In this document: one piece after another, positions 1 to 59,735 of the stretch
How the letters are laid out: each line of letters starts with the position of its first letter
How positions within the stretch are numbered: position 1 is the first letter of the stretch
NCBI GenBank assembly: GCA_028277205.1
Contig: JANQGT010000006.1
Location: forward strand, 1-59,735
Direction of reading: 5' to 3'
DNA length: 59,735 bases
Origin: Candidatus Altimarinota bacterium
Lineage (GTDB): Bacteria; Patescibacteriota; Gracilibacteria; BD1-5; UBA2023
Program-made: the position numbers and the translations under genes
The notes under the pieces: model-generated
The model's database searches: none
Told to the model about the DNA's origin: nothing
Seen by the model: the letters and a program-made list of their open reading frames with translations, nothing else

Positions 1-1
1 A

Positions 2-1372
2 TGAGGCGGATGAGGCGGATCGGGATGATCCAAAAGCGTCTCACTCACCTCCGGGATCGGCGCGACAGGCGATGCCATCACCGAATACCTCGCCAATGCG
101 AAGCAGTCGGTACGCCTGACGTCGGGAGAAAAGCTCAATGAAATTTTGACCATAGAGCGCGCGGGAGAGCGCATCGAGCTCGCGGATGTCCTCGTGGATG
201 CGTCGGAGGGCGTTTCAAATATCTCTGATAATTTCATAGATCTCGCAGTCGGCGACACCATCGCCGCCACCGAGCGCGGCAGCATCGAGTTTTCTCTGGA
301 CGGATACTCGCGGCTCGGTCTCTCGCCGGGATCCACCATGCGCGTCGCGGACGCGGGCGAGGGATTTTTGGTCTATGAAAATGTCGCGGGGACAGTCGAG
401 TATGATTTCGATCATCGCTCGGATGCGGAGTTTGCCTACACAGTCGAGGGAAAAACCTCCTACGCCACCATCCGCGGGACGACGCTCACCGTCGAGAGTC
501 TGGACGATCGCGATATCTATCACCTCGTGGAGGGCAGCATCGATATCTACGATGCGTCGCTCGATCGTACTCTCTCGCTCTCTGCCGGCGAGACCTATAT
601 CGCCTATGTCGACGCCGGTGCCGCGGATGCGGATGATACGGATAATCCATCGCAGAGCGGACGATCCGGTGATGACAGCGATGAGGATGACGAGGATGAT
701 GAAAATGAATCGGACACCGCATACGAATACACCGTCACGCAAATCCCGAATAACAAACGAAATATGCCTACGAATCGGGAAAATATCTCCACGTGCGCGC
801 CATACGGCGATCTCCTGGCCGACAGCGAATTTTGCGCGTACGTGACGGCACTGCGCCAGGCGGACGTCATCCGAGTGCATGATGCATTCGAGCCGGATCG
901 GGACATTACCCGCAGCGAGCTTTTGAAAATCGTCGTCGAGGCGAGCATATCCTCCGAAGAGACTATCACCTACGATGCAGATTTCACCTACGACGACATT
1001 GATCCCGATATGTGGTGGGCGGCATATGTCTCGACCGCGAAACGGCTCGGGCATATCTCGGCGGAAAATGAGAACTTTCGACCAAATGATGCGATCACAC
1101 GTGCGGAGGCGATAAAGATCGTTTTGAATTTTTCATGAGAGCAGTCTGTCTACGACGCGAGCTTTACCTACGCCGACATTGATCCCGATATGTGGTGGGC
1201 GGCATATGTCTCGACCGCGAAACGGCTCGGGCATATCTCGGCGGAAAATGAGGATTTTCGACCGAATGACGCGATCACGCGTGCGGAATCCGCGAAAATC
1301 GTGTATAATCTCTTTTTCACCTCCGATACCTCATGAATTTTCGAGACCTCACCCGCATCCTCATCGGGATAG
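2..1372 (+). CDS. Surface protein with FecR-like domain and C-terminal SLH repeats (5' partial)
   Basis: Frame open from position 2 (GGGGGGSGG linker, partly TGA codons) through TGA 1136 and 1334 to TAG 1370-1372. FecR-like GDTI...ATIRGTTLTV...LVEGSIDI, acidic linker, SLH motifs FEPDRDITRSE, FRPNDAITRAEA, FRPNDAITRAES. Confidence 0.8.
986..1251 (+). repeat. Near-identical intragenic duplication of an SLH module (180-nt period)
   Basis: 986-1071 and 1166-1251 are almost identical (GACATTGATCCCGATATGTGGTGGGCGGCATATGTCTCGACCGCGAAACGGCTCGGGCATATCTCGGCGGAAAATGAG). Confidence 0.9.
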
Positions 1373-2421
1373 TACTCGCCGTCGGACTCGGCGCACTCGC
1401 CGGCTGCACGGACGAGGATGCGGCTACGGTGCACCACGATGCCGCATACTACCGCGATCGGTGGGAGTCGCTCTTTCGGCGGTACCAGGAGGCGACGGCG
1501 CACGTACCGAGAGCATGAGAGTACGAATTTTCCATCTCGGTGATCGCCGATCATGAGGGTGAGAGTCTGGATCGCATCGGTACCTATCAGCTCTCGGAGC
1601 CGCTGTCGAGTCTGGCATTCACGCTCTCGGGCGACTATGATTTTGAGGATCTGGAAAATGCATCTCTATCCAGCCGCCTGCGCGTGTATAGAAATCGCCG
1701 GGATTTCGGCGAGGGGGATATCGATCTCGAAGCGACACTCGACAGCTCCGGCAGGGTCGAGTATCGGTTTTACGCATTCGACGCCGAGACACTGAGCACG
1801 CTCGGGATCGACGCCGAGACTGTCGCCACGCTCCGAGCATTTGCGGATGAGTCGGGCGGACAGACGGTATCGACCAATGCGCATGAAAACATCCTCAAAG
1901 AAATTTTTCAGGCGCTCGCAGAGTCTCTGACGACAAAAGAACACGCTCCTCTGCGCGCAAATTCTGATGCCGAGGAGCGCGCGATCATCGACGCATTTCT
2001 CGCGTCCGAGACGATACGAGTGTTTTCGGGAGCGACGACGGGGGACTCCGATCGCGTCGATTTCCGGTTTGATCCGGATGCGTTTATCGTCTTTTTGGAT
2101 CGGGTCGCCGACATCCTCGGCGACGAGCACGCGGATAAGACATTTGCAAGCGACAGCGGGTTGTTTCGGGCGTTTTCCCTCGCGGGAGAGATGACGATAG
2201 ACGATAACGATACGCTTGACAGAGCAAATTTTTTCATAGAGATCCCACTCTCGTGAATCGAGGCGCGTACGGGGCGGCGGGTGGACGAGATCATCACGAT
2301 CGAAAATGCGCTCGAATATCCCGATCCCGAGACCCTCGACATCGACTGGACCGCTCTGGTACGCAGCCGATCCGAGCCGAAAAAAGCAGCACAAATCCGA
2401 GTCCGCTTATTTTTGAGGTAG
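1333..2421 (+). CDS. Lipoprotein of unknown function
   Basis: Signal peptide with lipobox LAGC; ORF pieces 1333-1518 and 1540-2256 join through TGA; ends TAG 2419-2421. Confidence 0.75.
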
Positions 2422-2424
2422 GCT

Positions 2425-4530
2425 ATGAAACGGTTTCGTCGGTGGGGCATGCGCATCATCATCGCCGCGGTGCTGGCAGCGGGGTCGCTATTCGCGCTTT
2501 CGCGATTTGACTACGTGCTCTCGTCGTGGCTTTTTTCGCTCAATCCCGCTCCCTCCTCAGACGTCCTCGTCGTCGCTCTCGACGAGGTGACGCTCTGGGC
2601 GGGCGATTTCAAGCGGTATCAGGACATCGACCGCTGCGACTACGCGAGTCTCATCGAGACGATTTTGCACGATGATCCGCGGATGGTGGCGGTGGATATT
2701 TTTTTTCATCAGGCGGGAGAGGACATCGGATGCGATCGCGCGCTCGCGGAGGCGGCGGATGACCCGCGCGTGATCCTGGGGACGGAGTATGATCCCTCCC
2801 AAAATCCCCCGATCGCAACTATTCTCGGATCATCCACGCCGCATGGAGAAAATATCTGATACGTCAATATTCTCGCGCACAATCCCTTCACCCCCTTTCT
2901 TTCGCTTTCGCAAAAAAAGAATTTTCTCCCGCTGTATTTTCACGGACGCGATCCGATCCTGCCGCTCTCGGTAGAGGCGTATCGTCGGGCTGCGGGCATA
3001 GAGTCAATCCGCGTCTCGGCAGAAAATCTCACTCTCGGCAGCCGTACATTCGCGCTCGACAGGGGACGCCTGGGGATCAATTTTTTTGGCGCCGACTATG
3101 AGACGGAGAGCGTGATCGACGTGCTGGAGCGCCGCACGCCCAGGGAGCGCATCGAGGGAAAAATCGTCTTTATCGGTGCGACCGCATCGGATATCCACGA
3201 TGTATTTCTCACGCCGCTTACGCCCGGCTCGTTTCTGCCCGGAGTCATGATCCACGCAAATGCCTACGATACACTCATGAGAGGTGCGGCAGTCCGGTAT
3301 CCGGATCCATGGCTCGTCGCGCTCGGTGCATGGCTATTTTGACTCGGGGTGTTTGCGGTATTTGCATACACCGCGAAAATCATACACGCTCTGCTCGTCT
3401 CGCTCGGCATACTGGCAGCAGTCGTCGGGGGCATCGCGGCACTCTTTGGCATATGGGGATGGTTTGTGCCGATACTCCCGTTTGTCGCGGTATTTTTCGC
3501 AGTGAGCGCCTACATGCCTCTGGAGCGCTATCTCTCTGAAAAGCGGGAGAAAGACGCAATCCGCGAGATATTTGCCAAGTATGTCTCTGCCGACGTGACG
3601 GCGGATCTGATCCAGCGGGGCATCGAGTCGCTGTCGCTGGGCGGACAGGCGCGCAATGTAACGGTCTTTTTTTCGGATCTCGTGGGATTTACCACGCTGT
3701 CGGAGACACTGGATCCAGAGACTCTCGGGAAAGTGCTCAACAGCTATTTCGAGCGTATGACGACCGCCATCCTCGCCGAGCGCGGAACGATCGATAAATT
3801 CATCGGGGATGCCATCATGGCATTTTGGAATGCGCCACTGGTCCTGGAGGATCACGCCGCACGCGCCTGCCGGAGCGCGCTGGAGCAGCGAAAAGCGCTC
3901 TCGGAAGTACGACAGGATCTGCTGAGACTCGGTGTAGACACGCAGATCGACATGCGAATCGGGATCAGTGCGGGACTCGTCGTCGTGGGAAATTTTGGCT
4001 CGTCGCACCGGTACGACTACACTGTCCTGGGCGACACGGTCAATGTGGCATCCCGCCTGGAAAGCATCAATAAAGTCTACGGCACGCATATCATCGTGAG
4101 CGCTAGTGTGCGCGACAGCGTCGGAGCGTACGGAGAGTTTGTGTTTCGGGAGCTGGATCGCATCACGCTAAAGGGTAAACACCACGCGACGGGTATCTAC
4201 GAGCTCGTCGATCGCGTCCCGGATGCATTGCGTCCCAGATTTTCCGCCCTGCGTCGGCAGCTCGCCACCGATCCCGACGCGCCGCTCGATCATCTGCTGA
4301 CGAGTGAGGAGATCGAATACCACGCGATGCTCGTCTCGCATCTGCGCTTCGTAGCCCGGTACGAGCGAGCACTGCGTGCGTACCGCACCCGAAATTTTTC
4401 GCGCGCGTCACGACTGTTTGCCGGGATCAGCGATCCGACCTCCGAGCTCATGAGACGCCGATCCGAAGAGTATGCGCGTACTCCGCCTCCCGAGGACTGG
4501 GACGGAGTGTATGTGTTTTTGGAAAAATAG
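2425..4530 (+). CDS. CHASE2-domain class III adenylate/guanylate cyclase
   Basis: CHASE2 motifs (VLVVALDE, VAVDIFF, GKIVFIGAT, PGVMIHANA), TM helices, cyclase motifs FSDLVGFT, DKFIGDAIMAFW, DYTVLGDTVNVASRLES; joined across TGA 2857 and 3340. Confidence 0.93.
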
Positions 4531-4532
4531 GC

Positions 4533-4560
4533 TTGACTTTCCGGATACGGCGTATATCAT
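4533..4560 (+). promoter_or_regulatory. Putative sigma70 promoter
   Basis: TTGACT-16 nt-TATCAT directly upstream of a long hairpin. Confidence 0.45.
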
Positions 4561-4563
4561 CAT

Positions 4564-4676
4564 GGGGATGTCTTTATGATGAGAGGATGAAAATCACCAT
4601 CGCACACTCCGATCAGTGCCCGCTCTCTCGCGGCGCTACTCGGGGTTTTTCATTTTTTTCTCGAGAGGCAGTATTC
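4564..4676 (+). ncRNA. Candidate ~110-nt long-hairpin RNA or leader, family unknown
   Basis: Nested pairings by eye: UGUCUUU/AGAGGCA, GAGAGGAUGAAAA/UUUUCAUUUUUUU, CCGA/UCGG, AGUG/CGCU, CCGC/GCGG; lies between a promoter and a terminator. Confidence 0.4.
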
Positions 4677-4686
4677 ATAATCCTAT

Positions 4687-4713
4687 AATCTCCCGTCGTG
4701 GGAGATTTTTTTT
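4687..4713 (+). terminator. Rho-independent terminator
   Basis: AATCTCCC-GTCGT-GGGAGATT followed by a T run. Confidence 0.7.
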
Positions 4714-4732
4714 ATCTCTTTTCACTGTTTTT

Positions 4733-4930
4733 ATGTCACTACAAAACGAGGCACATTATGTAGGAATGGGCATGAGTGATAAGTGCCTTCGCGATCCGTC
4801 TCCAGAAGACTGTCATGGAGTGGGCATGAGTGATAAGTGCAAGACAAGGCGCTGAAATACACGAACGAAGTCGCCCGAAGTATCGACACCGGTATGCTCG
4901 TACGTAGATAGGATACTGAAGGCAGCATAG
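4733..4930 (+). CDS. Small 65-aa Cys-containing peptide with duplicated GMSDKC motif
   Basis: ATG after a T-rich stretch like other starts here; exact 20-nt in-frame repeat at 4767-4786 and 4821-4840; one TGA; ends TAG. Confidence 0.45.
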
Positions 4931-5070
4931 CAAAAGCCCAACCATCCTAAAATCAGTGTGCATACCAGCGCAGTTTTATCCCCTCAGAGACGACTGTTTT
5001 ATAATCACATCCATTTGCCTCGGGGTATTTTTTGGATACACTGGTGCGCGTTTTTTACGATAGCTGTTAT

Positions 5071-7467
5071 TTGAGGCGTTTTTTTCTCATTTTCCTCGCA
5101 CTTCTCGGCGGCATTTCTCCGGCATTCCCCGTAGAGATTTCAGCGAACTCCCCCGACTTTTCCTATGTGATCGCGGACGGTATCGCACCTTTTTTTACCG
5201 AGGGGACGGATTTCGAGCACTATTCGCGTATTCCCTATGAGACACTGGATACCGACACGCCGCCGTATGTACATACGGATCGGCTCGCTGCAGCGAAAAA
5301 GCGATGGAGCGAGTACGCAGCGCTCATGGCACGGGAGGGCTATACGCACCTCTCGCTCGACGACGTGGTGCATGTCATCACGCTGGATGCGCTCGATATC
5401 TACTCTCCGGATAGTATCGTCCGACAGCGAAATGAGTACTACATCAGCTATTTTCGAGAGCTCATAGATATCGCGCATGCGCACGGGCTCGGAGTGTTTT
5501 TGACGAGTGATCTGCCATTTCTCACCGAAGAGATCCGCGACTACGTCGGCGATATCGACCCGCAGGACGACCGACTCTTTGCCGTCATGCGCGCGGGTAT
5601 GGACGAGGTGCTGGCACGATTTCCGGATATCGCAGGCGTCATCGTCCGCACGGGGGAGGGCGGCGGCTCGTACGACACGCCGTCCGGATATGCGAGCGAC
5701 ATCGTCTACACCTCTGCCGCATCCATCCGCCGACTCCTGCAGGAGCTATTGCCGACATTCGAGCAGCACGAAAGGCTACTCGTATTTCGGACGTGGAGTA
5801 TCGGATTTGGCGAGGCGGGCGATCTGGTGGCAAATCCCGAGACGTATGATCGCGTGTTTTCGGGTATCGACAGTCGCGCGCTCATCGTATCGATAAAGAT
5901 ATCACCCGGAGATTTTTTCCGATTTCCCCAGCAAAATCAGACCATCGGACACGGAAATATCCCGCAAATCGTCGAGCTGCAAAATCGGCGCGAGTACGAG
6001 GGAGGCGGAGATTTTCCGGCGTCGGTGCTGTCCTATCACCGGGACGCCCTCGAATTTTTGCATACGCGCGATACCGTCATCGGCGTCTGGACGTGGCAGC
6101 AGCAGGGAGGATGGGGATTTTGAGAGCGGATATTTGGAAATTTCGGACTCAATTTTTGGAATGAGATCAATTTTTTCATCACCGCCGAGCTCCTGAGAAA
6201 TCCCGATCTCTCAGACGAAGGTATCATCAGTCACGTCCTCGACCGGTATGATCTCGACAGTGGAGCGCGTGAAGTACTGCAAAGCATCATAAAATGATCC
6301 GAGCGCGTCATCGAGCGCGGGTGGTACATCGACGAATTTCGGCGGCAATACCTGACCATCACGCGTACGCGTGTCCCGCCTCTCTTGTGGATCTGGTGGG
6401 ATCGGGCGGTCGGATCGCCATTCGTACTCGCATTCATCGCGCACTTCATACACGATCCCGATCAGGTCATAGCAGAGGGAAAACAGGCACTGCAAACAGT
6501 CCGAGCCGACCGTGAGGCATGGGAGCGCGTCATGGATGAGAGCAGTGAATTTGACGGTGATATCAGACAATCCCTCGAAAATCGGGAGTACGTATTCGAG
6601 ATACTCTCCGTCTATCGCGAATTTTTTTTCGCATTTTTTCGGGACGCGGATGCGAGTCTGCGGGACGAGCTCGTCCGTCTGCTGGATCGATACGATGCCT
6701 GGGCACGCGAATATGCTGGAGACAGCCTGCGATTTGACACGGCAGAGATCCGCGACGCTGTCGCCTATATCGACTCGCGTGATCGTCACGCGCTCTACTC
6801 GGGAGTCATTTTGCTGCTGCTCTCGGGGTATGTCGTCCTGCTTTTTCGGATGGGAAAAAACGGCAACTATCTGAGGCTCGTGGCATGATACGCGCTCGCG
6901 GGGGTGGTACTGCTGATCCTGCCGCCGCTGTTTTTCACGCATAGCGATTTTTCGGTGTTTTTCATCCAGTTTGCGGTGCTGCTGCACATTCTCTTTTCGC
7001 TGTATACGCTCCTGTTTTCAGAGATCGCCCGACGACTTTTCGGCGTACGAAACGAGTGAGATCGACTGCGTTTGCTGTTTTCAGAGACACTTGCGACTTC
7101 GTTTGTCCCCATAGCGGTCTTTGCGGGGGTCGTCGCCGTCGCCATGATTTTTGGCGATCACCTGCTGTGGAGGACATTTGCCGCCGTCGTCGCAAGCGAC
7201 TATACCACCCTCTCGCTCGCATCGCTCGGACTGGGGTATTTGCTCGTCTCGGGGGGCGTCATCGCCGGTACGGTCGCGACCTATCGGGATATCGCCTCGG
7301 GCGCGTTTTTTCGATTTGCGTTGTTTCACCTGGGATTTTTGGCGTTCTTCGTCATGCTGTTTCTGGCGGGGACGATTCCGTTTTTCTTTTTCGAGATCGC
7401 GGATATACTTTTTCCCACCTATTTTTTCGAGGCGGGCAGCGACATTCGTCATATTTTTTCCGGATAG
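5071..7467 (+). CDS. Exported glycoside-hydrolase-like protein with C-terminal multi-TM domain
   Basis: Signal-like MRRFFLIFLALLGG (TTG start, approximate); motifs GVIVRTGEGG, LVFRTWSIG, GDFF, IVELQNRREYEG, reminiscent of GH67/GH115-like barrels; joined across four TGA; hydrophobic C-terminus. Family uncertain. Confidence 0.6.
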
Positions 7468-7476
7468 CGGATATTC

Positions 7477-8010
7477 ATGGATACTTTTTTCTGACTCGCC
7501 TCCACACTGTGCCTGTTTGCTTCGGCGTTTATCGCAAACGCCACACCGGTATTTGCCGCGAAAATCCCGGTATTGCGAGACTGGACGCGCCCCGTATCCC
7601 GGGAAATTTTCGGGAAAAATAAGACGTGGCGAGGGCTCGTATCCGGCATACTGGCAGGAGCATTCGCAAATGCGCTCCTGTGGCACACCGGCGGATTTGG
7701 CGCGTGGGGAGAATTCATGCGGCTGTACACACCGACAGAGTACGCTCTGCTCGGCGGCTGGATCGCGCTCGGAGCGCTCACGGGCGATCTGGTGGAGAGC
7801 GCGATAAAGCGGATACGGGGGCTCGATCCGGGCGCGAGCTTTATGCCATGGGACGGTATCGACTACATCGTGGGGGCACTCGTATTTCTCTCTGTGTGGT
7901 ATATCCCGAGTATTTGGGAGGGTATTTTTTTGCTTCTGATCAGCCCGCTTTTGAGCAAAGCCGCCAATACGATCTCATTTTTTCTCGGATGGAAAAAAGT
8001 GCCGTACTAG
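7477..8010 (+). CDS. CDP-archaeol synthase-like (CarS/DUF46) CTP transferase
   Basis: ANATPV, FGKNKTWRG, GALTGDLVESAIKR, PG...WDGIDY motifs; TGA in codon 6. Confidence 0.85.
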
Positions 8011-8633
8011 TGTTTGCGCTCTCGGTCGCGGGATTTTGGACAGCGGTCGGCGTCGTAGTGATAGCCGTAAATCATGCGCTCGTCAGCACGAGAGTCGCCG
8101 CATTTTTCAGAGAGACGGTATGACTCTCACCAAATGCGCTCTCGGTCGCACGACTGCCGATGGGGCTCGCTCTGGCATGGACCGTGAGTGAGCAGTGGAC
8201 ATTTGCGGGACTGCTGCTGCTGGGATGCGGCATCGTCTCCGACGTGCTGGACGGACTCGTAGCGCGGGCGACAGACCGGGTTTCCGAGACGGGAAAATGG
8301 CTCGATCCCTTTATGGATAAAATCCTCTATCTCCCGCCGCTGTTTGTATTTGCGGCGTCCGGGATGATCGACTGGACGCTGCTTGCGATCCTCGCATTCG
8401 CGGATATCGCCGGCACACTCGCGCGACCGATTTTGAGAGATCATGGCATCCGCTCGAAAGCAACCAACTGGGGAAAAGCAAAAACCGGGCTCGTATTTTT
8501 CCTCATGAGCATACTCATCATCATACCGGAAACACGGCTCGAGATACCGGTATTTCCCATGATGATACCGGTCATGCAGGCGATCATTGCCGGTCTCTCG
8601 CTCGTCTCCGTCGTCTCAAAGCTGCCCCGTTAG
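7989..8633 (+). CDS. CDP-alcohol phosphatidyltransferase (PgsA-like)
   Basis: PNALSVAR and signature SDVLDGLVAR...GKWLDPFMDK, GKAKT; joined across TGA 8121. Confidence 0.9.
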
Positions 8634-9289
8634 CGTCGAGCGCGCGGTTTTACGGCATTTCGAATGCGCTGTCGCGGACGCCTGCCGACCACGCTCGCCT
8701 CATTTTCGGCGCCGATATTTCGCAGAAACTGCATGATAAAGGCTCGCTGCAGCTCGTAAAATGCCGTGCTGATACCGGCATAGACCGGGTTTGGCGAGGC
8801 GGAATCCAAAAGCCCGAAATCGAAAATGATGATGTTTTCCCCGTCCCAGAGCAGATTGTGCAGGCGGGATGAATCGAAAAATCCATCCGACCCCACCATG
8901 TCGAGGTATCGCCCCGTCTTGCGCCAGAGGTGTTCGTTTATGCTCATCAGGCGCCGGAGTTTGAATCGCAGTCGGGCATTTTGCTCGATCAGCTCGAGCG
9001 AGACATTTTGAGCGGGAATGACGCGCTGACGCAAATAGTATTTATCGCGATAGCGATAGAGACGAGTCTCGGCGATGCGAAAATCGCGGGCGAAATACTG
9101 ATGCACGATGGCGATATTTCGCCGCATCTGTGCGTAGTGATCGCACCCCGATCAAAAGAAAAAAGCCGGAAAATTTGGAAATTTATAGTAAAAATCGCCG
9201 AGCTGAAAGACGTGATTTTCCGAAAGAAAGCGCGTCATACGACGCACCATCGTACGATTTTTCTCCTGTAAAATCGTCTGAAAACGCAT
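8630..9289 (-). CDS. Hypothetical protein with kinase-like fold features
   Basis: HNLL...IIIFDFG motif, YYLRQRVI; ATG 9289 reached by reading through one TGA. Confidence 0.55.
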
Positions 9290-9307
9290 GGGGATAAATC
9301 GGTCGGG

Positions 9308-9679
9308 CTATGAAGGCGGGCGCTCTGGGGATGCCGGGGTCTGCGGCGATATCTTTGAATCAGTGGAGTCAGCGGGGGGTGATTCCGATTTTTCAGATCA
9401 TCCCGACGAGGCGACGATGGAGGTGCGCTCGATTTCTTTTTGCAGTTCTTCTTCCGCTGCTTTCATCGCAAGCAGGCGATCCAGCGTTTGCTTCTTTTTT
9501 CGATCGGCTCGCGCCTCCTGTCCCCTCGTCGTCTTGAGTGCTAGAAATACGCCCGCGAAATACGCGACGATAAATACGATCGTCGCCGCCACCATGCCCG
9601 CGAGGACGATGCCGATCAGGCGGACACTCACGGCGCTCTCGGGAGCTATATACGAGAAATCGATCTGGAAGACCTCCAT
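9308..9679 (-). CDS. Small single-TM protein with coiled coil and S/P-rich tail
   Basis: ORF 9398-9679 extended through TGA to TAG 9308; immediately follows the sortase gene. Confidence 0.65.
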
Positions 9680-9682
9680 GGA

Positions 9683-10762
9683 CTACGGGGATGAAGTAAG
9701 CTCGGCAAAGACCAAGAGTCGATTGAGGGTGGTGCCGACCGGCCAGCACGTCATGAGCAAGAGTTTTTTCGCATCGGGATCTCCCTCGAGCGCCTGGACG
9801 TCCCCGGGTCTGACGACCCGCTTTTCCCGGACGGTGTAGATGTATTTTTTTTGCTCGTAGTAGACGACGATCTGGTCGCCGTACGAGAGATGATCGAGCA
9901 GTGCGAATACCTGATTGTAGTTGCCCGGCGCCCACGGATAGTTTGAGCTATGACCGAATATAAAGGAATTTCCATTTTCCCCCGGCTGCGCGGTCCCGGG
10001 ATAGCGGACGACTCAGCGCTCGAGCTCCTTCATAAAGATATTCTCCAAATGATCAAAGTCAAACCCGTGTCCGGGATCGATATCGACGAGGGGGATGTTT
10101 TTATTGATTTTCGGGATGATGATGCGATTGTCATACGGGGTGATATCCAGATTGAGCGCGGGCGTTTCGACCTCCTGCAAAAAATTTTGCGGCGAATAGG
10201 GGTGGCGCACATGCCGCACGGATGCGACCTGCGAAGCGGTCTCGGGATATCACGTCAGAGTATGGGACGTCCGTGAGGCGGCAGCAGTCTCCAATCGGCG
10301 CGCCAGTACGCGCTCTCGGGCGATTTCCCCGGGAGTTTTTTCACTGCGCGCATCGCTTCGCACGTCGATGCGGGCGTCTGCGACAAAGCTCGTGAGAGCG
10401 ACTTCGCTGTGGATATGTCGACTGGGAGAGACAAAGCTCATCGCCATCTCCGAATAGGCACGAAAATTCGCGATCGTCATCAGCATCGTAAATACTGCCA
10501 AAAACACTGCGACGTAGTAGCATCCCGTCCGCAATGCCGCAAATACGCGAGAGACGAGCGTCCTGGGTATCGGCAGGGAAATGTCGAGCGTCAGTGGACT
10601 CATCTCACCATCAGAGTCGCCGTCGGATGAGAGCTCCAGTGAGAGCGGATCACGAGTCGAAATCACACACTCCGATACGGATGAATCTGAAACACGATCC
10701 TCCGGATGATCCGGAGAAACAGTATCGAAACTATCGCTATGAAGAATGTCGTTTTCGGGCAT
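9683..10762 (-). CDS. Sortase family protein
   Basis: RIIIPKIN, (TGA=G)VVRYPGTAQPGENGNSFIFGHSS, LLLMTCWPVGTTLNRLLV containing the His/Cys/Arg triad; N-terminal TM helix. Confidence 0.92.
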
Positions 10763-10870
10763 GATTTCGTATATATTTGGGTATTTGTTTTATCGTATCA
10801 TATATGGGAAAAGGCGTCAAAAAACACCCCCGGAATTCGAGAGCGTTTTCTAAAATTGGATATGATCCGA

Positions 10871-11635
10871 CTAGTCATCTATGAGGATGGCTCCTGCTTT
10901 GCTAAGCAAATCATACAGCTTGTCAAGATTTCCGCTGTCTCGAGAAAACCACTCTTTCGTGAAAGAAGGAAAATCCATGAAATATACTCCATCTTTCGCT
11001 GCTTCCAGAGAAGATCTTGATATCCGCATGCCCGCCAATTCCTCTCATGAAATATTCATAAACATAACATTGTCGAGCTTTGCTCCCGTGAGATCAGCCT
11101 CTGAAAGATTGGCTCATCGAAGGTCTGCATAGGCTAAATCCGCATTGCGCAGATTCGCGCCTTGTAAATTCAAATCTCTTTCACCGGCCGATTGACGGAG
11201 GCGGCGCAGATCCGCGTCTTGTAAATTGGCTCAGGACAGATCAACTTCCCACATTTTTGCGCGATACAATCGAGCTCCTTGAAGATTTGAACCGGAGAGA
11301 TTCGCTTGAAAGAACAGCATTTTCTCCGGGAAAACATAGCCTGAAAGATCGATTCATTCCAGGTTGCCAGTCACCCTAATCCTATCGCCATGGCCAGGCT
11401 TCCAAAATATACTAATCTCCGCATTGTCCCTGTCTTGTATATTCAGGACACTTCGAAGGTTTCGAACTTCCATTCCAAGATCAACGACATCATGCTCTAC
11501 GAATGAGCAGGATGGTCATATATCATCCAGTCAGAGGGTATCGCGCGTATCGTGGACGACTTCGTCCCTCGTGAATTCTGGATTCGGGTCTCCGCGATCA
11601 AGTCAACCAGCCTCACCAAACTCGCTATAAGCCAT
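10871..11635 (-). CDS. Pentapeptide repeat protein (absent from the ORF track)
   Basis: 254-aa frame with 7 TGA codons: ANLSG SNLQG ARLYR...ANLQD ADLRR...ANLRN ADLAY ADLRG ANLSE ADLTG AKLDN; locally AT-richer. Confidence 0.85.
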
Positions 11636-11789
11636 ATGTGTGAGATATTAGATATTAAAATACCACAAGGCATCTTTATATTATCCTGTATTTTACGACA
11701 ATGCAAATAATTATCACAAAAAAATCTCCCCATCTTGAGAAGATATTTTTTCAAAAGACACATGAGCATCGGGAATCGGGAATCGAGCG

Positions 11790-11990
11790 CTATCGCAGCT
11801 TTGTGTTTTGCTCTCGGTAGACACCGCGGATGATCGCGCTCTCGCGTATTTTTCGTCTCGTCGGCTCTTTCGTAAATCGCTTGCGCGCCCGAAGCCTGTT
11901 TGCTGTGCGGGTCTGAAAGAATGTCTTTTTATATCGCAGGATGAGTTTTTCGTCCGTTTCTCCCTGCTTTTTGATCGCGTAGGCTATCAC
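11790..11990 (-). CDS. rpsU: 30S ribosomal protein bS21
   Basis: KKQGETDEKLILRYKK...RFTKEPTRRKIRESAI, basic 66 aa; GTG start with GAAGGAG 7 nt upstream. Confidence 0.85.
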   Translation of the reverse strand: MIAYAIKKQGETDEKLILRYKKTFFQTRTANRLRARKRFTKEPTRRKIRESAIIRGVYREQNTKLR

Positions 11991-12027
11991 GTCTTTACTC
12001 CTTCATTAGAAAAAATAAGCCCGCCCA

Positions 12028-14970
12028 TTATACAGGTTTCCCCTCCGAGTCAAATGTTTTTCGCATACGCGTCTCGAATGCCGGGAAATTGAATGTATTG
12101 TCCGCGTAAAACAAGTCGGGGACTTTCTGGCTGGCATGACGCGCCATACCCTCACGATCGCCCTGTCCATCGCGTGTGTGCTCGTGATCCGTCTGAAAAT
12201 TGAGATACCAAAGCCGCGTCTCGAGCTGATCGAGCGTAGCGGGTACGGGCAGCTGGATGCCAAATACCCGGAAAAGCGATCCGAGTAAAATCACCCGTTC
12301 ACGCTCCGAGAGTCCGTTTTCGGGAGTGATGGCGTCGCCGGGGTACCCCTCGCTGATGACGCGCAGGACATTATGGAGATCTGCACCGAAAAATCCGAAT
12401 CCGCCCGACTCGAAAAAAGCGAGGGTATCGACGGTATTTCGGATGGCGCGCTCCCGATCCGCCTCATCATCGGGCAGGGGAATATCGAGCTCCAGTCCGC
12501 TCGCCTGTTCGCGGACAGTCGCGATCGGTCCGTCCATGCGGACGAGGTAGCGCGTATCGGGACTCGCGCGCTCGGGACGATATTCGTCGTACGGGGTGAA
12601 TTTGTACGACTGCGAAATAACAGCAGTCTCGACTCAGACTGTCGCATCCATCGTGCGACGACTGATCGCATCGAGCGCCTCACTATCGATCGTCCCCATC
12701 ATGTACGCTGCGACGTGCCGATCGTTTGCTTCGGCGGTTTGGAGTGCGGCTTCGATGACGATGAGCTGTATGAGTGCTTTGCGAAGCTCGGGATTTTTCA
12801 CACCATTCGCATCCAAAAATGCCTGTGCCGTGCGCAGGACGTAGTCTTGTGCAGTTTCACCATTCGCTTGCTTGACATCATTTTTGGCAATATATCAGCG
12901 CCACTCGCTGACAAACGCTCGGCGCGAAGCCGCAGAAATCTCAAACGGTTTTTCGCTGTCTGCATCCGTCTGGGGCACTCCGAGGAGCGCGCGCCACTCT
13001 TCGGAGAGTTCGTCGGAGTACATTTCAATCGCGCCAGCATGCGCCTGCGTATCGCGATCCGCCTTTGCGCGGCGCAGTCGCTGCAGCACCACGATGAGCT
13101 CTGTTACTACGCTCTCGCGCTGCTCTTCGGGGATTTTCGCCATGAGCTCTCGAAAGGGCGCATAGACGTTTGAGAGTTTTACACCCGAGAAAACAGTAGC
13201 GTCAAGACAGGCGGAAAACTCCTCATGATGCTCGATGAGAAGGGTACGAGTCGCCTCGGAAATGCCGAATTTTTCACATATCCCCGCGAGCTTTTTTCGC
13301 TGCGCCGTATCCGTCTCATCCAGATCGAAAAACGCCCGAAGCCCCTCCACACCGTGATCACTCTCGGCTATGGCGGATCGGATGCCGCGATGCAGGGCGA
13401 TATGATCGTGATAGACGTTTTCGTAGAGGGTGCGCCAGATATTGCGATCCTCTGGTGAAATCGCGGCATCATACACCTGAGTCTCGAAATACGCCAGTAC
13501 CTCGGGATTTCTCGACATTTCCGGATATTTTTCGAGCATATCCCGCATTGCTTCAAATGACATTTCCCCCTTTGCGATAGAAATATCGGCGATAAAATCG
13601 CGAGCCTGCGAATGAGCAAGCAGTGCGTCCCGAACAGAAGCATGCGTACGAAGCTCGGAGGACAGAAATCGCACCGAATCAGGAACCGCCTCGACGAGAC
13701 GTACTACGGTGGGTATATCCCGGAGAATATTTTTTCAAAGAAGCGCGATATCATACGGCGACTGTGAAAGGTGCGCCGTAACGGTATCGAATTGCCCCTC
13801 AAGATCTGCGACAGAGCGGATATTCCCGAGTGCCTGTCTCCCCTCGCTGGTCGGACGATCGATCAGTTTTCCAGTACTCCTGAGAGCATCGGCGCGGGAC
13901 GGATTATCGATGACGTCAAATGGAATGATATCCGACGGCACCGACTGTTCACGAGTATGAGATGAACGTAGAAAGGTGTACAGATAGATATAATCATGCC
14001 ATTTTTCGTAGGGGATCGCATGCCAGAGAGAGCTGACGGGATTGCTTTCTGCGAGTCCTGAAAATTTCTCTGTCTGTGAAAAGTAGTATGCCGTTTTCTC
14101 CGGATCCGCGAAAAACTCCGCGGGAACGTATTTGACGATATGTCGACCAATGCGCTCTCAGCCAATGCGCGTGATACCACTCGAAAACACCATCTCCGCC
14201 ACTGCGATACACGCCTCGGGATCGAGTGCGCGCAGGTGTCGCTCGTCCAGGCGATCGTGGTACGCGAGAAAAAAATCCGCCGCCATATCCGGAGGAAACG
14301 CCGCTACGACAGCGGGAAACCGGATCGCATCCTCCGCCACGCGCGTGCGAATGCTCTCGGGAAGCGGAGTGCGCTCATGCGCATCGAGGTATTTGAGGAT
14401 ATGCCGGTTTTGCGCGAATGCCGCCTCTAGAAACCCGGGCTTGCTTTTGAGAGCGTTGGGGGTGTGTTGCCAGTTTCTTGCCAGTCCGTGAATCGCGGAC
14501 AGGGCAATATCGGGGCTTTTTTTGCGCAGAGACTCGGGCAGATTTTCGTACAGAGTCGCGATACCGACGGCATCGAGCACGGACTTTCCCACCTCATCTG
14601 CAAACAGCGATACCGGTATCCCGCCGAGTATCGCGGGATCGGCGACCAGCTGCGCACGCAGATCGTCATCAATGCGCGATGAGGCATCCGCGGACGTATC
14701 GGCAAGCGTCGCATAGACGATTTCGAGAATGGCGACGGACTGGGTTTCCGGGGCACCGGATTTTGCTTTCATCACCGAGAGGCATTCCCGGATATGCTTT
14801 TGCAGTATTTTCTTGCCTTCGGGATTTTCGGCGTACTGAGCGGCGTATCAGACGATGCGCTCCACCGCTCGTCTGCTCGGCAGGCTGTCGCGAGCTTTTT
14901 CGAGTCCCTCGCGAAGTCCGGATGCAGACTCTAGAGACGCAGGACTCGGGGCTTCTCATCTGGGGGTCAT
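12028..14970 (-). CDS. Large hypothetical helical protein (~980 aa), possibly with DUF4116-like repeats
   Basis: Five same-frame ORF pieces join through TGA from ATG 14970 to TAA 12028; repeats such as LPESLRKKSPDIALSAI. Confidence 0.7.
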
Positions 14971-15571
14971 GTACACAGATAATAATACTAACCCTCGCAT
15001 CATAGCACACTCTCCGGATTTTCGTCAAAATCCGAAAAATCGCACTAAAATACTTCAGATATTTCGCTAATTCATCTGGACTACTCGGCTCGCTCTCGAA
15101 ACACGCATCGTGATATTCGACTTCTTTTATCATCGTGATATGATATATAACATCACTCCTGCCGCCTGCGATCTTGTCGATGAATACCGCTTTGTTTTCA
15201 CGATGAATTTTAGTCGTTTAGAGCTTTCAGCTCGTCGAAATGTGTCCATACGATCCCAAGTGCAATCAGAGCATTTTGCCTACGAAATACGCAAAAGAAG
15301 CACTGAATCAAAGAATTGTTTTCAAACGGTGAAAAGGTACCGCCGCATATTTTGTGTGATCGTCTGCGACAGAATAGTCGGTCAGGCTGTAACCGTGTGA
15401 ATACGTGCATTCCAAAAGTTGCTGACACAAATGGTGAAAAACGCTTTTTATTCGAAAAAATCCGTTCTCCGACCAGGGATTCAACACTGCATGCCAACAG
15501 GACCTACCCAAAAAAATCGAACTGAAAACCTGTATTGAAAGCACTGCTTGCGATTTTGTCCCTCTGATACT

Positions 15572-18500
15572 CTATCCCTCCGACTCTCGCGTCCGCCTCC
15601 TGCGCCCGACAAATATTCGTGCAATATGCCGCCTGAAAAATGAAAATATCCGCGAGATCCATCCCGGTCCGTGCGACCGGACAAACAACTCGTAAAACAG
15701 CGCCGGAATGACAAAGAGTGTCATGGTCGCTCCCGCCACCAGCCCAAAGACGACAGTGAACGAAAGTCCCGCCCAAAACTCATCCTGAAATGCCAGAGGC
15801 AGCATCCCAAATATCGTGGTGAGCGTCGTGAGGATGATGGGCGCGAGGCGCGATTTTCCCGCTTCGATGATGGCGTGTTTCATATCGGAGTCTCTCTCCA
15901 GATTGTATTTCATGCGGTCTATGAGGATGATCGCATTATTGACGACGATACCCGTCAGCGCGATAAATCCGATGGCAAACGGCATACTGTACGGATTTCC
16001 CGTGACGTAGAGTCCGATATTGACTCCCAAAAGCGCGAGGATGACGGAGTAGAGAATGATTGCGGGCTGCGCGTAAGAATTGAACTGCAATACGAGCACA
16101 GCGAAAATCCCCAAAAGCGCGAGGATAAAAGACGTCACGGTCGACTGGATGAGCTCGGCATTTTCCTCGCCTTCTCCGCTCGCCTCGTAGGAGACGCCGG
16201 TCGGAAAATCATACACCTCGGCGAATGCCAGATAGGCGCTCTGGATGTCGGCGGTCCGACTGATAAATTCTCGCTCCAGATCGGTCTCCGCCCTCAGGAC
16301 GATTTTCGTATCCTCTCGGTCGATGGAGTCGACGCTCTGTGCGAGCTGAAATCGCGCGACATCCTCGACGGCGATGCTGCCGCCATTGGTCGGGATACGC
16401 AGTCGCTCGATGGCGCTCGGATCGACACTGTCAGCAAAACGCGAACTTTTTATGATGATATCCGCATCAAATGCCCGCTCCTTCATAGAGCCGACACCGA
16501 TACCGTCCACGCTGCCGGATACGATACCGCGCACGGTACCGGGCGTGAGTCCGAGTCGCGAGAGTGCCTCGGTATCGTACTCCAGGACAAACTGTCCCGG
16601 CGTATCCTGGCTTGAGAGGCTTGCGTTTTTCGTGCCCTCCACGCCCTCGAGATAGGCTTTGAATTCTTCGCCGACAGCCCGGAGCGTGTCGAGATCTTTG
16701 GTAGAGGAGGCGACGAGCTTGATCCCGACGGGCTTCACGCCAGGAGGTCCGCCCGCCTGGACTGCGATTTCCGCAGAGAGATTATTTCGCCGGAGAAATT
16801 CGATTTTCCCCGAAATCTCCTCCTCGACTCCAAAGCTGTCGCGCAGTCACCTCTCATCGCGCAGATCTTTTTCCGCGAGCATCACGGTCATGCCGATAGA
16901 GTTGTCGAGTACGGATATGTAGAAATACTCCACCTCGGGAATTTCCGCAAGCACATCATGAATCTGGGGCAAAAACGGCGTGAGGTTTTCGGTCACTGTT
17001 CCCTTTTCGGCGGTGGCGGTGATGTTTATCTGCTTATTGTCCCCCGAGGGAAACAGCGTAAATCCGATGGAAGGACTCAGAAACATGAATGTCATGACGA
17101 GCGCGACAACGGGTGAAAATATCAGGATGATCCGCCGAAACCGCGTCTGGATAAATCGCGTCAAAAGAAATCCGTACCCACCCCGCAGTCCGCCGATGAG
17201 TCGCTCCGAAAAAGAGACTCGCTCCTCTTCGGGAGTTTTGTTTTCGCGGTCATGAGCCAAAAGCATTTTCACATCCGCATCCAGAAATCGCTCGGCATCA
17301 GGAGTGTTTGTATACTTTTTACTGTCGCGATTGAGCTTGTAAAATATCGCCGAGTTGAGCGTGAGCGACAGTACGAGCACCGCCAAGAGCGTCGAGAAAA
17401 CGGTGATGGGAATGAACGCGAGATATTTTCCGAGGATATCCGGGAGCGTGAGCATCGGTACGAAGACGACGAGCGTCGTGACCGCACCGGAAATAAGCGG
17501 ATATTTCAGCTCGCGAATGGCAAGCAGCACGGCATGTTTCGGGGTAAATCCGAGGCGCATTTTCTGCGATGCGCCCTCGACGATGACGATGATCGTGTCT
17601 ATAGAGATACCGAGCGTGAGGACGAGGCTGAAATTCGTAAGAAAATTGAGCGTGAGACCCAGAGCGTCGAGCACGAAAAACGTCACGAGAAAACCAAGCG
17701 GCAGCACGATGGACGTATTGATCGCCTGTTTGAGTCCGATGAATAACAGCAAAACGAGAAACACGAGCCCAAACGTTTGCAGCGCGCTTTGCGAGAGATC
17801 GCCGTAGTCGCGCTTGATTTCCTCGGAGAGGTCCAGTCCGTAGACGATGTTTGTCCCGGAAAATTCCTGCGTCTCAAGCAGCTTTTTGATATTTTCCTTT
17901 GCGTTGTCGGCGGTGGAAAAAATATCCGTTCCCTTACTTTTATTGAATGTCAAAAGTGCCTGCGGGCGCAGTGTTTCGCTCTGTCCGCCGTTTTCCTCCG
18001 AGAGCGGTCCAAATCCGAGTCGACGTACCGTCTCGTCCTCATAGTCGCGACGGGTGGTGGCGATATCGCGAAGCTTGACATTTGAGTCGCCGCGAGTGAC
18101 GACGGTGAGATCCATGAGCTCGTCTATCGAGCTAAACTCTCCCTCGATCCGAAAGTCATAGGAGAGATTTTCCACTCGATAGTTTCCGATCGGACGATTT
18201 TGGTGGTAGTCGCGGATCGTGCTTGCGATCGATTCGATAGAGATGCCGAGCGACTCCAGCTGCTCATGGCGAACGATGATCTCGTATTCAAATTCGGCGT
18301 CTCCGGCGACGTCGATGGTCGTCACGCCGTCTTTTCCTTCGAGTTCGTCTTTCATCCGGCGAGCCAGATCGATGATACGCTCCTGCGGGATATCCGTATC
18401 CTCGCTATACAGGAGCGCCTGAAACATGACCTGTGAATTGCTCGATATCTCGGTAACGGTGGGATCCTCGGCATCCGACGGAAATGATACTTTGTCCAAA

Positions 18501-18913
18501 GCGGAATTGACATCGACGATCGTGTCATTGACATCCACACCATTTTCGAGCTCGATCGTCGTACTCGAAAATCCGAGCCGACTCGTGGAAGTAATTTTCT
18601 TGATGCCTTCGAGGTCTTTGATTTCCTGCTCGACTTTATCGGTGATGAGATCGTCTATGTCCTCCGGACCGACTCCCTGATAGATCGTAGTGATCTGCAG
18701 GATACCGAAATCTATTTCGGGGTTGCTTTCTTTCGGGATGACAAAGAGCGCACCCACACCGAGGATGATGACCATGAGCACGAGCAAAAACGACATCCGG
18801 TACTGCACCACCCAAAATCCGAAAAATCCGGACTCGAGCGAGCGGATAAACCGGGTGATACGGCTGTCGGTATCGTGCGAGCCCGGCTCGGGCGTTTCGT
18901 GTTCGTGCGGCAT
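15572..18913 (-). CDS. RND efflux transporter permease (AcrB/AcrD/AcrF family)
   Basis: IPKESNPEID, LGISIDTIIVIVE, GIVVNNAIILID, RLAPIILTTLTT; joined at TGA 16847. Confidence 0.95.
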
Positions 18914-18934
18914 GGGAAATGACGATATGAGGGT

Positions 18935-21043
18935 TTACTCGACGACTTCGAGATAGGAAGTGTTTGGATTGTAGTTTTCGAGGCTCGTAGTCACCACGCG
19001 CGTCTCCGGCGAAAGATCGGAAACAAGCTCGACCCGGGTCCCGCGGATGGCGCCGATATCGACGCGTTTTCGTACTGGGATGCCGTCTTCGAGGATATAC
19101 AGCGTCCCAGAGTTTCCGGATACGGTCTCGAAAATATTGACCGGTAAAAGCGCAAATTCGTAGGAAACCGGTATGCGCGCCGTGACAAAATCTCCAAGCT
19201 GGCGAAGTCCGCTCTCGGCGCGTACCAGGACCTCGTATGAGAGCGTATCGTCGGCGACGCTCGATATAGAGTACACCGTCCCCGTAAACGTGCTCTCTCG
19301 CGATGAGAGGGGAATAGCCGATCCGAGCGCGATGCGCGAGATCTCCTCGCTCGACAGCGATAGCGATGCCTCCTGTACGACCGTGCTCGACAGTGATACG
19401 AGCGGCGTGCCGGACGAGACCTCCTGTCATCGCTCGACGGCGATGTCAGTGATTTTCCCGGAAATCGGGGCGCGCACGGAGAGTCGGGCGTAGTCCCGCT
19501 CTGATCTCACGAGAGCGATGCGGGCGTCCTCTATGGAGTTTCGCAGGGAGGCGAGCGTGGTCGTTTTGTTTCTCTGGGCATTATCGAGATTGACACGCGC
19601 CTGCTCCAGAGCGATCTCCGCATTTTTCACACTGTCGGTCGTCCCGATCTCCTCTCGGTCGAGAGAGATCTCGGATGTCCTGTCCTGCGTGACCAGATTG
19701 TCCCGCTGGATCTGGATCTGCGTGACGAGAGAGGCGATATTTTGCTTCGAGCTTTCGATGCTGGCGCGAGTGGACTCCAGGCTCTTTTTTTGGACGTCGA
19801 GCGACTTTTCCTGTACTTCCAGATTTTTTTGCGATATCGCCTCATCGTCTCGATACTGATCGATGAAATTCGTCACGGTATTTTGAAACGACGAGACAAA
19901 TGTCGCGTACATCGTCTGCAGTGTCGTCTCGTATCCGGAAAATGTCGAGAGGTGTCCGTCTATGGTCGTCTGGGTAAAATCCGATGAGGGAATGGAGTTT
20001 TCGAGTACGTTTTTCATCTCGGCGAGAAATGTGCGCATCGTGGCATACAGCTCGTCGAGTCGCTCGATTTCAAAGACGAGATTCGACTCCGAGAGATTTC
20101 TGTGATTGACCGTCGAAAGCGAATCGGACGTCCTGATGATATCCTCGAGCATCGTCTCGGTGCGATCGCGCTGGATAGCGTTTTGCGCACCGAGAAACCG
20201 ATCAAATTCATCGTTTTTCGCCTGATTTATATCCGTCACACCCAAAAGCTCGTCCGCATCAAATGTGACATTATCCACAAATTTTACGAGATCGGAGCGG
20301 TAGACATTGTAGCTATTGAAATAATTTCCGACGGTATCCTGATTTTTCGCGAGTGTCTGCTCGTGACTCTGCACGCTCTGCTCGTACGATGCCTCGGACT
20401 GCTCCAGCGAGAGCTCGGCGTTTTCCAGATCCAGCTGCAGTTTTTGCAGATCGACGCGGGCTTTCTGGAGGTCGTTTTCCAGCTTTTCGATCTCGCGTGC
20501 GGCGGTGGAGTTTTCATCGCTGAGGTCGCTCGTGGATCGCGATATGGACGCCTGTGCCAGACGCTCGGTCGCATCCGCCTTTGCGGTCGCGAGATCTTTT
20601 TCCGCGCGCTGATAGGACAGATTGGCATCCGCGATCGCCTTGTCGAGCGAGATGGCAGTTCTTTCAAGCTCTATTTCGCGGGACTGTAGCGTATTTCGCG
20701 AGCGCTCCAGTGTATTGCCATACGAGGCGATCGTATCCTGCAGCGACACGACGACCTGTCATTCGCTCACGACATCGCCCGCCTTGACGAGGATAGCGCC
20801 GACTCGCCCCTGCACGAGACTGGAGACCTGCACGCTGTCCACCGGCTCGATGGTCGCCACTTTTTCGATGACGCTGTCCCGTCCAAATGACGAAATCGGC
20901 GCCACCTCGACCCGGTACGCGGTCTTCTCGATACCGGTTTCCGTCTCGCCGGTACCGGTCTCCTCGGTATCCGAGCCGGAGGAAAAACACGACGAGAGAA
21001 CCAAGACAGAGCAAAAAACCGGAATGAAAATCGTACGAGACAT
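18935..21043 (-). CDS. RND adaptor (membrane fusion protein), lipoprotein with very long coiled coil
   Basis: Lipobox LSSC; VKAGDVVSE(G)Q and VRAPISGKI lipoyl halves; joined at TGA 20759 and 19427. Confidence 0.9.
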
Positions 21044-21050
21044 AGAGATA

Positions 21051-21341
21051 TTATTGAGGATGATTTTTATGAGTAGTGTCAGCTCCCGCCCCTATTTCCT
21101 CTCGCATGTACTCCAGGATCTCGGCGAGATCGGAGTTTTTCACGAGACCGACGGCACGATCATGTTTTGTGATGACCAGCAGAGTGTCGCCCGGCTCGAT
21201 GCCCGTGAGCTTACGAACTTCTTTCGGGATGACGACCTGTCCTTTCGCGCCTACACTCACGGTGCCGTGCATTTTGACAGCGCATTGATTTGCGAGCGAG
21301 TCAAATGCTTTTGTATCATGTGTTTTTGAGTCTTTCGACAT
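21051..21341 (-). CDS. AbrB/MazE/SpoVT family transcription regulator
   Basis: GTVSVGAKGQVVIPKEVRKLTGIEPGD motif; first gene of the RND operon. Confidence 0.92.
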   Translation of the reverse strand: MSKDSKTHDTKAFDSLANQCAVKMHGTVSVGAKGQVVIPKEVRKLTGIEPGDTLLVITKHDRAVGLVKNSDLAEILEYMREEIGAGADTTHKNHPQ

Positions 21342-21571
21342 TTGTCGGAAATCAGAAGAAAAGTATGAAAAGTGGGAAATGTCGAAAAATAGTATAGTTT
21401 AGGTAGTATAAAAATGCAAGAAAAAATGTTTTTTCATATTCATAAGCGAAGTATTTCGACGGTGCATGGGCAGAGCTGAGTGAGTGTTTGAATGCTTTCG
21501 GGCAGACGTCGATCCGCTAACATATGGGATATAAATCACCTTCGGACATATTCGAGATATTTAGCAGACTG

Positions 21572-22453
21572 TTACTGCTCGTCATGTAAATGCGATTCGT
21601 CTTCTTCGTGAGTATGCTCGCGATCATGATCGTGATGACGGTCGTGATCGTGGGCGTGATCATGATCGTGGGCGTGCTCGCCGCCGAAAGTGTGTAAAAG
21701 CGAATTGAATCCAAATACAAATCCTATCCCCACGAGGATGAGTAAAAATCGCAGGATATCCCGGATGCCCCCCTCGCGTCATCGCGAGAGCGGCATCATA
21801 TCGGACAGTGCGATGTAGAGGAGTCCTCCCGCATTGAAAGCGATGAGGATGGGCGTGATCCGATCGATCGAATCGAGAAACGGATACATCGCAAGCGCTC
21901 AAAAAATCCCGCCGCTTGCGGCGACGGAGTACGAAAGAAATGATCCGCGATTCATGACGTAGTTTGCAAAATTTTGCGGGAGCGCGTGCAGCAGGATCAC
22001 CACCGAGAGCAAAATCCCCGTCTCAAAACCGGCTGCAAACCCGGTATACAGGACGATACCGTGAAAGCCATTATGTAAAAAAGTCCCCATATTCATGAGC
22101 GTCCCGTGATGCGAGTGCGCATGGGCGATGCTGTCGTCGCGAGGGTGATCGCCATCGCCTCTCACATGGGAAAGGTCATGACAGTGATGATAGTGCACGA
22201 GCGTCTCGACGAGCGCGAAAACAAGCACCCCCGAGAGTAAAAATATCGCAAACTCCTCTCCGGAGAGCTTTGCGGACGCCTCGGGGAGAAATTCAAAAAA
22301 GACAGTCGCGAGGATCGTCCCAGTAGCAAAAGCGACAAACCACGAAAACGCCGATATGATGCGATATCGCAGGGGCAAGAGCGCGAACGCGATACAAACG
22401 AGAAGGAGGGTGATACCGACATTCGCGACAAGCGAAGAAAGCCAGAAAGTCAT
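21572..22453 (-). CDS. ZIP family metal transporter with His-rich loop and tail
   Basis: FATGTILA...LPEA, LHNGFHG, LLHALPQ, AGGLLYIALSD; C-terminal HAHDHDHAHDHDRHHDHD; two TGA. Confidence 0.9.
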
Positions 22454-22697
22454 AGAAATCAAAAAAAGATGCCCCTGCAGTATACCAGAGCCGTCAAGTG
22501 TTTTTGATTTTTCATCGTGAGATTTTAGTATTTGCGCCTCCGATTTCGGGATGACGCTATTATCTGCAAATGCATTGCAGAATAGCAGCATAGTCAAAGC
22601 AATGCTTTCGATATGATTTTTTGGATTTTATTGATACCGTGTCAATATTCCGGTCGGAGAATGATTTTCTCGAATGTCAATGATTTTCTCGAGTATG

Positions 22698-22743
22698 AAT
22701 AACCCCCAGCCGGGAGACAGGGAGTTTTGCGCGGAAAATATAA
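22698..22743 (+). repeat. Dispersed ~45-bp hairpin element, copy A
   Basis: AATAACCCCCAGCCGGGAGACAGGGAGTTTTGCGCGGAAAATATAA; similar to 23720-23764 and to the reverse strand of 35585-35631. Confidence 0.7.
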
Positions 22744-23030
22744 GCCGGTATCCGGACTTCTTCGACGAAAAAGCGCTTTTTTACTATACTGTATCAATTT
22801 GTATCATTTGTATCAATAGATTCTGGTCACTCTTCACTCATCCAAAATACCTCATTATCTACAGCTGTGATCGTGATTTTATCGCAGGCGGTTAGAGAGC
22901 TTTACTCTCAAATTTTATGTGCGAACTTTTTATACTTCCGGCATTTTACCGGTATTTCCATAAATCCCCCTTGTATTTTAAGGAAAAACCTCATACACTG
23001 CCGGGGTGATTATTTTCCATCCATATTATT

Positions 23031-23639
23031 ATGCGCATTCGATTTCTCTCGCTTCTCGCATGTTTCCTCCTCATATGAGGATCGCATGTTTCCACGATCT
23101 CGGCAGCCAGTGAATTTTTCGAGAGCGCGGAAAAACTCTCGGAAAAAAATATCATCTCCCGGGCGTCGTCGGCATACGCCTACCGTCTGGATGATCCGAT
23201 CACTCGGGGCGAGATGTCAAAAATCCTTTTTGGATTTATCAATACATTTCGCTCCGAGGGGATATCATTCGGAGACTGCTCGGAGAGCTCATTTCTCGAT
23301 GTCGATGAGGATAGTGTTTTTTGCCGGTATGTCGTCGCGCTCGTAGATGACGGGATCATCTCGAAAAATTCTCGATTTTACCCGGAGCGTCCCCTCACAC
23401 GCGCGGAGATGACGACACTCCTACTACGATGAATGCAGGAGCAGGCGAGTGAGTCACCGGAAACAGTATTTTCAGACATATCCGAAGATATCGTCGGTAT
23501 CCACTCCGGATACATCACCCGGGCAAGAGAGCTCGGGATCGTACAGTCGTGACGATATTTTCGTCCGCTGGATCCCGTCACACGCGGAGAGGCGTTTACG
23601 ATGATTGCACGGCTTCTTCCGGATAGCTCGGACAGCTAG
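23031..23639 (+). CDS. SLH-domain protein
   Basis: Signal peptide; three SLH motifs RLDDPITRGEM, FYPERPLTRAEM, FRPLDPVTRGEA; three TGA; ends TAG. Confidence 0.88.
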
Positions 23640-23719
23640 TACCATGGAGATACTTGCAGTGTAAGTATTCGCTCTCAACATAGAATATCGAGCAAACCAG
23701 AAATTGCTGACACAAAGTA

Positions 23720-23764
23720 AATAACCCTCAGCCGGGAGGCGGGGGTTTTGGGGAGGAAGTATAA
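23720..23764 (+). repeat. Dispersed ~45-bp hairpin element, copy B
   Basis: AATAACCCTCAGCCGGGAGGCGGGGGTTTTGGGGAGGAAGTATAA. Confidence 0.7.
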
Positions 23765-23960
23765 CATCTTCTGTGCGCTGCTATCGACAGAGTGTTTATT
23801 TGGAGTTTCGGTATAAATCTCTATAGACTCAGGAAAATCCGTACTACAACAGCTTTTACGCATTTTCATCACGAAAATATTTTTAGACATGCTCTGTCGT
23901 AAATAGGGCTCTACCCTCAAAAAAATCCCCGAAACGGGAATAAAAACACCTCTCGACATC

Positions 23961-24050
23961 TGGCGGAGAGGGGGGGATTCGAACCCCCGATGCCCTTGCG
24001 GGCATACCGCTTTTCGAGAGCGGCGCGATCGACCACTCTGCCACCTCTCC
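23961..24050 (-). tRNA. tRNA-Ser(CGA)
   Basis: GGAGAGG acceptor, anticodon arm CCGCT-CTCGAAA-AGCGG, long variable arm, GTTCGAATC, CCA end. Confidence 0.97.
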
Positions 24051-24155
24051 AGAGTGCGCGACAGCATATCCGAAAGCATGTGAAAGTCAATGAGGCATCC
24101 TACTGGTTCACAAAGCAATACATTTTGCTATAATCACCCCAGATCAATCTATCAT

Positions 24156-24536
24156 ATGCGCTGCTATTGTCCACATTCTCGCGATCTTGATTATGCGCTC
24201 GAATTGTATCGTCCCATCCGGGAGAGCGATCTCTTTGGAGCGTGGGAAATTGTCTTTCCGTATGAGCAGCGCGAACATCCAGAGCATTCTCGGTCGCTCA
24301 TCCGAAAATCGGATCTCATCATCGCAGAGGTATCGTATCCATCCACGGGACTCGGTATCGAGCTCGGATGGGCGAACGCCGACGGGATACCTGTATTTTG
24401 CATCGCGAAAACCGGTATGAAAATATCGCGCTCTCTGTCAAAAGTCGCCGTAGAGTGTTTTGAATATGCAAATCAACAGGAGATGGTTGAGATATTTACC
24501 CGGATTTTTTCTCGATACGACCAGACACGCGAGTAG
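24156..24536 (+). CDS. Nucleoside 2-deoxyribosyltransferase-like protein
   Basis: SDLIIAEVSYPSTGLGIELGWA motif. Confidence 0.8.
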   Translation: MRCYCPHSRDLDYALELYRPIRESDLFGAWEIVFPYEQREHPEHSRSLIRKSDLIIAEVSYPSTGLGIELGWANADGIPVFCIAKTGMKISRSLSKVAVECFEYANQQEMVEIFTRIFSRYDQTRE

Positions 24537-24549
24537 CTGTCATCCGGAT

Positions 24550-25608
24550 CTACCGCGTCAGCAGATACACCACGAGCCCCACGACCGAGAGGATGAGACC
24601 CACGAGCCACAGACGCATGACCACCGTCTCCTCTCGCCAGCCGAGCGCCTCCAGGTGATGGTGGTACGGCGCGATACGAAAGACTTTTTTGCCGCCCCGC
24701 AGCTTTTTACTGGTGATCTGGATGACGACGGAAAAAAGCTCCAGCGCAAAAATCCCGGAGATAATGGCGAGCACGACCAGCGTATCCGTCATCATGGCGA
24801 TGACGCCGAGCGTCGCCCCGAGCGAGAGCGATCCGACGTCGCCCATGATAAATTGAGCAGGCTTGATATTGTACCACAAAAATGCCACGAGCGTCCCGAC
24901 GACGAGCATGCACACCGCCGAGAGGATGAGCAGTCATTTGTCATAGGCGATGAAGGCGTAAACTCCGTATCCGAAGAGCAACAATCCGCCCGCGAGTCCG
25001 TCGAGTCCGTCGGTGAAATTCACACTATTTGCCATGGCGAGGATGACGAAAATGAAGAGGGGAATGTAAAAAATGCCGATGTCGAGCGAGCCGAGTACGG
25101 GGAGCGCTACGGACGAATACCCGAGCTTTTCAAAAAACCACCATCCCCCCGCCATGCCAAAGAGTATGAGCAGTGCAAATTTCAGTCGTGCAGAGAGTCC
25201 CTTCGTCCTGCCGATACCGCGCACATTCATATAGTCGTCGACTGCGCCGACTGCGCCGAGCACAAAGAGAGTAAAGAGCGCGATGTAGGTCTCATTTCGA
25301 TTCCAGAGGGAAAATCGTATGGTCACTCCAAACAACTCCTCGACAACCGGAGAAAACGCCTGTGCGATGATGGACAGCGCGACGAGCACGAGGATCACGA
25401 GGAGGATGACACCCCCGCCCATCGTCGGTGTTCCCGCCTTTGCCTGATGGAGGCGCGCGTACTCCGATGCCTGTCCTACGAGGGCTTCCGTACGGATATT
25501 TTTTCCCAGACGGTAGCGATACAGGATGCGGATATACGGCGGTATCGCTACAAATCCGAAGACGAACGCAAGTACGAGAAAGAGGAAGAGAAAGGGAAGA
25601 TCGCCCAT
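24550..25608 (-). CDS. mraY: Phospho-N-acetylmuramoyl-pentapeptide transferase
   Basis: KAGTPTMGG, NSVNFTDGLDGLA, IMGDVGSL, APYHHHLE; joined at TGA 24934. Confidence 0.97.
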
Positions 25609-25845
25609 GAAACACGATGAGAAAGTCGAAAAATTATACACCGCGAGACGTAAAAGCAATACAGATTTTTCATCTGGTAAAAAACTGCATAACGAAAAGC
25701 AGACAACGCGAAAATAGATCCTTTATCACTCGATGGTGATCCGGTATATATACGCACGGCACAGGGATCAGAAAGCGCCTGAGAGACGACAGCTCGCATT
25801 CGAGATCGATATGCTCGCCGCAAGAGAAAACGCAGACATACGCGA

Positions 25846-26313
25846 CTAATCCCTTCCGGCATCCACCCCTTTCCACACGCCGTGCCGATTGCAGGTAGCA
25901 CGCACCTCAAACGGCTCATCCGGACACGCGAATGTAAACTCTCACTCGATATCGGCGTCGTCTCCGGAGAGCTCTTCTATGACCTCGCCGTCCGTGTCAT
26001 AGACGCCGATCGCCTCGATGCGATGGTCGTCGGTTTGCGGGTGAGGATTATCCTCCAGTCCCACGCGCACACGCAGCACGTCCCCCTCCCGAAAATAAAA
26101 GGGCGTGTGCTGCTCCTCTACCGCCGACAGATCATCCGGATCCTCCGGCGGATCCTGCACCGCCTCCGCCACCCGCATAAAGGTATCGACTCCCCCGCAC
26201 GCCGGACAAACAAGCGAGCCATCCGCCGCATACAGCTCGCTGGAGCTGTCGTCGCGATCCAGCATATCCGTAGACAGGAGGTACCGACACTCGGTGCATA
26301 CGAGGCGCGCCAT
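25846..26313 (-). CDS. Desulfoferrodoxin/superoxide reductase-like protein with rubredoxin-like N-terminus
   Basis: CTEC...CPAC; EQH, HPQTDDHRI, and after TGA read-through CNRHGVWK. Confidence 0.8.
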
Positions 26314-26492
26314 CTGAGAAAAACGATATGAAATAGCAATCCAAGTATATGCCGAATTTTTTCGCTCGCAAACCGTTTCAAAATTGACTTTCTGTGTGTT
26401 TGAGTACTATTCGGGTACGTGCGCTGGATTTTTTCCGATACGAGCAATCAAACACCCGATAAGCGCATTCATATCATCATGATCTCTCCAAC

Positions 26493-28022
26493 ATGTTCGA
26501 ATTCCTGTGGTTTGCTGGCGGCGCGCTCGTCTGCGCCATCGGCTCCTATGTCCTCTTTCTGCATATGGCAAAGCGCGAAACTCTCTCGCGCACAAAAGAA
26601 ATAGAAAAACTGCGCGAGGCGGATGAAAAGCGAATCGCCGAGCGTAAAAAAGAACTCGAAAACGCGATGAAATCCGACCGGGAAAAAATCAATTCGGAGC
26701 GTCAGGAGCTCTCATCACAAAAAAAGAAGATCGACGAGCTGGAGGGAAAAATCGTCGAAAAAGAAGAGCGCATCGAAAAGCGACTTTCAGAGCTCGATGG
26801 AAAATTTGAAGAGCTGTATAAAAAAGAAACCGATCTCGCAGACAAACGAAAAGCCCTCGACGAAGAGTCCGCAGAGCTCTCGTCCCGCCTCTCGGAGATC
26901 GCAAAGCTCTCCGAAGAAGAGGCGAAAGATGAGCTCTTTTCTCAGGTGGAGGCGCGCTATGAGAGCGATCTCTCGGCACTGGCGCAAAAAAAGCGCACAG
27001 AGTACAGAAAGCGCGAAAAGGAAATCGCCCAAGAAGTCCTCATCGGCGCCATCCAGCAGTATGCCGCAGAGGTGACCAGCGAAGCGCTGCAGACGATGAT
27101 ATCGCTCGAGAGCGACGATCTAAAGGGAAAACTCATCGGAAAAGAAGGGCGAAACATCACGGCGTTTGAGCGATCGACGGGAGTCTCGCTCGTCATCGAC
27201 GACACGCCCGACACGGTATTTTTATCGAGCTTTGATCTGTTTCGTCGATATATCGCAAAAAAGACTCTGGAAGACCTGATCGCCGATAAACGCATCCAGC
27301 CAGCACGCATCGAGGAAATCGCCGAAAAAAATCAGCGCGAGGCGGAAAAGCTCATCGCCGATCTCGGTGAAAAAACTCTGGCGGAGATGGGCATCACGGA
27401 TATTCCAAATGAGATCGTGCCCCTCATTGGAAAATTTCGATTTCGTACGAGCTACGGACAAAATATCCTGACGCATTCAAAAGAAGTGGCATACCTCTCC
27501 GAGGCGATCGCAAAGCTCATCGGCGCCGATCCCGCCCTCGCTCTGAAGGGATGACTCCTGCATGATCTCGGCAAGGCGATGGATCACGACATCGAGGGGA
27601 CGCATCCCGAGATCGGCGGACGCATCGCGCGAAAATACGGGCTGGATGAGCGCCTCGTCAATATCATCGAGGGACATCACGACGACGTCCCGCAGATCTG
27701 CATCGAGACGAAAATCATACAGATCGCCGATGCCATCAGCGCTATCCGACCGTGAGCGCGCCGTATCAATGCCGATCAGTTTGTAAAGCGGATGCAGGAG
27801 ATGGAAAATCTCGTCGCGAGTTTTTCCGGAGTCAATAAAGCATTCGCGCTCTCGGCAGGACGGGAGGTCCGCGTCTTTGTGGACTGCGAGACCGTGAGCG
27901 ACTGGGATGCCGAGCGTATGGCACAGGAGATCGCCGAGACCATACAGGACACCCTCTCGTATCCGGGAGAGATCAAAATCACCCTCATACGCGAAAAACG
28001 CGTCATCGAGTACGCCCGATAG
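26493..28022 (+). CDS. rny: Ribonuclease Y
   Basis: TM + coiled coil, KH domain KGKLIGKEGRNI, HD domain G(TGA)LLHDLGK, RP(TGA)AR. Confidence 0.97.
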
Positions 28023-28037
28023 TTTTTCACTTTTTCT

Positions 28038-28820
28038 ATGTATCCCCAGTTCGACGTTTTCGGCATTACACTCTATTCATTCGGGCTCGGTCTGTCACTG
28101 TCGTTTCTCGCGTTCTTTTTCCTGCTGTATCGTCTGTCGCTAAAGCTCGGCATCAACACCCAATTTTTCCTCGGAAACGCCTTATTTTTCTTTCTTTCGA
28201 GCTTTCTTTTTTCCCGGTTTTTCTACATCATCGCCGAGTGGCGGGATTTGCAGTTTATCTTTTCGGAGGGAATCATCCGGTTTTTCCTCATGTCCGATTA
28301 CAATTTTTCGCTCATAGGAGGGATATTCGGCTTTCTGTTCGTGCTCTTTATCGCCGTATGGTGGCGCGGATTTTCTCTTCCGAAATACATTGACGCCACT
28401 GTCATCGCCTTTCTCGGAGCCGCGTCCGTCGGATTTGTCGGAGCGTTTTTCGGTGGGCAGGTGCTCGGTGCGCCGACGGATCTGTCCATCGGCGTCGAGT
28501 ACACCTCTCCCTACTCTGCCAATCCCTATGCCGATCCCGTCATTCCGTTGGGGCTTTTGTATGCGCTGTTTTCGTTTTTGCTCTTTAGTCTCCTGTACAT
28601 CGTGCGCTCGGTCGTGAGCATCGACGGCATCGTCGGCTATTTCGGCATGATCACGTTTTCGGCGGCGTACATAGCGGGCGAGCAGTTTTCCGGTCGCGAA
28701 GACATCGTCGCCTCGTACACGGGCGCGTCGCTGGGGCAGATCGGATTTCTCATTCTTATCATTTTCGCCGTGTGGTGACTGGCTCGGCTTTCTCGTCGCG
28801 AAAGCTCGCTCATCGGGTAG
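28038..28820 (+). CDS. lgt: Prolipoprotein diacylglyceryl transferase-like protein
   Basis: MYP...LYSFG, SRFFYI, FSLIGG, G.FFGG.V.G.PTD motifs; multi-TM; divergent. Confidence 0.75.
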
Positions 28821-30328
28821 GATTTTTTCTCGCGGCTGCCGGGTTTTTTCTCTCGATTGCCGGGTACAGCCTGTGGGAAAATCCGGTCGCGATAGTGTGA
28901 ATTTTCGCAGTAGCGTGCGCAGTACTGGGGACGGTGAGGGCATTTGCACCTCAAATATTTTTACAAAAAGCAGTGTGGATAGCACTGTTTATATGAGCCG
29001 GTTTTGGTCTATTTGTCTCGATCGCTCCGACACAGGGGCACATGCAGACGCTCATCGATACCGGTATTTTCACACAGACGAAATCGGGGACGATCGAAAA
29101 AACCGGAGAGAAAGCAGCGATGCGCATCCGGATCATCCGTCTGGAGCGCACGGATACAAAGTGGTCCCGGTATTTCGCAAGGCTCCTGCAGGTACATCGA
29201 CAAGCTATGCCGGACAATACCGGCATGTGGCTCTATGTGTCGCCGAGTCAGACATTCAAACCGGGTGACATCCTCACCCGAACCGGTACGCTCCTGCCGC
29301 CGCTCGGGTGGGACGATCCATCGAGACGGCGATTTTATGAGACGCGGGGAGTGTTTGCCGTGACATTCGCCTGAGTCGAATCACGCACCGAAACAAACGA
29401 CCGAAGCCCGGTCTTGCGATGAGTCGACACGATCCGCTCGGAAATCCGCGACCGGACAAACCGGCTCTATCCCGACGATACCGGTGTGCTCGTCCGGGGA
29501 CTACTGTTTGGTGATCGCACGGATATGGACGAGTGAGCACGGGATGCTTTTGCGAAAACCGGTCTGTCTCATATCCTCGCAGCGAGCGGATTTAATGTGA
29601 CGATCGTCGCCCTCTTTTTCGCGTGGATGCTGTCCCGATTTTCAGTGGTGGTCCGCAGTGTCGGGGTCATCATCGGCATCATCGGTTTCGTCCTGCTCGT
29701 GGGCGATGATCCGCCCGTCGTACGTGCCGGTATCACGGGCGTGCTCGGATACCTCGCATTTGCATCGGGCACGCGCCTGCGCCTGATCGCACTCACGATC
29801 GCGGTCGCCGCCATCATGGTCGCACGAAATCCCGGCATCCTCGTCTCGGATGTCAGCTTTCAGCTGTCGTTTCTCTCGGTGTTCGGACTCATTGTTTTGA
29901 AATCGGCACTCGAACGCTTTTTTCAGCGAATACCGACTATCCTCTCCGCTCGCGAGTCCGTCGTGCTCACGCTCTCGGCGACGGCATTTTGCGTACCGCT
30001 CGTCGCCGTCGTTTTCGGTGAGGTCTCGACGGTATTTCTCCTCTCAAATTTGCTCGTGGCACCGCTCATCCCCGCCATTATGCTTTTTTCCGCATTATCA
30101 CTCGTATTCGTCGGGGTTTTTGCGCCGGCGGCAATCGCGCTTGGATTTATCGCCGATTCACTCTCGCGGATCATCCTCCTGGTCGCAAACGGACTCTCGG
30201 CGCCCGAGTGGGCGGTAGTGTCGGCTAATTTTTGACAAGTGATTGAAGCAATCATACTCACGACTATGATTATGGGACTCGTATTTTTATCGTGAAATGC
30301 ATTACTTGGAAAAAACTTACAAATATAA
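28775..30328 (+). CDS. comEC: ComEC/Rec2 competence membrane protein
   Basis: GLLFGDR, TGLSHILAASGFNV, PVVRAG, DVSFQLSF, SNLLVAP; several TGA; start approximate. Confidence 0.9.
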
Positions 30329-30387
30329 TTTGACATTACTCATTCTATATATAAAATTGCCACTGTACTTCTCTGACTTTATTTATC

Positions 30388-31128
30388 ATGAGTACACCAG
30401 ATAGCCCAGTAACGCATTATGAGTTTGCCGGGGAAATTCCACCAGATCTCCATCTCGAAGCCTCGGGAATTACCGGACTTTCCCAGCAGGTAGCAGACGA
30501 TGCTATGGCGGCAATAGATCTCGGTACTGAAAGCATGTCCGATCTGGCGTCGGCTGTCGTAGCGGCAATCACTGAAGATCCACGGGTGTTGGATCAACTC
30601 GTAGGCGTTCTTGTAGGGAATGATACTTTTATGAACTCTCTTGTAGTGAGGGCAGTGGAGAAAGTCGAAGAAGAAATTGACCCTGAAAAACTTCAGCAGG
30701 ATGAAACAGATGGCCACGATCCTTGGGGAGAATGATGAGTCGATCAAGACGATCTACCTGATACCACCGACAATGTCCAAGCTGTTTCATGAACAAATTT
30801 AGCACAGATGGTCGTCGCCGGATCACACGGAGAGCGCACGCAAGGCGGAGATAAAATAACTGAATCATGACAAAAAGAACTCGTAATTCTCGACTGAAAA
30901 GATTTTTCCGGAATGCGTTTTCGTGGTACATGATCTGTTCTTGTTTGACGGGAAGTAAATCTAACCGGAGCGGACTTTCGAGGAGTAGATTTCAACTACA
31001 TCACTATCGGCGAGGGGACTACTCTAAAATGAGCACGTTTCCGAAGAAAACAGATCGAAAACCTGTGAAAAGATGCCAAAAAATTCATGAGAGAACTGAA
31101 AAGATTGGGGGCGGTCATAGAGGGGTAG
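30388..31128 (+). CDS. Acidic protein with C-terminal pentapeptide-like repeats
   Basis: 246-aa frame with 9 TGA; LDGKDFSG, VNLTGADFRGVDF, TLKGARF; ends LKRLGAVIEG-TAG; AT-richer. Confidence 0.7.
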
Positions 31129-31193
31129 AGCGGTATCACATTCAGACATCCCGAGAGTTTCTCTCGGGATTTTTCGTTCTCGGTTTCTTTTGT

Positions 31194-31883
31194 TTACCCC
31201 TCAAAATACTGCGCATCATACACACTCTCGAGGCGCTTTGCGAGTTGTTTCAGGATGAAATCACTGTATTTATGCGCGCGCGACTCGGATATGCGGATCC
31301 GAAGCGAAAAGAGAAAATGCTCGAAAATATCGCGTACGAAGTCGGTCATCATCCGCCGATACGCGGACGTCTCGAGCTGGGTGAGCAGCTTTTTGGTGAT
31401 GATATTCGACGGATCGTGCGTGACCGCATCAAAAAGATCGTCAATCCAAAAATTGATCCGATCGCGGACAGCCTGCGGCAGCGCCTCTTCGTCAAATTCG
31501 ATGTGTTCAGCGAGTGATTCGCATACGGGCGAGATCGCATCTGCGCGCTCGACAGAGGTGTAGCGCACGCGGATCGTCCGCTCCGCAGGCTCGAATATGA
31601 GTGACAATCACCCCACGAGAAAATGCGACGGCACACCCGAGGAGATGAGCGGCACGAGCGACGAGAGCAAAAAATGATACTCCTCCGTCTGCATGAGCGC
31701 CAGCAGCACCCGCGCCAGCGAGTCATCATCGCGCCGGGATTTTTGCTCGTCGCGCCGGGTTTTTTTGATATTTCGGAGAGTGCGGGCGACCCGGACGGGA
31801 TCCGACTCGCGGACGGACTCCGCGGATTTGCCGCCGGCTTCGCCCGAGTCCTCGACGGATGGGGTAAATTCTTCGAGGGACAT
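31194..31883 (-). CDS. Hypothetical protein
   Basis: Two same-frame ORFs joined at TGA 31608; follows glyA. Confidence 0.7.
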
Positions 31884-31905
31884 GGGATTATGCTAATGGG
31901 GAAAG

Positions 31906-33165
31906 TTATGCAGCCGCGTTTTCGTATATGGGGAATCGACGGCAAAGCGTGCGCATTTGCTCGCGGAGTGTGGCGATCATTTGCGGATTTTGTCGATTTC
32001 GGATCGCCTCGCTCATGATGTGCGCGATGGTGTGCATGTCCTCCTCGCGCATGCCGCGAGTCGTGACAGCGGGCGTCCCGATACGCACTCCCGAGGGATC
32101 GACGGGTTTTCGCGGGTCATTCGGGACCATATTTTTATTGAGCGAGATACCGACTGATTCAAAGATAGCTTCGGCTTCTTTTCCGCCGATACCGAAATTT
32201 CGATATACATCGGCGAGAAAATAGTGTGTATCCGTCCCGCCCGATACGATACGAAATCCTTCTTTTGAAAGTGCGTCCGCAAGCACTTGCGCATTGAGAA
32301 TGATTTGTTTAGAATATTGGCGAAATTCCGGCTTCGCCGCTTCGAGAAATGCTACCGCTTTAGCGGCGGTCACATGATCGTGCGGTCCGCCCTGTACGCC
32401 CGGAAATACCGCTTTCGCGATTGCTTTTGCATACTGCTGTTTTGCCATGATCATGCCACCGCGCGGTCCGCGGAGCGTTTTATGCGTCGTCGTCGAGACG
32501 ACATCACATATCGGCACGGGGTTTTCCAGCGCTCCTCAGGCGATGAGCCCCGCGGTATGCGATATATCAGCGAAGAGAACGGCACCAATCGCATCGGCGA
32601 TCTCGCGAAATCTCTGCCACTCGACGAGTCGGGAGTAGATCGTATATCCGGCGATGATCATCTTTGGGCGGTGTTCGAGCGCCAGACGCTCTACCTCGTC
32701 CATATCGATGCGCTCCGTCTCGGGATCCAGACCGTAGGGAATGACATTGTAGAGCATCCCGGAAAAATTCACAGGATGTCCGTGTGTCAAGTGTCCTCCG
32801 TGATCGAGCGACATACCGAGAACGGTATCGCCGGGAGAGAGTATCGCCATATAGACTGCGAGATTCGCGGGAGAGCCTGAAAGCGGCTGGACATTGACAT
32901 ATTCGGCACCAAAAAGCGCCTTTGCGCGCTCGATGGCAAGACTCTCGACTTTATCGACGACTTCATTTCCCGCATAGTAGCGCTTTGCGATATATCCTTC
33001 GGAGTATTTATTGGTAAAGACGCTCCCAAGCGCCTCGAGCACGCCGGGTGAGACGGAGTTTTCGGATGCGATGAGCTCGATGCCATCTTCTTGGCGTTCT
33101 CGTTCTTCGGCGATGAGTGCGGCGATCTCGGGATCGGTGGTGGTAAGTGGCTGGCTGAGAAACAT
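31906..33165 (-). CDS. glyA: Serine hydroxymethyltransferase
   Basis: [28 protein letters not shown](TGA=G), [13 protein letters not shown]. Confidence 0.98.
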
Positions 33166-33570
33166 GATTTGAAAAATTTTAGAAAAACAAGTGCTGTCAA
33201 TGATATTCAAACACTACCCCCCCGTTTCCGAGCGATGCCTGATACTCCTTTCTTCCGTGAGTGTCGAGACGGATGTACATGAGCTGTATCGGTATAAAAA
33301 GGCAGGAAATTTTCACGAAATTGTACCGAAACATGGAGCGTTTACAAGCAAAAATACAAAAGAATCCGAAAGCGAAAAACCGGCTTCCCTCGAGGAAAAC
33401 CGGTATCGAAAGATGCTGTATATCGGGCTTTTCAGAGTCTGGGGGCTATCGGTATAAATAGTGAAAAAGCGCTTTTAGCGAAAAAATCGGATACCGGTTT
33501 ATTTGAGAAAATTTGTTCTCCGACCGGGATTTCGATGCTGTATGTCACAGAGTCCGATTGTCATCGCGAC

Positions 33571-33813
33571 AGAAGCACCACGACCGCAATCGGGGTGAGT
33601 GGATTGCAGCGAGCAGAGTATGCCCGATTGGAGAGTAGGAGTACGCAATTACAGTCGGAGGTGAGTGAGTGGATTGCGGTGTGCGCGAGATTCACGACCG
33701 CGGTAGGAAGTACGCAACTACAGTCGGGGGTGAGTGGATTGCTCGACTCTCGAAGAGTTCCCGGCATAGATAGAAGTACGCAACTACAAGTCGGAGGTGA
33801 GTGAGTGAATTGC
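33571..33813 (+). CRISPR. Degenerate CRISPR-like repeat-spacer array, 4 repeats, no cas genes in window
   Basis: Repeats at 33571-33607, 33636-33677, 33704-33742, 33771-33813 (consensus TAGRAGTACGCAACTACAGTCGGRGGTGAGT[GAGT]GGATTGC), separated by 28/26/28-nt spacers. The repeat structure is certain; CRISPR identity is not. Confidence 0.4.
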
Positions 33814-33894
33814 GGTTTTTTTGTGAGACTGATCCAAAAATCGTGTGAAAATATGTCGCGGATCTGTAGTCGTAAATACTGTCTTTTAGAGAAT

Positions 33895-35277
33895 CTATTC
33901 TCCATCAGACTCGGGGGACTCAGGGGATTCGGGAGTATCATCGGACTGCCCACCCGCAAGCAGCGCTATCTGCGACTGTGCCGCATCGAGCCCCGCGATC
34001 CGATCGCCCGCCTCGATCCACGACTGCAGGATCACCTCGGCGACCGCACGCTGGCGATCGTACTGACTGTCATAGTCCTCATCCTGAAAATCAACCACTA
34101 CATCCGGCGTTATGCCGACTTCATTGATCTGGTCTCCGCCGGGTGTGAGCCACTCGGCGATGGTGATCTTCACTTCACTGCCATCCGAGAGTACGAAAGG
34201 GCGCTGGACCGATCCTTTGCCGAATGTGTTTTGTCCCACGAGCACTGCGAGTCCGTACTCGCGAAGTGCTCCGGCGGTGATCTCGGATGCGGATGCCGAG
34301 TTTTCATTGACGAGGACGACGACGGGAATATCGGGGAGTGTATTGCCGAGTGAAAAAAAGCTCTCGTTTTGTCGCGGATCGCGATATACCGTCCGAACCA
34401 AGAGCTCGTTTTTCTCGATAAAATTCGAAAGAATGCCGACCGCCGTCTCCAGAAATCCCCCGCCGTTATCCCGTAGATCCAGGACGAGTCCGTTTACACG
34501 CTCGTCGAGGACGAGTTTTTGCAGCTCGGTCTGAAATTCGCGATCGGTATTTTCTCAGAAAATCGAGAGGAAAATATACCCCGTCCCGTCATCCGTGATT
34601 TCCGAGGAAACGGAGGGAATCGTGATTTTCTGTCGGGTGATGGTTTTCGTAAATGTCTCATTTTCCTCTGGGCGGATGATCTCGAGCTCGACGACAGTCC
34701 CCGCAGGACCGCTGATCTCCTGCACCGCCTCCGCAGTAGAAAATCCCGCAAGACCCGTCTTGTCGGCGCGTACGATGATATCTCCCGCCCGCAGATTATT
34801 TGCCTTTGCGGGAGAGCCGGCGATGATCCGCTCTATCCTGACTCCGAGCTCGTGAGTGGCGATGACCGCCCCGATTCACTCGAAATCTCCCGAGAGCACA
34901 TCATGAAATACTTCGGTCTCCTCGATATCAAAATACTCGCTATAGCGATCATCGAGACTCTCGACAAATCCTCTGACCACTCCCTCCTCGAGCTCCCGCG
35001 AATCAAGGTACTCATAGTCGATATAGTGCTCCTGTACGATATCGTATACCTCGGAAAGGAGATTGAGATCAATTTTTGAAAATGTCTCTAAAGAAGCGGG
35101 ATCGGCTGAGTCCAAAGTAGCTCCCCCCTGTCTCTGCGAGAGAAACGAATCCGCCGCGCGAGAAAGATACAGCTCGTCAAAATACGCATCAATATCGGAG
35201 TACTCTCAGAGTAGCAGTCCAAACGAAAATGAAAATCCGAGAACGACGACACTGAGAAAGATGTGAAACAATCTCAT
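33895..35277 (-). CDS. ctpA: S41 family carboxy-terminal processing protease
   Basis: FE(TGA=G)IGAVI, PDZ domain, LVLDLRDNGGG, NENSASASEI, TFGKGSVQ, GITPDV. Confidence 0.93.
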
Positions 35278-35584
35278 AGAAAGACGAGAAAAATGAGAGA
35301 ATGTGAAAAGAAATTTTTAGTATTTCACCGAAGAATTATATTCAACGAAGACAAAAACCAAAACCCGAAAAAGAAGAGTTTTCGACAGTGAAAAACTTTA
35401 TAAAAAGAGAGGATACCCGGCAAGAAAAAGAGAATAGTGCGTATATCCACCGGCAGAGTATGTGAATTTATCCTGTATCTCGGCTCCTCTCCAGTACGAG
35501 AAAAAAATACACAAATCGCACTAGTCTCTAGGTATTAAGAATATATAAAGAAAAGAGTATAATAACGAGAGTATCGACACTTCT

Positions 35585-35631
35585 TTATACATTCCTCCGC
35601 AAAACCCCCTCTCTCCCAGCTAGGGGATAAA
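35585..35631 (-). repeat. Dispersed ~45-bp hairpin element, copy C
   Basis: Reverse strand TTTATCCCCTAGCTGGGAGAGAGGGGGTTTTGCGGAGGAATGTATAA. Confidence 0.6.
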
Positions 35632-35955
35632 GTTTTTCAAAGTCTTCTTTGGATGAGATAATAACAGGAAACATACGGAATTACGCCGACAGGGCAATTA
35701 CACCTATAGAGCACCAAGCAAAAGAAGATCCTCAACGAACAAAGCGTGAGACAGAAACATGCAAAGTGTTTCAGCTTTAGATTTTTATGATACTCTCTGC
35801 CTGCCGGCTGGAGGGTATTTATAAACTGCAAAATACATGCTTGCTTTTCAAAATACTCTAAAGCATTTTCCCATTTTCATCCGAGCTATGCAAATATCCC
35901 GTTCGAAACATTTTGACAAAAGAGCACGCTTTTCCTACAATCTCCAGACACGCCC

Positions 35956-36039
35956 GCCGAGATGGTGGAATGGTAGACACACGGGTCTTAGAAGCCCGCG
36001 CCCTCGGGTGTGAGAGTTCGAGTCTCTCTCTCGGCACCA
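35956..36039 (+). tRNA. tRNA-Leu(TAG)
   Basis: GCCGAGA acceptor, CGGGT-CTTAGAA-GCCCG anticodon arm, variable arm, CCA end. Confidence 0.96.
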
Positions 36040-36632
36040 GATAGATGTTTCGATATTTTTGATTGTCTGATCGGTTTCGGGCGGTTTTATATTTTTACGG
36101 TTTGTCTGGTGCCGCTGCATGCCATTTTTCCCAAAGGGCTGATACGACAATCAAAGCTACCCCAGAGTGATTTCAAGAAAAAGTTGCAAGAAGTACAAAC
36201 CTTCATAGAGAAAAGGGCGTCAGGTGTTTATGGTGAAAATTGGACGAAGGTACAGATTTTGTATTGTGCTGGGATGTACATGCAATACCGACTCGTTGCG
36301 ATAAAGGAACCTGGGTTGTCCATAGTATACAAGCTTGAAATAGTACGCGCCTACATACTGATCATGTCCCTGTAATCGTTTTTTATTTCTCGAATCCAGA
36401 AGAACAGGAAGTACGAGAAGTATATCTTTTCGGGGATCAGGAAAGCCGCTGTAAAGCATTGCTAGAGGTAGAAGGGGATTCTTGCAGTAAGTTTCACGCG
36501 TTCCTGAAAGAGAAAATTTGAGCATTTACAGTCAATTGAGCGGCACAGGGGTAGTCGAGTATAATTCTTTCTTGCTCATATCCGTCCGACTCGTATACTT
36601 TCGGGCGGTTTTTATTTTTTCGCGCTTTTCTC

Positions 36633-38231
36633 ATGAGGGTCATATTCGTCACCGGCGGCGTACTGTCCGGCATCGGAAAGGGAATCATCGCCTCGTCGCT
36701 CGGGGCGCTCCTGCAGGGCAGTGGATATCGCGTCTTTTTTCAAAAGCTCGACGGCTATCTGAATGTCGATCCGGGGACGATGTCGCCATTTCAGCACGGC
36801 GAAGTATTCGTGACGGAGGACGGTGCGGAGACCGATCTGGATATCGGGCACTATGAGCGATTTATCGGAGAAAATCTCAATCATCTTTCGTCTTTCACGT
36901 CTGGGCGCTTTTTCGAAGAAGTGATCAGACGTGAGCGAGCGGGCGACTATCTGGGGAAAACCGTCCAGTTTATCCCTCATCTCACCAATCTCGTAAAGGA
37001 AAAAATCCGCGAGGGCTACGAGACGAGCGGGGCGGACGTCTCTATCATAGAGATCGGCGGGACGGTCTGAGACATGGAAAATGAATATCTCATCGAGTCG
37101 GCGCGCCAGATGAGGCGGGAGATCGGACGTGAAAACGTCGTCTATATCCACGTGTCGCTCCTGCCGTATATCGGCGCATCCAAAGAGCTCAAGACAAAGC
37201 CGACTCAGCACGCCGTGCGTACGCTCATGTCTTACGGGATCAATCCGGATTTTCTGGTGCTGCGCGCGGATCTCCCTATCCCCGAGGATATCCTCAAAAA
37301 AGCGGCGGATTTTTGCTCGCTGGATCGGGAGCATATCATCGCCGCGCCAAATATGCCGACTATCTACGAGGTACCGCTCGATCTGGAGCATCAGGGCGTA
37401 CGCGAGCGACTGCTTTCTCGGCTCGGATTCGAGGTGTGTCCGTGTGATCTGGGGGGATGGCGGACACTCGTGGAGGGGATACACACAGCACGCGAGATCG
37501 TGAAAATCGGCATGGTGGGAAAATACAATGATCTGGAGGATGCATACTATTCTCTAAACGAATGACTGCGCACCGCGGGATACGCACGCAAAAAACGGGT
37601 GGAAATCCGATTTATCGATGCGGAGGAGATAGAGCAGGGAAATCTGGCTCTGCTCGAAAATCTGGACGGTATCTGCGTCCCGGGAGGATTTGGCAGTCGG
37701 GGCATCGAGGGTATGATCATCGCGTGTCGGCATGCGCGCGAAAATCGTATCCCCTATCTCGGTATCTGCCTCGGATCGCAGATCATGGGCATCGAGTACG
37801 CGAGAAATATCCTCGGAATCGCAAGCGCGAACAGCGAAGAATTTGTGCCGGAAAACACCGAAAATATCATCCATATCATGGAGACGCAAAAGGGCGTCCG
37901 GGACAAAGGCGGGACGATGCGTCTCGGGACGTATCCGTGCGTGATTCGCGGGGATTCTCTTGCCTTTGAAATATACAAAGAGACGGACATCCATGAGCGA
38001 CATCGGCATCGATTTGAATTCAACAATGCGTATCGAGAGCGGATGGAGTCCGCGGGATTTCACATCTCGGGGACGAGTCCGGACGGGGAGCTCGCGGAGA
38101 TCGTCGAAATTTCCGAGCATCCGTTTATGATCGGGACGCAGTTTCATCCCGAATTCAAATCACGCCCGACCCGACCGCACCCGCTTTTTCTCGCATTTGT
38201 CGAGGCGTGTGAGCAGATGGTGCGAGAGTAG
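36633..38231 (+). CDS. pyrG: CTP synthase
   Basis: [17 protein letters not shown](TGA=G)DME, KTKPTQH, GICLG, QFHPEF. Confidence 0.98.
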
Positions 38232-38619
38232 ATTTCGGGGCTGTTTGGCTATCGCGTGTTTGCGGGTGGTATGCTTCGGGGCAGAGCTTCGGTCGAATGC
38301 GTGCACTCCAGCCCGATGAAGATCGAACTAAAAACTCGTATCAGAAGCAGTGCCACGAGCGTATGCGTGGGCATTCGCAAGTTTTGCTGGAGCTGTATAT
38401 CACCAGTATACTCGCACGAGACGATACTGACAGTCATTTTCACCCATACGCTTTTACTCTTCGCGAAGACTCATACGCGATAAAATTTCCGAGTGTATAG
38501 CGGTATCCAGAAGTTGCGTCATCGGAGTTACATGGTCGACTGACCGAGTTCAACTCTCCCCTCAAACACTTGCAAATCAATAAAAATCCGTCTCAAAATA
38601 AACGGACAAACTATTTTCA

Positions 38620-38736
38620 TGGTGCGACCGAGAGGATTCGAGCGCTCTCCGGCGCGCTCGCCTCTCCTCACTCTCGGCGTGCCATACGAGGCACGCCTCG
38701 TCTCGCGCTGCTCGACCGCTCGGATTCGAATCCTCT
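38620..38736 (-). repeat. tRNA-Arg 3'-end duplicate closing a long GC-rich stem-loop
   Basis: Reverse strand AGAGGATTCGA...TCGAATCCTCTCGGTCGCACCA; the 3' part matches the tRNA-Arg end at 38798-38819, and the downstream flank is also similar. Confidence 0.8.
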
Positions 38737-38797
38737 ATGAGATAGTTGAAATTGATACAAAAAATCCGTTTTGGGATGAACGGATATATTGTTTGCA

Positions 38798-38874
38798 TGG
38801 TGCGACCGAGAGGACTCGAACCTCTGACCTCGACCTTCGGAGGGTCGCATTCTATCCAGCTAAACTACGGTCGC
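38798..38874 (-). tRNA. tRNA-Arg(CCG)
   Basis: GCGACCG acceptor, CGACC-CTCCGAA-GGTCG anticodon arm, CCA end. Confidence 0.97.
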
Positions 38875-39111
38875 ACGTGGCGCGCATTGTATGGATGTAC
38901 GTCAAAAAGTCCATTCGCGCGGACGATTGTCGACTGTGCAGGCGATGTCTGATCGGCGCGCTCGCATGAGAGCGACAGCATGATTTGTACCGAAATCGCA
39001 AGATCTGCAAACTGTCGCCGTATTGTATTCGTGGTTGTTTCGGATATACTCCGGTGCACGTTTTTTCGTGAAATTGAAATCAAGCATTTTTTCGGATATA
39101 ATGGCGCTTTC

Positions 39112-39187
<76 letters not shown>

Positions 39188-39206
39188 TTCATGTCATGAG
39201 ACAACT

Positions 39207-39570
39207 ATGAACGAAGAAATTCAAAAAATTAAAGCGCTAGAAATGGAATTACTTCAGTCCGAAACCAGAAAACCTCCAAAAAGACTCAATGAGCTTTTGG
39301 CAGATGATTTTTTTGGATTCATGCAAAACGGTCGTTCTGCAAACAAAAAAGACGTACTCGAACACGTACCAAACAGTTCGAGCTTTCAATTCGATATTCG
39401 AGAAATGGAAGCGAAAGTGCTGTCGCAAGATAATTCTTTTACATTCCGTATTGGATAGAAAATTTGATGAATCGGGTGAGAACAAATGCACTTTATGTAG
39501 TTCGATTTGGCAGAGGCATGATGGCAATTGGCAAATGATATTCTTTCAAGGAACACCTGCTAAAAAATAG
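39207..39570 (+). pseudogene. Frameshifted DUF4440/SnoaL-like gene
   Basis: N-half LELLQSETRK...LADDFF in one frame, C-half SSIWQRHDGNWQMIFFQGT in another, shift near 39430; AT-rich; directly after a tRNA. Confidence 0.75.
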
Positions 39571-39682
39571 GGACTATCGTCATTTCTTTTGTCAGTCTGG
39601 ATAGACATTCTTTCGGTTCTTTTCTCTCCAGCTGATAGCGAAAACAAATGCAGTGTGAAGTTTGCGCATAGAGCGAAGAGCT

Positions 39683-41194
39683 TTACTCCGGAGTGGAGAG
39701 AGTCTGCCGTTTGTTTGCGGATTTTTCAAAGAGTTTTTTGGACAGCATCGCGATATCCACGCTGTCCATATCGTCGAGGATTCAGATGCTGCGGGCGCGA
39801 TCGAGTATCGCCGCGTTCGAGTGTTTGTCCTGAAATCGGAAAAATTGCTCCTCGAGTTTTTCCAGAGGCAGCGCGTCATTCTGCACTTTGGCAATCCTGA
39901 GGATGCGAGCAAAATCCGCAAGCAGCGTGTGACGTTCCGCTTTTGAAAATGCAAACTCTACACCAAATCCGCGACTGTGTGTCTTGCGGGCGAAGAGCGT
40001 GCAAACGTCGTGTATTTTCGGGATGAGAAATCCAAGCCCGAGCGACTGGAGGTATCCCAGATTTTCCACTGTGTGCATGACGCGTATGCAGGAGTATGTC
40101 TCGGCGTAGATCTCGTAGTGATCATCATCGATTTTTTTGATGGGAATGCCGTAGCGATTTGGCACAAAGCTCCCTATGCGCGTCCGGGCGAGTGCGGTCT
40201 CGATGTCGGTACTCATCGTGCGCATGGACAGCTGCATGTGCGCCTCTTGGTATACTCGCTCGAATCCGATTTCCTGAATGTGTGAGCTCAGCGTCTTTTT
40301 CGGCATGGCAAATGCGAGCTCGATGATATGGCGTTTTTGGTACGTGCGCTTTTTTGAAAATCGGGAGAGCAGCTGAAAGAGCGCTTCCTGTCGTTGCGAG
40401 AGGCTGGATTCTTCTCGGCGCATCGACAGCTGATGCAGGAGAATGGAGACATACTCCTGCGTATCAAACAGCTCGTCCGTAGACTGAAACTCTGAAAATC
40501 CCGGTATTTCCCGGATCTCGGAGAGGTAGTTTCATGCTCGCAGCAGATCGCATGATTTCAGTACGGCGGCGCTTCCCTTGATCGCCGAGAGGATTTGTGC
40601 GTCGTCCCACTGTGCCTGCAGTCCGCTTGCGAGCAGTACGACGCTGTCCTCCGCGATAAATCGCAGGGACTCGGGAGGGTGTTCGTGCTCCAGGAGCTCC
40701 CATACTCGTGAAAATTTCGAGCGAAATTCCCGGGTATACTCAAAGACATGCCTAGAAAGCCGGTAGCAGCCGATGTGCCGCATGACTGTCGGCTCATCGT
40801 GAAATCGCGACTCCAGACGCGACAGCTCCGCCGAAAGCTGAGGTCATCGAAGCGGAGTGAGCGCTCTGAGGATCGGATCCTGTTTTGCATTTGCGAGGGC
40901 TACTCTCGACCACTCCAGATGCGAATCCGAGAGTCCGCACAGCAGGCGGATCTTATCCGTCCGGGAAAATACGCACCGCTCCTCCTCGCAAAATCGGGCG
41001 AGAAACGAAAAGAGCATCGTGAAATACCGGGGGCGCGACTCGACTGACCACTCGGCGAGGATTACTTCGCAGGAGTGTGTGAGTCGCTCGAGCGCGCGTT
41101 TCGAGGTGATATTGTGTTTTGCCAGTAGCTGCACGATCGTGCCCTGAGCATGCTTTGATATCGGGATGTGTTTGAGCGTGGTGTGATCTCCCAT
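39683..41194 (-). CDS. Hypothetical protein (~503 aa)
   Basis: Three same-frame ORF pieces join through TGA to TAA 39683. Confidence 0.7.
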
Positions 41195-41777
41195 CGGGTA
41201 TGACCGAAAAAAATACAAAAGACACACCTCGTCGAAAGAGCTACCATATTTCCCGAAATTTCGAAAAACGCAAACAAAAAATACCGGTTTTCGAGCGAGG
41301 GCGTTTCAGAGCCTCGGGTGTTTTTTGACACGGTGAAAAAATAGCATTCAGTATCTCTCGCACCCGGGGATCGAGATGAAAAAAGGCACCGCACCCCGAT
41401 CTATGATATGGTACTCCGGTGCGGTATTCGCTCGATTGTTTCGATGATTTTTCGCGCTCTGACGCCATGATGGACGCATCGGATTTTGGTGCGATATTTT
41501 CACGAGTATCAAACCGACGAAGCTCACCGGATATTTTTTCATGCGTTACGTACTTTATCTAAAAAATGCTCTCATGAATCTAGGCGCGCTCCTCGATCAT
41601 GTCGATCATGATGCGCTATCCCGGCGACTCTCGCATGATCGCTGCAGACAGCGCTGTTTTGTCCATACCGGTCATGCCGTATCAAACCGGAGTACTCGAC
41701 TCCCGTATCGTATGCGCCTCGATACGAGACGATATTTGTCCTCTCGTGAAAAATAGGATAGACTAAACAAAAATCCT

Positions 41778-43001
41778 ATGCAGGCACCCATATCATCACT
41801 CGATACGAAAGTCCGCATCAACGCTCTCGCAAGCTATTTGTTTTTGGGGTGGATGTTTTTGCTTGCGAGAAAAAATCCGAATTTTTCCCATCCGTACGTG
41901 CGACGTCATGCCTGGCGCGCGACGGGAGTGCATGTCGCATTTTTCGCGCTGATCATCCTGTATCACGGGGTTTTTGCCTCGTATCTCGGATTTTTCATCC
42001 CGTTTGTCGGCATCTCCGTGCGAGAGCTTGGGACTGTGCTCGTGTACGGAGCGGGGCTTTTCGCTATCCTCGTGCTCGCGCGCGATGCCTATCGCGGCAC
42101 TGACGCGCGAGAGATCGCCGAGACCGGACATGCGCTGTCCCGGACGTGCACGCACCGGTTTTCCTCTGATCGTGGGGCGCTCATCGCCGTGGCGAGCTTT
42201 GTGCCGATTTTCGGATTTTTCATCCATGCTCGCCATGAAAACGACGCCACTGCCGACGGTATCCGGATCGGCGGATCGTTTGCGCTTCTCTTTGCGTTGT
42301 CGGGATTTGCATTTGGCGCGCATGCGTCCGCCATGGTCGTCACACTCCTGTACAGCATCGTATTTGCCTGGGCGGCGATCTCGGCGTTTACGGTCGACCG
42401 ACTCGAAATCCCGGCACTGATTCGCCGCATCCCGCTGCCGCTCTCGTGGTATGTAAATATCGAGGCGGCACTACTGTTTATACGACATATTTTCGAGGCG
42501 CTGTTTTTTGGACGGGAGCGCGTTTCGTTTTCCGCAGCACTCGAAAATATCCGTGATATCGCCGCATATGAGGAGCAAGCGTACGAGTCCGCGCATCCCG
42601 ATACGCGGTTTCCACTGCCTATAGAGCTTTTGTGTATCCCGATGCTCGGTCTCCTGTTTCTGCCGCTGATCCTGTCTCGTCCCGAGAGTCGGTATCGTCG
42701 TCTTGCGTTTCAGATGCTTCTTTTGTCCGTGGCATTCGGATCTGCAGTGGCGCTCGGCTGGTCGGTCGTCGCGGGACTGCTGCTCGTCCTGTTTGCTCTC
42801 GCGATGAGTGTAGCACGCTCGCGACCCGGGGTACTACTGCCGCTCGTCGGCAGCGTGTATACGCGCCTCTGTGTGCTCGCCCGCCTCGTATCCGGAAAAT
42901 CCCGGGATGTCCGCAGGAAAATACCGGCACGACAACAAACCGTATCGTATCGGGTAGGAGAGCATGATGCGGACAGTGGAGATCCGTCGGGGGAGGGGTA
43001 G
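41778..43001 (+). CDS. Multi-pass membrane protein (DUF4870-like segments)
   Basis: NALASYLF...PYVRRHA, ASFVPIFG; many hydrophobic helices; uninterrupted 407 aa. Confidence 0.75.
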   Translation: MQAPISSLDTKVRINALASYLFLGWMFLLARKNPNFSHPYVRRHAWRATGVHVAFFALIILYHGVFASYLGFFIPFVGISVRELGTVLVYGAGLFAILVLARDAYRGTDAREIAETGHALSRTCTHRFSSDRGALIAVASFVPIFGFFIHARHENDATADGIRIGGSFALLFALSGFAFGAHASAMVVTLLYSIVFAWAAISAFTVDRLEIPALIRRIPLPLSWYVNIEAALLFIRHIFEALFFGRERVSFSAALENIRDIAAYEEQAYESAHPDTRFPLPIELLCIPMLGLLFLPLILSRPESRYRRLAFQMLLLSVAFGSAVALGWSVVAGLLLVLFALAMSVARSRPGVLLPLVGSVYTRLCVLARLVSGKSRDVRRKIPARQQTVSYRVGEHDADSGDPSGEG

Positions 43002-43659
43002 TCTCATCACGTGCAGGTCGCAGCGAAAATTTTGACACGTAATCCAGTGTTTGTAAAATGAAAATGCAGTCGTCATCACGACACATTTATCGACAGGATA
43101 CTTGGTTTTTCGATGTTTATGGACAAACAATCGGAACATGCTCGTAGTGCGGCGCCGCCAAAAGCGCAGATTTCGATAGACAAAATCAAGATCGCGCTTT
43201 CGAGGCGCATCGAAGCAATAATCTGACATCGCATAGCATGCGATCAGATTCACATATCCGTCCCCTATAGGGACGATCGGGTGTTTCCAAAAATCAATCT
43301 CTCTCGACTGTCAGCAGTATTGCCGACGTGTGCACTTTCCCATGTTTGTGATATTTTGGATGATTTGTGAATCGTCACTGTGTTGCCACTCTGAATCACT
43401 AAGCACTATATACTCGTACAGGAGACGACAAGAAATCGCGAAGCGCTTTCATGATGCACGCTACAGCAAAATTGTTTGGATAGTGCATATCTTGAAGGGG
43501 CGCTGGTTTGAATACGAGTGTACGTAAATGTACATACGAAGGGATATAGCACTCACAGGGTCATGCATGTTTTTCCTCTGGAGGATTTTGACGAGCTGTT
43601 GGAGTCATGTGGTATCCCGCTTGACCTGCTTCAGGTAAGCCGCGCTGATCTCCGACAAT

Positions 43660-44361
43660 CTACATCCGCACCTCGCACCGGCGGACATAGTGCTCCGCCG
43701 CAGCTGCGAGTGTATGCATCTGATCACGAGTAAACGATCCTCCGACGAAATCGGGATCGAGCGTTTTTTCACTGCGAAAATTTTGGATGGCGTAGTGCGG
43801 TGCATCCGGGATCTCACGGGTGATCGACTGCATGATCGTCGGCGTGTGCCAGTCCCGTATGACCGTCGTGCGAAATTCGTACTGTACGCCCGATGCGCGA
43901 ATGAGAGCGATGCTCCGGCGATAGCGCTCGGGACCGACATGTCTCCCGGCGAGCTCGACGTACCGATCGAGGGGAAATTTTATATCCATCGCGACCGCAT
44001 TCACGAGTCATTTTCGCAGCAGATATTCCAGCATATCGGGATTGCCGCCATTCGTATCGAGCTTTATCAGAAATCCGCGCGCGCGGATTTTTTCCAAAAA
44101 CTCTGGCAAATCGCGGTGGATCGTCGGCTCGCCTCCGCAGATGACGACACCGTCCAAAAGTCCCCGACGCGAATCGAGAAACCGGAAAAATATCGACTCG
44201 GGGATAAACGACGACGTAAGCCTCTGGATCGCATCGGGGAGGACAAATTCCGGATTGTAGCAGTAGCGGCATCGCAGAGTGCACCCCGGCGTAAAGGCAA
44301 TGGCGGCGAGCTTTCCGGGGTAGTCGATGTGGGTGAGCTTTTGGACTCCGGACAGGCGCAT
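43660..44361 (-). CDS. nrdG: Anaerobic ribonucleotide reductase activating protein (radical SAM)
   Basis: IDYPGK, CTLRCRYCYN, GGEPT, KLDTNG, MDIK, YEFRTT; joined at TGA 44008. Confidence 0.93.
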
Positions 44362-44362
44362 A

Positions 44363-44542
44363 CTAGGAAAAATCCCGCAGAAATGCAGAGTTTGCGGATG
44401 CGCACTCGTCAAAATACGTACGCGAGTAAAACTCGGCTTTTTTCCCGTGATTGAACTGCTCGACGGGTCGGTAGTATCCCATGACGCGGGTGTAGATCTG
44501 GCAGCGGGTGCGCTTTTTTGCGCCGGTGTCGTGTGCGGACAT
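44363..44542 (-). CDS. Stand-alone glycyl-radical domain of class III RNR
   Basis: 59 aa containing CQIYTRVMGYYRPVEQFNHGKKAEF. Confidence 0.88.
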   Translation of the reverse strand: MSAHDTGAKKRTRCQIYTRVMGYYRPVEQFNHGKKAEFYSRTYFDECASANSAFLRDFS

Positions 44543-44586
44543 AGAGCGTGATGATAAAAAAGAAAAATATCCTCCAGACGAGAAAA

Positions 44587-46800
44587 CTATCCCGTATCCG
44601 ATACGGCGAGTGCATCGGCGATTTTCGCCTCCCGACGCTCGGTGTAGCGTGCGCGGGTTTCGTGATCCCGATCGTCCTCGCCCGTGTAGCCCATCTCCTC
44701 GTCGCAGCGCGGACAAAAATCGTGCTCGCCCGGGATGTATCCGTGGATCGGGCAGACGGAAAATGTGGGCGTGATGGTGATATACGGCATCCGGTAGCGC
44801 GAGACGACGCGCCGCACGAGGGCTTTGCAGGCGCGAATATCGGAGATGCGCTCGCCGAGATAGAGGTGCATGACTGTCCCGCCCGTGTACCGGCACTGCA
44901 GCTCGTCCTGGGCGTCGAGCGCCTGAAAGGCGTCGTCGGTGTAGCCGACCGGCAGCTGTGAAGAATTGGTATAAAATGGTGCCTCCTCGGTCCCTGCCTG
45001 GATGATACCGGGTATCTGGGCGCGATCCTCACGCGCAAACCGGTACGTCGTCCCCTCGGCGGGGGTCGCCTCCAGATTGTAGAGATTGCCGGTTTCCTCC
45101 TGGTATTCACGCAGTACGTCCCGCATGAAATCAAGTATCTCGAGCGCAAAAGCACGTCCATGCTCGGTCGAGATAGTGTGCTCGTCTCGACTGAAATTTC
45201 GGATGGCTTCATTCATACCATTGATCCCGATCGTCGAAAAGTGATTTCGAAATGTTTTCAAATATCGCGCGGTCGCGGGATACAGCCCCCGATCGAGCCA
45301 GTCGGAGAGGACGCGCCGCTTGATCTCAAGCGATTCTTTCGCGGTGTCCATGAGCGTCCGGAGCCTCTGGAAAAATCCATCCCGATCGAGCGCGCACAGC
45401 GCGCCGATCCTGGGCAGATTGATCGTGACGACGCCCAGCGAGCCCGTCATCTCCGCCGATCCAAAGAGACCGTTTCCCCGTTTCAAAAGCTCCCGCAGAT
45501 CCAGCTGCAGACGGCAGCACATGCTGCGCACGGCGCCCGGCTCGTAGGCGTGTTCGTTTTTTCGGCGCTCGATCGAGCCGTCCGGATTTCTGGTATATTC
45601 GTACTGTGATCCGACGAAGTTTTGAAAATAGGGGATTCCGTATTTTGCCGTCATCTCGAAAAGGGCGTCGACATCCGGATCATCCCAGGGAAAATCCTCC
45701 GTGATATTGTATGTCGGGATGGGAAAGGTAAATACTCGTCCCTTCGCGTCGCCTGCCAGATAGACCTCGATGAGTGCGCGATTTATGAGGCGGCGCTCGC
45801 GATCCAGCTCTCCAAAGGTTTTTTCGTAAGGTGCGCGGTCGTATCCGCCCATCTGCAGACGCTTTTCCGAGAGATCATCGGGACACGTCCAGTCGAGCGT
45901 GATATTGGTAAACGGGGTCTGCGTTCCCCAGCGCGACGGGACATTCATGCCAAATACGAAGTTTTGCATATTTTGCACGACATAGCGATACACGCGATCC
46001 TCTATGTGAGTCTCTCGCGCGCTGTCGCTTTCAAAGCTCGCATTGACCGTCTCCAGCTGTTCTTCGAGTTCCTTTCGATATTTGTGCACAAACGGGGAGA
46101 GATACGTATCAAACGATGAAAATGCCTGCGCGCCCGCCCATTCGTTTTGCAGTGTGCCGAAAAAATTGATCATCTGATTGACCGCCGACTGCAGATTCAT
46201 GGGCGGTGTCGACTCCATCGCTGACGGAATTCCATTGAATCCCTCCTCCAAAAGCATCCGCAGACTCCATCCCGCGCAGTACCCCGCAAACATAGAGAGA
46301 TCATGAATGTGCAGATCGCCATTTCTATGGGTGTCGCCGATATGGCGCGGATAGATGTGCGACAGCCAGTAGTTTGCCGTGACCTTTCCGGAGGTATTCA
46401 GGATCAGACCGCCCAGAGAGTAGCCGGAGTTTGCGTTTTCATTCACGCGCCAGTCCGCTTTTGACAGGTATTCGTCCATGGTGCGCCCGACCTCCACGAC
46501 GATATCGCGTCCCTGCCGCAGACGGGCGTGCTCCTCCCGGTAGAGGATGTAGGCGCGTGCCACATCCTCGTATCCGCGCTGCATCAGTACGCGCTCGACA
46601 CTGTCTTGGATATTTTCGATATCGGGGATCGTGTCGGCCTGCGATTCGAGCTCGCTGACGACCTCATCGGTGATGGATGCGGACTCGGCGATGCCATCGG
46701 GACGATGCGCTTCAAATGCTTTTTTGATCGCGCGCTCGATGCGACTGCGATCAAAGCTCTCGATACCACCGTTTCGTTTACGGACTTTGAAAATAGGCAT
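44587..46800 (-). CDS. nrdD: Anaerobic ribonucleoside-triphosphate reductase with ATP cone
   Basis: VRKRNG ATP cone, HIHDL, QTPFTN, SMCCRL, EATPAEG, CPIHG...CPRC. Confidence 0.96.
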   Translation of the reverse strand: MPIFKVRKRNGGIESFDRSRIERAIKKAFEAHRPDGIAESASITDEVVSELESQADTIPDIENIQDSVERVLMQRGYEDVARAYILYREEHARLRQGRDIVVEVGRTMDEYLSKADWRVNENANSGYSLGGLILNTSGKVTANYWLSHIYPRHIGDTHRNGDLHIHDLSMFAGYCAGWSLRMLLEEGFNGIPSAMESTPPMNLQSAVNQMINFFGTLQNEWAGAQAFSSFDTYLSPFVHKYRKELEEQLETVNASFESDSARETHIEDRVYRYVVQNMQNFVFGMNVPSRWGTQTPFTNITLDWTCPDDLSEKRLQMGGYDRAPYEKTFGELDRERRLINRALIEVYLAGDAKGRVFTFPIPTYNITEDFPWDDPDVDALFEMTAKYGIPYFQNFVGSQYEYTRNPDGSIERRKNEHAYEPGAVRSMCCRLQLDLRELLKRGNGLFGSAEMTGSLGVVTINLPRIGALCALDRDGFFQRLRTLMDTAKESLEIKRRVLSDWLDRGLYPATARYLKTFRNHFSTIGINGMNEAIRNFSRDEHTISTEHGRAFALEILDFMRDVLREYQEETGNLYNLEATPAEGTTYRFAREDRAQIPGIIQAGTEEAPFYTNSSQLPVGYTDDAFQALDAQDELQCRYTGGTVMHLYLGERISDIRACKALVRRVVSRYRMPYITITPTFSVCPIHGYIPGEHDFCPRCDEEMGYTGEDDRDHETRARYTERREAKIADALAVSDTG

Positions 46801-46811
46801 ATGAAATTTCT

Positions 46812-46860
46812 ATACTATATATAGGTGTCGATACGACGATATGAGCACTATATACAGGTA
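46812..46860. promoter_or_regulatory. Tandem NrdR boxes
   Basis: ATACTATATATAGGTG (46812) and GCACTATATACAGGTA (46845) resemble acaCwAtATaTwGtgt; 33 nt apart, just upstream of nrdD. Confidence 0.75.
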
Positions 46861-47287
46861 TTTTTTGAAATCAAGCATTTTTTCGAAAATCGTCGTTTGT
46901 CCGAGAATGTCCCCGCAGATGCAAGAGACCCTCCTTCTGTAGGCGGTATATTATGATACCGCTTGGCGAATTGTCTTTTTCTCGTTCGTGATGACATATA
47001 CGATTTACAGTACACAAAAAGCCTGTCACTCTTTTTCATCGAAACATGTTTTCAGGCATTGCTTTAGTCGTATATTTATCGGGCTTTGACATGATTGACC
47101 CCAGCAAACATTCCTGAAAATCGAGAGGATTTCCCGGGCGACGACAGACAAAAACCGGTCTAAAATCTCGCATCCTTATATGATTTGACGCGGACTGTAT
47201 ATGGTATTCATCAGTATCATCCGATAGCGCGCTCTTTCAAAATCGCGGTATTTTCGTATACTGGTCGCATCGCAATATCGTGCCTGC

Positions 47288-48769
47288 ATGATCAAAAACG
47301 TCCGTATCATCCCCGGGTGCATCGCCTGCAAGACCTGCGAAAATATCTGTCCGCAGGTGTTTCATATCGAGGGGACGAGCCGGGTAATCGGCTATGATTT
47401 TGAAAAATACCGGCAGGCGGTCCTGCGCGCCGAGCGGATGTGCCCCGTCAATGTGATAAAGGTCGATCGTGACGATACGGAGGCGGTGGCGGAGGCATTT
47501 GCGGAGGCGACGCTCATAGAGTCTCGATACCTCACGCGGGATGTGCTCGCGCTCTCATTTGGCGTTCGGGAGTTTTCGGCGGTGGCGGGACAGTACGTCT
47601 CCGTGCGTCTGCGGGATAGTGACGGAGAGTTCGTGCGGTCGTATTCGCTCGTCGAGTTTTCTGCAGCGCAGATCACACTCTGGGTAAAAATCCTGCCGGA
47701 CGGACGGGGCGGACGAGTGCTTTCATCGCTTGCTGCCGGTGATCGGGTGGGTATTTCTGAGGCGCTCGGGCATTTCGTCGTGGCGGAGCCGGATATCCCT
47801 CATGCATTCGTGGCGACGGGGACGGGACTCGCGCCGGTGATCCCCATGCTGCGTGCGCTGCCCGCCGATACACCAAAACTCGTGTTTTTCGGTGTGAGGA
47901 CGCAGGCGGATGTATTCGCTGCAGATATCCTCTCCGCCATTCCAAACACCCGTACGATCATCACCTGCTCGCGACCCTCGGACGCATGGTCGGGCGAGCG
48001 CGGACGCGTGACGGATCACCTGCAGCATATCACCTCCGATATGCACGTCTCTATCTGCGGCAATCCCGCGATGGTCGATGCAGTGGAACGTACGCTCACG
48101 GATCGATGACACGACCGGGCGCGCATACTGTCGGAGCGCTATGTGGATCAGTCCGCCGACACCCTGACGCCCCGATCGTGGATCGCACGCATCGTATGGG
48201 ACGGTGAGATCGGTACCTTCGTGCGGGTGGCGCACTATGTACTGCTCACACTCTCTGCGGCGGTCCCATTCGCATGGGGATATGCGCCGAGTCTGCGGGG
48301 AGATCTGTGGGATGTCAGCTGGTATGCCGTCACACTGCTCATGTGCATCCGTCCCATCGGTGATCTCTTGCCGGATGTGTTTCTCTTTCGGGCGCTGCTG
48401 CCGCTGCGACAGGGACTCGGTATCCTGTCGTCGGTGGTCGTCGCGACCAATGCGGGATTTGCCTATCTGCCGGATTTTGCAAATTTTCTCACTCTCTACA
48501 CTTCGGCGCGCATGTGGGGATTTGAGACCCGACTGCTCTTTGCACGGCTGGCTGAAATCGTGGGTATCATCCTCCTCATCACCTCAAACTCTCTGAGTCA
48601 GCGTCTGCTCGGCAAATGGTGGAAACGCATCCAGCGACTGTCGTACGTGTATTTTTTCGCGGCGGGGATCTATCTGGCGCATATCGGATCCGATGCGGCG
48701 ATCCCAGCGATGATCCTCGTCGGTGCGCTCTGGATCGCGGCATTTGTGAAAAATCGACGATCCAGCTAG
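47288..48769 (+). CDS. Fusion of ferredoxin, FAD/NAD(P)-binding reductase and MsrQ-like ferric reductase TM domain
   Basis: CIACKTCENICP...CPV; GQYV, RSYSL, VATGTGLAP, ICGNPAMV; (TGA=G)HDRARILSERY continues in frame into RQGLG...TSN...WKRIQRLSY. Confidence 0.85.
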
Positions 48770-48936
48770 TACGCCGTCGCATAGTGGCGTATTTCGGGTA
48801 CGATACTCGCGACCGCGCTCGGGGATGCACGCGGCGCCCGTCCTCGACGGGCACTGTACTGCGCTCGGACTTTTCATACGAGAGCGATACTGCGGTCATA
48901 CATCCACATCTGCAGAAAAAAATATGGCTCTCAACG

Positions 48937-49316
48937 AGCAGAGAGTATCCCATATACTCTCTGCTATGATTTCATATGCGAAAATATCACGATACAAAAT
49001 AGGGAGAATTTTTTACTATTTTTTCGAAGATTTTACTGCTATTCAGACAGCAAAAATTACCAGGTTGAATCGAAACACCACTAATCTCTGGTACAATCAT
49101 TTTCGACAGGCAATTGTTCCCATCTCAATCAATCAAACACAGAAGCTCACAGAGTTTGAAGTTGATGAGAGTTATTTCTCAGTAAAAAGAGTACGTTGAA
49201 AGCGATGAAGAGGTGCAGCAGGTAAAACTCCTGTACTCTGACTCCTGAAACGAGATGGCAAGGTATTCGCCTCCGTCATGAAACGATGCCTAAAAAAAGA
49301 AAGTCTGCCAGTCTAG
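48937..49316 (+). mobile_element. Truncated IS1595-family (ISXO2-like) transposase remnant
   Basis: ATG 48966; EVDESYF...VR(G)KR(G)RGAAGKTPVL(G)LLKRDGKV with three TGA=Gly; premature TAG 49314; 12-bp hairpin at 48937-48965. Confidence 0.85.
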
Positions 49317-49511
49317 ATCCAAATATGATCATCATGCGATGTGTTTTCTCGTCGTTTCGCTTTCGTGTGCATGGTTGAAAATCCGCTCATTCGTCAGATC
49401 GCGAGCGTGCATGCAGCCACAAGCACGCGTCTTACAAGCGCTGTCGTCTGGCTGTCGCGATGGCATCGCACTCTCTCGGAGAGCTCTCTGATACCGACTG
49501 TCAAAATAGCA

Positions 49512-50381
49512 TTAGCCGTCCACCCCGAAAAAAGCGGCGGGAAATTTTCGGCGGTATATATCGCCGTCTCTCGCGATGAGGAGGACTGATAGATCATGCG
49601 TCTCGGCGAGCATTTTCGCGTGATCGTATCCCGAGACAAAGCAAGCGGTAGACCATCCGTCGGCGACGATGCCAGCTTCGGCGAGCACCCAGACCGCCGT
49701 CATGTCCGACGCGGGCGCGAGCGTCTGTGCATCCACGAGGTGATGACGATCCCGCCACTGCCGGACGAGAGGACTCGATCCCGCCAGAAAATATCCGTCG
49801 AGCACTGTCTCGCCGATGGCTCGCCGGGTGTCTGTGGGATGTCCGAGCAGCGCCCGCCACGGACGTCCGTCCGGGGTATATCCGCGGGCGTATACATCTC
49901 CGCCCGCATTGATAAATATATTTTCACAAGCATTGAGGCAGTGCGCCATGCGATCCAGAGCGTATCATTTTCCGATGGCGCCGATCTCTATCGATCCTGT
50001 CACACGTATGCGTGCGTCCTCGCTGATCTCGTACGATCCGAGCTGTGTGTCCAGTATTTCCCGATCCAGACGATATTCGGCGTCGTAGCCCCATCATTCC
50101 AGTATCGGCTTTATGCCTAGGGAAAACGCGCCGCCGGTAGCCGACTCGAAAAATTTTCCCCACCGCAAAAGCAAAAGAAGCTCATCCGAGACCCGTGTCC
50201 ACTCGCCTGCCGAGTGATTCAGACGCGCCAGCTCATTTCCCTCGATAAATCGTGAATACGCCGCCTCGATCCGGCGCGTCTCGGAAAATGCTGCCCCCAC
50301 GAGCTCTAGGAGGTGTGGAGTATCGGGATGGACGGCGATGCGGATCCGGGTACCGAGGATCGTCTCGGTGCGATCGATCAT
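49512..50381 (-). CDS. apbE: FAD:protein FMN transferase
   Basis: LGT, YSRF, TGGAF, GAIGK(TGA=G)YALD, INAGGD, HHLVD, ADGWSTA. Confidence 0.92.
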
Positions 50382-50387
50382 GGCGGA

Positions 50388-50873
50388 TTATTCGACGGTG
50401 GTCTCGGTATCGGTCTCGGCTCCATCCTCAGCTCCAGCAGTGGTGTCATCCTCGTCTTCAGTAGCAGTCTCATCAGCGCTCGCCTGCATCGCTATCGCCT
50501 CCAGCGCCTCGGCAAACGCTGTGGAGGCGAGCGACGCTCCGCTCACATATCCGAGCTCTTTTGCTTCATCGAGCGTTTTTCCGATCATTTTCTCCGAAAG
50601 TCCGTTTTTGATTTCCTCGGCGTATCCCTGGACGGTGTGCGCATTTTCACCGGGATCCGGCGTGATCGAGAGCGACTCTATCGCCCCGTCAGAGAGGGTC
50701 ACGGCGACATCCATGTAAAAAGCGTACTCGTCGTCCGCCCCTGCCGCATAGGTCTCGCGGTGGACGTATGTCCCGTCGCGCAGAGCGGCGGACTCGGTAT
50801 CCGTACACGAGGCGAGGATCGTGGCGGAGGCGATCACGCTTGCGATCGTAGAGAGCAGAGAAATGCGGGACAT
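50388..50873 (-). CDS. FMN-binding domain lipoprotein
   Basis: Lipobox LASC; DGTY, VAVTLSDGAI; flavinylation motif VSGASLAS. Confidence 0.88.
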   Translation of the reverse strand: MSRISLLSTIASVIASATILASCTDTESAALRDGTYVHRETYAAGADDEYAFYMDVAVTLSDGAIESLSITPDPGENAHTVQGYAEEIKNGLSEKMIGKTLDEAKELGYVSGASLASTAFAEALEAIAMQASADETATEDEDDTTAGAEDGAETDTETTVE

Positions 50874-51276
50874 GAGTGCTGCCTAGTATGAGAATATGAA
50901 ATATCATACTATCGGATTTCGAGAAAAATACAATCTCATCGCGTAAAATATTTGCTATTTCTGAAGGGTATCAACGTACGAGCATGCTATGAAGTTTGAT
51001 CTTTTAGAAGCTCGATCTCAAAATTTCATACTCTCCAGTGTGGAGGATGACAGGTGAGAATGCCTCAAATCGATATCAAAAACACAATCATACTAACGTT
51101 GAACACATACGATGTGAATACCTCCCGCTTCTTGGTCGGGAGCATGTCATTTTCTCATATCTAAAATATTTTTCATCAAATAAACCCCCCGCATCGTACA
51201 GGTGGCATTCGAAAAAATTGCACCTACGAGCAGGGGAGTTTTTCGGATATCGGACTCGTCTCGACGGATATCCGGG

Positions 51277-51439
51277 ACATCTACCACACTTTGGAATTTT
51301 TTCGGAGATTTCCGGCTCCCGCCGCCTGGGATTTCGCCGTGTCGGGTCGAAAGGCTGGGCGGTTTGGTTCATTCGGCTTTCGCCGACTGAGGGTGTGTTT
51401 TACTGGGTGAGAGCGACCACCGTATCGTGCAGTAGATAT
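51277..51439 (-). ncRNA. ssrS: Probable 6S RNA
   Basis: 13-bp closing stem AUAUCUACUGCAC/GUGUGGUAGAUGU, inner GCUCUC/GGGAGC, unpaired central bubble, apical GUCGG-CGAAAG/CUUUCG-CCGAC; ~163 nt; strong promoter directly upstream. Confidence 0.6.
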
Positions 51440-51443
51440 ACAG

Positions 51444-51472
51444 ATTATGACACATATTTTACTCTCTGTCAA
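51444..51472 (-). promoter_or_regulatory. Sigma70 promoter for the 6S-like RNA
   Basis: TTGACA-17 nt-CATAAT on the reverse strand. Confidence 0.7.
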
Positions 51473-51525
51473 AAAACAAGCCCTCTTTTTTAGAGGACTC
51501 GCGATAGGGCATTGTGATAGGAAAA

Positions 51526-53265
51526 TTACTCTCGCAGCATCCCCGTCTGCAGGTCGACCAGTGTCGAGTACACACCGCCTCTCGCGAGCAGTTCGACGTG
51601 TGTGCCGGATTCGATCACCCGCCCCTTTTCCATGACGTGGATGATGTCCGCGTGCATGACGGTCTGCAGGCGATGCGCGATGATGACGACAGTTTTATTT
51701 GCGGTCAGCTTCACGAGCAGATCAGAGATGATCTTTTCACTGATGCTATCCAGTGCGCTCGTCGGCTCGTCCAGCAGGACGATATTCGGATCTTTTAGGA
51801 AAATGCGAGCGATGGCGAGACGTTGTTTTTCTCCGCCGGAGAGCTTGATGCCGCGCTCGCCGATCTCGGTCTCGAGGAGCGTGTCAAACTGTCGTACCCG
51901 CTCTGCGAGTCGCGCGTCCTCCAGGGCTTTCCAGAGTGCCTCATCATCGAATGCTTTATCGGGACTCGCATACTCCAGATTTTCGCGGATCGTCCCGTCA
52001 AATATCGCGGGATCCTGAGACAGGTAGCCGATATGCGCATAGAACGACGAGAGCTGCAGACCGGTCAGCTCTTGTCCGTCGGCGGTGATTTTCCCGGACT
52101 GCGGATCATATATGCGCAGCAGCAGTCGCAGTACGGTCGACTTTCCAGAGCCGGAGTGCCCGACGAGCGCCGTCGTCTTTCCGGACTCGAATCGGAGAGA
52201 AAAATCCTCGAATATCGTCACGGTGTCCGTATAGCCAAATTTCACATTCTCAAACTGAATGTCTCCGCCCTGAAACCGGTATTCCCGGTCTCCGTCCCGG
52301 TATACGTCCGGCTCGTCTAGAAATTCGTGCATGCGGTGGTACGCCTCGTACTGGCGCCCCATGTGTCGGGCGCTATGCAGGATTTTCTCTATCGGATGCC
52401 AGCTAAACCACATGTACACGGCGAGGAGCGTGATCGTCGCGATGGTCATCTCTCCTGTGAGCACGTAGTAGCCGAAATAGGCAAATATTCCTGCCTCGAT
52501 GAGGCGAAATCCGATATGCATGAAGTCGAAAATACTCCAGGTGATCGCTGCATACTGAAACTCTATACGGGGTCTCGGAGCATTGTTGCTCGCGCTTTGT
52601 TCGAGCTCGTATCCCTTTCGATTCGAGACGCGGATGAGAAAATTTTCCATGATGACGCGCGCGAGATTGCGTTTGTCCTGCTCGTTGATTTCTTCGCTTT
52701 GGTCGGCGAGCTTTCGAGACCCCTGAAAGAAGACGTACTGAATGGTGGCGGTAACACCCAGAAAGGCGAGAAAGACCGTGCCGAGCCATACGGAGTATGT
52801 AAAGATAATAATGGTAATAATGACGAGCCGCACCACTCCGATGAATATCGAGTCGACCATATGGTGGAGGAGGTCTACCTCGGCATCGATACCTTTTGTC
52901 ATACGGGAGATGAGCTTTCCCGTCCCGTATTTCAGCAGCGTCGCATAGTTGATGGAGAGGATCCGGGTTTTGTATTCGGCGACTTTGATGATGTAGATTT
53001 TTGTCCAGAGATAGTCCCATGACTTGGTGCGTATCCAGTCAAAAATGACAAATACAACCGATGTAAACGCGAGCGCTCCCGCCCAAAACAGCAGATCATC
53101 ATAGCTTCCTCCGGTTTCGAGGACGAGGACATTTCGGGATGTGAGCCATGGCAATAGCAGGACGAGCCCCTCTGACGCGAAGATCGCAACAACGAGAAGA
53201 ACACCAAGTGGTCCCATATGGCGGGCATTTCCCATGATATGGCGAATATCGGCAAACATATACAA
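51526..53265 (-). CDS. ABC transporter, fused permease/ATPase (exporter)
   Basis: TM domain, GHSGSGKST, LSGGEKQR, LLDEPTSALD, IAHRL. Confidence 0.95.
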   Translation of the reverse strand: MYMFADIRHIMGNARHMGPLGVLLVVAIFASEGLVLLLPWLTSRNVLVLETGGSYDDLLFWAGALAFTSVVFVIFDWIRTKSWDYLWTKIYIIKVAEYKTRILSINYATLLKYGTGKLISRMTKGIDAEVDLLHHMVDSIFIGVVRLVIITIIIFTYSVWLGTVFLAFLGVTATIQYVFFQGSRKLADQSEEINEQDKRNLARVIMENFLIRVSNRKGYELEQSASNNAPRPRIEFQYAAITWSIFDFMHIGFRLIEAGIFAYFGYYVLTGEMTIATITLLAVYMWFSWHPIEKILHSARHMGRQYEAYHRMHEFLDEPDVYRDGDREYRFQGGDIQFENVKFGYTDTVTIFEDFSLRFESGKTTALVGHSGSGKSTVLRLLLRIYDPQSGKITADGQELTGLQLSSFYAHIGYLSQDPAIFDGTIRENLEYASPDKAFDDEALWKALEDARLAERVRQFDTLLETEIGERGIKLSGGEKQRLAIARIFLKDPNIVLLDEPTSALDSISEKIISDLLVKLTANKTVVIIAHRLQTVMHADIIHVMEKGRVIESGTHVELLARGGVYSTLVDLQTGMLRE

Positions 53266-53648
53266 ACAGCTAAAAAATCGCCTAAAACAGCGCCGGTAAA
53301 ACTACCCACAAAAATCCCCTCGTCAAGTTTCGCTTTGTGAAGAGATGGTGAAGAAATATTCATGCTATTGTCGCGATCACGCCACTGCGCGGCAGCGAAT
53401 ATCGGGCTTGTTTCATGCGCCATGAGATACGAGAGCATGCAAATTGAACTCGGGAAATATGCCACCCTGAATGATGTTTCACACGCGATGAGACGCGAGA
53501 GCATGCAAATACACGAGCATACGGCATTTGCGGTACTACTTTCAGAGAGGCATAAAGATTCGAATACGCTTCAACTTGCAGGTTCGGATTCTTATCGCGA
53601 ATGACGATTTGTTTGCGGATACGGTATCGTCAATTTCAAAGTAATACC

Positions 53649-54911
53649 CTACCACCGGACCGTGATCGTCGTGCCTTTGCCGATTTCGCTCTCTAGCTCG
53701 ATGCTCATGCCGTGCACTTTTTCGATGATGGTACGCACGATAGAGAGCCCGAGTCCGTGTCCGCTGGCGTATGTGCGCGCCGCATCCGTTTTATAAAATC
53801 GTCTCCAGACTTTGTCGATGTCCTCGGGTTTGATACCGACGCCGTTGTCACTGACGACGAGGGCGCGTTTTTCCAGCTGGACGCGCACGCGCCCCGTCTC
53901 GGGATCAGAGTACTTCAGACCGTTTGAGACCAGATTATTGACCGCGATCTCAAAAAGATCGCGATAGATCCAGAGTGTTACGCGCGCTTTTGTAGAGGAA
54001 AAAGTAACGCGCTTTTGACCCATCGTCGGCAGTCCCGAGAGAAATCTGCTCATATCCGTACGCTCGCGATCGAGCTCGCTCGTCTGCGCGCGCGCAAGCT
54101 CGAGCAATGACATAGTGAGCGAATTCATCTCCGCGACCTGTTTTGCGATGCGATCCAGTCATTCACGGTAGTCTTCTTTTGCGCGGGCGATGTCGATGGA
54201 GCTCTGGATTTCAAATATTTTATTTTTAAATTCGTGTGCGAGATCATCGGAAAACTGCTCGAGATTTTTCGTCTCCTCGTGCACTCGGCGAAAGAGTGTA
54301 TTGAGCGTATCGGACAGGAGATAGATATCATCCGCGGGATTTCCCTCGAGGGGGATGAGCTGCTCTTCGACCGGTTTTCTCGGAGCAAATGCGCGCGCTT
54401 TTTTCGTGATATCGCGAAATGGCTCATAGAGTACATAGCTAAAAAGCACCGCGATGATGAAAATGACGGCGAGTCCGAATCCTGAAAATACGCTCATGGC
54501 ATACAAAAAATCATCGCGCTCCGTCACCACGTCCGTCACATCGAGCGCGAATACGAGCGTATCGCCGCCGTATACCGAGTACTCCGCGATGAAATACGAG
54601 CGCCTGTCGATCTCTATGATGCGATCCGCTCCGATGAATGTCTGTGTATAGTCAAATCGCTCGAAGATCCCCTGCGCGTGCAGCGGATCTCTGCTGCGAC
54701 CGAGGATGAGCAGGTGCTGTGTCGTGCGGATGACCTCCCCAAACGTGCGAATATCCTCCAGACGCTCGCGGACATACAGCGTCTGCTCCTGGCGCCATCG
54801 CCGCTCGTTTGTGGCGAAGAGGAGGGTATTGAACACGATGAGCACGCAAAATACGATCCCCGTGAAGAGCACGACGACTTTTTGGCGGGAGGTGAGGGGG
54901 AAAATCTGCAC
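53649..54911 (-). CDS. Sensor histidine kinase
   Basis: Two TM helices, HAMP, DLAHEFKN, NLVSNGLKYS, DNGVGI, GHGLGLSI; joined at TGA 54159. Confidence 0.93.
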
Positions 54912-54980
54912 GGTGGCGGTTGTTAGAAACCGCTTTCAAAAAGACTATTGTAGTGTATTTTTGCGACTCACCAAGAAATT

Positions 54981-55883
54981 TTACTTCTTATGAAGCATGC
55001 GCTCGACAGATTTTCCCGTAGCAAATGCCTCGACATTTTCTATCATGAGTTCCTCTCATGCGTCGCGCGCCTGTCGGGTCAGCCCCGCGATGTGCGGTGT
55101 GACGAGTACCCGGGGGTGCGAGAGCATTTTTTGATAAAATGCATTGCTGGTATCGCCGAGCGGCTCTGGGTCGCAGTCGATCGCCGCACGATCGAAAGCG
55201 CCGTCCGAGAGCGCCGAGAGCATCGCATCCGCATCATATGTGTACGGTCGCGAAAATGTCAGAAATTTCGCGTGTCCCGGGAGACTGCGAAAAAACGACT
55301 CATCGAGAAGATTGTGACTCGAGGGTGAGCAGTTGAGCGCATTGATGACGAGATCAGCATCCGCGACGCAGGCATGCAGATCATCACCTCGCTCGAAAAA
55401 TAGAACGCTCATCCCGAGTGCTCCGAGCACCTCTCCGAGCTGCGCTCCGATGCTGCCCTTTCCGATGATAGTCGCATGTTTTCCGACGAGACTCTCATGG
55501 GAAATGATCGGTACGTCCTCGCGAGTATCGATCGTGAGATGGAGATCACGAAAGAGCGCAAGGGTCATAAAGACGCTCCACTCTACGATAGTGTCGCGAT
55601 TTCCGCCGCGAGCGTTCGCGACCTGTACGCCTCTTTGTGCCAGCACCTGCGAGTCAAATGATCCGATCTCGACAAACGGATAGGTGACGAATACATTTTC
55701 AAATAATCCGAGCGCCGCATGCAGATACTCCCCGTCACTACAGACGATGTCAAATCCGCGCGCTTTGTGTGCCAGATCCTCGGCACTCTCGGGACTGCCG
55801 AAATACGAGACCTCGCCCGCGCGCTCCAGACGCGAGCGCTGATCATCCGTAAATCCGAAATCTCCGAATACCGCGATTTTCAT
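54981..55883 (-). CDS. D-isomer-specific 2-hydroxyacid dehydrogenase family protein
   Basis: IIGKGSIG, ADLVI, DPEP, HPRVLVTPHIAG; extended through TGA to TAA 54981. Confidence 0.88.
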
Positions 55884-56228
55884 ACTATGGATGGGTTATG
55901 ATTGGCACGCATTTTCGGACAATTTGCCTCTGCGAAAATTATTTATCTTCAGCAGATTTTCCGCAACGCGCAAGGAGCCTGTCGGTTTCGACGATGACTC
56001 TTTGAAACTCTTTTGTCGCCTGTCTCGCTTGTGTAATTTTGAGCAGCATGCCGTTATATGTTGGCATCTCGTCTGCTGGATCGGGAGATGTGTGTGTGTC
56101 TTGTAGTGATACCGTCATGAGAATAGACCTGAGGACTTTATGACATAGACTTTATGAGTGTGTCGATTGTAAACAACACAAATCGAAAGTCAATAGCTAT
56201 AAATATTTCAAAAATATCATGCTCCACG

Positions 56229-56918
56229 CTAATCAATCACATACCCCGCGAGCTTTACCGTGCGAATGAGATGCGGATTGTCGAGCTTTTTTCGCAGGTA
56301 GGCGATATGGACATTGATCGTGTCCGAGCCGTAGGAAAAATCCGAGCCGTAGTCTTTCCATACGTGCTCGAAAATTTCCTCGCGCGATACGATCCGTCAG
56401 CGATTTTTCAGCAGATACGCAAAGAGTGCGAACTCTTTCGGCGAGAGGGCAATCTCACTATCGTCTTTTCGGCGGATGCGCTGGGACGAGAGATTGACCT
56501 CCAGATCCTCGATTTCTATGATCTCATTGCCAAATCCGGAGTTGTTTGCCATCTGGGCCCTCGTGCGCTCCATGATATTCGACACGCGCAGATAGAGCTC
56601 CTCGAGATTGAAAGGCTTGACGAGATAGTCGTCGGCGCCGGCGGAGAGCCCCTCCACTTTGTCGATGGGCTTATCGAGCGCCGTCAAAAAGAGGTAGGGA
56701 ATGTCGATGCCGCGTTGTTTCGCCATTTTGACGAGCGAGAGTCCGTCAATCTCTGGGATCATGCGATCCACGATGAGAAAATCGTACTCGACATTGCGCA
56801 TGTTTTCATACGCTCGCTCGCCGTCGTAGGCGGTGTCCGCTTCCCATCATTTCAGGCGGAAATAGTCGGCGATATTTTCGGCGATTGCCCGATTGTCTTC
56901 GATGACAAGCAGATGCAT
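56229..56918 (-). CDS. OmpR-family response regulator
   Basis: LLVIEDN, VDRMIPEIDG, GADDYLVKPF, LSPKEF, INVHIAYLRKKL, IRTVKLAGY; two TGA. Confidence 0.95.
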
Positions 56919-56975
56919 GGTATCGGTGGATGGAGTGAGAATAGCTGCAGATCAATCGGAGCAAGACCCGGGTTT

Positions 56976-57602
56976 TTACTCTGCTGTCTGTGGAAATCCT
57001 GTGACGATATCATCGAGCGTGTTAGCTCCGAGCTTTTTCTCGGAGGTATCCGTGTCCGCGCTCAGATAGACGATCGTATGCTGCATCGTCACGCCGTGAG
57101 CTCGTCGCAAAGCGACTGATGTGTCGTAGTCGACCTTGAATATCGCGGTATCCGACGAGATGTCGCCTATATTTTCCTCTATATTTTCCTCGAGTGCGCG
57201 GCAGCTGGGACACCAGTCCGCGTGAAAAAACAAAGCGACATTTTGCCCCTGGGCGACAGCGCTGTCGACTGTCTGCGAGTCGTAGTCGATATATCCGGAG
57301 ATCGACTCGGCATCCATAGCATCACCCTCCGTATCCGTATCCATGGCAGTATCGTCAGATCCTTCGTCCATCATGGAGCCATCCTCTGTGCTGTCATCCA
57401 TACTCGTGCTGTCGTCTGCGGTCTCATCGTCCGATTCTGTATCCATGTCTGTATCCATGGACTCGTCGGGCATAGTGTCACTATCTGTCGGTGCCGTGCT
57501 ATCGTCCGGAGCCGTCCCGTCATCCGTCGGAGCCGAGTGCATACAGGCGGAGAGCAGTATGATTGCCGCAACGGAAAGCAGCGTGATGCCAGTGTACTTC
57601 AT
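56976..57602 (-). CDS. Thioredoxin-like lipoprotein with acidic Met-rich linker
   Basis: Lipobox LSAC; D/T/S/M low-complexity linker; FHADWCPSCR. Confidence 0.88.
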   Translation of the reverse strand: MKYTGITLLSVAAIILLSACMHSAPTDDGTAPDDSTAPTDSDTMPDESMDTDMDTESDDETADDSTSMDDSTEDGSMMDEGSDDTAMDTDTEGDAMDAESISGYIDYDSQTVDSAVAQGQNVALFFHADWCPSCRALEENIEENIGDISSDTAIFKVDYDTSVALRRAHGVTMQHTIVYLSADTDTSEKKLGANTLDDIVTGFPQTAE

Positions 57603-57656
57603 AGAAGTGGGATTACCGATAAAGCGCCAGTGTACCGCCCTTGAAATAAAATGCAA

Positions 57657-58397
57657 CTAATACGTGTCAGAAAGTCCGTTTCCCCGCAAAAGCATTCGCT
57701 CCAGCTGGACTGTTTCCGACCATCCTCGATCCGTAAACCATGCCTCTATATCCCGATGAAATCCGAGAGAAAACATGATACCCGCAGCGAGAAAAAAGAC
57801 TCCCACACCCCGGCGAAACCATCCGCGCGGATCGCTCGCACCCCGGATCGTGCGCATAAACGTCTGACCGAATACCGCTACCAAAAGCAGCATGAATACG
57901 AGACCGAGCGCGTAGAGCGTGATATAGAGCGTCCCCAGTGAAAAATCCACCGGCAAAATGCTGCCGATGACGGCGGCGTATGTCGGTGAACAGCTGGTGA
58001 AAACCGGTCCGAGTGCGATACCTGTGAGCACACTGCCGGTATAGCCGTCGTGCTCACGGGCACTGCATAGCCACGCTCCGGACTGTCTGGAAAATCCCGA
58101 CATGGCAACAGCTCGCTCCCATGCACCCGGAAAGACCATGGAGAGCCCCACGACAAAGAGAATCACTCATGATATCACCGCCCACGTCTCGTGCGATATC
58201 GGAGCAAATGTCGCCATCCCCTTTACGAGTAGGGCGAAAGCGACGATGGAAAACGCAAGCGACGCCATCATGATGGTGATGTGCCCCGGGCGCGAATGCG
58301 CCATCGATCCCCCGAGGATCACAGACAAAAGCGGAAACGCGCACGGTGCGAAGATCGTGAGGACTCAAGCGGTAAATGACAGCAGAGCGAGAGACAT
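57657..58397 (-). CDS. ccdA: CcdA/DsbD-type transmembrane electron transporter
   Basis: A(TGA=G)VLTIFAPCAFP and LGPVFTSCSPT cysteine motifs, YALGL. Confidence 0.85.
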
Positions 58398-58756
58398 GGA
58401 CGATATCCGAAAAGAAAGCGAAGAAAGAGCATCCTCCTCTTCGCATGATCGAGGAGGCTATTGTATGCCGATCGGATTAAGAAAACAAAGGAGCGTTCGA
58501 GTGTGTTTTTTATACACAATACCGGGTCATCGACCGATAAGACCGGGCATAGATTCTCGGGTGCCGGGAATGCCTGGGAAAAAACCGGTGCTGGTTTTGC
58601 ATGGTATTTTTCACGATAAAGACCCTCACTGCAGTCGAAAGCTCACTTGCTCTCGGCTGCAGCCGAGGCGTCCCATCGCGATCGATCACATGCCGTATGT
58701 GGATTTTGACTGGCTAAAAGCCTGAAAAAAATACAAGCGAAAACCGGGATTGTTTG

Positions 58757-59143
58757 CTATTTTTGTCGCTGCTCCCGGATGAATACCGGAAAATGCACGA
58801 GAAACAACAAGAGAAATATCGTCCCCCAGATACCGCCGGAGAGCATGGTTTCTTTCGTGGAAAATTGTCGCTGGATGAGTACTGTCTCCCGGGCTTCTTC
58901 TTTGCACTCCTCGATTTCCTCCTCGGTTCGTGCCTCGCGCTCCTCGCCGTCGATGATCGGTCGGGGATCGTTTTCGCAGTTTTCCACCTGCCAGCGTCCG
59001 GATCCGCCCGTCAGGTATTCCTCGTCGGTGATGATGGATGATATCGCGTACGAATACGCGAGCGTCCCGTAGCCCACGACGGCGCCGATGAGTCCGACGA
59101 CGGAGGCGACCAGCAGATAGATGGAGATGAAGAGATGGCGCAT
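58757..59143 (-). CDS. Two-TM membrane protein (DUF5671-like)
   Basis: IYLLVASVVGLI N-terminal helix, two Cys in the loop, LFLVHF C-terminal helix. Confidence 0.7.
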   Translation of the reverse strand: MRHLFISIYLLVASVVGLIGAVVGYGTLAYSYAISSIITDEEYLTGGSGRWQVENCENDPRPIIDGEEREARTEEEIEECKEEARETVLIQRQFSTKETMLSGGIWGTIFLLLFLVHFPVFIREQRQK

Positions 59144-59392
59144 ATCCTGATAGGATCATAAAATAAAAACGAGCACTGACATAGTACTCGTTTTTGGAGG
59201 AAAGCAAGAGAGCGGACCTGCGCTCTACTAGTAGCGACACCGAAGATCGACAGAAGCGTTATTTTGAGTGGATGAGATCGAAACAACTTCGAAGCTGACA
59301 GAGCCAAAATGCAGCGGCAATGCGCAAATCATGACTACTCTATAGTATATCTATCCACGAATGTCAAATAATTTTCCCAGAAGAATTGTTGC

Positions 59393-59735
59393 TTACATGA
59401 TAAAGCTCTTCTCAAGGCGCTCGATGCGACTCTCGAGCGGCGGATGCGAGGAAAAAAGCGAGAGCCACGAATTTTTTGTCGAAATTTTGAATGCGGCGAG
59501 CTCCCCATCGTCGTTTTCCTGCGTTTGAGGAAAGAGCTTTTGCAGTCTGCGGAGTGCCGCGACCATGCTGTCGCGCCCTGCAAACCGGGCTCCGCCCGCG
59601 TCCGCCCGGTATTCTCGGTAGCGTGAAAATGCCATGAGGATGAGACTCGCGAGGATACCGAGCACGATCTCCAGGATGATGACGCTCGCATAGTAGCCGA
59701 TGCCGAATCCCTCTTCGTTTTTCAGGATGGCGCGA
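59393..59735 (-). CDS. htpX: Zinc metalloprotease HtpX, C-terminal part
   Basis: [32 protein letters not shown]; runs off the window end. Confidence 0.93.

Follow-up and report, generated by a model that had tools for sequence, protein, structure and literature searches.

A probable stray or newborn CRISPR array between ctpA and glyA of a code-25 bacterium

The window analysed here is a stretch of 59,735 nt, contig C37 of a bacterial genome of 1.06 Mb in 52 contigs with an estimated completeness of 93.4%, and it carries four diverged copies of a repeat, separated by inserts of 29 or 30 nt, in the spacer region between ctpA and glyA. Rather than a working CRISPR array, this locus probably represents a stray or newborn one. 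The origin that we favour, tentatively and with a confidence slightly short of even, is CRISPR-type spacer integration, most likely off-target by the resident Cas1-Cas2 (neo-CRISPR formation), which left an array that is now decaying and that the resident Cas9 and tracrRNA could not use. The first-pass annotation had proposed a decayed CRISPR array, and both the CRISPR geometry and the capture of at least two of the three inserts from protein-coding genes agree with that proposal, which we modify in that the array would be a stray newborn one with a repeat of its own.

Results

Genomic context of the array

The glyA gene downstream of the array stays open only if one in-frame TGA is translated as glycine, and in-frame TGA codons, from 1 to 31 per gene, occur in glyA of 37 of the 38 matched relatives. 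Therefore, the organism uses code 25 (TGA=Gly). Both genes that flank the array lie on the minus strand, and the ctpA gene is found directly upstream of glyA on the same strand in 23 of the 29 glyA loci fetched from relatives. The spacer region between the two genes measures 0 to 404 nt in these 23 syntenic relatives (median 81 nt) compared with 729 nt here, and the array therefore sits in lineage-specific inserted DNA. The closest GlyA among GTDB relatives is 66% identical. A search of metagenome contigs with CtpA found no close syntenic relative: the 43 loci are all distant, none exceeding 41% identity across the larger part of CtpA, and identities above 41% come from short fragments only. 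A search for sequencing runs turned up two DNA runs from one study, one of which is probably the source, and no RNA run. In the second run the contigs end at 33633 and restart at 33949. Since a hole of this kind lies inside ctpA in the first run, the break of the second run within the array says nothing about strain variation. A search for a replication origin found no GC-skew turn near 33.5 kb.

Table 1 Coordinates of the array units and of neighbouring features in the window.
Feature	Position	Strand	Remarks
glyA, serine hydroxymethyltransferase	31906..33165	-	Pfam SHMT; one in-frame TGA=Gly
Sigma-70-like promoter match	33320..33347	-	TTGTAA-16-TACAAT; upstream of glyA
Terminator-like hairpin, strong	33379..33404	-	11 bp (6 G-C) and T-run, from terminator scan; downstream of array toward glyA
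Dispersed intergenic motif, ~100 nt	33445..33544	+	One of 7 copies in the genome; directly upstream of array
S0, 30 nt before R1	33542..33571		Locally like S1, p=0.002
R1, 36-nt repeat copy	33572..33607		In register with R3: first 7 nt 6/7, last 16 nt 16/16
S1, 30-nt insert	33608..33637		Shares CAGAGT..CCGATTG with the 30 nt before R1
R2, 40-nt repeat copy	33638..33677		36 nt + GAGT slippage unit
S2, 29-nt insert	33678..33706	-	Sense on minus strand to SPFH/Band-7 gene
R3, 36-nt repeat copy	33707..33742		Length equals that of resident CRISPR repeat
S3, 30-nt insert	33743..33772	-	Sense on minus strand to C2:9251-9284
R4, 41-nt repeat copy	33773..33813		36 nt + A + GAGT
T7 run	33816..33822	+	Directly after R4; no call here in terminator scan
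ctpA, S41 peptidase with PDZ domain (C-terminal protease)	33895..35277	-	Pfam

The array follows a 36 + 30 layout

Homology between inserts and source genes was used to set the boundaries of the units, with an uncertainty of about ±4 nt. The first-pass annotation had described four repeats of 37-43 nt with spacers of 26-28 nt; the four copies are in place, but with the homology-set boundaries the repeats R1 to R4 measure 36, 40, 36 and 41 nt and the inserts S1 to S3 measure 30, 29 and 30 nt. This corresponds to a layout of 36 + 30 to which a GAGT slippage unit has been added in R2 and in R4, along with one extra A in R4. Its spacing was given correctly, with start-to-start distances of 69 and 66 nt toward the 5' side. 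A pattern for the 22-nt core of the repeat has three matches (at 33645, 33714 and 33780), compared with 0 in 100 shuffles, and TRF reports a period of 66/70 with 2.7-3.2 copies and 74-75% matches. When the whole genome was scanned with TRF for periods of at least 40, a period of 66 was found only at this array and at a CRISPR array on contig C43, while the remaining loci have periods of 42, 45/60 and 132-150.

The copies R2 to R4 differ from each other by 2-3 substitutions plus 1-nt and 4-nt indels, and the repeat is partly palindromic. An alternation along the array, already noted in the first-pass annotation, is clear: R1 and R3 have GGGG(G) and GTGAGT, and R2 and R4 have GGAGG and GTGAGTGAGT. 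R4 is chimeric, with a 5' half like R3 and a 3' half like R2. R1, once considered a truncated copy, has the full length of 36 nt and a scrambled middle, in which 13 nt differ from R3 and contain CACGACCGC, a sequence that is present in S2 too.

Two inserts match protein-coding genes

The third insert, S3, matches a segment inside a giant ORF of 4329 aa on contig C2 of the same genome, with 26 of 30 nt identical inside the insert and 29 of 34 when four flanking nucleotides are included. The match has a BLAST E-value of 2e-5 (40-nt query) and a score of 24, compared with a maximum of 19 in 200 shuffles, and contains a 12-nt perfect stretch. It stops exactly at the border between the insert and R4, and the flanks are unrelated.

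The second insert, S2, matches an SPFH/Band-7 gene of family relatives at 23 of its first 25 nt, which encode AVVNLA(Q/H)T, and the match to SPFH genes begins at the first base after R2. Among 204 genomes of the order, seven, which belong to five genera, have a Band_7/SPFH gene that S2 matches at 21-23 of 23-25 nt. With the SPFH gene of its own genome (C39:3860-4732) S2 agrees at 18 of 23 nt, with all five mismatches at third codon positions, a pattern that we read as the mark of true coding homology and of divergence between functional coding copies. Judged by E-value alone the S2 match is weak, at ~0.07 over the 204 genomes of the order, and the best chance E-value in a control over 400 phylum genomes was 0.001; the coincidence of the match with the repeat boundary and the codon pattern add independent weight to the homology. 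From these matches, at least two of the three inserts were captured from protein-coding genes, and a plain degenerate tandem repeat, which had also been suggested, cannot explain why two inserts are homologous to unrelated genes. S2 and S3 both match their source genes imperfectly, and there are short identities at the junctions: TTGC to the left of S3 in the copy of the gene in relative G092, TA to the right of S3, and AGGAAG two bases to the right of S2 in SPFH genes.

No source was detected for S1, or for the S0 sequence that precedes R1, in the genome itself, in the genomes of the order or in the phylum genomes. The resemblance between these two sequences that had been pointed out earlier is real, with a local-alignment p of 0.002 (3000 shuffles) for the stretch that they share, and S0 may be an older unit or native sequence. 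Fainter local similarities link S0 with S2 (p=0.049) and S1 with S3 (p=0.064), and global similarity among the inserts is not above that of shuffles. The comparison with phage and mobile-element sequences that had been recommended gave no phage or plasmid match for any insert by BLAST, the searches returning only matches with E=1 outside the inserts, or none. Seven genomes of the order have matches to the region after R4 (33806-33845), and since the matches lie in differing contexts with E-values of 0.006-0.05 per genome, we treat them as chance.

A resident type II CRISPR-Cas system has the same geometry

Cas1 and Cas2 have one match each in the whole genome, both on contig C43 beside a Cas9 of 1102 aa that matches RuvC_III, HNH_4 and the Cas9 alpha-helical lobe, with the lobe match below the Pfam cut-off. 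The Cas1, Cas2 and Cas9 ORFs are intact and adjoin an array of 17 repeats. This array (C43:11655-12740) has 16 identical 36-nt repeats and one degenerate copy at a period of 66, and its 15 spacers are 30 nt long in twelve cases, 29 nt in two and 31 nt in one. Just upstream of it, a tracrRNA-like anti-repeat (C43:11510-11541) pairs with the resident repeat at 28 of 32 positions. One of the spacers matches a Peptidase_U32 gene of the same assembly at 31 of 31 nt and, therefore, the resident machinery takes chromosomal DNA; this perfect match, to a gene of housekeeping type, agrees with sampling of self DNA by the system.

Searches of the whole genome for Cas families have matches only on C43, consistent with the earlier observation that the window has no cas gene. 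No second Cas1 or Cas2 was found in the genome, nor was a RAMP found, or a Cas3 above the cut-off. Cas12a was not found in the genome either, in a search that says little because its control had no match. A comparison by eye revealed no common PAM or flank, with only one resident protospacer known.

The repeat is unrelated to the resident repeat and has no match in the collections searched

The best local match between the repeat of the ctpA-glyA array and the resident type II repeat covers 9 of 10 nt, and 333 of 2000 shuffles score as well. When R3 is aligned position by position with the resident repeat in reverse complement, 15 of 36 bases agree (binomial p=0.02, uncorrected) and GTAC coincides in the two, a likeness that may be taken as a lead of weak weight. 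No similarity to the leader of the C43 array was seen at the locus, and the genome contains neither a further copy of the repeat nor an anti-repeat for it anywhere. The repeat is unlike the resident one and therefore cannot pair with the anti-repeat upstream of the C43 array, so the resident Cas9 and tracrRNA cannot use the array. A trans-acting CRISPR array, as had been suggested, is not supported, in view of this chance-level similarity and the lack of any other anti-repeat in the genome.

The 22-nt core has 0 matches in each of three collections (viral_contigs, genome_contigs and metagenome_contigs), from which records of this genome may have been left out, and a covariance model of R2 to R4 has a best E-value of 0.13, the level of chance, over 88 family genomes. 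A wider search for longer arrays had been recommended, and neither a longer array nor a further copy of the repeat was found in the genome itself, the 88 family genomes or the three collections. Compared with the spacer regions between ctpA and glyA in relatives, the repeat shows no significant similarity (p>0.15), and no single-copy progenitor was found there. An apparent likeness, seen by eye, to a tiny ORF that follows ctpA in relatives was rejected, with p>0.15 and no nhmmer match.

Elements around the array

Upstream of the array, the dispersed intergenic motif could carry a promoter that points into it. At least two other copies of the motif lie upstream of a gene on the same strand, for example a ZIP-like gene (21575-22597) and a DinG-like helicase gene on C43, and the 88 family genomes contain two weak partial matches only. 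The motif was considered as a structured RNA and as the start of a small protein, and both ideas were rejected: the consensus energy is ~0 with no consensus fold, and the peptides from the common ATG are unrelated. An A-rich upstream region of ~250 nt had been described, and this sequence is indeed A-skewed, but only at ~33300-33450, and it is only moderately AT-rich, with 39-47% GC. The T run reported after the last repeat is present as T7, and together with the R4 hairpin it would form a weak terminator on the plus strand. Beyond the array, the plus strand continues into the 3' end of ctpA in antisense, and the minus strand into the terminator and then glyA. The promoter match upstream of glyA is of the type seen at tRNA genes in this genome. 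The ctpA transcript may simply read through the array and stop at the terminator-like hairpin.

Coding potential and RNA structure

The open STQLQ frame mentioned in the first-pass annotation is present (ORF 33535-33804), but the interpretation as a coding repeat is not supported. The 4-nt (GAGT) and 1-nt indels shift the frame between units, so that conserved bases fall in different frames in different units, and a codon log-odds model trained on the long ORFs of this genome gives negative scores in all six frames, the best scores of the array being -0.11 and -0.13 compared with +0.21 for glyA and +0.26 for ctpA. The long frames that are open under code 25, 33535-34476 on the plus strand and 33342-33959 on the minus strand, overlap ctpA or cross the terminator hairpin.

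The hairpin attributed to the repeats is evident on the plus strand of R1 (z = -2.8) and R2 (z = -2.5), but not in R3 and R4 (z ~0), and minus-strand folds of single repeats are about as good as plus-strand folds. Folding of the whole array gave z = -0.8 on the plus strand and -0.6 on the minus strand, and z ranged from -0.6 to -1.6 for folds of the array and of 33375-33600, none of these values being significant. A search of Rfam with both strands of 32900-34200 at E<=10 returned two chance-level matches, snR79 (E 0.3) and GNAS-AS1_3. Several known kinds of RNA were also considered and rejected. A CsrA sponge of the CsrB/RsmZ type lacks its protein partner, with 0 matches to PF02599 in this genome (93.4% complete); a TnpB with an omega-RNA was dismissed because PF07282 was not found in the genome; and a ToxI-like type III toxin-antitoxin RNA array has no same-strand toxin gene downstream. 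Nothing supports the possible reading of the locus as a Cas-independent guide or sRNA array.

Discussion

Origin of the array

When Cas1-Cas2 acts, a fixed block is duplicated and ~30 bp of other DNA is inserted. At this locus the resident type II Cas1-Cas2 would have integrated off-target into the ctpA-glyA spacer region, with a 36-bp stretch duplicated at each insertion of a ~30-bp fragment of other DNA, and neutral decay would have followed through GAGT slippage, a 1-nt indel and a few substitutions. We infer that Cas1-Cas2 was the inserting agent and that the DNA at the site was not CRISPR DNA beforehand. The array would now be inert because its transcripts could not pair with the resident tracrRNA. 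Several observations count for this origin: only two loci in the genome have a period of 66, with 36 + 30 in both; S2 and S3 match genes, with matches that begin or stop at a repeat border; a single adaptation module was found in the genome; the resident array holds the spacer with the perfect Peptidase_U32 match; the spacer region between ctpA and glyA is longer than in relatives; off-target integration is described for a type II-A system; and, with weak weight, R3 has its in-register likeness to the resident repeat. Others count against it. Three successive integrations at a pseudo-site without a proper leader would be unusual, and 2-3 substitutions together with indels have accumulated among only four repeat copies. 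Integration alone leaves the chimeric R4 unexplained, and the S0/S1, S0/S2 and S1/S3 similarities point to some duplication of units. The S2 and S3 matches are imperfect, with the E-value of S2 at ~0.07, and the short junction identities suggest a homology-guided mechanism. There is, in addition, no consistent PAM, and no single-copy progenitor site was found in the spacer regions of relatives.

Other origins share part of this evidence. The locus could be the relic of a genuine array from a second CRISPR-Cas system that has been lost, with three spacers surviving and the repeats decaying. Such a relic would have the same geometry and gene-derived inserts, R1, which stands at one end, has degenerated furthest, as is common for terminal repeats, and the repeat is partly palindromic. 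We regard this as unlikely, and favour neo-CRISPR formation over it, because the repeat is unrelated to known arrays, a single adaptation module with the same geometry is present and the site is lineage-specific. The core of the repeat is absent from the three collections and its covariance model has no match in the 88 family genomes; the genome, at 93% completeness, has no second Cas1, Cas2, RAMP or Cas3 (the search for Cas12a being uninformative); and the gene pair is tight in the 23 relatives, so a whole cas locus would have had to come and go. Templated insertion appears rather improbable. Here a tandem duplication would have had its linkers replaced by ~30 nt copied through template switching at microhomologies, before synthesis returned to the repeat. 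The identities that flank S3, TTGC (in G092) and TA, and the AGGAAG close to where S2 ends on the right fit this mechanism, as do the residual similarity among S0 to S3, the chimeric R4 and the ABAB pattern. However, template switching has no ruler, yet the inserts measure 30, 29 and 30 nt and the 36-nt block equals the resident CRISPR value, and the genome-wide TRF scan detected no other such locus.

The array could also be in use. A working plus-strand RNA that runs from the dispersed motif to the T7 run could present antisense modules against the SPFH and giant-protein mRNAs between hairpin scaffolds. On the plus strand S2 and S3 are both antisense to their source genes, the dispersed motif stands upstream of same-strand genes elsewhere, the T7 run follows R4, and S3 has its 12-nt perfect stretch. 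Against this, pairing of S2 with the mRNA of this genome reaches only 18 of 23 positions, with no mismatch a wobble, the targets lie deep inside ORFs, CsrA was not found in the genome, and there is no significant fold, Rfam match or conservation in any relative; we give such an RNA little credence. We give slightly less to a Cas-independent, expressed array of antisense cassettes, in which a lineage-specific, promoter-bearing element would drive a plus-strand RNA whose 30-nt pieces, captured from the SPFH and giant surface-protein genes of the cell and set between hairpin scaffolds, tune the corresponding mRNAs, a CRISPR-made array having been co-opted to regulate endogenous genes without an effector nuclease. 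A protein-coding tandem repeat under code 25, on either strand, is hardly credible: frames are long and open under this code and unit lengths are near multiples of 3, but the frames overlap ctpA or cross the terminator hairpin, contain frame-shifting indels and have negative codon scores in all six frames.

Significance of the proposed neo-CRISPR formation at this locus

If the neo-CRISPR origin is correct, the locus would be a natural snapshot of a CRISPR array arising on non-CRISPR DNA through a type II module in a bacterium with a tiny genome and code 25. The inability of the new array to arm Cas9 would then explain why inserts from ordinary chromosomal genes are tolerated. With a type II case, our view of the origin of repeat families would become broader, and the locus is also relevant to the frequency of genome scars left by adaptation modules. 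The claim comes from one genome and is a lead, not a demonstration. In the parts of the literature drawn on here, evidence for the birth of neo-CRISPR arrays in nature is circumstantial only, and the laboratory demonstration is that in E. coli type I-E.

Comparison with known systems

Relative to a canonical CRISPR array, the ctpA-glyA array has distinct spacers of uniform length, and two of its three inserts match genes elsewhere; a cognate cas locus with the same repeat was not found in the genome, and the repeat family was not seen in other arrays. Arrays with self-targeting spacers or degenerate repeats were reportedly treated by Stern and colleagues in 2010. Orphan arrays normally keep a repeat of a known family that is common to other genomes. 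Like orphan and self-targeting arrays, the ctpA-glyA array lacks neighbouring cas genes, its repeats are degenerate, and chromosomal genes are matched by its inserts. In contrast to orphan arrays, its repeat has no relative in any collection searched. The array of the same genome on C43 resembles it in its period of 66, its 36-nt repeats and its spacers of 29-31 nt, but whereas the C43 array has 16 identical copies beside cas9-cas1-cas2, the ctpA-glyA array has four diverged copies and no anti-repeat.

Off-target integration by a type II system has been described for Streptococcus thermophilus, where the type II-A Cas1-Cas2 integrates at sites that resemble the leader-repeat junction and the 36-bp length of the repeat is set by a ruler element at about its positions 28-32, according to the portions of the study used here (PMC6895254). 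In these portions the off-target events are mostly half-site, in vitro and on plasmids, and no natural multi-unit array is described (PMC6895254). In one orientation, the repeat of the ctpA-glyA array shares with the resident repeat an initial G and a GTA at positions 30-32.

The formation of neo-CRISPR loci by off-target Cas1-Cas2 in E. coli type I-E is attributed to Nivala, Shipman and Church (2018) in the relevant passages of 10.1101/148544 and PMC7054753. The present locus differs from those of E. coli in that the resident system is type II (Cas9), the host is a code-25 bacterium of candidate-phyla type, and the array has three inserts, decayed copies and an origin that we infer. It resembles neo-CRISPR loci in having a repeat of the resident length with foreign sequence, inserts of the resident length, a position away from the cas genes, and an adaptation module in the same genome.

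The ctpA–glyA intergenic region and related sequences

The last repeat of the orphan array, R4, is a composite. Its 5′ characters (GAAG, C) are those of R3 and its 3′ characters (GGAGG and an extra GAGT) are those of R2. Such reticulation hints that sequence was exchanged among the repeat copies, by conversion or by recombination. Insert S3 from the array has a source-like gene elsewhere in the genome, a giant open reading frame that spans 4329 codons, 38 of them in-frame TGA; a tested 200-residue piece of its product gave no Pfam match. TGA is a sense codon (code 25) in this genome and its order: the window glyA contains one in-frame TGA, and glyA in 37 of 38 matched relatives contains 1-31 each.

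A motif of ~100 nt, nearly exclusive to this genome, is dispersed through its intergenic regions in seven copies. No consensus RNA fold was found for the motif and no peptide is common to its copies; it may be promoter-bearing or MITE-like.

Among the 23 syntenic relatives, which carry ctpA directly upstream of glyA on the same strand, 11 have a conserved open reading frame of 12-16 codons immediately after ctpA, of type MFYxxNPNxRLD (n=6) or MNYxxTxKLxL (n=5). The alignment covered the six MFYxxNPNxRLD-type loci, and in these a hairpin and T-run lie 3′ of the small frame, just before glyA. This frame, which the window lacks, could encode a leader peptide/attenuator or a micro-protein. In relative G014 (locus L010), the region between ctpA and glyA is 404 nt long and, read by eye only, resembles part of a gene for a NUDIX-type hydrolase.

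Positions of the features described
Feature	Position or loci	Detail
R2	33638-33677	window
R3	33707-33742	window
R4	33773-33813	window
glyA	31906-33165 (relatives: L009-L037)	window
Dispersed motif	33445-33544; 22702-22797; 15418-15493	window
Dispersed motif	C39:32509-32614; C43:3266-3372; C50:537-634; C25:15056-15156	other contigs
Giant frame	C2:3531-16520	
Small frame	L011, L014, L015, L016, L018, L030; L019, L026, L027, L028, L032	relatives
Type II locus	C43:11510-17420 (L082, L115)	cas9, cas1, cas2, array, anti-repeat
tracrRNA-like anti-repeat	C43:11510-11541	then G-rich hairpin and T-run
Spacer 3 match	C45:9669-9699 (L124 2670-2700)	Peptidase_U32 gene

The resident type II CRISPR-Cas locus

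The same genome carries a complete type II locus, with a Cas9 of 1102 residues and an array of 17 repeats of 36 nt separated by spacers of 29-31 nt. Its third spacer (31 nt) is identical at 31/31 positions to a segment inside a gene of the same assembly, and is either self-targeting or a sign of strain mixture in the bin. The repeat ends in GTACAAT; tRNA promoters in this genome have -10 boxes of the same hexamer type.
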